From an uncultured Alphaproteobacteria bacterium (GTDB lineage Bacteria > Pseudomonadota > Alphaproteobacteria > Rs-D84): a stretch of DNA of 34,085 nucleotides. The notes under the pieces were generated by a model, which had not been told where the DNA came from, made no database searches, and saw only the letters and a program-made list of their open reading frames with translations. This document shows, piece after piece, positions 1 to 34,085 of this stretch. Positions within the stretch are counted from its first letter, which is position 1; each line of letters starts with the position of its first letter. The stretch covers positions 1-34,085 of the forward strand of contig CALXNF010000010.1 in the NCBI GenBank assembly GCA_944389685.1, written 5' to 3'. The translations under genes were made by a program, and so were the position numbers.

Positions 1-2
1 TG

Positions 3-581
3 GGTGGGGCCGACTTTCGCAGTCCAGAATCAATAGAACGATTAAAACAGGCGGATTTAATTATAACGAATCCGCCTTTTTCTTTGTTTCGTGAGTTTAT
101 GGACTTACTTATTCAGTACGATAAAAAATTTTTAGTCATAGGTAACAAAAATGCTGTGGCTTACAGAAATATTTTTTCTCAAATAAAAAATAATAAAATT
201 TGGTTTGGTGTTCGTAGGTGGACTGGTGGTATGATATTTATTACTCCAGACAACAGTAAGAAAGCTGTTCCTGCAATATGGTTTACCAACCTGGAACATT
301 TATATGCCCCTGCCCCGATATCTTTGAAAAAATCTTTTAATAGTTTGGAATATAAGCGATACGACAATGCTGATGCAATAAATATAAACAGGACAGCGGA
401 CATACCGAATGATTATTTGGGTATAATGGGGGTGCCTATAAGTTTTCTTGAAAGATATAATTCGTACCAATTTGAAATATTGGGATTAGATAAAGATTTT
501 ACATATGATAAAGGGGCTGGCATGGTAAGTGGGCAGCGAATATATACAAGGATTTTTATCAAAAAAAGACCTTGCGAATAA
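3..581 (+). CDS. N6-adenine DNA methyltransferase, EcoRI-methylase-like (5'-truncated by window edge)
   Basis: The frame is open from nt 3 (GGADFRSPESIERLKQADLIITNPPFSLFREF...). The tracked ORF 84..581 therefore only begins at an internal TTG. The catalytic NPPF motif lies at nt 69-80. Downstream blocks (KIWFG, YDNADAININ, GIMGVPISFL) look like EcoRI-type adenine MTases. TAA stop at 579-581. Confidence 0.8.
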   Translation, partial: GGADFRSPESIERLKQADLIITNPPFSLFREFMDLLIQYDKKFLVIGNKNAVAYRNIFSQIKNNKIWFGVRRWTGGMIFITPDNSKKAVPAIWFTNLEHLYAPAPISLKKSFNSLEYKRYDNADAININRTADIPNDYLGIMGVPISFLERYNSYQFEILGLDKDFTYDKGAGMVSGQRIYTRIFIKKRPCE

Positions 582-1618
582 AGGGGTATATATTTCATAC
601 TGTTCATGTGTTAAAAAGATTTGTCGTTTTATTTATTTCTATTTTTGTGTCGTTTGGTGCACTAGCGTTTGAGCTTCAGGATTTAACCGCCTATAATGCC
701 GTCGCTATAAAAACTATGAAACCGACAGATACAATTCGCCCCGATAAAAAATACTCTTTGCAAATTACTGGTACAAAAGACCTAGAAAAAGTTTTAGGTA
801 CGGAAAAGAAAGAATTTAAAACCTTGTATGTGTATGTTGGTGATACGCAAGTTGAAGAATACAATACTGCTAAATGGTATTATTATTATCAACCGTCTTG
901 GAATGGTCGCGGACGTGGTAAATTAAACTATAAGCGTAATCAAATAACAGAATCTGGTAAAGCGGGAGATACTTTATTTGTCGCAAGAAAAAATAATGAT
1001 GAATTGTTGTTTCTTATTGTAGAGAAAGACAATCCTATAAAACAAAAACTTTTGCATAGCTTAGGTTTAGAAAGTGAGAAAGTCATAAAAGAACCATCAT
1101 TTTGGGAGCGATTGTGGGGAACTAAATCAGAAGAAACATCGGAATATGAAATAGAGGAAGAAAAGTTATCTATACCGAAAATCTCGGAAAAATCATGGGT
1201 GCGTGTTTACTTTACCCCAGGCAATGATTGTGAAAACAATATCATCGCAGAAATCAATCAAGCAAAGAAGATAGATATAGCCGTCTATTCTATTACCAAC
1301 CAGAACATAGTTGATGCGATAATAGACGCCAAAGAACGTGGGGCAAAAATAAGGGTAATTACAGATAGGTTGCAATCAGCTGGTAAATATTCTTTGGCGG
1401 AAGAATTAGAATCAGCAGGAATACCTGTTATCACTAACGTAAAGCATAAGATAATGCATAACAAGTTTGCAATATTTGACGGGAAACGCATAGAAAGCGG
1501 TAGTTATAATTGGACGGACAGCGCGACAAAATCAAACGCAGAAAATTGTATGTTCTTTGACCAAGAAGATAAAGCGTTTACTAAGCAATTTGAATATTTA
1601 TGGGATTTGTATCAATAA
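572..1618 (+). CDS. Phospholipase D / Nuc-family endonuclease with an extra N-terminal domain and an N-terminal hydrophobic (signal/anchor-like) helix
   Basis: The C-terminal ~140 aa has a single HKD motif, HNKFAIFDGKRIESGSYNW (nt 1457-1510), and Nuc-like flanks (WVRVYFTPGND..., AENCMFF). aa ~34-205 form a domain I do not recognise. The longest start is TTG 572, which overlaps the MTase by 10 nt. An alternative GTG at 608 gives MLKRFVVLFISIFVSFGALA|FE. Confidence 0.8.
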   Translation: MRIKGYIFHTVHVLKRFVVLFISIFVSFGALAFELQDLTAYNAVAIKTMKPTDTIRPDKKYSLQITGTKDLEKVLGTEKKEFKTLYVYVGDTQVEEYNTAKWYYYYQPSWNGRGRGKLNYKRNQITESGKAGDTLFVARKNNDELLFLIVEKDNPIKQKLLHSLGLESEKVIKEPSFWERLWGTKSEETSEYEIEEEKLSIPKISEKSWVRVYFTPGNDCENNIIAEINQAKKIDIAVYSITNQNIVDAIIDAKERGAKIRVITDRLQSAGKYSLAEELESAGIPVITNVKHKIMHNKFAIFDGKRIESGSYNWTDSATKSNAENCMFFDQEDKAFTKQFEYLWDLYQ

Positions 1619-1620
1619 TA

Positions 1621-1645
1621 AAAACGGCGTTTTGCCGTTTTTATT
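1621..1645. terminator. Bidirectional intrinsic terminator between convergent genes
   Basis: Hairpin AAAACGGC-GTTT-GCCGTTTT, flanked by an A-run on the left and a T-run on the right. It lies between stop 1616-1618 (+) and stop 1645-1647 (-). Confidence 0.75.
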
Positions 1646-1965
1646 TATCTTAGACCTTTTGCGCGACAGCATGCAGATGCAGCACTGCGCCAATCAGAAT
1701 ATTTCTTTGACGGGGAACGTAAGTCTTGCCATGCTTGCCATCCGCTACATTTTTTATCTGAACCTGTGCCAGTACATTTTGCGTATCTACGTAATGTGCA
1801 AGTTTGGTTAGACGTCTTACCGGTATCTGTAGTACATTTGACGACAACGGTTTGGTTTTTTGCGTCATTCTTTCCCAGTTCTTTAGAAGATAAAAGTTGG
1901 TATGCGTTTGCACCATAAAAAGTTGTGCCAATTAAACATAATGCAATAAATAATTTTTTCATCAT
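1645..1965 (-). CDS. Small secreted Lys-rich, Cys-containing protein (hypothetical)
   Basis: The tracked ORF is 1645..1980. The likely start is ATG 1965 (MMKKLF...), preceded by the SD-like GGGGGTG. Signal peptide MMKKLFIALCLIGTTFYGANA|YQ. The mature ~85 aa has 6 Cys, including a CC pair. I recognise no family motif. Confidence 0.6.
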   Translation of the reverse strand: MMKKLFIALCLIGTTFYGANAYQLLSSKELGKNDAKNQTVVVKCTTDTGKTSNQTCTLRRYAKCTGTGSDKKCSGWQAWQDLRSPSKKYSDWRSAASACCRAKGLR

Positions 1966-1989
1966 ATTATGCACCCCCATTCATAATTA

Positions 1990-2018
1990 ATTATAACCGG
2001 TCATCTAGAAAATTACAA
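1990..2018 (-). promoter_or_regulatory. Possible sigma70-type promoter for the small secreted protein gene
   Basis: On the minus strand: TTGTAA, 17 nt, TATAAT, about 20 nt upstream of ATG 1965. Such matches arise easily in AT-rich DNA. Confidence 0.3.
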
Positions 2019-2025
2019 TGGGTAA

Positions 2026-3774
2026 TTATTCGCCGGTCGTTTCTTTAGTGGTCCAAGGTTCATCATTCATTACCAGAAAATATAGTTCCGGATTTTCCGT
2101 GCCGGGATTTCTGATGATTGGGCGGACTACATAAATATCTACATTACAAGCGTGGTTGTTTTTTTCTTTTTGAACTTCTTCCAGATTAAAATGGAATTTA
2201 TTTGCAAAGTCCATTGCTTGCAAGAATGCGGCATCATCATCGGCCGCACTGTATGCGTCCCCTGCCCACATCAGCCACATACCATGATTAACGACGTTTT
2301 CTTGACCCTGCAGGTCATCGGCAGATAATAATGTTAATGGTTTAAATTCAATATCGCTTGTAAATTCACCCGTACTTGTTTCCGACCAGTCGTACACTCC
2401 CCCGATAAACTTAAGAGCACCATATATTAATCCACCAGCACTTTCTAGTTTTGCTAAGGCACCAGCGTTAGCTAGTGTAGAATGAAATAACCAATCTTTT
2501 ACTCGACCGGAAAAAGTACTGCTACGTGCAACTTTTGCGGCACTTCGTAACTGTTTCCCCCCTGTGTTCAGTGCTTTTACGGTTCGCCATGTTCTGGCAA
2601 TCATATTGCCCCTTTGGGCAGGTTTCAGAACGCTTTTTAGCTCTCGGCGGTATTTGTTTAAGGAAGAAAAAGTTTCGCTATATTCTTTATATTTCTTTAC
2701 GTTTTCATCATTCTTTTCTAATTCTTTTAGGGTTTTTGTATAATTTTCAATCTCTTTAGTTTTTTCAAGATATTTTGCTTCATCAATTGTTCTGTCGATA
2801 TTTTTTAATTCTTCGGTTGCTTTCGCATATTTCTGCCCTAATTTTATGTAGTTTTTTACCGAGGTTTCTTCCCGTAACGTACGCATTGATGTGGATAATG
2901 TTTTAAGTATTTTTGACGCGCGTGCAGATTTTGTGGCCCCTAAAATTGCGGCACCACCACCTGCTGTTACAACTGTTATTGCTACGTCCAAACCTATTTC
3001 CAGATAAGAAATCCATTGTAAATTGACGTCCCCCGCAACATAATAATCGTTACTGTCATCTTCTAAATTTACGGTTTCTTTCATAGCCAGATTTATCATG
3101 GCGTCATCATAAGTCAAAGCAGATTTGCCGGTACATTGACCATTTTGTGGAAATATTGTATCAATGTTATCTTCTATATATTTTAAAGAAACCGTATTGT
3201 TTTTCCCTTTCCCGATGAAATTTTCTAAGCTGCCGGATTGTACCACCATAATTGCATACCATGCAGGATCTGTATTAGTCCAGATAGCATCATCGTTAGG
3301 ATCGCCAACGCGTGGATTGGGGTCAGAAGAAGGCAACGTTTTTTTATCGCCTAATGTTATTCGTTGCTTTAATATTTTTGGTTGAGTTTCATAGTTTATA
3401 ACGATTTCACGACCATTTTGGAAAGTATATGTTATCGGTAAAAAAGTTATTGTTTCTTCTTCTGGAAGATCTGTAAATTCCGGACATTTTAATACATTGC
3501 GCAAAACGTCCGGTTGTTGCATCGTTTGGTAAATCCATTTTTTTATATCTTCTTCTGAAGCGCTTTCGTCGATTAATGAAGAATTTTCTATTAAAGAATT
3601 TCTAAAAATGGTTGTGGAACATGTTGTATTATCTGGGGCTCGTGCTAATAATTCTTCTGCAGGGATGAAGTCAGGTGAGTCAACTGGTAAAATTATATCT
3701 TCATTCATATCTGCGCAAAGCGCCACGTTTGTGGCGCAGAATATAAAAACAAATGGCATAAGTATTGATTTCAT
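2026..3774 (-). CDS. Hypothetical secreted/membrane protein (582 aa) with a Gly/Ala-rich hydrophobic hairpin and a coiled-coil loop
   Basis: Signal peptide MKSILMPFVFIFCATNVALCA|D. Hydrophobic segment AITVVTAGGGAAILGA at aa ~254-281 (nt 2932-3015). K/E-rich, heptad-like stretch at aa ~300-385. Second hydrophobic segment AGGLIYGALKFIGGVY at aa ~432-461 (nt 2392-2481). No family motif recognised. Confidence 0.7.
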   Translation of the reverse strand: MKSILMPFVFIFCATNVALCADMNEDIILPVDSPDFIPAEELLARAPDNTTCSTTIFRNSLIENSSLIDESASEEDIKKWIYQTMQQPDVLRNVLKCPEFTDLPEEETITFLPITYTFQNGREIVINYETQPKILKQRITLGDKKTLPSSDPNPRVGDPNDDAIWTNTDPAWYAIMVVQSGSLENFIGKGKNNTVSLKYIEDNIDTIFPQNGQCTGKSALTYDDAMINLAMKETVNLEDDSNDYYVAGDVNLQWISYLEIGLDVAITVVTAGGGAAILGATKSARASKILKTLSTSMRTLREETSVKNYIKLGQKYAKATEELKNIDRTIDEAKYLEKTKEIENYTKTLKELEKNDENVKKYKEYSETFSSLNKYRRELKSVLKPAQRGNMIARTWRTVKALNTGGKQLRSAAKVARSSTFSGRVKDWLFHSTLANAGALAKLESAGGLIYGALKFIGGVYDWSETSTGEFTSDIEFKPLTLLSADDLQGQENVVNHGMWLMWAGDAYSAADDDAAFLQAMDFANKFHFNLEEVQKEKNNHACNVDIYVVRPIIRNPGTENPELYFLVMNDEPWTTKETTGE

Positions 3775-3781
3775 AAATTTT

Positions 3782-5284
3782 TTAATCGTCTATTCTTATT
3801 GTGTCGTCTACAACCATATTTTCTGTTGATATTTCAAGGGTATCGGGATCATACATATAAAAACCTGCATACATATCAATATCGTCTTCGTTCCAGTCAC
3901 ATTTGCCTTGATCTTTTACGGAAGAGATGATTGCATTTTTTACTTTTTCCCATTGTTGTGTATCCATTATTAACACATTCCCGCGAGAACCGTCTGGATT
4001 TATTTCATACAAAACATAGTCTTCTTCGTTAACACAATATGTTTTTCCTAAAATCGGTTTAAAAACTTTTGTATTGATATCATCATTTGCCAGACCATCG
4101 CCGCAGACGGTGTAACAACCCTCATTATGATCAACGTCTTGACAGTTTATGATGTCGTTTGATAAATCGGAATTAACAAGACTGTACAAAGTTGAACCAG
4201 CATGTTTTGCAGCATTGCTTCCTATTAAATAAACTAAAGCACCGCCATCAAAAAATTTTGTCGCTTTAGAAGCTAAATTTTTCTTGATAATTTTTGTATA
4301 ATTTTTGACTCCGGTTTTTAATACCCCTTTTCCTCCTAAGCGAGCAGCAGCACTAACCGAACTAGCCATACTTAAATCAATGGCAGATCGTGCTAATAAA
4401 TGACTCCCTGTACGAGTCATACTTCTTGCTGTGTTGGTTGCCCCAAGTTTCGCAATACCTTTCGCAGTACTTTTTAATCCTGCGCCAATTGCTGCCCGAC
4501 CTGCTGTTACGGCTGCGCCACCAGCGCCACCAGCAAAAAATGTTAGAATTGTTGCAGCGGCAGTTGCTCCCCAACCAACAATATCAATGGTCATTTGCCA
4601 AGAACGGTTGTTTTCACATAGTATGGCACCTCGTTTTTGCATCGTCGAATCTAATACCTGAGAGATCTCTATAAGAACTTCATCCCAGTTTATATTTATT
4701 CCATAATTTTCATCTACTACTTCCCCAGATAAAGCGATTAATGCAGATTTATATTTATACAAGTTATCGTCGTTTCCTAAAAAGTCTAAAATAAATGCAT
4801 TATCTAATCTTGCTGTAGGGTCTGCTTTATTGGCATTTATGTATGCAGTAACTAAATCAACAAAGAATACTCGCTGAGCTTCTGTATCTGGGCCTAATAT
4901 ATTGTAGACAATAATAGAAAGAATCTCTTGGTCAGCATTTGAAAAATCACCCTGAGAGCCATATCGCATTCTTTTGCGTACAATATCCCAATTTATAGTT
5001 AGGCGAATTTCTGGGTTATTATAAATGACAGTATCTATGTTTTTGGCGAATAAATCCGGATAATTGGAACAAGTTGTACGATAAGATGCGGCATTCGCAA
5101 CCGCACCGTTATAATCAGCCGCCAACCCATTGATAGCATTTTCTACTTGTGAATAAAGTTCACAAGCAACCAATTCATCGCAATCTGTATAGCTCATACA
5201 CTCGCTGGAAACTGCCGCATTACCGGCGAAAGAAAAAAAAGGAGATATCAATATAGGATAAAAAATAGTTTTTAATTTTATCAT
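3782..5284 (-). CDS. Hypothetical secreted/membrane protein (500 aa), same architecture as the 582-aa neighbour
   Basis: Signal peptide MIKLKTIFYPILISPFFSFAGNA|A. Cys-bearing N- and C-terminal domains. Gly/Ala-rich hydrophobic segment WGATAAATILTFFAGGAGGAAVTAGRAAIGAGL at aa 233-270 (nt 4475-4588). A basic loop follows, then FFDGGALVYLIGSNAA at aa ~343-358. The start overlaps the upstream stop as ATGA. Confidence 0.7.
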   Translation of the reverse strand: MIKLKTIFYPILISPFFSFAGNAAVSSECMSYTDCDELVACELYSQVENAINGLAADYNGAVANAASYRTTCSNYPDLFAKNIDTVIYNNPEIRLTINWDIVRKRMRYGSQGDFSNADQEILSIIVYNILGPDTEAQRVFFVDLVTAYINANKADPTARLDNAFILDFLGNDDNLYKYKSALIALSGEVVDENYGININWDEVLIEISQVLDSTMQKRGAILCENNRSWQMTIDIVGWGATAAATILTFFAGGAGGAAVTAGRAAIGAGLKSTAKGIAKLGATNTARSMTRTGSHLLARSAIDLSMASSVSAAARLGGKGVLKTGVKNYTKIIKKNLASKATKFFDGGALVYLIGSNAAKHAGSTLYSLVNSDLSNDIINCQDVDHNEGCYTVCGDGLANDDINTKVFKPILGKTYCVNEEDYVLYEINPDGSRGNVLIMDTQQWEKVKNAIISSVKDQGKCDWNEDDIDMYAGFYMYDPDTLEISTENMVVDDTIRIDD

Positions 5285-6198
5285 TTTTTTGCATCTTTTA
5301 ACGTTTGAGATATCTTTGCTATCAGTTGAGCACGATTAATAGAATTTGTTTGTTGTTGGCATTCTGGCGCTGTGGGATTCTTTTCGCAATACAGAGCCTT
5401 ATTAACTTTTGCCATTTGCTCCATGCGAGTCAAATAATCTTCTTCTGGTTCAATTGTAGGAATGATGTATGCAGACTTATCTGCATATGGTGCATAACCT
5501 GCCGCATCGTTTTGTATTCGTTGGGTAAACGTTAAATCTGATGCTGTCTTCGGAAATTCTGCTTTTGCTAATTGTGTGGTGCCAGATGTCGCATTAGTAG
5601 ATTGTAAGTTTTCTAATTCTTTTTTCCTTTCTAGCATTTCTTGAGCCCAAGGGTCACCGTTCCACGTTGGCAGCTGTGGCTGATAAGGATTTTGAAATTC
5701 TACTTTTTGTGTGTTTACACTTGTGTTAGACGTTGTTGCACTAGGAAACGGAACGTACCCACTCGTTGGTACAACCAAAGCTTTTTGTGATACGTAGTTT
5801 TTAAATTCTGTATCAATAAAACCTGAACATGGCGTCACATAATTTTTATTGGGCAGACTAGCCAGTTGAACGGTTATAGTTGGGCGCGCGTCGTCTACAT
5901 CTATGCCCGCACAATTATTACGCGTTGAGCAATACGAAGCAACTAGCGCACTTACAATTGTTTGACATTCACTTGTGTCTACATCTGTTCCTTGGATATA
6001 AACAGGAACGGGCATACGTTGATTGTATGGGCCATTTGGATCCCAAAACGGGTTAGAAGAATAATTTTGAACGTTTTGAATTTGACCGTATTGTGAAAAT
6101 GGTGTCGTTCCAGTATTTTGAAAAGTCGTCGCCATTACACTAGAGGTGCTAACATAAAAAAACGTACAAATTATTATAGAAGTTAAAATTTTATTCAT
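5281..6198 (-). CDS. Hypothetical secreted protein (305 aa)
   Basis: Signal peptide MNKILTSIIICTFFYVSTSSVMA|T. Q/N/P/T-rich, with 6 Cys in the mature part. SD-like AGGGTGATAGAGAGA upstream. The stop overlaps the next gene's ATG. No family motif recognised. Confidence 0.65.
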   Translation of the reverse strand: MNKILTSIIICTFFYVSTSSVMATTFQNTGTTPFSQYGQIQNVQNYSSNPFWDPNGPYNQRMPVPVYIQGTDVDTSECQTIVSALVASYCSTRNNCAGIDVDDARPTITVQLASLPNKNYVTPCSGFIDTEFKNYVSQKALVVPTSGYVPFPSATTSNTSVNTQKVEFQNPYQPQLPTWNGDPWAQEMLERKKELENLQSTNATSGTTQLAKAEFPKTASDLTFTQRIQNDAAGYAPYADKSAYIIPTIEPEEDYLTRMEQMAKVNKALYCEKNPTAPECQQQTNSINRAQLIAKISQTLKDAKK

Positions 6199-6224
6199 TT
6201 CTCTCTATCACCCTTTATAAATGA

Positions 6225-6698
6225 TTATATCAAAAAGCTCATTGTAAGCAAAGTTAAAATTCCGGCGCCGATGAAAAATGGAGCAAATGGTATGAACTTT
6301 TGTTTGTGAATGGTTCCCCATATTACCCCGCTAATGCAAGAAATTACCAGAGCTATTGCTAAACCCGTAACCCCAAGCCATATTCCGCCAACGCTGATCA
6401 GCTTTATATCACCCATCCCTATGGGGGTATTTGATGCGGTGGAATGTTTGCGGACCGGAATTTTAAAAAATTTTCCTATTACCGTTGCTAAGATATAGCC
6501 GGACGTTGCCGCAATAACTGATTCGGTTAAATCAAATTTCCACGGAAAAAAAGTGACAATTATTAAACCTGTTAGTAATAGTGGGAATAGATACACGTCT
6601 GGGATTATACGCCGGCGCCAATCTGCAACAGATATACACCAAGCGCACCAAGCTGCAATCGCTAATAATATAAAGAAAAAAACTGTAGTGATATTCAT
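6225..6698 (-). CDS. Prepilin-peptidase-type (A24, GxGD) intramembrane aspartyl protease, short form without methyltransferase domain
   Basis: Polytopic membrane protein. First Asp motif ADWRRRIIPD, second Asp motif GMGDIKL, and PFAPFFIGAG near the C-terminus. Strong SD (AAGGGGGA) upstream of the ATG. Confidence 0.8.
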   Translation of the reverse strand: MNITTVFFFILLAIAAWCAWCISVADWRRRIIPDVYLFPLLLTGLIIVTFFPWKFDLTESVIAATSGYILATVIGKFFKIPVRKHSTASNTPIGMGDIKLISVGGIWLGVTGLAIALVISCISGVIWGTIHKQKFIPFAPFFIGAGILTLLTMSFLI

Positions 6699-6769
6699 AA
6701 TTCCCCCTTGCCTTTCGATTCGAAACTATGCTACAATTATATTGATATATATAACAAGGATTTTTTGAT

Positions 6770-7330
6770 ATGAGTAAAGGTTGGGATAACGCAACATTAA
6801 AAAAATTGAAAGCCCTAATGGGGAAAGGTCTGTCAACTTCTGAAATCGGTAAAAAATTGGGTATGAGTAAAAATGCCGTTGTTGGGAAGTTAAACCGTTT
6901 AGGTTGGAACCTAAAAGCTGGTGGAATTGCGGGTGCAGATGCAAAGAAAGTTGAAAATAAAAAAACGGCTAAAACCCCAGTAAAGAAAGCAACAGTGACG
7001 GCAAAAGGCGCAGTAAAAGCAGGAAGTAAAACTGTAGCCAAATCAGTAAAAAATAAAGTTGTAGATGCAAAGACAGGAAAAATCACAGTAAAGAAAGAGA
7101 CCGAAGAAAAAAGCTCTAAAAGTTTGAGCAAAAATCTTGCCATGCATCAGCGAATAATACAGCATTCTTTAGATATGGCTAATTTAAAACCAAATCAATG
7201 TCGTTGGCCTATTGGGGACCCTGATTCTGAAAGTTTCCACTTTTGTGGGGCGCAGGTATTTGTAGGTAAGCCATATTGTTATGAACACTGTAAGCAAGCA
7301 TACCAATTTACGCCGCCTAAAAAGAAATAG
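6770..7330 (+). CDS. gcrA: Cell-cycle transcriptional regulator GcrA
   Basis: N-terminus WDNATLKKLKALMGKGLSTSEIGKKLGMSKNAVVGKLNRLGW, a basic K/A linker, and C-terminal CRWPIGDP...FCG...GKPYCYEHC. This is the typical GcrA layout. Confidence 0.9.
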   Translation: MSKGWDNATLKKLKALMGKGLSTSEIGKKLGMSKNAVVGKLNRLGWNLKAGGIAGADAKKVENKKTAKTPVKKATVTAKGAVKAGSKTVAKSVKNKVVDAKTGKITVKKETEEKSSKSLSKNLAMHQRIIQHSLDMANLKPNQCRWPIGDPDSESFHFCGAQVFVGKPYCYEHCKQAYQFTPPKKK

Positions 7331-7366
7331 GAACTAGCGGTCGGGATCCAAAAGCGAGAGGGAAAT

Positions 7367-9412
7367 ATGGAAAAGCTAAGTTTGAATTTTAAAGATTATG
7401 ATATAGGTGGAACCCTTCTGCGGGCGTATTATGACGCTAGTGATAACTTAATATTCGTCATAGATAATACAATTGATGATAGAAAACTTAATGTTTTGTT
7501 AGTAATTAATCCTGTCGGTGATAGAAAATGGGACGATATTTTAGAAAATGACTACGGAATAGATTTAGAAACAGTTAGACCGAAAAAAAACAATAAATAT
7601 CAGAAGCTTGATATTGAATATAGCGGGTTGGAAGAATATGAAGCTTTGATAAACGCATATGTGTCTGGTAAAAACATTCAGACGGAATTAGATGCTTTGT
7701 TGGATTTCAGAGAACGTTCTGTAGTTAATTCTGCACAAGAGCGTTTAACCGTTGCAGAAGCTAATGCTGAAAAAGCCCGAGAAACCATTTTAAAAACGAA
7801 AGAAAGTATTGAAGATTTACAGCTTAGATTAAAGCAGTTACGCACAAAGTTGTCGCAACAAAAGAAACAGGTCGGACGGGAACCGACAAAAAAATCGGCA
7901 TCAAAGATATTGCGCACAGACGCACAAATTGATGCCATAAACGAAAAATTAAGTCGTGCGAAGAAACGTCTGACGAATGCACAGCGGCGCTTAGTCGTTG
8001 CCGATGAGGATGCAGAGTTAGCTAGGGAAGTATTATCAAAACCTTCTTCCTTTACTGGCAGGCGCGATCTTGCTGCGTTACGGCAGACGGCGGTTGCCCC
8101 GAGACAAGCAAGTGAAATTATTGCGTTTAAAGACGAAAACGACGAAAAGACGTTACCTGAAGACTTTGACGAGTCAGTTGAGCTAACAGAAAATATAGAT
8201 TTTCAAAACGAAGAAAAAAAGGCGGAAATAATGGCTGATGAAGAAAAAAAAGAAGAAGTGAAACCTTTGTTTGATCAGGATCCAGAAATACTAGATGAGG
8301 AAATTGCGTTTAAACCGATAGAATTTGGTGTTTCTAGTCCGGATAGTTCAAACCCTGTTTCAGAAAAACCGGAAATTTATGAAAATATAGTAGAAGATAA
8401 ACCGCTTGCTTTTACGCCGCCTGAAGATAATGCCGCATCTTCTAAGCCTATAAACGTTACACCGGTAACTAATCAAAGCGAAGAGGCGGATATGCAAAGA
8501 GTAACGCCGCCAGTTTTGGATACAATAAAGTCAGTAGAAGAACCAGAGATAAGTACAAACAAAAGCGTGCCGCCTGTTCAGCAAGCTGCATCCCAGCCTT
8601 CTGCTGCACGTCCTGTGCCACCGGCTGCGACGTTATCAAATGCAACTGCGCGCCCTGTTTCTCCAATCACTGGAAATGTTTTGCCAACAAACCCGGCTCC
8701 TCGTAAGCCAACGCTGATATATTATATAATGTTAGTATTGCTGATAGGTTTGTCTATTTTCACGTTGTGGTTATACCAAAAGAATACTAATGAAAAAGTA
8801 CCAGATTTGACCGCGACTATACAGACTACAGAAAGTGTTGCTTCTCAACAAGATGAGGGCTTAGATGTTAGTGCGGATAGTCCGTTTTTGCCAGAGATAA
8901 AAGTAGAGGAACCTGCCCCTGCTCCTGAGGTTCAAATAGTTGTGGAAGCGCCTGTGGTTACCCCAGAGCCTGTTATAACTCCTGAACCTGTTGTTGAACC
9001 AGAAGTACTAGAAAGTACTTTACCAGAAGTTATGGAACAGATTCCATCAAATGAACCAGAAGCTGCGGTCCCAGTTGCGGACGTTACGGTTGAAACTGTT
9101 GTTAGTTATCCTGCACCTGTTGTCGAAGAAGAGCCGATAGTCCCAGTACAAACAGAAGATGAAATTTTAACAAGTAAACCGTCTTATAACGTTTCTCAGA
9201 ACGAGAATATGTTTGTCGCCGCACCAGAGTACGATACAGAGGTAATTAATAACACAAATTCAGCAAATTATGAGGATTTGCCGACCTGTCCTGATGGTAC
9301 TGCGCCAGATGTAAATGGTTGTTGTACTGGTGAAGTTTTGACGGATATGGGGGATATGGGCTTTAACTGTTGCCCACAGGCGGGGGGTGATTGTTTCCCA
9401 CCATTGTTTTAA
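7367..9412 (+). CDS. Hypothetical bitopic membrane protein (681 aa): cytoplasmic coiled-coil, acidic/Pro-rich regions, Cys-rich C-terminal tail
   Basis: SD GAGAGGGA. Coiled-coil-like stretch at aa ~110-225. Single TM segment LIYYIMLVLLIGLSIFTLWLY (nt 8711-8776). A P/E/V-rich repeat-like region (VVTPEPVITPEPVVEPEV). Terminal CPDGTAPDVNGCCTGE...FNCCPQAGGDCFPPLF. Confidence 0.7.
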   Translation: MEKLSLNFKDYDIGGTLLRAYYDASDNLIFVIDNTIDDRKLNVLLVINPVGDRKWDDILENDYGIDLETVRPKKNNKYQKLDIEYSGLEEYEALINAYVSGKNIQTELDALLDFRERSVVNSAQERLTVAEANAEKARETILKTKESIEDLQLRLKQLRTKLSQQKKQVGREPTKKSASKILRTDAQIDAINEKLSRAKKRLTNAQRRLVVADEDAELAREVLSKPSSFTGRRDLAALRQTAVAPRQASEIIAFKDENDEKTLPEDFDESVELTENIDFQNEEKKAEIMADEEKKEEVKPLFDQDPEILDEEIAFKPIEFGVSSPDSSNPVSEKPEIYENIVEDKPLAFTPPEDNAASSKPINVTPVTNQSEEADMQRVTPPVLDTIKSVEEPEISTNKSVPPVQQAASQPSAARPVPPAATLSNATARPVSPITGNVLPTNPAPRKPTLIYYIMLVLLIGLSIFTLWLYQKNTNEKVPDLTATIQTTESVASQQDEGLDVSADSPFLPEIKVEEPAPAPEVQIVVEAPVVTPEPVITPEPVVEPEVLESTLPEVMEQIPSNEPEAAVPVADVTVETVVSYPAPVVEEEPIVPVQTEDEILTSKPSYNVSQNENMFVAAPEYDTEVINNTNSANYEDLPTCPDGTAPDVNGCCTGEVLTDMGDMGFNCCPQAGGDCFPPLF

Positions 9413-9452
9413 AAAGCCCCCACTTGAAAAAGCGAGGCCTTAATGTGTTATA

Positions 9453-9484
9453 AAAATACCGCCATAATTTTGGCGGTGTTTTTA
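9453..9484. terminator. Bidirectional intrinsic terminator
   Basis: Stem AAATACCGCC / GGCGGTGTTT around an 8-nt loop, flanked by an A-run and a T-run. It lies between the convergent 681-aa gene and acpS and overlaps the acpS stop. Confidence 0.7.
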
Positions 9485-9859
9485 TAATTTTTCTATTACT
9501 ACCATTGCTGCGGAATAATCGTCTTGGTCTGTAATAGATAAATGAATAGAAGCTTGACCATTAGTTAATTCTTTTAAAGCAAGCTTTGCACCGCCAGTTA
9601 ATAACAAATCTGGTCGTCCTGCATCGTCATGCGTGACAGAAACATCAGAAAAACCGATTTCATCACCAAAACCGGTACCCAAGGCTTTTAGACATGCTTC
9701 CCTCGCAGCCCAGAAATTAGCAAGGTGTTTTTCTGCGTTTGCATTGTCTGCTTCTGCATATTCAAGTTCTTTTTTTGTAAATATACGTTGTTTTTTGAAT
9801 GCAGACCAATCAAGAAATCTATCGCATTCAACTAAATCAATTCCAATACCTACTATCAC
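9482..9859 (-). CDS. acpS: Holo-[acyl-carrier-protein] synthase
   Basis: IVGIGIDLVECDRF..., FWAAREACLKALGTG..., 125 aa. GTG start at 9859 with SD GGGAG. The tracked ORF 9482..10021 over-extends across the tRNA gene. Confidence 0.85.
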   Translation of the reverse strand: MIVGIGIDLVECDRFLDWSAFKKQRIFTKKELEYAEADNANAEKHLANFWAAREACLKALGTGFGDEIGFSDVSVTHDDAGRPDLLLTGGAKLALKELTNGQASIHLSITDQDDYSAAMVVIEKL

Positions 9860-9977
9860 GGATAACTCCCTAGTTATTTTTATTGATATGCGAATACTAG
9901 TAATATTTTTGCGATTCGTGCAAGCATAAAATATATTCTTGCTTTTAATTGGTATGAATTGTATAAATATTGCTACG

Positions 9978-10055
9978 TCGGGGTGTAGCTCAGCCTGGTA
10001 GAGTACTTGCATGGGGTGCAAGGGGTCGCAGGTTCGATTCCTGTCACCCCGACCA
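9978..10055 (+). tRNA. tRNA-Pro (anticodon GGG), CCA encoded
   Basis: Acceptor stem CGGGGTG/CACCCCG, D-arm GCTCAGCCTGGTAGAG, anticodon loop ATGGGGT, T-arm GCAGGTTCGATTCCTGT, discriminator A plus CCA. Folded by eye; one C-A mismatch at the top of the anticodon stem. Confidence 0.85.
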
Positions 10056-10067
10056 GAAACAAGGAAC

Positions 10068-10090
10068 GCCGTGGTTATCCACGGCTTTAT
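10068..10090 (+). terminator. Intrinsic terminator after tRNA-Pro
   Basis: GCCGTGG-TTAT-CCACGGC followed by TTTAT. Confidence 0.6.
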
Positions 10091-10302
10091 AATAAATTAA
10101 AATTAATATATTGTTAATTTGCTTTATTATACATTGTCCATATTATTATCCATATACATAATAGTAAAACTAATGCGAATAGTATATATCTTGCAATTTT
10201 AAAAGACGTTGTTTGAAATGCCATTGCTAGTTCTTTGCTCCTTTAGAATAATTTTAGCAAAAAAATTTTGTACCTCATATCCGTTTTTATTCCTGTATTT
10301 GT

Positions 10303-10331
10303 TTGATTTTTTGATAATTGTATTCTACAAT
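10303..10331 (+). promoter_or_regulatory. Possible sigma70-type promoter for corA
   Basis: TTGATT, 17 nt, TACAAT, about 30 nt upstream of ATG 10361 (SD GGAAAGAGG). Confidence 0.35.
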
Positions 10332-10360
10332 TTTAAGCATAGAACGGAAAGAGGCGTATT

Positions 10361-11245
10361 ATGTTTGTAACCGAAAAATTAAAGACGTTTTCTTGGGTAA
10401 ATATTGGGAATCCAGATCACGATGATTTCGAGCGCTTGCAAACAGAATATAAAATTGATGAGGATACTATCTTTGACATTTTAGATCCGGATGAGCAACC
10501 GCGATTTGAAATAGAAGATGACTATAAAGTAATAATCGTTCGCTTTCCGATAATTAATCGTGAAGCCGATACTCTTTGGCATACAGAACCGTTGTCTATA
10601 ATTTATTCTTCAAACCGTATTATAACTGTTTGTCGTAAACGGTGCGATTTATTAGACAGAATAAAAAAAGATGAAAAAACATCTCGTGAAGAGTTTGTTT
10701 TAAACATAATATATTATATTGCTGAATCATATTTGCGGTCGTTGAAAGAATTGAATAAACGTGTGTTGGCGTCTAAAAAAGTTTTGCAGGAACGTGTACG
10801 TAAAAAAGAGTTAATGTCTTTGTTAGAGGTAGAAAACAGTTACACTCTTTATATGGCCGGTTTAAAGGGGAATGCGGCCGTGTTAGATAAACTAGAAAAA
10901 GTACGCGGTTTCGTAAAAAGTGAAGAGACTAAAGAACTGGCAGAAGATGCAAGAATTGAATTATCCCAAGGAATAGAGGTAGTAACCTCGTATAGTAAAA
11001 TGTTAAAATCCATAAAAGAAACGTTTGAAAGTGTTATTAATATGGACTCTAACACGTATATTAATCGTTTAACGATGTGGAATATTATTTTAGTGGTACC
11101 TACGGTAATAGTTGGGTATTACGGAATGAATGTAGATTTGCCTTTTGCGGATAATTCGCAAATAGCAACTGCCATATTTATTTTGATAATGATATTGTTA
11201 ATAGGTTTTGCTTTGTTCAGTTTAATAAGGCGACGTGTAATATAA
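10361..11245 (+). CDS. corA: CorA-family Mg2+/Co2+ transporter
   Basis: C-terminal signature YGMNV between two terminal TM helices, with a soluble N-terminal domain of typical length. Confidence 0.85.
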   Translation: MFVTEKLKTFSWVNIGNPDHDDFERLQTEYKIDEDTIFDILDPDEQPRFEIEDDYKVIIVRFPIINREADTLWHTEPLSIIYSSNRIITVCRKRCDLLDRIKKDEKTSREEFVLNIIYYIAESYLRSLKELNKRVLASKKVLQERVRKKELMSLLEVENSYTLYMAGLKGNAAVLDKLEKVRGFVKSEETKELAEDARIELSQGIEVVTSYSKMLKSIKETFESVINMDSNTYINRLTMWNIILVVPTVIVGYYGMNVDLPFADNSQIATAIFILIMILLIGFALFSLIRRRVI

Positions 11246-11267
11246 AAAACGCCATGCGGCGTTTTTT
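11246..11267. terminator. Bidirectional intrinsic terminator (corA / adk convergent)
   Basis: AAAACGCC-ATGC-GGCGTTTT with flanking A- and T-runs. Confidence 0.75.
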
Positions 11268-11823
11268 ATTTTTCTTCAAGTGCATTTAATATTTTATTGA
11301 AATTTTCGTTTAATTCACCGCTGACGTCAATGTCAGAAAATTTTATATCAGGAACTTCGCGCAGCCAATTAATTGCTGGCATAGTAGTGTTCCAGAAAAT
11401 ATCTAAGCGTCTACGTATTGCGGCGACGTCGGCGTCGTCTGCACGACCTGCTCCTTCGTTTATACGTTTCTGTATGCGTTTAATCATAACTTCTTCTGGA
11501 ACGTTTAGATAGATGACGTGTACATTGAATTTTTTTGAGTAATTATTTATCAGCCACTTGGCCTGTTCTAAGGTGCGCGGGAACCCGTCTAGTAATAAGT
11601 CTTGATCAGGGGTTATGTTTGCGGCAACCAGTTCGGTTAGCATTTCAAATGGCAGTAATTCACCACGAGCCATTATATCAGCAATATTCTTATTAGAATT
11701 TGCGGCCTCGCGCAACATTTTACCAGTTTCAATATGTTTATAAGAATGGCGTTCCTGCAGTAGGTTGGCAAACGTGCCTTTGCCTACGCCTTGACCGCCC
11801 ATAAGTAATATCATCTTTTTCAT
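11266..11823 (-). CDS. adk: Adenylate kinase (short form, no zinc lid)
   Basis: P-loop GGQGVGKGT, LLDGFPRTLEQAKWL, and the LID-region arginines GRADD. 185 aa. Confidence 0.85.
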   Translation of the reverse strand: MKKMILLMGGQGVGKGTFANLLQERHSYKHIETGKMLREAANSNKNIADIMARGELLPFEMLTELVAANITPDQDLLLDGFPRTLEQAKWLINNYSKKFNVHVIYLNVPEEVMIKRIQKRINEGAGRADDADVAAIRRRLDIFWNTTMPAINWLREVPDIKFSDIDVSGELNENFNKILNALEEK

Positions 11824-11842
11824 AGTGCCTTAATTTTAACAT

Positions 11843-11878
11843 AAAAAAAAGAATCCGACAAGAGCCGGATTCTTTTTT
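11843..11878 (-). terminator. Intrinsic terminator downstream of rpsA
   Basis: GAATCCG-8 nt loop-CGGATTC, extended by A/T pairs. A T-run follows on the minus strand. Confidence 0.7.
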
Positions 11879-11896
11879 AGATAAAATAATTTTATC

Positions 11897-13585
11897 TTAT
11901 TTTTTGCTGTTTTCAATCGCAGCACCAAGAATATCGCCTAATACGGAACCACTATCGGCTTGATTAGCATATTCTTTTACAGCCTGTTTTTCCAACGTTA
12001 CTTGTAACGCACGGATAGACAGTTTTACAACATTGTTATCAACTGAAACAACGGATGCTTCAACTGTGTCGCCAATGTTGAACTTGCTTGTATCCTGTTC
12101 AGATTTTTCACGTGACAAGTCTGTACGACGGATAACACCCTTGATGTCGTTTGGCAAAGCCAAAATCAATTCATCTGGGGTTATTTCGGATACAGTTCCA
12201 GAAACAACGGCACCCTTTTTCAAAGATACGCTATTGTTATCTGCGCCTTCTGTCAACTGTTTAATACCCAAAGTAATACGTTCTTTTTCTGGGTTGATGT
12301 CCAGAATTTTTGCTGTGACTTCTTGACCGCGAACGAATTTTTTCAGTTCTTCTTCGTCCAATTTATTCCAAGATAGATCGGAAATGTGAACCATACCGTC
12401 TAAATCTGGCGTCAAAGCAACGAACAGACCGAATTCAGTTGTGTTTTTGATTGGGCCTGTAACAACATCGCCAACTTTGTGTTCTTCAGCAAATTGTTTC
12501 CAAGGATTTGGTTGCAATTGTTTGTACCCCAAAGAGATACGGCGTTTGTCTTGGTCTATCCCTAAAACAACAACGTTTATTTCTTGACCAACCTGCAGAA
12601 CTTTGCTTGGGTGAATGTTTTTGTTTGTCCAAGACAATTCAGACATATGAACCAAGCCTTCAATATTGTTGCCCAAGTCAATGAATGCACCATAGTCCGT
12701 CAAAGAAGATACTTTTCCTGTGACTGTATCACCAACGTTAAATGCGCGCGATGCATTTTCCCAAGGATCTTCTTCCAACTGTTTTGCACCCAAAGAAATA
12801 CGATGAGATTCTGGGTCAAATTGGATAACTTTGACTTTGATGTTCTGGCCAACATGAACTAATTCACGTGGATGATTTACACGCTTCCAAGACAAGTCTG
12901 TTACGTGCAGCAAACCGTCAATGCCACCCAAATCAACGAATACACCGTAATCTGTAATGTTCTTTACAGTACCTTCGATAACTGCACCTAAAGAAATGTT
13001 TTTCATTGCTTCTTTCTGCGCAGCAGCGATAGTGTCTGCTTGGATAGCACGACGAGAAACGATTGCGTTAGTACGCAATGCGTCCATTTTCAATACACGG
13101 AATTTGTCTTTCAAACCAATCAAAGATTTTGCATCACGAATTGGTTTGTGATCAACCTGAGAAGATGGCATAAATGCAAATACGCCGTTGATATCGACAG
13201 TATAACCGCCGCGAACAACGTCGATAATTGTACCTTCTGGGTCAATTCCTTCTGCAACTGTTTTTTCCAGTTCTTTCCATGCTTTTTCTGCGCGAGCCTT
13301 TGTATAAGACAAGACAGCTGTACCTTCACGGGATTCATAACGTTCTACGAATACGTCAATGATATCGCCGACAGATGGAACAGATGCGCCAAATTCTTTC
13401 AAAGGAATGCGACCTTCTGATTTAAGGCCAACGTCAACCATCACGAAATCACCGCGAATGTCTTTGACTGTGCCTTTTGTAGCGTACCCTTGCAAGGTTT
13501 CTTGAGAACCATAGTTTTGATTGAACATCTGGACGAAATCTTCGCCAGATACAGGATTAAATAAATCTTTGGATAAATCTTTCAT
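11897..13585 (-). CDS. rpsA: 30S ribosomal protein S1
   Basis: 562 aa with six repeated S1/OB motifs (G.V..I..FG.FVD.G..GL.H.S). Confidence 0.95.
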   Translation of the reverse strand: MKDLSKDLFNPVSGEDFVQMFNQNYGSQETLQGYATKGTVKDIRGDFVMVDVGLKSEGRIPLKEFGASVPSVGDIIDVFVERYESREGTAVLSYTKARAEKAWKELEKTVAEGIDPEGTIIDVVRGGYTVDINGVFAFMPSSQVDHKPIRDAKSLIGLKDKFRVLKMDALRTNAIVSRRAIQADTIAAAQKEAMKNISLGAVIEGTVKNITDYGVFVDLGGIDGLLHVTDLSWKRVNHPRELVHVGQNIKVKVIQFDPESHRISLGAKQLEEDPWENASRAFNVGDTVTGKVSSLTDYGAFIDLGNNIEGLVHMSELSWTNKNIHPSKVLQVGQEINVVVLGIDQDKRRISLGYKQLQPNPWKQFAEEHKVGDVVTGPIKNTTEFGLFVALTPDLDGMVHISDLSWNKLDEEELKKFVRGQEVTAKILDINPEKERITLGIKQLTEGADNNSVSLKKGAVVSGTVSEITPDELILALPNDIKGVIRRTDLSREKSEQDTSKFNIGDTVEASVVSVDNNVVKLSIRALQVTLEKQAVKEYANQADSGSVLGDILGAAIENSKK

Positions 13586-13689
13586 ATAGAAATTTCATAC
13601 AAAGCTTGCCGTCGTCTTTTATCTTGAATAAAACGAGGTCTTGTGGGGTTAGTCGGATTGATAATGCGCCCACCCGCAAAATCAGACGG

Positions 13690-13718
13690 ATTATACGTTA
13701 AAAAAATTGAAAAAGCAA
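13690..13718 (-). promoter_or_regulatory. Probable rpsA promoter
   Basis: On the minus strand: TTGCTT, 17 nt, TATAAT. It lies about 105 nt upstream of the rpsA ATG. Confidence 0.5.
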
Positions 13719-13759
13719 GATTTTATAAAAATTTTATAGTTTTTTTACAAAAGGATACT

Positions 13760-13787
13760 TGACAAATTTATTTTTGTGTCTATAATT
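13760..13787 (+). promoter_or_regulatory. Consensus sigma70-type promoter for the 138-aa membrane protein gene
   Basis: TTGACA, 16 nt, TATAAT, ending 27 nt upstream of ATG 13815 (SD AAGAGG). Confidence 0.55.
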
Positions 13788-13814
13788 AATTCTGTTAAAA
13801 GGTAAGAGGTAAAA

Positions 13815-14231
13815 ATGTATTCTATTAAAGATTCTTATGAAATTTTAAAAACCGGTGCTTTCAGTGGGCTAGTTTCTGCTCTTAGTGTGGCAATGATTAT
13901 ACCTGTTTTGGGTTTTGCGGGGCATATGGTGAAGTATGCAGGAGATTGTCATTTGGATAATTATTCTTTAAAAAACCGTTTTGAAACGGCTTACAGTTTT
14001 AAAACCCCAGAAAGCCATAAATATTATTATGAAACTCCTATTATAAATGGTTATGAAGCATCAACAAGCAAAGAACCTTATTGGGCGTCTCCTTATGCCA
14101 CATACGGTTTAATTGCATTGGCTGGTTTAGGTGGTGCATTAGCTGGTGGTAAGATACGTGCGGAAGTTATAAAAAACGAGAACGAAAAAAGAAAAATTAT
14201 GGCGATGCGCCAAAAAACGTTTTCAAAGTAA
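13815..14231 (+). CDS. Hypothetical membrane protein (138 aa, two hydrophobic segments)
   Basis: Consensus promoter and SD upstream. Hydrophobic segments FSGLVSALSVAMIIPVLGFAG and YGLIALAGLGGALAGG, with a basic C-terminus. No family recognised. Confidence 0.6.
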   Translation: MYSIKDSYEILKTGAFSGLVSALSVAMIIPVLGFAGHMVKYAGDCHLDNYSLKNRFETAYSFKTPESHKYYYETPIINGYEASTSKEPYWASPYATYGLIALAGLGGALAGGKIRAEVIKNENEKRKIMAMRQKTFSK

Positions 14232-14234
14232 GAC

Positions 14235-14262
14235 AAAAAAGACCCTTTGGGGTCTTTTTTTT
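14235..14262. terminator. Bidirectional intrinsic terminator
   Basis: AAAAAAGACCC-TTTG-GGGTCTTTTTTTT, between convergent stops at 14231 (+) and 14268 (-). Confidence 0.8.
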
Positions 14263-14267
14263 ATTTG

Positions 14268-15221
14268 TTATCTTGCGACAGCGCCATATAAACGTTCGTG
14301 GCATTTGTAATTTTTCAAGATAAAGCCGTCCTTGGCAGACCAGTTTAACATGCCGTGCCAATTATCATCCGGGATTTCGACGGTTGGAAGGTTATAAGGC
14401 GTTCTTTTTAACTGTTCTTTTACTTGGTTTATGTGGTTTGTGTAAATATGAATGTCGTGAAATTCACCCTTTAAGATTCCTGGTTTAAATCCCGTTTCTT
14501 TTGCATAAAGTAATAAAAGCAGTGCATAACTAGCAATGTTATACGGAATTCCTAAAAATGCGTCACAAGATCGTTGTGTCCATATTAGTGAAATTTTCCC
14601 GTCACGTACAATTAACTGATGCATTACATGGCATGGGGGCAAAGACATTTGGTACATGTCAACAGGGTTCCAGGCGCTTACTAAAATTCTACGGTTGTTT
14701 GGGTCTGTTTTGATAGTGTTTATTGCGTTTTTTATTTGGTCTATACCAGGCTTGTCTGGGTTAAAGTTATCTTCTGGTTTTTTATTTATTTTCTGCTCGT
14801 TCCACTGGTATTCACCCCCAAAATGACGCCATTGAAAACCGTATATTGGTCCCAAGTCACGTTCTGAATCCATAAGTTCAAGTTTTATTGATTGCTTTTC
14901 TTTTTCTGAAAGGTTTAAACCAGAAGTTGCAAGATTATATTTTTGTTCTATTTTTATTGGATTTCCCCATTCGTCCCATATATGACAATTCCTTTCTTGT
15001 AGCCAACGTTTGTCTGTAATTCCACGTAAAAAGAATTCTAATTCAGTTGCGATGTTTTTTAACCCCATTTTTTTTGTTGTAAGTAAAGGGAAGCCTTGAT
15101 CCATATTATGTTCAAATACCGCTCCTGCTGCTAAACCTATATCTGGAATTCCAGTTCTATTGTCGCGGGTTGTAGTATTGCTATTAAGGATATCGTCTAA
15201 TATGTTTAAGTATGCTTGCAT
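14268..15221 (-). CDS. thyA: Thymidylate synthase (ThyA, long form)
   Basis: DLGPIYGFQWRHFG, catalytic LPPCH, and QRSCDAFLGIPYNIASYALL. 317 aa. Confidence 0.92.
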   Translation of the reverse strand: MQAYLNILDDILNSNTTTRDNRTGIPDIGLAAGAVFEHNMDQGFPLLTTKKMGLKNIATELEFFLRGITDKRWLQERNCHIWDEWGNPIKIEQKYNLATSGLNLSEKEKQSIKLELMDSERDLGPIYGFQWRHFGGEYQWNEQKINKKPEDNFNPDKPGIDQIKNAINTIKTDPNNRRILVSAWNPVDMYQMSLPPCHVMHQLIVRDGKISLIWTQRSCDAFLGIPYNIASYALLLLLYAKETGFKPGILKGEFHDIHIYTNHINQVKEQLKRTPYNLPTVEIPDDNWHGMLNWSAKDGFILKNYKCHERLYGAVAR

Positions 15222-15263
15222 TTTATCCCCCTAAAAAAAAACACACGTTTTTGTTTTTGATAT

Positions 15264-16574
15264 TTACTTCACATCAGCTTGTTGAAAAAGCTCTTCTGGT
15301 TTTACTGCTTTTTCCTTGGTTTTGACGTGGCTTAACATAGCGTCCAAAGCTTTGCGCTCAAATATCATTCCACGTAACATTGCCAAAGCGTTTTGATTCT
15401 TGTTATAGAATTCAAATACTTGCTTTGGGTCTGGATAGCGTGCAGCTTCTGCCCATACTGCCTGTTGCAAGTCATCACGTGTGACTTCAACTTTGTTTTG
15501 GGTCCCCCACTCTGCCAAGATTAAGCCCAATTTAACACGGCGTTCTGCCTCTTTGCGCTCTTTCTTTTCGTCCCATTTATGTTCGGTACCGCAATTACCG
15601 TCGCAGTGTGCATGATTCCTATCATGTTCTTGTTTGGCCATATTCAATTCTTGTTCAACCAAAGTATCTGGTAAATCCAATTTCACTTTGTCTGCTAAGA
15701 TATCAAGCAATTCATTGCGCATTTCGCGCTTTGAAGCTTCTTCGTATTGTTCATTTAAAATGTTGCGGATGTGTTCACGTAATTTTTCAACAGATTCATG
15801 ACCGACTGATTTTGTTAATTCATCGTTTAATTCTGGTAATTTGTGTTTGCGAACTTCATGAACTTTTACCGCAAAACGTGCGTCTTTACCGGCCAAATCT
15901 TTTGCGTGATATTCTGCTGGGAATTTTACGTTTACGTCAAATTCGTCGCCCGCTTTGTGCCCGATAATTTGATCTTCAAAACCTGGGATAAATGCGCCAG
16001 AACCTAATATCAAATGATGTTTTTTTGCGGCACCGCCTTCAAATGCTTCGTCTCCAATAAAACCGTTGAAGTCGATAACGGCTGTGTCGCCATTTGAAGC
16101 TTTGTAATCATCAGCTTGCTTTTCAGCAATGCTGCGAGATTTACGTATGTTTTCCAAAGATTTTTCGACTTCGGATTCATCTAATTTTGCGGTTTTCTTT
16201 ATCACTGTAAATTTATCTAAATCAATCTCTGGTAATGTCGGCAATATATCAAAGTCCAATGTGTATTCAACATCTTTGCCAATTTCCCAACCCGCTAAAT
16301 CTACTTTAGGTGTGCCGGCTAAGCGAAGTTTCTTTTCGGCAACATAATCGTTTAAGTCTTTGTTCATCAGTTTATCAACCGCTTCTGACATTGCAGATGC
16401 GTTATATTTCTGACGCAAAATAGATAATGGAATATGACCTGGACGAAACCCCGGCATTTTTGCTTTTTTGCCGTATTCCGTCAGAATTTCGTCTGCGGCT
16501 GCTTGTAAATCAGCAGCAGAAATCTGACCGTTCACTGTGTAGTGCAAGTCTTTGATTTTTTCTTTTTTGAACAT
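15264..16574 (-). CDS. tig: Trigger factor
   Basis: N-terminal ribosome-binding signature GFRPGHIP, a central FKBP-type PPIase region (IDFNGFIGDEAFEGG...FIPGFEDQIIGHKAGD), and a helical C-terminal domain. Confidence 0.92.
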   Translation of the reverse strand: MFKKEKIKDLHYTVNGQISAADLQAAADEILTEYGKKAKMPGFRPGHIPLSILRQKYNASAMSEAVDKLMNKDLNDYVAEKKLRLAGTPKVDLAGWEIGKDVEYTLDFDILPTLPEIDLDKFTVIKKTAKLDESEVEKSLENIRKSRSIAEKQADDYKASNGDTAVIDFNGFIGDEAFEGGAAKKHHLILGSGAFIPGFEDQIIGHKAGDEFDVNVKFPAEYHAKDLAGKDARFAVKVHEVRKHKLPELNDELTKSVGHESVEKLREHIRNILNEQYEEASKREMRNELLDILADKVKLDLPDTLVEQELNMAKQEHDRNHAHCDGNCGTEHKWDEKKERKEAERRVKLGLILAEWGTQNKVEVTRDDLQQAVWAEAARYPDPKQVFEFYNKNQNALAMLRGMIFERKALDAMLSHVKTKEKAVKPEELFQQADVK

Positions 16575-16609
16575 TTGTACTTCCTCTAAAAATAATGAAT
16601 TGCTGAGTG

Positions 16610-16637
16610 ATTATACACAGTTTTTTTATAAACGCAA
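16610..16637 (-). promoter_or_regulatory. Possible tig promoter
   Basis: On the minus strand: TTGCGT, 16 nt, TATAAT, about 35 nt upstream of ATG 16574 (SD AGAGGAAG). Confidence 0.4.
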
Positions 16638-16664
16638 TACAAAGTTAACCGTTTGTTTCAAAAT

Positions 16665-16696
16665 AAAAAAATCCGCCAGTAAATGGCGGATTTTTT
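16665..16696 (-). terminator. Intrinsic terminator downstream of rpsI
   Basis: ATCCGCC-AGTAAAT-GGCGGAT with flanking A/T runs, located 12 nt past the rpsI stop. Confidence 0.75.
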
Positions 16697-16707
16697 CCAT
16701 AAACGTA

Positions 16708-17199
16708 TTAACGTTTGCTGAACTGTGTAGAACGACGTGCCTTGTGGCGACCGAAGTGCTTACGTTCAACAACACGGCTATCGCGTGTCAAGAAGCCAGC
16801 AGACTTTAACGTCTTGCGTAAATCTGGTTCTGCTTTTTCTAACGCTTTGGAAATTCCGTGCTTTACAGCACCAGCTTGACCAGATAAACCACCGCCCATA
16901 ACAATAGCGTGTACGTCATAAGCTGTTTCACGCTTTGTTATGCCAAAAGGCTGCGCGATAATCATCTGCAAAACAGGACGGCGGAAATATTCTGTCATCG
17001 GAATACCGTTTACGATGATTTGACCTTTACCAGCAATCAAGTATACACGTGCAACAGAATCTTTACGCTTACCCGTAGCATATGTCGCATTTGACAACTT
17101 TACTTCTACATCTGCTTTTTTAGCAGTCGTTTTTGCAGGGGCTGCCTTTTTAGTTGTTTTGGCTGCTGTCTTTTTCACAGTTTTCTTTTCTTCTGTCAT
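16708..17199 (-). CDS. rpsI: 30S ribosomal protein S9 (with Lys/Ala-rich N-terminal extension)
   Basis: [29 protein letters not shown], and C-terminal [11 protein letters not shown]. The ATG overlaps the rplM stop (TAATG). Confidence 0.95.
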
Positions 17200-17672
17200 T
17201 ATTCGCCCCTTTTATTTTTACGATTCAATTCGGCAAAATTGATAACAATTGGTTTTTGTGCTTCGTGTTTGTGTTCTGCACCTGCATATACGTGTAATTT
17301 CGTCAAACGTTTGTTTGCCAAAGCAACCGCAGTGCGACGCCCCATCATACGTTTTACAGCGTTAAAAACCAATTTTTCCGGTTTTTCCTTGCGCATTTGA
17401 CCCAATGTGCGTTCTTTCGTGCTGCCGGTCCATAAAGAATGCCAAAAGAATTTCGTCTTATCAGCTTTCTTGCCAGACAAAGCAACTTTGTCTGCGTTAA
17501 TGATGATAACATGATCACCGCAATCCATGTTTGGTGTCCATGTCGGCTTGTTTTTTCCACGCAGAATGTTCGCAGTATATGCTGCTAAACGTCCCAGCGT
17601 GCAATCGGTTGCGTCAATCAGATACCATTTAGCATCTAACTCGCATTTTTTTAACGATTTTGTCGCTGCCAT
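17199..17672 (-). CDS. rplM: 50S ribosomal protein L13
   Basis: KWYLIDA...LGRLA...[24 protein letters not shown]. Confidence 0.95.
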
Positions 17673-17704
17673 ATTTTCTACCTTTTATTAAATTTAGCGG
17701 AACA

Positions 17705-17733
17705 ATTATGCTCCGCCGTACCAGAAAAGTCAA
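17705..17733 (-). promoter_or_regulatory. Possible rplM-rpsI promoter
   Basis: On the minus strand: TTGACT, 17 nt, CATAAT, about 30 nt upstream of ATG 17672. Confidence 0.4.
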
Positions 17734-17770
17734 GAAAAATCGATATGGTATTATTGTACCGTATAAAGCT

Positions 17771-19423
17771 CTACATCTCTTCTGGGATTTTTAACCCCAT
17801 TAAATCAATTGCAGATGCTAATGTGTCTCGTGCGATACGTACAACAGTTAAACGTTGTGCACGTGTTTCTTCATCAATATCATCGCGTAAAATTGGGCAA
17901 TTATGATAGAATGTGTTTATTAATTGACATAAATCATAAGCATAATTTGCGATCAGATCAGTTGCCCTGTTATCAAAAGCACTTTGGATAGTGCGCTCAA
18001 AATCAAGCGTTTCAATTAATAGATTTCGTTCGTCTTCTGATAATGTCATAAGAGTTGCTTGTTGGGCTGCCCCTGCTCTTTTCAGAACGCTGTTTAAACG
18101 CACTGCTGTGTACAATATATATGGACCAGTTCTGCCTTCGAAACTTGTGATTTGATTTGGATCAAATACATAATCTGAACGGACGTCGTGTATCAAGTCA
18201 TTAAATTTTACTGCCGCTAATGCAACCGCAGAAATTGTGTCGTCGTCTAATTCTTTGCCAGATTCTTTTACGCGTGTACGCACAGCGTCGTTTACCATGT
18301 CTATAATGTCAAGTAATTCTGCAACGCCGCCATCACGAGTCTTAAAAGGTTTACCATCCGCGCCAGTTAAGGCGCCAAATCCGGTATGGAATAATTCTGC
18401 AGTGGTTAAACCCGCCATTTTTGCTACACGGAAAACTTGTTGGAAGTGCAGATTTTGGCGAGAATCCGTAAAATAACCTATTACATCTGGGGAATCTGTT
18501 TTTGTGCGATAATATATTGCAGACAAATCTGCCGCCGCATATGTCTGTGTGTCGGAACTGGTCCTGAACATTAATGGCGGCATAGGCGCTGTGTCTTCGT
18601 CTGTTTTGACGTTTACAATCATAGCTCCGTCAGATTCAACCAATAAATGCTTTTCTTCCAATATTTTTTGTGTTTCGGAAACATATGGTGCCACACCACG
18701 TTCACCCATTGTTGCATCAAACGGTAAAAGGTTTAGCTTTTTTAGAACTTCGTCCATCTGAGCCAATGAAATCTTCATAAAATCGTCATAAATCTTACGA
18801 TACTCTGGGTTGCCAGCCTGTAATTCGGCGGTAATTTCCTTTGCACGTGCCATCCAAGTGTCGTCTTCTTTTGCACGCGCAGTAGATGCAGGGTAAATTT
18901 TATTTAATTCTTCGGCATTTTTGGGCATGCCATATTCTAAAATCCAAGCTATTATCAATCCCATTGGGCGCCCCCAGTCACCAATATGATTATAGCTTTT
19001 CGTTGTATGACCTAAAAATTTTGCAATACGGTTAAATGTGTCGCCAACAATTGAAGTGCGCAAATGCCCAATATGTAAAGCTTTACCAACGTTATATCCG
19101 CCATAATCAAGATCTATTTTTTGTTTCTTTTCAGTCTTTTCGTTTCGGGGTTCGTTTGCGGCATTCCAAATAAATTCGTCTCGCAATTTTATGTTTATGA
19201 ACCCTGGACCAGCAACAGACGCGTCCGCAACAAAATCTAATTCTTTTAATTTTGGTAGAATTTCACCGGCTAGTTCACGGGGATTTTTGCCGGCACTTTT
19301 CGCCATTACCATCGCGGCGTTTGTTGAAACGTCCCCAAATGCCCTATTCCTAGGTGTTTCTAAATTAGCCGAGAAACCAAGCTTTTCATTTATAGCATTA
19401 GATACATATTTATACAAATTCAT
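17771..19423 (-). CDS. argS: Arginine--tRNA ligase
   Basis: Class I HIGH-type motif LHIGHLRTSIVGD. Arg-tRNA synthetase core. A DALR-type anticodon-binding C-terminus ending in ...EEM. Confidence 0.9.
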   Translation of the reverse strand: MNLYKYVSNAINEKLGFSANLETPRNRAFGDVSTNAAMVMAKSAGKNPRELAGEILPKLKELDFVADASVAGPGFINIKLRDEFIWNAANEPRNEKTEKKQKIDLDYGGYNVGKALHIGHLRTSIVGDTFNRIAKFLGHTTKSYNHIGDWGRPMGLIIAWILEYGMPKNAEELNKIYPASTARAKEDDTWMARAKEITAELQAGNPEYRKIYDDFMKISLAQMDEVLKKLNLLPFDATMGERGVAPYVSETQKILEEKHLLVESDGAMIVNVKTDEDTAPMPPLMFRTSSDTQTYAAADLSAIYYRTKTDSPDVIGYFTDSRQNLHFQQVFRVAKMAGLTTAELFHTGFGALTGADGKPFKTRDGGVAELLDIIDMVNDAVRTRVKESGKELDDDTISAVALAAVKFNDLIHDVRSDYVFDPNQITSFEGRTGPYILYTAVRLNSVLKRAGAAQQATLMTLSEDERNLLIETLDFERTIQSAFDNRATDLIANYAYDLCQLINTFYHNCPILRDDIDEETRAQRLTVVRIARDTLASAIDLMGLKIPEEM

Positions 19424-19445
19424 CTTTTAATACCTGATAATGTTT

Positions 19446-20726
19446 TTAGATGGGTAAAACAACCCTAACCCTTAGCCCGCCCAAGTCACTGTTTTCCAAG
19501 AATAACTGACCGCCATGGTTTTCAATTGCTGTTTGGGCGATAGACAAACCAAGTCCTGTTCCACCGGTCTTTTCACTGCGTGATTCATCAAGACGTACAA
19601 ACGGACGTAATGCGTCTTTCTTTTTGTCGTCAGGAATACCTGGTCCGTCATCTTCAATGATGACTTCAACCTGTTCATCAGAGTCTTTTTCCGTTATGCG
19701 AATTTTCTTTTTTGAATAGCGTGCGGCATTTTCAATGATATTGCTGAAAGCACGGGCCAAGGCCATTGGCCGAGCGTAAAACTGTGCGGGTTCTTCAGGA
19801 AATTCTGTTTCGATTTTCTTATCTGGTGCCGCATCACGCGCTATACGTAATAACATTGCAGGCAGTTCTGTCGTTTGTTCTATTTCGGGCATTTCACCGC
19901 GGGCAAACGCCAGATATCCATTGACCATTTCCGTCATACGGTCAATATCTTGCAATAAATTGTCTTTTGATGCTTCGCCTGTTTCAACAGCTAAACGCAT
20001 ACGAGTTAAAGGTGCTTTTAAATCATGGCTTACTGCGTTTAACATATCTGTTCTTGTGCGATTATAACGGTTTAGACGTTCTTTCATCGTTATCATGGCT
20101 GTTGCCGCTTCACGAATTTCTTTTGAACCGGTTGGTTGGAAACCCGGGGCATCAAGTCCACGACCAAAGCGCGTTGCTGCCTTTGAAATTCGGCGTATGC
20201 TGCGTGTATGCATTATAATGAACGGAGCAATCAATATTGATACAATTAATATTGAACCTATCAACCAGATTATAAATACTTCAGTACTTGTTGAGTAAAT
20301 TCTATATAACGAGGTTCCAAATGTAGTGATTTTCCCGTCGTTAGTCGGTACGTCTATGAATACTAAACGCTTTCCCTTATCGATATATATTTGAGCTGGT
20401 CGTTTTAACCTATTTGATAACTCACTGGCTAGTAATCCCGCTTCGCGTGACTCGTTATCGTTTTTGCTTGGTCGATTTAATTTCGGGTTAATGGAAACGT
20501 TTATTCCCATATCCCGTGCCATAGTGGTTGCGGTACTTATGTCCCCGTTATCTATAAAGTTCATCATTGTGACGACTTCAACGGCAAGACTTCTGGCCAG
20601 CGTTGCATGAACGCGGGTCCAATGGTTCCCAAAAAACACGTTGGCAATGATAACCTCTGCTATTATTAAAGGTATTAATATCATTAAAATTGTGCGCCAT
20701 AAAAAGCTTCGTGGTATCAATCTCAT
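19446..20726 (-). CDS. Two-component sensor histidine kinase (EnvZ-like)
   Basis: Two TM segments. H-box VSHDLKAPLTRM, N-box NIIENAARYS, G1 EDDGPGIP, G2 GGTGLGLSIA. The start overlaps the regulator gene's stop (ATGA). Confidence 0.88.
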   Translation of the reverse strand: MRLIPRSFLWRTILMILIPLIIAEVIIANVFFGNHWTRVHATLARSLAVEVVTMMNFIDNGDISTATTMARDMGINVSINPKLNRPSKNDNESREAGLLASELSNRLKRPAQIYIDKGKRLVFIDVPTNDGKITTFGTSLYRIYSTSTEVFIIWLIGSILIVSILIAPFIIMHTRSIRRISKAATRFGRGLDAPGFQPTGSKEIREAATAMITMKERLNRYNRTRTDMLNAVSHDLKAPLTRMRLAVETGEASKDNLLQDIDRMTEMVNGYLAFARGEMPEIEQTTELPAMLLRIARDAAPDKKIETEFPEEPAQFYARPMALARAFSNIIENAARYSKKKIRITEKDSDEQVEVIIEDDGPGIPDDKKKDALRPFVRLDESRSEKTGGTGLGLSIAQTAIENHGGQLFLENSDLGGLRVRVVLPI

Positions 20727-21391
20727 TTTTCTTCACCGTTACTTTTTTCGTCGGTACGGACGTTTATTAATTTATAACCGCGACCGCGTATCGTAATAAT
20801 ATCTATACCAGATAATACACCATTTAATTTATTGCGCAAGCGTTTTGCTACCATAGGTGACGCAGGTGCTATATTACCGACTGGCATAGTAAGTTGGCGT
20901 AATAATTTTTTTTCTTCACCAGATAACGGTAAAATTCGTGGCGTTGTTTCCGGTTTTTGTGGACTGGTAACAAAAAACTCTTCATCCGTAAATATAAGAC
21001 CTTTGGGTAAAGGAATTTCGTGATTAGTATTAACTTTTATTATATTGTTTAAACGTAAAATAAGCTCTTTTAGTTGAAATGGTTTGGCAAGATAATCATT
21101 TGCACCACCTGACAGACCATCTATGGCGTTTTCTGACCCGCTCATTGCGGTAAGCATTATTACAGGGGTGTCTTTCCCGTTGGTACGCAAATTTTTTAAA
21201 AAAGTTAAACCGTCTATGCCTTCCATCATGCGGTCTAGAATAATCGCATCAACTTGAATACGTTTTAATATTTCAGCTCCATGTTCTGCACTTTTTGCGG
21301 TTATAACGTTGAATTCATTGTCGCGCAATCCTCTCGCTAAAGTTTTCCGCAACATGTCATCGTCATCAATAATTAAAACCGTTTTATTCAT
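20723..21391 (-). CDS. OmpR/PhoB-family response regulator
   Basis: Receiver domain (LIIDDDD..., IILDRMM, LTA, AKPF). Short winged-helix C-terminus ending RGRGYKL. Confidence 0.88.
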   Translation of the reverse strand: MNKTVLIIDDDDMLRKTLARGLRDNEFNVITAKSAEHGAEILKRIQVDAIILDRMMEGIDGLTFLKNLRTNGKDTPVIMLTAMSGSENAIDGLSGGANDYLAKPFQLKELILRLNNIIKVNTNHEIPLPKGLIFTDEEFFVTSPQKPETTPRILPLSGEEKKLLRQLTMPVGNIAPASPMVAKRLRNKLNGVLSGIDIITIRGRGYKLINVRTDEKSNGEEK

Positions 21392-21421
21392 TTAATCGCG
21401 AGCAAAGATAGTTTGAAAAAG

Positions 21422-22345
21422 TTATTTTTTCAAAGGTTCAACTGCATATTCCCCTGGTTGAATAGTTAACATGGAATTTGTCCCGGTAATGCCTTCGTCT
21501 TCCGTAACAGCCGCCCTGAATTGCATACCTCCTGTTGTGAATTCTGTCTTAAACAATGCGTATCCTGTTCCCCCACCTGTTGTTGGCCCCTGCATACCAA
21601 GAGAATAATATCCGCCAATTATACCATAATCTAAATCTATATAATCAATGTTTACTAATAAAGAAACATTGCTTAACCCGTCACTTGTCATGTTGCAGGC
21701 AAATTCCCTGTTAGATAACGTTGCCTGGGAATTAAGCGGAATAATTATATCCATAATTGTTGGTTCACACGTACGAGAAATACCGTTAACTAAAAATTCA
21801 TAAGTCATTCCAACGGTTGCTTTTGATAAACCAGTTGAAAGAGTAACTTGTGATATTGTTGCTTTTGGAATTTTTACCAGTGCATTTGCGATGCCGCTGC
21901 GTACTGGGAAAGATATACCAGATTGTAAGCAATCACGTGAAAATGGATCCGCTTCACAAATATAAAGCCGAGAATGTTTATTCATCATAAACATATTTGC
22001 GAGGCTATTGAATAAAAATGTTCTTGTAATTCTGTCATTTAGACGAGTGCAACCGAAATTTCTACAAATTACCATTGGCCTTTCACCGAAAGATACCCCT
22101 GGGTGCATCATAGATTCTATTTGTCTTGCCTCTTCGATATTTAAATCATAGTCCAGACTGTCTGCTCTATTCATAAATTCCGTTTCTGGGATGAAATTTG
22201 GGTCGTCTGGGTACGCGTAATATGATTGGACAGGTGTTTCTGTGTATATTGTCTGAAAGTCATTATACACAATGTTTTCTGTCGCAGCGTTTGCATTAAA
22301 TGCGACCAACCCCGCAAAAATAGTCATTAAAATAAATCTAGCCAT
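21422..22345 (-). CDS. Hypothetical secreted protein (307 aa, 8 Cys in the mature part)
   Basis: Signal peptide MARFILMTIFAGLVAFNANA|A. It lies 30 nt upstream of, and co-directional with, the response regulator gene. No family motif recognised. Confidence 0.65.
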   Translation of the reverse strand: MARFILMTIFAGLVAFNANAATENIVYNDFQTIYTETPVQSYYAYPDDPNFIPETEFMNRADSLDYDLNIEEARQIESMMHPGVSFGERPMVICRNFGCTRLNDRITRTFLFNSLANMFMMNKHSRLYICEADPFSRDCLQSGISFPVRSGIANALVKIPKATISQVTLSTGLSKATVGMTYEFLVNGISRTCEPTIMDIIIPLNSQATLSNREFACNMTSDGLSNVSLLVNIDYIDLDYGIIGGYYSLGMQGPTTGGGTGYALFKTEFTTGGMQFRAAVTEDEGITGTNSMLTIQPGEYAVEPLKK

Positions 22346-22474
22346 ATCAAAGCCTTTTTTCTCTCTGATAAATTCTAGAACATTAGCGCCCTATGTGTCA
22401 AAGCAAAAATTTATGTTGAAAATTGTTTTAAGTTTGGTCTATAAGTAATATAGAAAATAAAAGGTGAAGTAAAT

Positions 22475-23134
22475 ATGGTAGATATTATGATTGCCGGTGA
22501 GGCGGGAAATTTGCATGCAGTTTATCATAAATCAGATACGCCTTCCGCACCATTAGCAGTAGTCTTATCTGGGAATCCCCGTCAAAAATATCATATGAAT
22601 GACCGTGTTTCGTATGCAATGTTTCGTGCTTTTATGGACATTGGTTTTTCGGTTGTGCGTTTTAATTATCGGGGAGTAAATTATTCTGAGGGTTCAATTG
22701 GTACGACAACAGAAAATATGCTTGATATCGCAACCGTGATAGATTGGATTCAAAACAGAAATGAAGATAGCGATAAAATATGGTTGGCGGGTAATCAGTT
22801 GGGGACTTGGTATGTTCTGCAAGCTATGATGCGCAGGCCTGAGGTATCTGGTTTCGCATTGGTATCACCTGACCCATCTGTGTCCGATTTTGCGTTTTTA
22901 TCACCTCGTCCAAATCGCGGTTTGTTATTACAGGGGGCGAACGAGTCAGATGAAGCTAAGGGTTTTGCCACGCATTTAACTCAGATATTAAAAAAGCAAG
23001 CCCAAATAGATTTAGAAACAATTCGTGTTAAAAATTCTGATGAACATTATTCTCAACCGGCCGATTTGCGTCAAATGTATAATGACCTTAAGGCATACGT
23101 TGGACGTGAAAACGCAGATAATAAGTTATTGTGA
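22475..23134 (+). CDS. Alpha/beta-hydrolase-fold protein (COG2945-like), nucleophile position not Ser
   Basis: [14 protein letters not shown] and the overall spacing resemble the short alpha/beta hydrolases. The nucleophile elbow reads GNQLG (nt 22790-22804) instead of G-x-S-x-G. SD AAGGTGA. Confidence 0.6.
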
Positions 23135-24135
23135 TTAAAATTATGCAGAATGGTACAGAACGTTTTTTAGACCCAAATATTCCAGATGAATTGGTGGCTT
23201 CCATTCGTCCAAAGGTTTTATCTGATTTTATAGGGCATGATTCACTTAAGCAGAATTTGTCTGTATTTATCTCTGGTGCAAAAGCGCGCGGTGAAGCGAT
23301 GGATCATGTTTTGTTGTACGGCCCTCCGGGCTTAGGTAAGACCACGTTGGCGCATATTGTGGCAAATGAATTAGGTACAAATTTTCGCGCCACGTCGGCA
23401 CCTATGTTAACTAAGCAAGGGGATTTAGCGGCAATTTTAACTTCTTTGGAACCTATGGACGTGTTGTTTATTGATGAAATACATCGCTTGCCGACCGCAA
23501 TAGAAGAAGTTTTGTACTCTGCTATGGAGGACTTCAAGCTGGATATTATGCTTGGTGAGGGTCCTTCTGCAAAAAGTGTTCGTATAGATTTGCCGCCATT
23601 TACGCTTGTTGGGGCTACAACTCGTACGGGGCTGTTATCGAATCCTTTGCGGGATAGGTTTGGAATTGATTTGCGGTTGTCTTTTTATTCACCAGATGAT
23701 TTGGCCCGTATAATTGTCCGCAGCGCAAATATTTTAGGCACGTCAATTGATGAGGGGGGAGCCAAGAAACTAGCTCTTAGTGCGCGTGGGACGCCTCGTA
23801 TTGCAAATAGATTGTTAAAGCGCGCACGTGATTTTGCAACTGCTTTGGGGCAGACTGCGATTTCTGCGGATACCATAAAGACTACGTTGGTTCAATTACA
23901 TATTGATGAAAGCGGATTAGATGAATTAGACCGTGAATATATGAATGCAATTGTAAAGCACTATGCTGGTGGACCCGTGGGAATAGAAAATTTGGCGGCG
24001 GCGCTTTCAGAACCCGCGGATACAATAGAAGATGTTATAGAACCATATTTAATGCAGCTTGGGTTTATTCAACGCACTCCTAGAGGAAGGGTTGTGACAG
24101 ATGCTGGTTATGCTCATCTGGGATTGGAAAAATAG
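23131..24135 (+). CDS. ruvB: Holliday junction branch-migration ATPase RuvB
   Basis: Walker [10 protein letters not shown], Walker [28 protein letters not shown], and a winged-helix C-terminus. The start is GTG 23131 (GTGA overlap with the upstream stop) or ATG 23143. Confidence 0.95.
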
Positions 24136-24141
24136 AAAATT

Positions 24142-24768
24142 ATGAAAAATTTAGTAGATTTTTTCACTTTGGCAGAGAAGTTAGAATGTGAATACAGATC
24201 AACGCGTATGTCTGACGGTACGCAGCAATCTGTTGCATCACATTCTTGGAATATGGCGATGATGGCAATTGTTTTACAACCGTATTTAAAAACGCCAGTT
24301 GATATGGAAAAGGTTTTAAAACTATGTGCGTTGCACGATTTACCAGAAGCAATTGCGCATGATATACCGCTGCATATGCAAGATAAAGAAGTTTGTATTC
24401 AAAAACGTGAACAGGAAAATCGGGCAGTTATAAAAATAATTGGCTTGTTGAAAGACAAAGAAGTGGCTAAATGTTTTACAGAATATGACGCACGGGTTTC
24501 TCCTGAATCGAAATTGGTAAAGGCGTTAGATAGTTTAGATGCTTGCGTGCAGCATATGTGTGTAAAAGATTTGTCTTATATTAGTTCGTTTAAAGATAAC
24601 TTTTATTGGAAATTGTTTTTTTCAGATGATTTTGCAAAAAAATTTGATTTTGAACCTATATTAACTAACGTATTTAAAGAAATAAAATTACGTGCGTCTG
24701 AAAGATTAAAAAACGAACTTGGTATAGATTTTAGATGTTTTATCGGAGTTGAAAATGAAAATTCATAA
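24142..24768 (+). CDS. HD-domain phosphohydrolase (YfbR-like 5'-nucleotidase family)
   Basis: HSWNMAMMA ... LHDLPEAIAHDIP, a metal-binding H...HD...D pattern. Confidence 0.75.
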   Translation: MKNLVDFFTLAEKLECEYRSTRMSDGTQQSVASHSWNMAMMAIVLQPYLKTPVDMEKVLKLCALHDLPEAIAHDIPLHMQDKEVCIQKREQENRAVIKIIGLLKDKEVAKCFTEYDARVSPESKLVKALDSLDACVQHMCVKDLSYISSFKDNFYWKLFFSDDFAKKFDFEPILTNVFKEIKLRASERLKNELGIDFRCFIGVENENS

Positions 24769-25132
24769 ATTTCCATTTGCCATTGCATACGCAGATACGG
24801 ATGCAGGTGGTATAGTTTATCATGGAAGATATATTGAAATTGCAGAACGTGCAAGAATGGACGTGCTTCGCGGAATGAAATTTCCAGATGGCGATTTAGG
24901 TTTCGTTGTGCGTGATTTGAACATCAGGTATATAAAACCTTTGTTCTTAGCGGATACCGTTGTTGTTGAAACGACGGTTATGAAATTAGGTGCCGCATCT
25001 TTGGCAGTTGAACAAAAGTTCGTGAAAGACGGTGAAATTTGTGCTATACTTTATGCAACTGCGGCATATATTGGTGCAAATATGCAACCACGACGTATAC
25101 CAGAATGTGTTGCGGCACCTTTTAGAGAATAA
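24755..25132 (+). CDS. ybgC: Tol-Pal-associated acyl-CoA thioesterase YbgC (4HBT fold)
   Basis: YADTDAGGIVYHGRYIEIAERARMDVLR. ATG 24755 with GGAG 7 nt upstream is preferred over the tracked TTG 24749. Confidence 0.85.
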   Translation: MKIHKFPFAIAYADTDAGGIVYHGRYIEIAERARMDVLRGMKFPDGDLGFVVRDLNIRYIKPLFLADTVVVETTVMKLGAASLAVEQKFVKDGEICAILYATAAYIGANMQPRRIPECVAAPFRE

Positions 25133-25155
25133 TATAAAATAAGGGGAAAAATATA

Positions 25156-25656
25156 ATGACAAATACGTTTTCTTTATTAACGCTTTTTACCGGCGATATA
25201 ATGACGTTGTTCATTTCTTTGGTACTGGTCTTGGGTAGTATCATGTCTTGGGCAATAATTATTGAAAAAATTCGTTTGTGGCATTTTCAAAAGAAAAATC
25301 CAGTTCGTGTTAAAAATGGAGACAATCTGTCTTTAATCGCGGATAAGTTAATTCGCCCATTTGATAAAAATTTATGGTTTTTATCAATGGTTTCTTATGT
25401 TGCCCCATTTATAGGTCTGTTCGGAACTATTTGGGGGGTTATGGATTCTTTCGCTTCAATCGGGGTAAATCAATCCGTTTCAATCGGTGTAATCGCCCCT
25501 GGTTTGGCGACTGCGTTGGGAACAACTGCGTTGGGCTTAATTGCTGCGGTGCCTGCTGCGATTGCTTATCAGTATTTTAGTAAAAAATCTGATGATTTGT
25601 ATGATGCTTTGATTGAAACTTGTAAAGAATTAAAAGATAGTAAATCAAAAAAATAA
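25156..25656 (+). CDS. tolQ: TolQ (MotA/TolQ/ExbB proton-channel family), short cytoplasmic loop
   Basis: Three TM segments, signature PFIGLFGTIWGVMDSF, and the TALGLIAAVPA helix. 166 aa. Confidence 0.85.
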   Translation: MTNTFSLLTLFTGDIMTLFISLVLVLGSIMSWAIIIEKIRLWHFQKKNPVRVKNGDNLSLIADKLIRPFDKNLWFLSMVSYVAPFIGLFGTIWGVMDSFASIGVNQSVSIGVIAPGLATALGTTALGLIAAVPAAIAYQYFSKKSDDLYDALIETCKELKDSKSKK

Positions 25657-25669
25657 TCGGGGGCAGACA

Positions 25670-26074
25670 ATGTCACGCAGAAGAGTTAGAAATTCAGACG
25701 CATCAATTTCTTTGACACCGATGATTGACATCATGACGGTTTTGTTGGCTGTTTTTATGGTGACTACGCCTATGTTGACTACGGGTATTGATTTAAATTT
25801 GCCTAAGGCCGGTAATTCGGCTTTGACCGGTAATGATCATGCGGTTCAAATAAGCGTTGATAAAACTGGGCATTACTATGTTGGTAAAACAGAGATGTCT
25901 CAGGAGGATGCGGTTAAGAGGGTCATAGCGATGCGCGGTGAAAATCCTGATTTAACCATAATGATAAACGGTGACGCTGCGGCAGATTACGGTGCTGTTA
26001 TGTCCATAATGGGAAAATTGAAAAGTGCGGGCTTTCAAAAAGTTGGGTTGCGTACACAGTTAGATGTTGAATAA
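25670..26074 (+). CDS. tolR: TolR (ExbD/TolR family)
   Basis: ISLTPMIDIMTVLLAVFMV TM segment containing the conserved Asp, plus a periplasmic domain. Confidence 0.88.
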   Translation: MSRRRVRNSDASISLTPMIDIMTVLLAVFMVTTPMLTTGIDLNLPKAGNSALTGNDHAVQISVDKTGHYYVGKTEMSQEDAVKRVIAMRGENPDLTIMINGDAAADYGAVMSIMGKLKSAGFQKVGLRTQLDVE

Positions 26075-26861
26075 GTATATAATGAATCTAGGAAACAGAT
26101 TTTCTTCGGAAAATGTTTTGATGTCTGTGTGCGGACATCTTGCGTTGATTGCAATAATGTTGACATCGTTTGCTTTGGTCGTGGATAGGGCAAAATTAGT
26201 TGCGCCAGATAGAATAGAAATTTTAGAAATTGATTTAAATGCCGTACGTGTCGGTGGTGACGAGACAATATTGCATAATGTAAATGCTGATGCTGAACCA
26301 GAGCCGGAACCGGAACCAGAACCGGATGCCCCTGCCCCTGCACCTGTGCCGGATCCTGTTGAAGAAGTTTCTGACGAACCTATTGAGGCGCCGACGTTGA
26401 TTGAAAAAGAAACGCCTAAACAAGAAGTCCCAGAACCTGTCGTGAAACCCGTTGAAGATCAAGTAAAAGAAGATAAAAAAGAAGAAGCGCCCAAAAAGAA
26501 AAAAACGGTTGTTCGTGTAAATAGAGAAGTTGTTTCATTAGATAGAACGTTGACAGTATCTGTTGTTGATGCATTGCGCGTGGCAATGACACGCTGTTGG
26601 AATATAGATACAAAGCGTTCAGATATATCGGATATTCGGGCAGTAGCTCATCTGACTATGCGACGTAATGGTACTGTTCGTGATGTATGGTTTGAATCCG
26701 CGGCCCGCGCGGAAACAGATCCTGCATTTGCATATGTATTAGACACTATTCGTGCAGCAATAGACCTTTGTCAACCTTTCAAGATGTTGCCGACCGGTGA
26801 ATTTGATAAATGGGAAAAAATTCAGCTAACGTTTTACCCAACTCAGGGTAAAGTAATGTGA
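26064..26861 (+). CDS. tolA: TolA-like cell-envelope integrity protein
   Basis: N-terminal TM segment, an EPEPEPEPEPDAPAPAP / Lys-Glu linker, and a C-terminal TolA/TonB-type domain (RCWNID...LCQPF..LP). The start is ATG 26064 (overlapping tolR) or ATG 26082. Confidence 0.75.
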   Translation: MLNKYIMNLGNRFSSENVLMSVCGHLALIAIMLTSFALVVDRAKLVAPDRIEILEIDLNAVRVGGDETILHNVNADAEPEPEPEPEPDAPAPAPVPDPVEEVSDEPIEAPTLIEKETPKQEVPEPVVKPVEDQVKEDKKEEAPKKKKTVVRVNREVVSLDRTLTVSVVDALRVAMTRCWNIDTKRSDISDIRAVAHLTMRRNGTVRDVWFESAARAETDPAFAYVLDTIRAAIDLCQPFKMLPTGEFDKWEKIQLTFYPTQGKVM

Positions 26862-26972
26862 AGTAAAAGCTCATATTTTGGGCTTTTTCTTTGTTTTTAG
26901 GCAATTTTTTTATGCGCATTTTTTTTAATTTTGCGGTTGCCCTAGGGGTTCGTTTTTTGCTATTGTGCCGGT

Positions 26973-29900
26973 ATGGAAAAACAATTCGTTCATCTTCGTA
27001 CGCACTCAAGAATTTCAATCGGTTCTGGTACGCTAAAAATTAAGCAAATTCCAGAATTGTGCGTTAAAAATAATATGACTGCGTGTGCGTTGACGGACAC
27101 GAATATGATGTCTGGTTGTGCCGAGTTTTCAGATGTTATGCCAAAAAATAAAGTACAACCTATAATAGGAATAGAAATAAGTTTGAACCAACATAATGCT
27201 GATCCTAAAATATTAAGGGCGAACGCTTTATCGAAAATTGTTTTGTTGGCTCAGAATCATGAAGGTTATCTAAATTTGTGTGAACTTAGTCGTGTTATGT
27301 ACATGCGGCAAGAAAATCATCATCTTGGGCCTTATATTACGTTTGATGAACTAACAGAACATAGTAAAGGTTTGGTTTGTTTGTCGGGGGCACATACAGG
27401 GCCTATGGGGATGGCAATACTTAATAATCAAAATGCATTGGCGCGTCAATATGCGCAGCAATTTTTAGATATTTTTGGGGACAGGTTTTATATTGAAATA
27501 CAGCGGCATGGTTTAAACGACGAGATAAAGACGGAAAAAGAATTTCTAAACATTGCGTTGGAAAAGAACATTCCTATTGTTGCAACTAATGATGTGGTTT
27601 TTGCAACCAGTCGTGATTACGAAGCCGAGGATGCATTAAGTTGTGTTCTGGGGCAGACGAAAGTAATAGATCCTGATCGTCCTAGGAAGTCTTCGGAACA
27701 GTATTTTAAAACTGCTGATGAAATGGCAGAGCTTTTTTCTGATTTGCCAGAGGCAATAGAAAATACAGTTATAATTGCAAGCCGGTGTGGTTTTATGGTA
27801 AACGTTCATGAAAAACCGCTGCTGCCAAGATTTGGTAATGATTTGGAACAAGAGTGTCAAATGTTGCGCGATAATACTATGTCTGGGCTTGCCAAAAAGC
27901 TTTCGCAACATGGTATTACAGATACGAAACCTTATTATGAGCAGGCAGAATTCGAGCTGGGTGTAATTATTAATATGGGGTTCCCAGGATACTTTTTGAT
28001 TGTTGCAGATTATATTGATTGGTGTCGTAAGAATGACATATTGACAGGTCCGGGGCGCGGTTCTGGTGCTGGTTCTATTGTTGCGTGGGCTTTGGGAATT
28101 ACACATGTAAACCCTTTAAAGTATGGTTTGCTATTTGAGCGTTTTTTGAATCCAGATCGTATATCTATGCCTGATTTTGACGTTGATTTTGAACCGACTG
28201 GGATAGAACGGGTATTGGAATATATTTGTGACAAGTATGGTCACGATTCTGTATGTCGCATAATTACGTTCGGCAGTTTGCAGGCACGTGGTGCGATTCG
28301 AGACATCGGGCGTGTTTATGGTATCCCCTACTCTAAATCAGATAGATTATCTAAGTTAATACCGCAGGATGCAAAAACTTTAAAGGATGCGGTTGACGGT
28401 TCGCCAGAAATTCAGTCTGTTTTGCAGTCAGATGAAGATATGAAAAAGGTTGTCACGATTGCTGAAGAACTGGAAGGTTCGTTAAGAAATTTGGGGCAAC
28501 ACGCTTGTGGTGTTGTAATTGGAGACAGACCAACAACAAAAATTGCACCGGTATACAGAGACCCCGCCAATCAATTGCCATCATGTCAATTTGACGGGCA
28601 TTATTTGGAGTCTGCTGGGTTAATTAAGTTTGACTTTTTGGGATTGGAAACGTTGGCTGTTTTAAAATATGCTATAAAATTAATTCAGCAGACAAGGGGT
28701 ATAAATATTGATTTAGATAAGATACCGACTGATGATGCAAAAACTATGAAATTATGGCAGTCTGGAATGACAGAAGGTATATTCCAATTTGATGCGCCAT
28801 TTGTTCAGCAGACCTTGAGAAAGATGCATCCCACAAGTTTTTTAGAAATTTCTGCGTTAAATGCTTTAAATCGTCCGGGACCAATTGCTTTTATCCCACA
28901 GTTTATTGCGCGTATGCATGGTGAAGAAAAGGTCGAGTATGTACATCCGCGGGCCGAACCGATATTAAAAGAAACCTATGGTATTATAGTATATCAGGAA
29001 CAGGTAATGCAGCTAACGCGCGCATTAGCGGGTTTTACACGTGGTCAGTCTGATAACGTACGTAAGGCGATGGGAAAGAAAATCGCAAAGATGTTGGATG
29101 AATTGGAAGGCAAGTTTTATGAAGGGTGTGAAAAAGAACAGACTTTGAATCGCGAAGAGGCAAAAGCTTTATGGGAAAAGTTTAAAGAATTTGCAAAATA
29201 TGCTTTTAATAAATCTCATGCAATTGCCTATTCCATAGTTGCAAATCAGTGTGCTTATTTGAAAGCAAATTATACACCAGAGTTTTTGGCGGCTTCAATG
29301 TCCAGTAATCTTAATGATACGGATCAATTGGCTTTATTCGTGGATGACGCCAAGTCAAATTTTGGTATTCAGATTGTGGCTCCGGATATAAACGAAAGTG
29401 AGTCATTATTTACAGTAAAAAACGGAAAAATCATTTATGCTTTAGCTGCTATTAAAGGTGTGGGAACGGTTGCTACAGATGCGATAGTCGCAGAAAGAAA
29501 TGCAAACGGTAAGTTTAAAAATTTAACTGATTTTGCAAAACGTTGTGCACCAATAATTAATAAAAGAATTTTAGAGGCGTTCGCTAAAGTTGGGGTATTG
29601 GATTCGTTGGAACCAAATCGTGCAGCAATATTTATGAATGCGGATGCAATTTTATCGTACGCTTCTAAGTCGCGTGGTGGATCTAATGCGTTATCTTTGT
29701 TTGCAAATACAGTAGAAGATGACGTTGCAGAAGATAGATTAAAGAAGAACTTACCTAATACAGCTGCGTGGACGTTTGGACAAAGACTAGAAAATGAGTT
29801 ATCCGCATTAGGTTTTTATATTTCGGCTCATCCCCTAGACCAGTATAAACATTTGATAAAGCGTGCAAAATTAGCAACCAGTTCTAGTTTAACATCTCTT

Positions 29901-30383
29901 GGAGATAGAAAACAGGTTCAAATTGCCGCAACAGTAAACTCTTTTTCTAGGCGCCGTACCAAAGCAGGAAAGGAAATGATAACTATAAATGCTTCAGATA
30001 GTTTTGGTAATATTGATGCTGTTGCTTTTGGGCAGGTTTCTTTAGAATTAGCACAAATGCTGTCTAATGAAACATTGGTTTTGATTTCTGGCAAGACATC
30101 GTGTCGTGATGATAGAGTATCGATATTCGTTGATTCTATAGTGCCTTTAACGCAATGGGTGGCTAAAATCGCAAAAAAAATAACGCTAGATATATATGAT
30201 GGTAAAGTTTTACCAGATGTAAAAAAAGCACTTACTGCGTTGCCTGCGGGCAAAACGAAAGTTTTATTGAATCTTCATGCAACAGATAAAGTTGCAGCAA
30301 TGGCTTTACCTGGGGGGGTAGAATTAGGGGCAACTACTGCAAATGATTTAGTTAATCTAGGTATAAAGGTTGAGATAGAATAA
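26973..30383 (+). CDS. dnaE: DNA polymerase III alpha subunit
   Basis: 1136 aa. PHP N-terminus FVHLRTHS, GPGRGSGAGSIVAWALGIT, PDFDVDF, the palm/fingers blocks, and a C-terminal OB region. Confidence 0.97.
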   Translation: MEKQFVHLRTHSRISIGSGTLKIKQIPELCVKNNMTACALTDTNMMSGCAEFSDVMPKNKVQPIIGIEISLNQHNADPKILRANALSKIVLLAQNHEGYLNLCELSRVMYMRQENHHLGPYITFDELTEHSKGLVCLSGAHTGPMGMAILNNQNALARQYAQQFLDIFGDRFYIEIQRHGLNDEIKTEKEFLNIALEKNIPIVATNDVVFATSRDYEAEDALSCVLGQTKVIDPDRPRKSSEQYFKTADEMAELFSDLPEAIENTVIIASRCGFMVNVHEKPLLPRFGNDLEQECQMLRDNTMSGLAKKLSQHGITDTKPYYEQAEFELGVIINMGFPGYFLIVADYIDWCRKNDILTGPGRGSGAGSIVAWALGITHVNPLKYGLLFERFLNPDRISMPDFDVDFEPTGIERVLEYICDKYGHDSVCRIITFGSLQARGAIRDIGRVYGIPYSKSDRLSKLIPQDAKTLKDAVDGSPEIQSVLQSDEDMKKVVTIAEELEGSLRNLGQHACGVVIGDRPTTKIAPVYRDPANQLPSCQFDGHYLESAGLIKFDFLGLETLAVLKYAIKLIQQTRGINIDLDKIPTDDAKTMKLWQSGMTEGIFQFDAPFVQQTLRKMHPTSFLEISALNALNRPGPIAFIPQFIARMHGEEKVEYVHPRAEPILKETYGIIVYQEQVMQLTRALAGFTRGQSDNVRKAMGKKIAKMLDELEGKFYEGCEKEQTLNREEAKALWEKFKEFAKYAFNKSHAIAYSIVANQCAYLKANYTPEFLAASMSSNLNDTDQLALFVDDAKSNFGIQIVAPDINESESLFTVKNGKIIYALAAIKGVGTVATDAIVAERNANGKFKNLTDFAKRCAPIINKRILEAFAKVGVLDSLEPNRAAIFMNADAILSYASKSRGGSNALSLFANTVEDDVAEDRLKKNLPNTAAWTFGQRLENELSALGFYISAHPLDQYKHLIKRAKLATSSSLTSLGDRKQVQIAATVNSFSRRRTKAGKEMITINASDSFGNIDAVAFGQVSLELAQMLSNETLVLISGKTSCRDDRVSIFVDSIVPLTQWVAKIAKKITLDIYDGKVLPDVKKALTALPAGKTKVLLNLHATDKVAAMALPGGVELGATTANDLVNLGIKVEIE

Positions 30384-31229
30384 ATGAAACACATTCCTGT
30401 ATTGTTAAATTCTGTAATGAAAGCATTAGGTTCTCTTCATGGTAAGAAAGTGGTTGATGCAACCTTTGGGGCTGGTGGTTATTCCAGAGCTTTTTTAGAT
30501 GCAGGTGCAACCGTTGTGGCTTTTGATAGAGACCCAAATGTTATAGCAGATGCGGAAAAGCTGAAAGAAAAGTTCAAAGAAAGATTTAAATTTATGCCCT
30601 TCCCTTTTTCTCATATTTCTGAATTATCTGACGAGTATGACGCAATAGTTTTTGATTTGGGGATTTCTTCTATGCAGATAGATATACCTGAACGTGGTTT
30701 TTCTTTTCGGGGGGATGGACCGCTAGATATGCGTATGTCTGGTACGGGGGGATCGGCGGCAGACTTAATTGCTGAATCTTCTGTTGAAGAATTAGCTAGG
30801 ATATTGAAAGAATACGGTGACATAAAAAAATCTATGCTTTTAGCGCGCGTAATAAAAAATGCGTTACCAAAAACGACGCACGAATTAAAAAAATTAATTC
30901 GTAATCCTAAAGATATTGCGCCTGTTTTTCAGGCGTTACGTATCGCTGTTAACGACGAAATGGGAGAGCTTACAAAAGCTTTAAATGCGGTTCCAGAGAA
31001 ATTAAAGATTGGTGGTAAGTGTGTTTGTGTGACTTTTCATTCGGTTGAGGATAGAATAGTAAAAAGCATCTTTCGAGAATGGACGTCACCTGTCGGTGAC
31101 CCAAGAATGCCGGTTCTAGAAGAAGCTCGTTTTTCTTTAATAAGGGTTGCGGTTCCTTCGGAAGAAGAAATTGCAAATAATTCAAGGGCGCGTAGCGCAC
31201 ATATGAGAGGTGTGATAAAATCATATTGA
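30384..31229 (+). CDS. rsmH: 16S rRNA (cytosine1402-N4)-methyltransferase RsmH/MraW
   Basis: HIPVLL, DATFGAGGYS, FDLGISSMQID, RGFSF, GPLDMRM. The ATG directly abuts the dnaE stop. Confidence 0.92.
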   Translation: MKHIPVLLNSVMKALGSLHGKKVVDATFGAGGYSRAFLDAGATVVAFDRDPNVIADAEKLKEKFKERFKFMPFPFSHISELSDEYDAIVFDLGISSMQIDIPERGFSFRGDGPLDMRMSGTGGSAADLIAESSVEELARILKEYGDIKKSMLLARVIKNALPKTTHELKKLIRNPKDIAPVFQALRIAVNDEMGELTKALNAVPEKLKIGGKCVCVTFHSVEDRIVKSIFREWTSPVGDPRMPVLEEARFSLIRVAVPSEEEIANNSRARSAHMRGVIKSY

Positions 31230-31286
31230 CCACGTTGCGGTAATTTTTGTACGATTATAAAAAATAAAAAAGGTAAGGATCTGGTT

Positions 31287-31796
31287 ATGAAAAAATTTTT
31301 TTCTTCTGTTGTTTTTGCCGCGTTAGCGATAATGATGTTTTTACCGATTGCCCAGGCCGTTTGTCCTGTTTGTACGGTTGCCGTTGGTGCCGGATTAGAA
31401 GGAATGCGGTTGTTAGGTGTTGACGATGTAATAACAGGTATATGGGCGGGAGGTTTGACGCTATCTTTGTTTTTTTGGACTGCAGGTTGGTTAAAAAAAC
31501 ATAATGTGAAAAGTGTATTTTGGCAAATCGTTGTTCCTTTTGTGTTTTATTACGGGCTGCTAGCGTTGGTATATGCTTTGCCTGGTGTTCAGTTTGGAAT
31601 GGCGACGTTATGGGGAATTGATAAGTTTTTATTAGGAATAATCGTTGGTACGGTCGCCTTCTATTTCGGCGCCCGTTGGTATGTCAAAATAAAAAGAGAT
31701 AATGGTGGTCACGCAAAATTTGCGTTTCAAAAGGTGGTTGTGCCGTTGTCGTTTTTGATTGTTGTGACCATAATATTTTGGCTTATAACGATGTAA
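31287..31796 (+). CDS. Hypothetical polytopic membrane protein with N-terminal CPVC motif
   Basis: Signal/TM segment MKKFFSSVVFAALAIMMFLPIAQA, then VCPVCTVAVGAG and about 4 further TM segments. SD AAGGTAAGGA. Confidence 0.65.
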   Translation: MKKFFSSVVFAALAIMMFLPIAQAVCPVCTVAVGAGLEGMRLLGVDDVITGIWAGGLTLSLFFWTAGWLKKHNVKSVFWQIVVPFVFYYGLLALVYALPGVQFGMATLWGIDKFLLGIIVGTVAFYFGARWYVKIKRDNGGHAKFAFQKVVVPLSFLIVVTIIFWLITM

Positions 31797-31824
31797 AAAT
31801 TTATCTAAAGGAAGGAAGGAAGAT

Positions 31825-32466
31825 ATGAAAGAAAAATCTATAAAGTCAGCAAAAAAGACAGTTAAAAAGTCTAAAAAAACTGAGAAGATGTCGTTAGAAG
31901 AAATGGTCGCGAAGGTTGACGCGTCTAAGAAAGTAAACCCTTTGGATTTATCATCAGATCAAGATTTATCTATCGCATTGATGAATTTGATTTCTTTGGA
32001 AGAACATTTCTTTTTTAGCGGTGCTAAAACTCAAAAAACAGGTTTTTATGATCTTATAAATACAGTTCGTGATATGCGCAAAGATTTAATGGCACGAATT
32101 GTAAAAAAATCTACATCAGAAAATGGTGAAGTATGGTGCATTTCTAAACACTTGTTGGCCGCGTCTATGAGAATAATGGAAGTTGGAACAAAAGCTTTAG
32201 GGGCTGGTAATAAAAAAGACGCATATGATTTATTTAATAAATCTTATGAATTATACTCTTTGTTCTGGGGTATAAATATGGATTTAATAGATTTAAGCGG
32301 TGTAAAGAAAATTGCGCCGGAGGTTTATGACCATGCAATGAAGGCTTGTTCTATGACGACGAAGAGTTCCGAAAATGTAAAGGAACAAAAAGTTGCTGAA
32401 TCAAAATCAGCAGTACGTCGTTTGGGCGATTGGGTAAAAAATGCGGTAAATTGCTGTATAGAATAA
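31825..32466 (+). CDS. Hypothetical protein (213 aa), Lys-rich N-terminus, C-terminal CC
   Basis: SD GGAAGGAAGGAAG upstream. No TM segment and no signal peptide. No family motif recognised. Confidence 0.6.
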   Translation: MKEKSIKSAKKTVKKSKKTEKMSLEEMVAKVDASKKVNPLDLSSDQDLSIALMNLISLEEHFFFSGAKTQKTGFYDLINTVRDMRKDLMARIVKKSTSENGEVWCISKHLLAASMRIMEVGTKALGAGNKKDAYDLFNKSYELYSLFWGINMDLIDLSGVKKIAPEVYDHAMKACSMTTKSSENVKEQKVAESKSAVRRLGDWVKNAVNCCIE

Positions 32467-32525
32467 ATTGGCTATTGATTAATACCACTATAAAGTGATA
32501 AAATATGACGAGAGAGATGTAAATA

Positions 32526-34085
32526 TTGAAAATAAAGTTTTTTAATTTTTGCAAGTATTCTTTTGCTTTGACCGCTTTTTTGGGGGTGTTTGGTTCTGTT
32601 TTTGCGGAACAGGCTTCTAACCCTCGGGGTGAGAATACGGTAAATGTAAACATAACAGAAAATAGCAACCCAACTGCTACAACAAGGGCTGCAAGTAATC
32701 GTGTTGTCCGGTCAAACGACGGGAATTCTTCTGTTTCATCTCGTTCAAGTTCATCAAGTGTGTCACGTAGCGCTGTGTCTCGTCCAACGTCTACTGTTTC
32801 TCGCAGTGCAGTGGCTCCTTCTTCAACCTCAAAAAGTGTTGTTACAGGAAGAAGTGGTACAGTTGTTCAGACAGCGCCTTCTGCAGGTTCTGCATCGGCA
32901 AGAAGTGCGACAACAAATGCGCGTGCGGCTTCTACTAATGTGGCGCGAAGCGCAACAAATTCCGCCCGTGCGGCTGCCAATAATTCTGTTGTTGGGCTGT
33001 CTCGTGGGGCGGCTACTGCACGGGCGACGGCAGTGTTTTCTGACATTTCTGCAATTGGTGGCGGATATGCAAAATGTCGTGAAGCGTATGCAACCTGTAT
33101 GGATCAGTTTTGTGCAAATGCTAATGATACGTATCGTAGATGTGTATGTAGTGCCCGTTATGATGAATTTCGTAATACAGAAAGTGCAATTGACGAAGCG
33201 CTTAATTTGCTTGCCCAGTTTGAAGATAATAATTTAGCAGCAGTTGAGCTGTCGGCAGAAGAAGTAAATGCTATGTATTCTGCAACAGAAGGTGAAATGG
33301 CAATAAAAAGTGATACCAGTGCTGCGGCAAGTATGTTGGCAGAGATAAATGATTTGTTGGCCGGGAGAAAAAGTGTAGAAACCACAGATCTTAGTGGGGC
33401 GTCTTTAGGTTTGATTACGGTAGATTTTACGTCTGATATTGATGACATTTGGGGAACTGCCGGATCGTCTATATTTGATACGTCAACAGGTGTAGATTTA
33501 ACTTCTTTAACAGGTCAGGATTTGTATACGCAAGCAAGTAAGCAATGTCTGGAGGTAATAGCGGACTCTTGTGAAAATGATGCTGTTTTGACGATGGCAC
33601 GAAGCGCGTATGGGATAATGATAACTCAAGACTGTAATTTATATGAAAAAAATATAAATTCTCAGAAAGAAAGTTTGGAACAAACAGTTCGTACTGCTGA
33701 AAAGTATTTGCGCGAAGCGCGTTTGGCAGAATATCAATCACATAATTCAGCGGATGTTAACGAGTGTATAGCGAGCGTTCGTTCTGCGATACAATCTGAT
33801 GCGGCGTGTGGGGCAAACTATCAAAAATGTTTGGACTATACTGGGGCTTACATAAACCAGAATACGGGTGAACCAATTTATTCGCCACGTTTATTTCAAT
33901 TAGAAGATTTGATAACTTTGCCGGGGGTTAACTCAAGTAATGCAAATGATATTTTAGGCGCTAATCCTGAGTTCAATTCGTTCTTAGAAAGCAGACGTAT
34001 GTTTGCGGAAAGTGCGTTGGATACATGTCGTGATATCTCAGACATAGTTTGGGAAGAATTTAAGCGTCAGGCATTGATTGAAATT
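32526..34085 (+). CDS. Large secreted protein, Ser/Arg/Ala-rich low-complexity region followed by a Cys-rich helical domain (3'-truncated by window edge; not in the ORF track)
   Basis: The frame is open for 520 codons, from TTG 32526 (just after an in-frame TAA at 32520-32522) to the last base of the window. Signal peptide (M)KIKFFNFCKYSFALTAFLGVFGSVFA|EQ. Coherent coding composition. The tracked ORFs 32701..33237 (+), 33158..33448 (-) and 33469..33741 (-) are alternate-frame shadows of it. Confidence 0.75.
   Translation, partial: MKIKFFNFCKYSFALTAFLGVFGSVFAEQASNPRGENTVNVNITENSNPTATTRAASNRVVRSNDGNSSVSSRSSSSSVSRSAVSRPTSTVSRSAVAPSSTSKSVVTGRSGTVVQTAPSAGSASARSATTNARAASTNVARSATNSARAAANNSVVGLSRGAATARATAVFSDISAIGGGYAKCREAYATCMDQFCANANDTYRRCVCSARYDEFRNTESAIDEALNLLAQFEDNNLAAVELSAEEVNAMYSATEGEMAIKSDTSAAASMLAEINDLLAGRKSVETTDLSGASLGLITVDFTSDIDDIWGTAGSSIFDTSTGVDLTSLTGQDLYTQASKQCLEVIADSCENDAVLTMARSAYGIMITQDCNLYEKNINSQKESLEQTVRTAEKYLREARLAEYQSHNSADVNECIASVRSAIQSDAACGANYQKCLDYTGAYINQNTGEPIYSPRLFQLEDLITLPGVNSSNANDILGANPEFNSFLESRRMFAESALDTCRDISDIVWEEFKRQALIEI

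Follow-up and report, generated by a model that had tools for sequence, protein, structure and literature searches.

A predicted A24-family protease heads a conserved, putative envelope gene block in reduced-genome Alphaproteobacteria

Introduction

The closest described relatives of the protease studied here are peptidases of the TadV/CpaA type, with which it shares a single ~155-aa Peptidase_A24 domain carrying D-x6-IPD and GxGD motifs, a predicted polytopic membrane topology, and a place as the first gene of an envelope operon. It differs from them in that its operon and the window (the whole 34,085-nt stretch of DNA analysed, GCA_944389685.1 CALXNF010000010.1:1-34085) contain no Flp, TadA/CpaF, TadB/C, RcpA/CpaC, or TadE/F genes, and in that it is only ~30% identical to annotated plasmid-borne A24 family peptidases. 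Archaeal PibD, also an A24 enzyme, processes secreted proteins that do not form filaments, namely the sugar-binding proteins of the Sulfolobus bindosome, but these substrates still have N-terminal class-III signals, whereas the four proteins encoded downstream of the protease in our locus (g2–g5) have Sec-type signals.

Three further kinds of system invite comparison. The exosortase/PEP-CTERM, rhombosortase/GlyGly-CTERM, and archaeosortase/PGF-CTERM systems also link an intramembrane-type protease gene to lineage-specific secreted proteins and also feature basic residues behind a Gly-rich membrane segment (T.G.G....G.TK.ARASR in g4); however, their proteases belong to another family and the g4 segment is internal rather than C-terminal, and the likeness is one of analogy only. 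Some GH108 muramidases assist secretion machines, as Brucella SagA does, and fusions of the g2 N-terminal domain (g2_N) to GH108 in relatives would by analogy fit local peptidoglycan remodelling for envelope assembly, although the window itself has no GH108 gene and no T4SS genes; the relatives' muramidase could equally act on neighbouring cells. Finally, many relatives' proteins from the variable third position of the block (the slot) share GxxxG-rich hydrophobic stretches with Gly-zipper_YMGG/Omp/OmpA proteins of the Rickettsia 17-kDa antigen type, but the remainder of these slot proteins, with Thr/Pro-rich linkers and Cys-rich C-domains, is unrelated.

The DNA of the window belongs to a gut-dwelling member of Rs-D84 / Ca. 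Enterousia, a clade of Alphaproteobacteria with reduced genomes. Rs-D84 is without flagella and standard transporters, and dependence on partner cells has been proposed for it (PMC12306168).

Results

Layout and conservation of the block

When re-derived from the ORF coordinates (Table 1), the gene layout agreed with the initial annotation, which had described five co-directional minus-strand genes separated, from g1 to g5, by 26 nt, a 4-nt overlap, 7 nt, and 60 nt, and a 71-nt divergent gap between the protease gene and gcrA; a Pfam search identified the latter (PF07750, E=3e-29). The terminator said to bound the block is also present, as a hairpin and T-run directly 3′ of the g5 stop when the sequence is read by eye; it is likely to act as a bidirectional intrinsic terminator and is not among the elements listed by a consensus terminator scan.

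Table 1. Coordinates of the genes and control elements of the block within the window.
Feature	Position	Strand	Remarks
A24 (g1) ORF	6225-6698	minus	157 aa
g2 ORF	5281-6198	minus	305 aa
g3 ORF	3782-5284	minus	500 aa
g4 ORF	2026-3774	minus	582 aa
g5 ORF	1645-1980 as called; 1645-1965 from likely start ATG 1965	minus	106 aa
Predicted sigma-70-type g5 promoter, TTGTAA-17-TATAAT	1990..2018	minus	promoter scan, 10/12 matches
Hairpin with A- and T-runs, AAAAACGGCAAAACGCCGTTTTTATT	1618..1644		between convergent g5 and PLD genes; read from sequence
gcrA/A24 divergent control region	6699..6769		near-invariant; alignment of 72 sequences

The name "five-gene operon" fits the gene layout but not the transcription predicted for g5, which has its own conserved sigma-70-like promoter; the block is therefore not strictly a five-gene operon. 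The TTGT and TATAAT cores of this promoter are at least 90% conserved across 76 aligned sequences, and it is kept even where the upstream gene is a g2–GH108 paralog. The junctions in front of g2, the slot gene, and g4 are too short to hold a promoter. The likely g5 start codon lies behind the ribosome-binding site GGGGGTG and gives a product of ortholog length.

Whether relatives keep the five-position order had been posed as a question. We found the order A24, g2, variable slot, g4, g5 in ~75 of 80 species-level genomes, with identities across the conserved loci of 49–76% for g4 and 43–72% for A24. The median A24-to-g2 gap is 27 nt, and for 70 of 74 genomes the gap lies between −1 and 37 nt. 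The A24-to-g4 order and the trailing g5 hold wherever the relatives' contigs reach (g5 is inverted once, in locus L038), and the region 3′ of g5 has been rearranged repeatedly, with PLD, a tRNA cluster, an rmlA-like gene, or a ~900-aa gene. The chromosomal position of the locus, beside gcrA, is the same in all species compared, and the GC content of the block is that of its flanks. Because gcrA and p681 are likewise syntenic across the clade, so that the whole neighbourhood is conserved, and the genomes are compact, adjacency, though conserved, says little about functional coupling.

The protease and the search for pilus machinery

By its sequence, g1 is a short GxGD aspartyl protease of TadV/CpaA-like size with predicted activity. 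It matches Peptidase_A24 (PF01478, E=1.1e-16, 61.6 bits versus a cut-off of 26.5) over profile positions 2–103 of 104, corresponding to residues 14–128, and it contains both aspartate motifs previously assigned to it, ADWRRRIIPD (with D26) and GMGDIKL (with D97). Each aspartate is conserved in at least 98% of 71 aligned A24 sequences, and D[WFL][RK]RRIIPD and GMGDIK are both intact in 74 of 75 orthologous loci. No other Pfam domain in g1 passes its cut-off. A bifunctional peptidase of the PilD/GspO type was rejected, as g1 lacks the N-terminal DiS-P-DiS / N-methyltransferase domain and, at its length, has no room for an N-terminal methyltransferase domain.

A motif scan and a Pfam search of ORFs of at least 100 aa agreed with the earlier statement that the window has no pilin, secretin, ATPase, or platform gene. 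No prepilin motif was found in any frame of the whole window by regular-expression scan, and no such motif, class-III signal, or pilin-like ORF was found in any frame of 83 related loci of a few kb to ~22 kb each. No Flp prepilin gene (G/xxxxEY) lies beside the peptidase, and the 71-nt upstream gap holds no ORF. Neither g2–g5 nor the other window ORFs of at least 100 aa have a Pfam domain of a TadA/CpaF ATPase, TadB/C platform, RcpA/CpaC secretin, or RcpC/CpaB protein; each of those other ORFs either matches a housekeeping family or lacks a Pfam match, without any T4P, T2SS, or Tad component among them. Even at E≤0.1, g2–g5 gave no Pfam match to SAF, RcpC, Secretin, T2SSE, or TadE. In a comparison of three reduced-genome lineages, type IV pilus genes are named only for UBA9783 and go unmentioned for Rs-D84 (PMC12306168).

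Proteins encoded downstream of the protease

Sequence reading and a hydropathy scan confirmed that g2–g5 begin with Sec-type rather than class-III N-termini, each with an n-region, a hydrophobic h-region, and then an AxA-like site; we rejected these products as candidate type IV pilins or pseudopilins for this reason. Their signal peptides, conserved cysteines, and Gly-zipper-like and Thr/Pro-rich segments point to an extracytoplasmic location. None of the four has a Pfam, NCBIfam, or PDB-sequence match, and Foldseek returned nothing for g2 or g4. The initial annotation's view that they belong to no recognisable family thus holds for these libraries but requires two amendments, in that g3 and g4 are paralogous and a domain of g2 is fused to GH108 in relatives.

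The exported-type protein g2 has a helical core with four conserved cysteines and, in ortholog alignments, an invariant N-terminal motif, YGQIQNVQNYSSNPFW..PYNQRMP.PVY. None of its 225 homologs is named, and only one, a 398-aa match with PF00266, has a Pfam domain. Its AF2 model (mean pLDDT 72.9, with blocks 81–140 above 90) found no Foldseek match in PDB or BFVD. The g2_N domain reads as a reusable module, and in relatives its fusion partner is either a g4-like body or a GH108 muramidase. Glyco_hydro_108 scores in such fusions were 37.5 bits (locus L034) and 51.9 bits (L036) versus a Pfam cut-off of 21.2, and PG_binding_3 fell just below its cut-off (23.5 versus 24.6). In ~25 related genomes, GH108 (with PG_binding_3) is encoded within the module as a fusion to the g2 domain.

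The position of g3 is a hypervariable slot with at least four architectures among relatives. In the window, g3 comprises a signal peptide, an N-domain, a Gly/Ala-rich hydrophobic segment (231–259), an Ala/Lys-rich region, and a Cys-rich C-domain, and tblastn detects it in only 15 of 80 loci. Elsewhere the slot is occupied by Cys-rich proteins that differ greatly from g3. Many of these have Gly-zipper-like segments, and Thr/Pro-rich linkers occur in some; their Gly-zipper matches are weak (E=1.6e-4 to 2e-3, below Pfam cut-offs), and neither g3 nor g4 of the window has a Pfam Gly-zipper match. By comparison, g4 is the conserved core protein. A signal peptide, an N-domain, and an invariant Gly-rich membrane segment (~259–283) followed by a conserved ARAS motif precede a coiled coil, whose length differs between orthologs, and a very highly conserved C-terminal domain (LLSADDLQGQENV.NHGMW, CNVDIYVVRP). 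We found 787 g4 homologs at E≤0.001 among 8000 candidates scored, with none named or containing a Pfam domain among the 120 matches listed, only 135 matches among 1.84 billion cluster representatives, and no relative among 2.9 million viral contigs. Structure prediction by AF2 was poor for g4 (mean pLDDT 54), and no Foldseek or PDB match was obtained.

Profile alignment with hhalign joined the g3 family to g4-like paralogs at E=4e-40, and at E=1.9e-20 when only the N-domain was used; reversed and shuffled negative controls gave E≥0.01. The match of g4 to g4-like paralogs has E=1.1e-37 with 28% identity. Direct comparison of g3 and g4 was not significant, so their link is transitive, through the g4-like paralogs; at the level of sequence profiles, g3 and g4 are distant paralogs in one clade-restricted superfamily. 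Its members run from a signal peptide through an N-domain/ectodomain, a Gly/Ala-rich membrane segment, and a helical spacer of variable length to a C-domain, and share the motifs WY.I.VV..GSLD and NDYYV (N-domain) and LLS.DD..G.EN..SHG.W and C.VDIYVV.P (C-domain).

The most conserved product of the block is g5 (median 76% identity over 76 loci), a small, strongly basic, exported-type protein (net charge ~+11) with six cysteines in its mature part. The cysteine pattern is conserved, and g5 has no family match in Pfam or NCBIfam.

Explanations for the association of the protease with the block

These comparisons support the block as a real lineage-specific envelope module led by the A24 protease. 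An undescribed envelope module had been proposed at the outset, and conservation of the block, its restriction to one lineage, the absence of its families from public libraries, and the constant place of the protease at its head, abutting g2, argue for that part of the proposal. The suggestions that the protease is dedicated to non-pilin substrates and that the Gly/Ala-rich segments of g3 and g4 are candidates for these fared worse. A class-III signal is absent from all of g2–g5. With topology taken from hydropathy, these segments sit after an exported N-domain and would thus cross the membrane out-to-in, opposite to a prepilin and in the wrong orientation for an A24 enzyme. A second hydrophobic segment of g3/g4-type proteins is short and lacks both a conserved Gly at −1 and a Glu at +5.

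The joint explanation that we favour, tentatively and at somewhat less than even confidence, is a clade-specific envelope module for contact assembly in which A24 is kept to mature a needed component. The module's products would together form an assembly, anchored in the membrane, that lies on the surface or spans the periplasm and serves contact with a host or other cells, with g4, g2, and g5 as its conserved base and the slot product as an exchangeable exposed subunit; some species may add a dedicated peptidoglycan-cutting subunit. We propose that the A24 enzyme is retained because it matures a component that the assembly needs. This component would be an unseen protein with a class-III signal whose gene lies elsewhere; a less probable candidate is the second hydrophobic segment of g3/g4-type proteins, which comes after a basic cluster and would cross the membrane from inside to outside. 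A stronger version, in which a Sec-dependent apparatus of the envelope or for cell contact (g2, g3/g4, g5) has recruited A24 as its maturation enzyme and canonical type IV machinery has been lost, seems unlikely to us. If true, g1 would be the first prepilin-peptidase homolog in bacteria to act on substrates that are not pilins and have no class-III signal, and the apparatus would belong to bacteria for which attachment to other cells is the probable way of life.

A housekeeping role for A24 seems to us somewhat less likely than the favoured explanation: the enzyme would serve Flp or type IV pilins or pseudopilins encoded elsewhere, and its co-transcription with an unrelated surface-protein operon would merely reflect the compact genome. 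The A24 substrates known to us all bear N-terminal class-III signals, which none of g2–g5 has, and Patescibacteria and other tiny-genome episymbionts retain type IV pili. Source annotations give the orthologs no name beyond "prepilin peptidase" or "A24 family peptidase", and with the entire neighbourhood syntenic, adjacency and short gaps could be neutral; yet the A24–g2 junction stays at ~27 nt in 70 of 74 species despite rearrangement of the slot and the region after g5. The lack of any pilin-like ORF in the 83 related loci and of any mention of pilus genes for Rs-D84 also weighs against a housekeeping role. Quite improbable, in our judgement, is cleavage by A24 within g3/g4-type proteins at their second, inside-to-outside hydrophobic segment, which lies behind a basic cluster (WGxR[IF]KR[GA]...); the cut would free a membrane-anchored C-terminal domain. 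This segment is the only one in the operon whose inferred orientation fits a prepilin, and in g4-like paralogs a basic cluster, G/A, and a Gly/Ala/Thr-rich hydrophobic run stand just before the conserved C-domain, but neither g4 orthologs nor g3 conserve this motif. Moreover, the run spans only 12–27 residues and in g4 includes charged residues and does not reach the hydropathy threshold, the predicted beta-alpha-beta-beta C-domain (low pLDDT) is not pilin-like, and we know of no internal A24 cleavage site in any system.

Descent from a Tad/Cpa locus, with g2, g3, and g4 as CpaB/RcpC, secretin, and other Tad parts diverged beyond recognition and placed after tadV in the canonical manner, would suit the short protease of TadV/CpaA size and product lengths that we take to be roughly those of CpaB and CpaC in Caulobacter cpa loci. 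It is already contradicted, and hence highly improbable, given the lack of Pfam matches to Tad domains in g2–g5, the largely helical predictions for g2 and g4, the paralogy of g3 and g4, and the absence of flp from the upstream gap and of an ATPase or platform gene from the window. We give equally little credence to a phage or mobile-element remnant with tape-measure-like, lysin, or holin-type genes. Endolysins often contain GH108 domains, and the Gly-zipper region of one relative's slot protein (L005) matches PHROG tail-lysin/tape-measure profiles (E=1e-9 to 1e-7), but these matches are confined to a low-complexity Gly-rich stretch and the window's own proteins score E≥0.005 against PHROG profiles. 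The viral contigs without a g4 relative, the fixed position beside gcrA, the flank-like GC content, and the lack of visible integration hallmarks also speak against such an origin.

The gcrA/A24 control region

The intergenic region shared by gcrA and A24 has a median length of 73 nt across the clade and contains at least one GANTC in 73 of 73 loci. In the window, promoter-like elements in the A24 sense, TTGTTA (6757–6752) and TAGCAT (6733–6728) with an 18-nt spacer, accompany the ribosome-binding site GGGGGA, and a promoter scan placed a gcrA promoter-like element, TTGCCT-18-TACAAT, on the plus strand at 6708–6737. A palindrome, TTTCGANTCGAAA, lies at 6713–6725, with a GANTC site inside it at 6717–6721.

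Conservation of an A24-led gene block in the Enterousia clade

The gene for a prepilin-peptidase-type GxGD protease (A24) heads a real, clade-wide envelope module of new protein families that is wired to gcrA. ORF calling reproduced the layout proposed in the initial annotation: A24 and the four genes downstream of it (g2 to g5) are co-directional, with spacings of 26 nt, a 4-nt overlap, 7 nt and 60 nt, the last given a g5 start at ATG 1965, which has a GGGGGTG ribosome-binding site ahead of it and yields a product matching its orthologs in length. The 71-nt divergent gap to gcrA, which lies on the opposite strand (PF07750, E=3e-29), was likewise found. A24 belongs to family A24, with a Pfam Peptidase_A24 match (E=1.1e-16, 61.6 bits versus a cut-off of 26.5) and both aspartate motifs, ADWRRRIIPD and GMGDIKL; it is the short TadV/CpaA form, from which the methyltransferase domain of PilD is missing. 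The hairpin claimed as a terminator 3′ of g5 is present as AAAAACGGCAAAACGCCGTTTTTATT, which follows the g5 stop between A- and T-runs and, as read from the sequence, is common to g5 and a convergent PLD-like gene; it was absent from the output of a generic terminator scan.

We scanned one genome per GTDB species, which found 201 loci, of which 80 were kept, and compared the window proteins with these loci by tblastn and ORF calling. Wherever the contig reaches, the order is the same: the gene for a 681-aa protein (p681) follows gcrA on one side of the intergenic region, and on the other, divergently, stand A24, g2, a variable position (the slot, occupied by g3 in the window), g4, an optional gene and g5. 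Median identities are 76% for g5, 66% for gcrA, 57% for g4, 55% for A24 and 50% for g2. The median gap between A24 and g2 is 27 nt, with values from −1 to 37 nt in 70/74 genomes, and both catalytic motifs of A24 are intact in 74/75 loci, the remaining one being cut by the contig end.

The 80 loci come from gut or faecal metagenome-assembled genomes (MAGs), or MAGs of a few other anoxic habitats, labeled 'Candidatus Enterousia', uncultured Alphaproteobacteria or Rickettsiales; one is from a circular 958-kb genome. Among the candidates scored, g4 had 787 homologs at E≤0.001, and the 120 listed are all unnamed. A g4 profile matched only 135 proteins among 1.84 billion cluster representatives, indicating that the g4 family is confined to the Rs-D84/Enterousia clade, and the best 120 matches in a search with the A24 protein are all clade orthologs. 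The module is found throughout the sampled clade. Enterousia belongs to order Rs-D84, has genomes of 0.75–1.0 Mb, and lacks flagella, a respiratory chain and standard transporters; a partner-dependent life has been proposed (PMC12306168).

Locations of features in the window and, where a locus is named, in relatives
Feature	Location	Strand	Size or content	Basis
A24	6225-6698	minus	157 aa	ORF list
g2	5281-6198	minus	305 aa	ORF list
g3	3782-5284	minus	500 aa	ORF list
g4	2026-3774	minus	582 aa	ORF list
g5	1645-1980	minus	111 aa; 105-106 aa from ATG 1965	ORF list
Predicted g5 sigma-70-like promoter	1990-2018		TTGTAA-17-TATAAT	promoter scan
gcrA/A24 intergenic region	6699-6769
GANTC-centred palindrome	6713-6725		TTTCGANTCGAAA
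p681 gene	7367-9412
PLD-family nuclease-like gene	572-1618		PF13091
EcoRI-type adenine methyltransferase fragment	84-581
Phosphopantetheinyl transferase ORF	9482-10021		TTG start
tRNA-Pro(GGG)	9979-10055
TolQ- and TolR-like genes, then 265-aa ORF	25156-26861
g2-GH108 gene between g4 and g5, locus L034	11653-13323			domain search
g2-GH108 gene between g4 and g5, locus L036	11719-12789			domain search
Slot gene, locus L005	1657-2793
Slot gene, locus L041	8292-9989
Slot gene, locus L062	8904-10001
Large Cys-rich gene, locus L018	13349-15934

Paralogy and modularity of the g2 to g5 families

The initial annotation assigned the four downstream products to no recognisable family. This stands insofar as searches of g2 to g5 against Pfam, NCBIfam and PHROGs gave nothing significant, and sequence and profile searches against the PDB gave nothing, but g3 and g4 have paralogs and the g2 domain is reused. 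Distant g4 paralogs among the g4-profile matches (P0336–P0346) share the second half of the g4 N-domain, its membrane segment and its C-domain, and several of them start with a complete g2 domain. In profile–profile comparisons, these g4-like paralogs matched g4 (E=1.1e-37, 28% identity) and the g3 family (E=4e-40 in full, 1.9e-20 for the N-domain alone), with reversed and column-shuffled controls for the g3 family at E≥0.01. Neither BLASTP nor hhalign gave a significant match when g3 and g4 were compared directly; because both are linked to the g4-like paralogs, g3 and g4 are distant paralogs. Domain HMMs run on the loci identified g4-like genes in some of the slots, standing alone or fused to g2, and showed that the optional gene, which ~25 genomes have between g4 and g5, encodes a paralog of g2. 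Of these g2 paralogs, two that were tested carry a Glyco_hydro_108 (GH108) domain (37.5 and 51.9 bits versus a cut-off of 21.2), one of them together with PG_binding_3 just below cut-off; the window has no g2-GH108 gene. From its recurrence in these settings, g2 is a reusable N-terminal module.

The slot turns over to an extreme degree given its conserved neighbours on both sides. By tblastn, a g3 of the window type occurs in only 15/80 loci. Elsewhere the slot encodes proteins with a signal peptide, Thr/Pro-rich repeats, Gly-zipper-like segments and a Cys-rich C-domain, proteins with several C-terminal hydrophobic segments, or g4-like bodies. Slot proteins of L005, L041, L062 and other loci have long Thr/Pro/Gly-rich, mucin-like repeats with Gly-zipper-like segments, and a Cys-rich C-domain (SQLFSETDCL.DP.TG.FTCCNT...) is common to such proteins. 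A phage origin of the block is unlikely: PHROG tape-measure and lysin matches of a relative's slot protein are confined to a Gly-rich stretch, and a scan of viral contigs found no g4 relatives. We also rejected a lipoprotein reading of g4 and g5, as the residues ahead of the conserved Cys form no lipobox.

AlphaFold2 modeling of g2 (101 sequences, mean pLDDT 72.9) predicted a helical, Cys-stabilised core with blocks 81–140 above 90, and low confidence (pLDDT ~50) for the invariant N-terminal motif. The g4 model (31 sequences, mean pLDDT 54) is confident only in part of the N-domain (blocks 51–140, mostly 76–89) and in a coiled coil at ~290–375; its predicted secondary structure did not support a pilin-like C-terminal fragment. 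Foldseek searches of both models against PDB and BFVD returned no match with E<0.1. Some g4 orthologs have the coiled coil in duplicate, as would be expected if it is a spacer, so this helical spacer differs in length between species. The duplicated unit of ~70 aa was seen in P0053 and P0120, the longest such orthologs (659–660 aa), and in L017, L043, L061 and L068.

Control regions of the block

Between gcrA and A24, the intergenic region has a median length of 73 nt across loci and is near-invariant among 72 species that share only ~55% identity in their proteins. In A24 sense it reads CCTTGTTATA...TAGCATAGTTTCGANTCGAAAGGCAAGGGGGAAA-ATG, and its GANTC-centred palindrome recurs in 73/73 loci, scored as at least one GANTC per locus. 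A promoter scan placed a gcrA promoter-like TTGCCT-18-TACAAT on the opposite strand, its spacer containing the palindrome; the promoters predicted for gcrA and A24 in the two directions overlap. In Caulobacter, CcrM methylates GANTC and GcrA acts through this site, and by this analogy cell-cycle-linked control of the block is plausible. The arrangement suggests that gcrA and the protease operon may be under methylation- or GcrA-linked control that is possibly mutually exclusive.

The block had been described as a five-gene operon. Its five genes are present and A24, g2, the slot and g4 form a tightly coupled unit, but g5 has its own conserved sigma-70-like promoter and is thus an adjacent unit. 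Upstream of g5 lies CCCATTGTaTTTT...TATAAT, whose TTGT and TATAAT cores reach at least 90% conservation over 76 aligned sequences and are kept whatever gene precedes g5; the orientation of g5 with respect to g4 is reversed in L038.

Relation of the protease to its neighbours

Sequences and hydropathy agree with Sec-type N-termini on all four downstream products. The window contains no prepilin-like motif in any frame, in line with the reported lack of a pilin candidate, and no secretin, ATPase or platform gene: its other ORFs of at least 100 aa either lack a Pfam match or belong to housekeeping families, namely PPTase, CorA, Adk, S1, ThyA, trigger factor, S9/L13, ArgS, a two-component pair, RuvB, TolQ/TolR, DnaE and RsmH. 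A Tad, T4P or T2SS locus is ruled out for the block, which has no Flp/pilin, ATPase, platform, secretin or RcpC/SAF domain.

Two readings had been offered, with A24 either a housekeeping neighbour or dedicated to non-pilin substrates. Coupling to g2–g5 is favoured by an adjacency and spacing that are invariant while neighbouring positions rearrange, and by strong purifying selection on the catalytic motifs in a genome of ~900 genes. The same constancy of the A24–g2 junction argues against the rival in which A24 serves pilins encoded elsewhere in the genome, as does a hint from the literature that canonical type IV pili are absent from Rs-D84, type IV pilus genes being named only for a different lineage, UBA9783 (PMC12306168). 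Against coupling stand our scan of the window, g2–g5 included, and of 83 related loci, which gave only spurious matches to class-III signals, and the equal synteny of gcrA and p681 in a compact genome, which means that the adjacency of A24 may be neutral. We regard pilins elsewhere, the main rival, as possible, if somewhat improbable.

The substrates originally proposed, the Gly/Ala-rich segments of g3 and g4, fit poorly. Each protein has one such central, moderately hydrophobic segment, which comes after an exported N-domain and before basic residues and would therefore cross the membrane out-to-in, opposite to a prepilin. The only segment with prepilin-like orientation is a second hydrophobic stretch, which in the g4-like paralogs comes after a basic cluster. 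This stretch is short and shows neither a conserved Gly at −1 nor a Glu at +5, and g4 and g3 do not conserve it. A literature search on orphan prepilin peptidases returned nothing relevant. Processing of these non-pilin proteins by A24 seems unlikely to us.

Our best reading of the module, held tentatively and at a little short of an even chance, is that its products build a membrane-anchored cell-contact or surface assembly, in which the slot protein would be an exchangeable exposed subunit and A24 would mature some component. By functional analogy and not by family membership, it may be likened to dedicated sorting proteases encoded beside their substrates, to PibD with its non-pilin substrates, and to GH108 muramidases aiding envelope machines. 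Lineage-specific surface operons are common, and in this respect the module is ordinary; its universal A24 linkage, internal paralogy and modularity, and invariant gcrA-side control region are unusual. Enterousia/Rs-D84 bacteria are widespread in the guts of humans, livestock and birds, have genomes of ~0.75–1 Mb and have never been cultured, and the module may bear on their attachment to partners or feeding from them. Its universality, gcrA-wired control region, hypervariable and probably exposed slot subunit, and muramidase in some species make it a concrete candidate for Enterousia cell-contact machinery. Should A24 truly process g2–g5 proteins, GxGD enzymes of the prepilin-peptidase type would have a substrate range wider than class-III signal peptides; otherwise, three or four new envelope families restricted to the clade are still defined by the locus.

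Flanking genes

Synteny is not kept 3′ of g5, where the window has the PLD nuclease-like gene and methyltransferase fragment, L018 has four tRNA genes, and an rmlA-like gene or a gene for a Cys-rich product of ~900 aa stands there in other relatives. The nuclease-like gene and methyltransferase fragment are missing at that position in most relatives, which have tRNA or other genes instead, and window 84–1618 looks like an inserted restriction/defence-type islet. Slightly 3′ of g5 there is often a gene for a large Cys-rich signal-peptide protein (~820–940 aa, no Pfam match; L018 and ~20 other loci), parted from g5 in L018 by the four tRNA genes and an ORF, all on the opposite strand. Beyond gcrA, p681 is kept in all relatives at 31–62% identity and has no family match; it comprises an N-terminal coiled coil, one TM segment (449–467), a Pro/Glu/Val-rich region and a Cys-rich C-terminus. 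The phosphopantetheinyl transferase ORF overlaps the opposite-strand tRNA-Pro(GGG), and its true start probably lies further downstream. The 265-aa ORF after the TolR-like gene has no Pfam match and is possibly a divergent TolA; the TolQ- and TolR-like genes indicate a diderm envelope with a Tol system.

What the first reader, a model, noticed from the sequence alone, without database searches (positions are those of the whole stretch)
2026..5284. Adjacent 500-aa and 582-aa proteins share a rare architecture: signal peptide, globular domain, Gly/Ala-rich hydrophobic segment, basic or coiled-coil loop, second hydrophobic segment, C-terminal domain
Seen in the sequence:
- First hydrophobic segment. 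The 500-aa protein has ...IDIVGWGATAAATILTFFAGGAGGAAVTAGRAAIGAGLKSTAKG... (nt 4475-4588). The 582-aa protein has ...LEIGLDVAITVVTAGGGAAILGATKSARAS... (nt 2932-3015).
- Both segments are followed by a Lys/Arg-rich segment. In the 582-aa protein this is short plus an ~85-aa K/E heptad-like insert.
- Second Gly-containing hydrophobic stretch: FFDGGALVYLIGSNAA in the 500-aa protein and ESAGGLIYGALKFIGGVY in the 582-aa protein.
- The flanking N- and C-terminal domains contain cysteines and acidic stretches, and would both face the periplasm or exterior if the two hydrophobic segments form a hairpin.

Inference:
- The two genes are divergent paralogs encoding membrane-inserting proteins with a small-residue, glycine-zipper-like hairpin.
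- This type of feature is known from pore-forming and membrane-inserting toxins or translocators, and from bilobed inclusion-membrane proteins.
- I cannot assign them to any of those families.
Basis: partly seen in the sequence, partly recalled or inferred. Interest (0 to 1): 0.6.

Follow-up and report, generated by a model that had tools for sequence, protein, structure and literature searches.

The report
Split-head envelope proteins tied to wall-cutting enzymes
Two neighbouring genes of a tiny-genome gut bacterium (Candidatus Enterousia) encode unrelated, previously undescribed exported proteins with the same odd layout; they belong to a lineage-specific, mix-and-match gene set that is genetically tied to cell-wall-cutting enzymes and sits next to a pilus-processing protease, but their function is still unproven.

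Summary
Both ORFs (p500, 3782-5284; p582, 2026-3774; minus strand) have a signal peptide and an acidic, Cys-bearing head split in two. Between the halves lie a conserved Gly/Ala-rich hydrophobic segment and a strongly basic, Cys-free arm. The quoted stretches are 12-18 nt off the stated coordinates.

- Profile-profile and iterative searches find no homology between the two proteins, so calling them divergent paralogs is unsupported.
- The second "hydrophobic" stretch is too polar to be a stand-alone membrane helix, and neither first segment is a canonical glycine zipper.
- No Pfam, NCBIfam, PDB-sequence or Foldseek match exists.

New context:
- The organism is an Enterousia-like alphaproteobacterium (order Rs-D84, ~0.9 Mb genomes).
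- The operon A24 prepilin peptidase - p305 - variable slot gene (p500 here) - p582 - p111 is syntenic in 80 loci.
- p582 and p305 are near-universal in that family and were not found in sister families.
- p305 modules are fused in other genomes to p500 bodies, p582-like bodies, a GH108 muramidase and M23 peptidases.
- A GH108 gene overlaps the p582 stop in 23-25 of 80 loci and is fused to p582 in one protein.

Best reading (~0.4): membrane-anchored periplasmic scaffolds linked to peptidoglycan hydrolases. Main rival (~0.3): exported membrane-active effectors.

The parts
6225..6698 (-). A24 (GxGD) prepilin peptidase, first gene of the operon
   Evidence: Pfam Peptidase_A24, E 1e-16. It is the only A24 gene in the genome. 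It heads the same gene string in 74 of 80 related loci.
5281..6198 (-). p305, a secreted carrier protein with two modules: 305N (residues ~28-140) and 305C (residues ~165-290)
   Evidence: No known family. Its stop overlaps the p500 start (ATGA). The modules are fused elsewhere to p500 bodies, p582-like bodies, cl0/cl1 slot proteins, GH108 and M23 enzymes. The mature N-terminal motif S.YG.IQNVQNYS.NPFW is at least 80% conserved in 107 proteins.
3782..5284 (-). p500, the occupant of the variable slot
   Evidence: 112 homologues, all from uncultured gut Alphaproteobacteria. Present in 16 of 80 syntenic loci. AF2 pLDDT 76.6, pTM 0.75.
4952..5206 (-). p500 N1 module (residues 27-111, CxxYTDCDxLVACEL...)
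   Evidence: It occurs on a p582-type body in chimera P0337 (E 7e-26). It is replaced by p305 modules in the fusion homologues P0082-P0105.
4499..4588 (-). p500 hydrophobic segment 1 (residues 233-262; conserved D234, W238, T241, AGGAGG)
   Evidence: KD 1.52 and Hessa +2.7. Conservation profile. AF2 pLDDT about 30.
4265..4498 (-). p500 polycationic arm (residues 263-340)
   Evidence: Net charge +13, no Cys, Lys/Arg period 4.0. Length varies from 27 to 157 aa across the family.
4208..4255 (-). p500 segment 2 (residues 344-359, FFDGGALVYLIGSNAA)
   Evidence: KD 0.83 and Hessa +9.7, so not TM-like on its own.
3785..4168 (-). p500 C-terminal half of the head (residues 373-500)
   Evidence: Invariant C381, C390, C394, C417, C462 and NEDD.D...R.D. 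pLDDT about 90.
2026..3774 (-). p582, the core gene of the set
   Evidence: Found in 162 of 171 genomes of the family and 0 of 29 in sister families. Median 57% identity to orthologues, like the neighbouring A24 gene. AF2 pLDDT 69.
2932..3015 (-). p582 hydrophobic segment 1 (residues 254-281; W254, E259, D263, T267, T270, G272-274, G279)
   Evidence: KD 1.81 and Hessa +4.1. Conservation profile. pLDDT 25-38.
2650..2907 (-). p582 K/E-rich coiled-coil hairpin (residues 290-375)
   Evidence: Periodicity 3.3-3.5. AF2 helices 283-380 with pLDDT 83-88. Length is very variable; it is about 300 aa in P0268.
2479..2649 (-). p582 Arg/Lys-rich segment (residues 376-432)
   Evidence: Part of the loop, which has net charge +17.
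2392..2445 (-). p582 segment 2 (residues 444-461)
   Evidence: KD 1.03 and Hessa +8.0.
2029..2388 (-). p582 C-terminal half of the head (residues 463-582; LLSADD, HGMWLMW, DDDAA.LQA, CNVDIYVV)
   Evidence: Invariant columns. pLDDT 80-93. Fused to GH108 in P0268.
1645..1980 (-). p111, a small basic 6-Cys secreted protein and the last gene of the operon
   Evidence: Present in 77 of 80 loci and the most conserved gene of the set (median 75% identity).
1614..1640 (-). Terminator-like hairpin (AAACGGC-AAAAC-GCCGTTT followed by a T-run) after the p111 stop
   Evidence: Read directly from the sequence.

Best explanation
p500 and p582 are two members, unrelated in sequence, of a modular set of Sec-exported envelope proteins specific to one family (Rs-D84 / Candidatus Enterousia).

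Each has an acidic, disulfide-bearing head made of an N-half and a C-half. The head is interrupted by a Gly/Ala-rich hydrophobic segment, a long polycationic or coiled-coil arm, and a weaker amphipathic return segment.

Most likely mechanism (inferred):
- The signal peptide puts the N-half into the periplasm.
- Segment 1 stops transfer, with Asp on the outside and Lys/Arg on the inside.
- The basic arm stays in the cytoplasm.
- The return segment, helped by pairing with segment 1, brings the C-half back out. The two halves then assemble into one periplasmic head tethered to the inner membrane.

In the periplasm, p582 (core gene) and the slot protein (p500 in this genome) act together with p305 as scaffolds or carriers that position peptidoglycan hydrolases (GH108 muramidase, M23 endopeptidases).

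Shown: the layout, its conservation, the synteny, the fusions and the genetic coupling to hydrolases. Inferred: the topology, the compartment and the scaffold role.
For: Layout and charge:
- Acidic heads and basic, Cys-free arms are conserved in 98 and 85 homologues.
- Conserved Asp precedes segment 1 and Lys/Arg follows it.
- The hydrophobic segments sit exactly at the head/arm junctions.
- The p500 model packs the N and C halves together (pTM 0.75).

Support for a true membrane hairpin:
- A minimal p500-like variant (L055) has an uninterrupted 49-aa hairpin with KD 2.43 and no arm.

Core-gene behaviour:
- p582 is a near-universal gene under ordinary purifying selection.

Link to peptidoglycan hydrolases:
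- A GH108 muramidase gene overlaps the p582 stop in 23-25 of 80 loci.
- GH108 is fused to the p582 C-terminus in P0268.
- p305 modules are fused to GH108, to M23 peptidases, and to p500, p582-like, cl0 and cl1 bodies.
- p305 and p582 share the same phyletic range.

Operon structure:
- Overlapping or 7-nt-spaced genes behind the only A24 peptidase, with a terminator after p111.
Against: - Segment 2 is far too polar for a normal TM helix (Hessa +7 to +10). Segment 1 is marginal (+2.7 to +4.1), so Sec might translocate the whole chain.
- AlphaFold2 gives pLDDT 25-38 for both segment 1 regions and does not model clean helices there.
- The commonest slot family (cl0) has three Gly-rich segments before a Cys-rich domain. 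That does not fit a simple inner-membrane hairpin.
- The slot gene is replaced by at least four mutually unrelated families among close relatives. That looks more like an interaction or arms-race locus than housekeeping machinery.
- No topology predictor, expression data or experiment was available.
Confidence: 0.4

Rival explanations
1. Exported effectors. After Sec export and disulfide formation the proteins leave the periplasm through the type IVb pilus machine, as TcpF and CofJ do. They then act on a partner or prey cell together with the tagged muramidase and M23 peptidases. The marginally hydrophobic Gly/Ala helix and the polycationic arm insert into, or bind, the foreign anionic membrane. 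The p305 modules serve as the common delivery tag.
For: - Segment 1 hydrophobicity is marginal, as expected for a segment that must escape the producer's membrane.
- The cationic arm is periodic.
- The same N-terminal modules are shared with lytic enzymes of two classes.
- The slot gene is polymorphic.
- The operon is headed by the peptidase of a complete type IVb pilus system: PAP_PilO, T2SSE, T2SSF, TcpQ, secretin, a pilin and large minor-pilin-like genes.
- Type IVb pili secrete operon-encoded Sec-dependent proteins through a flexible N-terminal aromatic signal (PMC9565799, PMC6048534).
- The tagged enzymes start with a conserved SLL.P..[FY]P.T motif.
- The host lineage is thought to depend on other cells (PMC12306168).
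- Gly-rich segments of slot homologues weakly resemble Bacteriocin_IIc and Gly-zipper_OmpA, below the cut-offs.
Against: - p582 evolves like a housekeeping gene.
- The L055 variant has a strongly hydrophobic hairpin that Sec would integrate into the membrane.
- The hydrophobic segments sit at the base of the arm, not at its tip.
- No immunity-like gene was recognised.
- There is no fold or sequence match to any pore former.
- The pilus marker TcpQ is order-wide (199 of 201 genomes), whereas p582 and p305 are confined to one family.
Confidence: 0.3
2. One reading: the two genes are divergent paralogs encoding pore-forming or translocator-like proteins with a glycine-zipper helical hairpin.
For: - The coarse layout is the same and both segment 2 regions share a short GG[A]L[IV]Y motif.
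- In three related loci (L073, L079, L082) the slot gene really is a p582 paralog (E 1e-21 to 1e-27).
- Chimera P0337 joins a p500 module to a p582 body.
Against: - No significant profile-profile similarity in any region: at most 8.9% probability over at most 66 columns.
- The HMMs do not cross-hit and jackhmmer keeps the families apart.
- The arms differ in kind: Lys period 4.0 versus a heptad coil.
- There is no canonical GxxxGxxxG.
- Segment 2 is not hydrophobic.
- No type III export gate is present for a translocator or Inc route.
Confidence: 0.1
3. Outer-membrane anchoring. Like SlyB/Pcp-type glycine-zipper proteins, the Gly-rich segments pass through Sec and insert into the inner leaflet of the outer membrane, holding the heads under the outer membrane next to the peptidoglycan.
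For: - The Gly/Ala-rich segments are marginally hydrophobic.
- A slot homologue gives a weak Gly-zipper_OmpA hit (17.1 bits against a cut-off of 27).
- The system is linked to peptidoglycan enzymes.
Against: - No lipobox.
- The Pfam glycine-zipper models do not hit p500 or p582.
- A loop of +13 to +18 net charge and 76-150 aa has no parallel in that family.
Confidence: 0.1
4. The A24 GxGD protease cleaves p500 and p582 internally at the Gly-Gly of segment 2. That site has the N-in/C-out orientation of a class III signal peptide, and cleavage would release the C-terminal half.
For: - Constant adjacency to the A24 gene.
- Basic arm, then GG, then a hydrophobic stretch, which resembles a leader/G/hydrophobic arrangement.
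Against: - Ordinary substrates exist elsewhere in the genome: pilins with ..RG|AS[MI][IL]E on contig C54.
- Segment 2 lacks Glu+5 and is weakly hydrophobic.
- The model needs the two halves to stay together as one head.
Confidence: 0.05

Closest known systems
Operon-encoded exoproteins of type IVb pili (TcpF of Vibrio cholerae TCP, CofJ of ETEC CFA/III)
   Same: Sec signal peptide. Encoded with type IVb pilus genes; here directly behind the prepilin peptidase. Lineage-specific folds without homologues. Conserved aromatic-containing N-terminal segments on the mature proteins.
   Different: TcpF and CofJ are soluble, with no hydrophobic segment or basic arm. Here the other pilus genes lie elsewhere in the genome. 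Secretion and minor-pilin binding are untested. p582 and p305 are confined to one family while the pilus is order-wide.
Specialised peptidoglycan hydrolases and their scaffolds in trans-envelope machines (FlgJ; BfpH next to BfpP; R64 PilT next to PilU; ExeAB/GspAB). The gene orders are from my own knowledge.
   Same: A peptidoglycan hydrolase (GH108) in the same operon as the prepilin peptidase. A scaffold domain is either fused to the hydrolase or separate from it in different genomes.
   Different: The enzyme class is GH108 or M23, not a lytic transglycosylase. The scaffold proteins (p305, p582) have no similarity to any of those. The GH108 gene is present in only about 30% of loci.
Polymorphic toxin / effector systems with a constant N-terminal trafficking domain and variable cargo
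   Same: Constant p305 modules joined to alternative C-terminal bodies (p500, p582-like, cl0, cl1, GH108, M23). A hypervariable slot among close relatives.
   Different: No known trafficking domain, no recognised toxin domain other than wall hydrolases, and no immunity gene. The core member p582 is under ordinary purifying selection.
Glycine-zipper membrane proteins (SlyB/Pcp, Rickettsia 17-kDa antigen; Pfam Gly-zipper families) and Gly/Ala-rich pore formers (class II bacteriocins, colicin hydrophobic hairpin)
   Same: Gly/Ala-rich, marginally hydrophobic helices in exported proteins, followed by cationic sequence.
   Different: No model reaches its cut-off. There is no repeated GxxxG. The two hydrophobic stretches are separated by 76-150 residues. 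There is no fold match.
Chlamydial Inc proteins / type III translocators
   Same: Two hydrophobic lobes plus a coiled coil.
   Different: Those lack Sec signal peptides and need a type III system. No FHIPEP export gate was found in this genome or in a complete relative. The lobes here are not contiguous.

Membership tests
p500 and p582 as paralogs of one family | Significant sequence or profile similarity between the two | tested here: not met
   BLASTP E 0.9. hhalign at most 8.9% probability. HMMs do not cross-hit. jackhmmer converges with the families separate.
p500 and p582 as paralogs of one family | Superimposable folds of the head domains | not testable with these tools
   Model coordinates are not exposed. 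Only the order of secondary-structure elements could be compared.
Glycine-zipper membrane proteins (Pfam Gly-zipper_Omp/OmpA/YMGG, Rick_17kDa_Anti) | Match to a family model above its gathering score | tested here: not met
   No hit for p500 or p582. The best hit in a slot homologue is 17.1 bits against a cut-off of 27.
Glycine-zipper membrane proteins (Pfam Gly-zipper_Omp/OmpA/YMGG, Rick_17kDa_Anti) | Repeated (G/A/S)xxxGxxxG motif conserved in the helix | tested here: not met
   p500 conserves AGGAGG, with a single GxxxG. p582 conserves TxGGG....G.
Helical-hairpin pore formers (colicin pore domain, class II bacteriocins, XaxA/YaxA-type) | Sequence or fold match to a known pore-forming domain | tested here: not met
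   No Foldseek hit in PDB or BFVD at E <= 0.001; XaxA matches at E 2.2 over the coiled coil only. Bacteriocin AS-48 at E 0.42 in the profile search. Bacteriocin_IIc is below its cut-off, and only in slot homologues.
Helical-hairpin pore formers (colicin pore domain, class II bacteriocins, XaxA/YaxA-type) | Two adjacent helices hydrophobic enough to span a bilayer | tested here: inconclusive
   Segment 1 is marginal (KD 1.5-1.8, Hessa +2.7 to +4.1). Segment 2 is not hydrophobic (KD 0.8-1.0, Hessa +8 to +10). The Hessa scale values were taken from memory.
Type IVb pilus-secreted exoproteins (TcpF/CofJ class) | Encoded with the genes of a type IVb pilus and carrying a Sec signal peptide | tested here: met
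   The operon is headed by the only A24 peptidase. The type IVb set is present elsewhere in the genome. Signal-like N-termini.
Type IVb pilus-secreted exoproteins (TcpF/CofJ class) | Flexible N-terminal signal with a key aromatic residue that binds the minor pilin; pilus-dependent secretion | not testable with these tools
   Conserved aromatic N-terminal motifs exist, but binding and secretion need experiments or multimer modelling.
Chlamydial Inc proteins / type III translocators | A type III secretion system in the genome | tested here: not met
   FHIPEP was not found in G000 (65% complete) or in the complete relative G041. Flagella are reported absent in Rs-D84 (PMC12306168).
Substrates of prepilin peptidase (class III signal peptide) | N-terminal basic leader, Gly at -1, hydrophobic stretch, usually Glu at +5 | tested here: not met
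   All four operon proteins have Sec-type N-termini. True pilin-like motifs were found only on contig C54.

The most novel reading that the evidence does not exclude
A gut alphaproteobacterium with a reduced genome uses its type IVb pilus machine to deliver a mix-and-match kit of tagged proteins that breaches the envelope of a partner cell. The kit consists of a muramidase, M23 endopeptidases and the 'split-head' membrane-inserting proteins p500 and p582. The p305-derived N-terminal modules act as a new kind of pilus-coupled delivery tag.
Probability: 0.2. Interest if true: 0.8.

Novelty: new variant of a known kind. Interest (0 to 1): 0.5.

Why it matters
Candidatus Enterousia and its Rs-D84 relatives are widespread in human, ruminant, bird and termite guts. 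Their genomes are about 0.9 Mb and lack most biosynthesis, so they probably live off other cells (PMC12306168). How they do this is unknown.

This locus is a near-universal innovation specific to one family. It joins four things: exported proteins of unknown fold, a shared modular tag, cell-wall hydrolases of two classes, and the peptidase of a type IVb pilus. That gives concrete, testable candidates for the machinery of their envelope biology or partner interaction.

It also defines several new protein families: p305N, p305C, the p500 body, the p582 body, and cl0/cl1.

Tried and rejected
- Pfam, NCBIfam, PDB sequence and PDB profile searches on p500, p582, p305 and p111 gave nothing significant.
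- Foldseek of both AF2 models against PDB, and of p500 against BFVD, gave no hit at E <= 0.001.
- hhalign of the families, whole and in 25 region pairs, and against a profile built only from distant p582-type proteins, gave no link between p500 and p582.
- hhalign of the slot families cl0 and cl1 against p500 and p582 gave no link.
- A search for further paralogs in the window's own genome found none.
- A Tad/Flp pilus reading was rejected. There is no Flp pilin. The platform protein is a two-domain T2SSF, and PAP_PilO and TcpQ mark a type IVb system.
- A type III route was rejected.
- A VirB4 gene exists in a complete relative but was not found in this assembly. It was not pursued, because all four operon proteins carry Sec signals.
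- A coarse genome scan for 'hydrophobic segment plus basic arm' also picks up a histidine kinase and an RND pump. The layout is therefore distinctive only when combined with the split acidic head.
- The search for related loci with the widest alignment failed for lack of conserved words and was repeated with a narrower alignment.

Full report
**1. What is in the sequence**

On the minus strand five ORFs follow one another with overlaps or tiny gaps:
- A24 peptidase, 6698-6225.
- p305, 6198-5281. Its stop overlaps the p500 start as ATGA.
- p500, 5284-3782.
- p582, 3774-2026, after a 7-nt gap.
- p111, 1980-1645.

A hairpin followed by a T-run lies after p111, at about 1640-1614. A consensus scan found no more promoter-like or terminator-like sites inside the string than in shuffled sequence. 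gcrA is transcribed divergently upstream.

All four proteins downstream of the peptidase begin with Sec-type signal-like N-termini.

**2. The shared layout, measured**

Each protein has one moderately hydrophobic internal segment:
- p500 residues 233-262, KD 1.52.
- p582 residues 254-281, KD 1.81.
- Family medians are 1.7-1.8 over 98 and 85 homologues.

On the Hessa biological scale (values from my memory) these score +2.7 and +4.1 kcal/mol. Real TM helices of the A24 peptidase and of p681 in the same window score -2.9 and -2.7. The second stretch scores KD 0.83 and 1.03, and about +8 to +10 on the Hessa scale. It is not a credible stand-alone TM helix.

The sequence between the two stretches has these properties:
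- It is Cys-free and strongly basic, at +13 and +17, with family medians of +17 and +18.
- Its length varies widely: 27-157 aa in the p500 family, and from 138 aa to about 300 aa or more in the p582 family.
- The head halves around it are acidic: -16 and -20 in p500, -22 and -15 in p582.

The arms differ in kind. The p500 arm has Lys/Arg every 4.0 residues, with power 13.5 against 4.3 +/- 1.3 in shuffles, and 74 of 98 homologues peak at 4.0-4.1. The p582 arm is a heptad-like coil with period 3.3-3.5.

Segment 1 conserves D234, W238, T241 and AGGAGG in p500. In p582 it conserves W254, E259, D263, T267, T270, GGG and G279. Neither is a repeated GxxxG zipper.

**3. Structure predictions**

- p500: pLDDT 76.6, pTM 0.75. 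The N part (25-225) and the C part (380-500) are confident, at about 90. Residues 227-260 are at about 30.
- p582: pLDDT 69, pTM 0.54. The N part (45-250), the coiled-coil hairpin (290-375) and the C part (500-580) are confident. Residues 251-288 are at 25-38.
- Foldseek found nothing at E <= 0.001 in PDB for either model, or in BFVD for p500. Only coiled-coil noise appeared.

**4. Are they paralogs?**

- BLASTP gives E 0.9.
- hhalign of the family alignments, whole and over 25 region pairs, gives at most 7.9% probability over 6 columns.
- Against a profile built only from distant p582-type proteins, the p500 profile reaches 8.5%. That same profile matches p582 at 100%, E 1.6e-89.
- The family HMMs do not cross-hit in the genome.
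- jackhmmer converges with the families apart.

The paralogy inference is therefore not supported by sequence. Fold superposition could not be done.

**5. They are modules of one system**

- Some p500 homologues (P0082-P0105 and others, 550-770 aa) carry the upstream p305 protein in place of their N-terminal ~110 residues. So do distant p582 homologues (P0322, P0326, P0335, P0339).
- P0337 joins the p500 N1 module (E 7e-26) to a p582-type body (E 4e-116).

**6. Organism and distribution**

The loci come from uncultured gut Alphaproteobacteria, many named Candidatus Enterousia. Sources include human, chicken, ruminant and termite guts. Genomes are 0.7-1.1 Mb.

A published analysis describes Rs-D84/Enterousia as reduced, fermentative and probably dependent on other cells (PMC12306168).

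- p582 was found in 162 of 171 genomes of the family (146 of 151 in the genus) and in 0 of 29 genomes of the five sister families.
- p305 was found in 31 of 31 and 0 of 29 respectively.
- p582 orthologues are 57% identical at the median, like A24 (55%). They are less conserved than gcrA (65%) and p111 (75%) and more conserved than p681 (43%). This is ordinary purifying selection.

**7. Synteny and the variable slot**

In 80 loci the order is p681(-), gcrA(-), then A24, p305, a slot gene, p582, an optional further gene, and p111.

The slot holds:
- a p500-type gene in 16 loci;
- family cl0 in about 41 loci (signal peptide, Gly-rich segments, Cys-rich domain);
- family cl1 in about 9 loci;
- a true p582 paralog in a few loci (L073, L079, L082; E 1e-21 to 1e-27);
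- or the slot body is fused to p305.

cl0 and cl1 show no profile similarity to p500 or p582. A short p500-like variant (L055) has a contiguous, strongly hydrophobic 49-aa hairpin (KD 2.43) and no arm.

**8. The link to peptidoglycan hydrolases**

- The optional gene after p582 encodes p305 modules, a Pro/Thr linker and a Glyco_hydro_108 muramidase, in the L036-type protein followed by a sub-threshold PG_binding_3 match. Examples are L044 (E 3e-17) and L036 (E 3.5e-8). The EGG..DPGGYT motif is present.
- Its start overlaps the p582 stop in 23-25 of 80 loci.
- P0268 (987 aa) is a direct fusion of p582 and GH108.
- The 305C module also heads GH108 genes located elsewhere in the genome (L102). 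It also heads two kinds of Peptidase_M23 proteins. One of these is in the window's own genome, on contig C49 at 24061-24939 (M23 E 3.8e-28, with HxxxD and HLH present).
- The window genome itself has only a stand-alone GH108 without a signal peptide, on contig C59.

**9. The peptidase and the pilus**

- The A24 gene is the only one in the genome.
- Its ordinary substrates exist on contig C54: a 152-aa pilin (..ERG|ASMIE..) and three 399-451-aa pilin-like proteins.
- The genome and a complete relative encode PAP_PilO, T2SSE, a two-domain T2SSF, TcpQ and a lipoprotein secretin, and no Flp pilin. This is a type IVb pilus set.
- TcpQ is order-wide, in 199 of 201 genomes. The pilus therefore does not need p582 or p305.
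- Type IVb pili are known to export operon-encoded, Sec-dependent proteins through a flexible N-terminal aromatic signal bound by the minor pilin (PMC9565799, PMC6048534, PMC10120004).
- The mature N-terminus of the 305N module, S.YG.IQNVQNYS.NPFW, is at least 80% conserved in 107 proteins. The 305C-tagged enzymes start with SLL.P..[FY]P.T. This is a resemblance, not a test.
- No type III export gate is present.

**10. Reading**

The data support three points:
- The heads are extracytoplasmic.
- The two proteins are interchangeable bodies of one modular set.
- The set is genetically tied to wall hydrolases and to the pilus peptidase operon.

I favour inner-membrane-tethered periplasmic scaffolds (0.4), for four reasons:
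- The hydrophobic segments sit at the head/arm junctions.
- The charge pattern follows the positive-inside rule.
- L055 has a true hairpin.
- p582 behaves as a core gene.

The main rival is exported membrane-active effectors (0.3). It explains three things better:
- the marginal hydrophobicity;
- the polymorphic slot;
- the sharing of tags with lytic enzymes.

Noticed in passing
G000 contig C49:24061-24939 (+), outside the window: A 292-aa secreted Peptidase_M23 protein (E 3.8e-28, HxxxD and HLH intact) starts with a p305C-like module right after its signal peptide. A second M23 type with the same tag occurs in relatives (L100, L101).
   Followed up: partly
G000 contig C54:7063-13468: A type IV pilin cluster: a 152-aa pilin (ERG|ASMIE) and three consecutive 399-451-aa pilin-like proteins. 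These are likely the real substrates of the window's A24 peptidase and are candidate minor pilins.
   Followed up: partly
G041 (OZ007020.1) 220-226 kb and 341-344 kb; G000 contigs C35, C63, C68: The type IVb pilus genes (PAP_PilO, T2SSE, T2SSF, TcpQ, lipoprotein secretin) are scattered over the chromosome, away from the peptidase. The TcpQ marker is present in 199 of 201 genomes of the order.
   Followed up: yes
window 1645-1980 (-): p111 is a small, basic, 6-Cys secreted protein. It is the most conserved gene of the locus (median 75% identity, 77 of 80 loci) and its function is unknown.
   Followed up: partly
window 3-1618 (+): An EcoRI-type adenine methyltransferase fragment is followed by a signal-bearing PLD/Nuc-like protein. 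This pair flanks the locus in only a few relatives (PLD in 3 of 80 loci), so it is an accessory insertion.
   Followed up: no
window 7367-9412 (+): p681, a bitopic coiled-coil/acidic protein next to gcrA, is syntenic in 68 of 80 loci but fast-evolving (median 43% identity).
   Followed up: no
G000 contig C59:1276-1857 (locus L091): A stand-alone GH108 protein without a signal peptide lies next to a 202-aa multi-TM protein. This looks like a lysis-cassette (endolysin plus holin) pair.
   Followed up: no
L080 (CAVGNU010000009.1): A contig labelled 'Bacteroides fragilis' carries the complete Enterousia-type locus (p681, gcrA, A24, p305, p582, p111). It is probably a mis-binned contig.
   Followed up: no
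P0268 and other long p582 homologues (P0233, P0235, P0273): The coiled-coil arm of p582 varies from about 90 to about 300 or more residues between species.
   Followed up: partly
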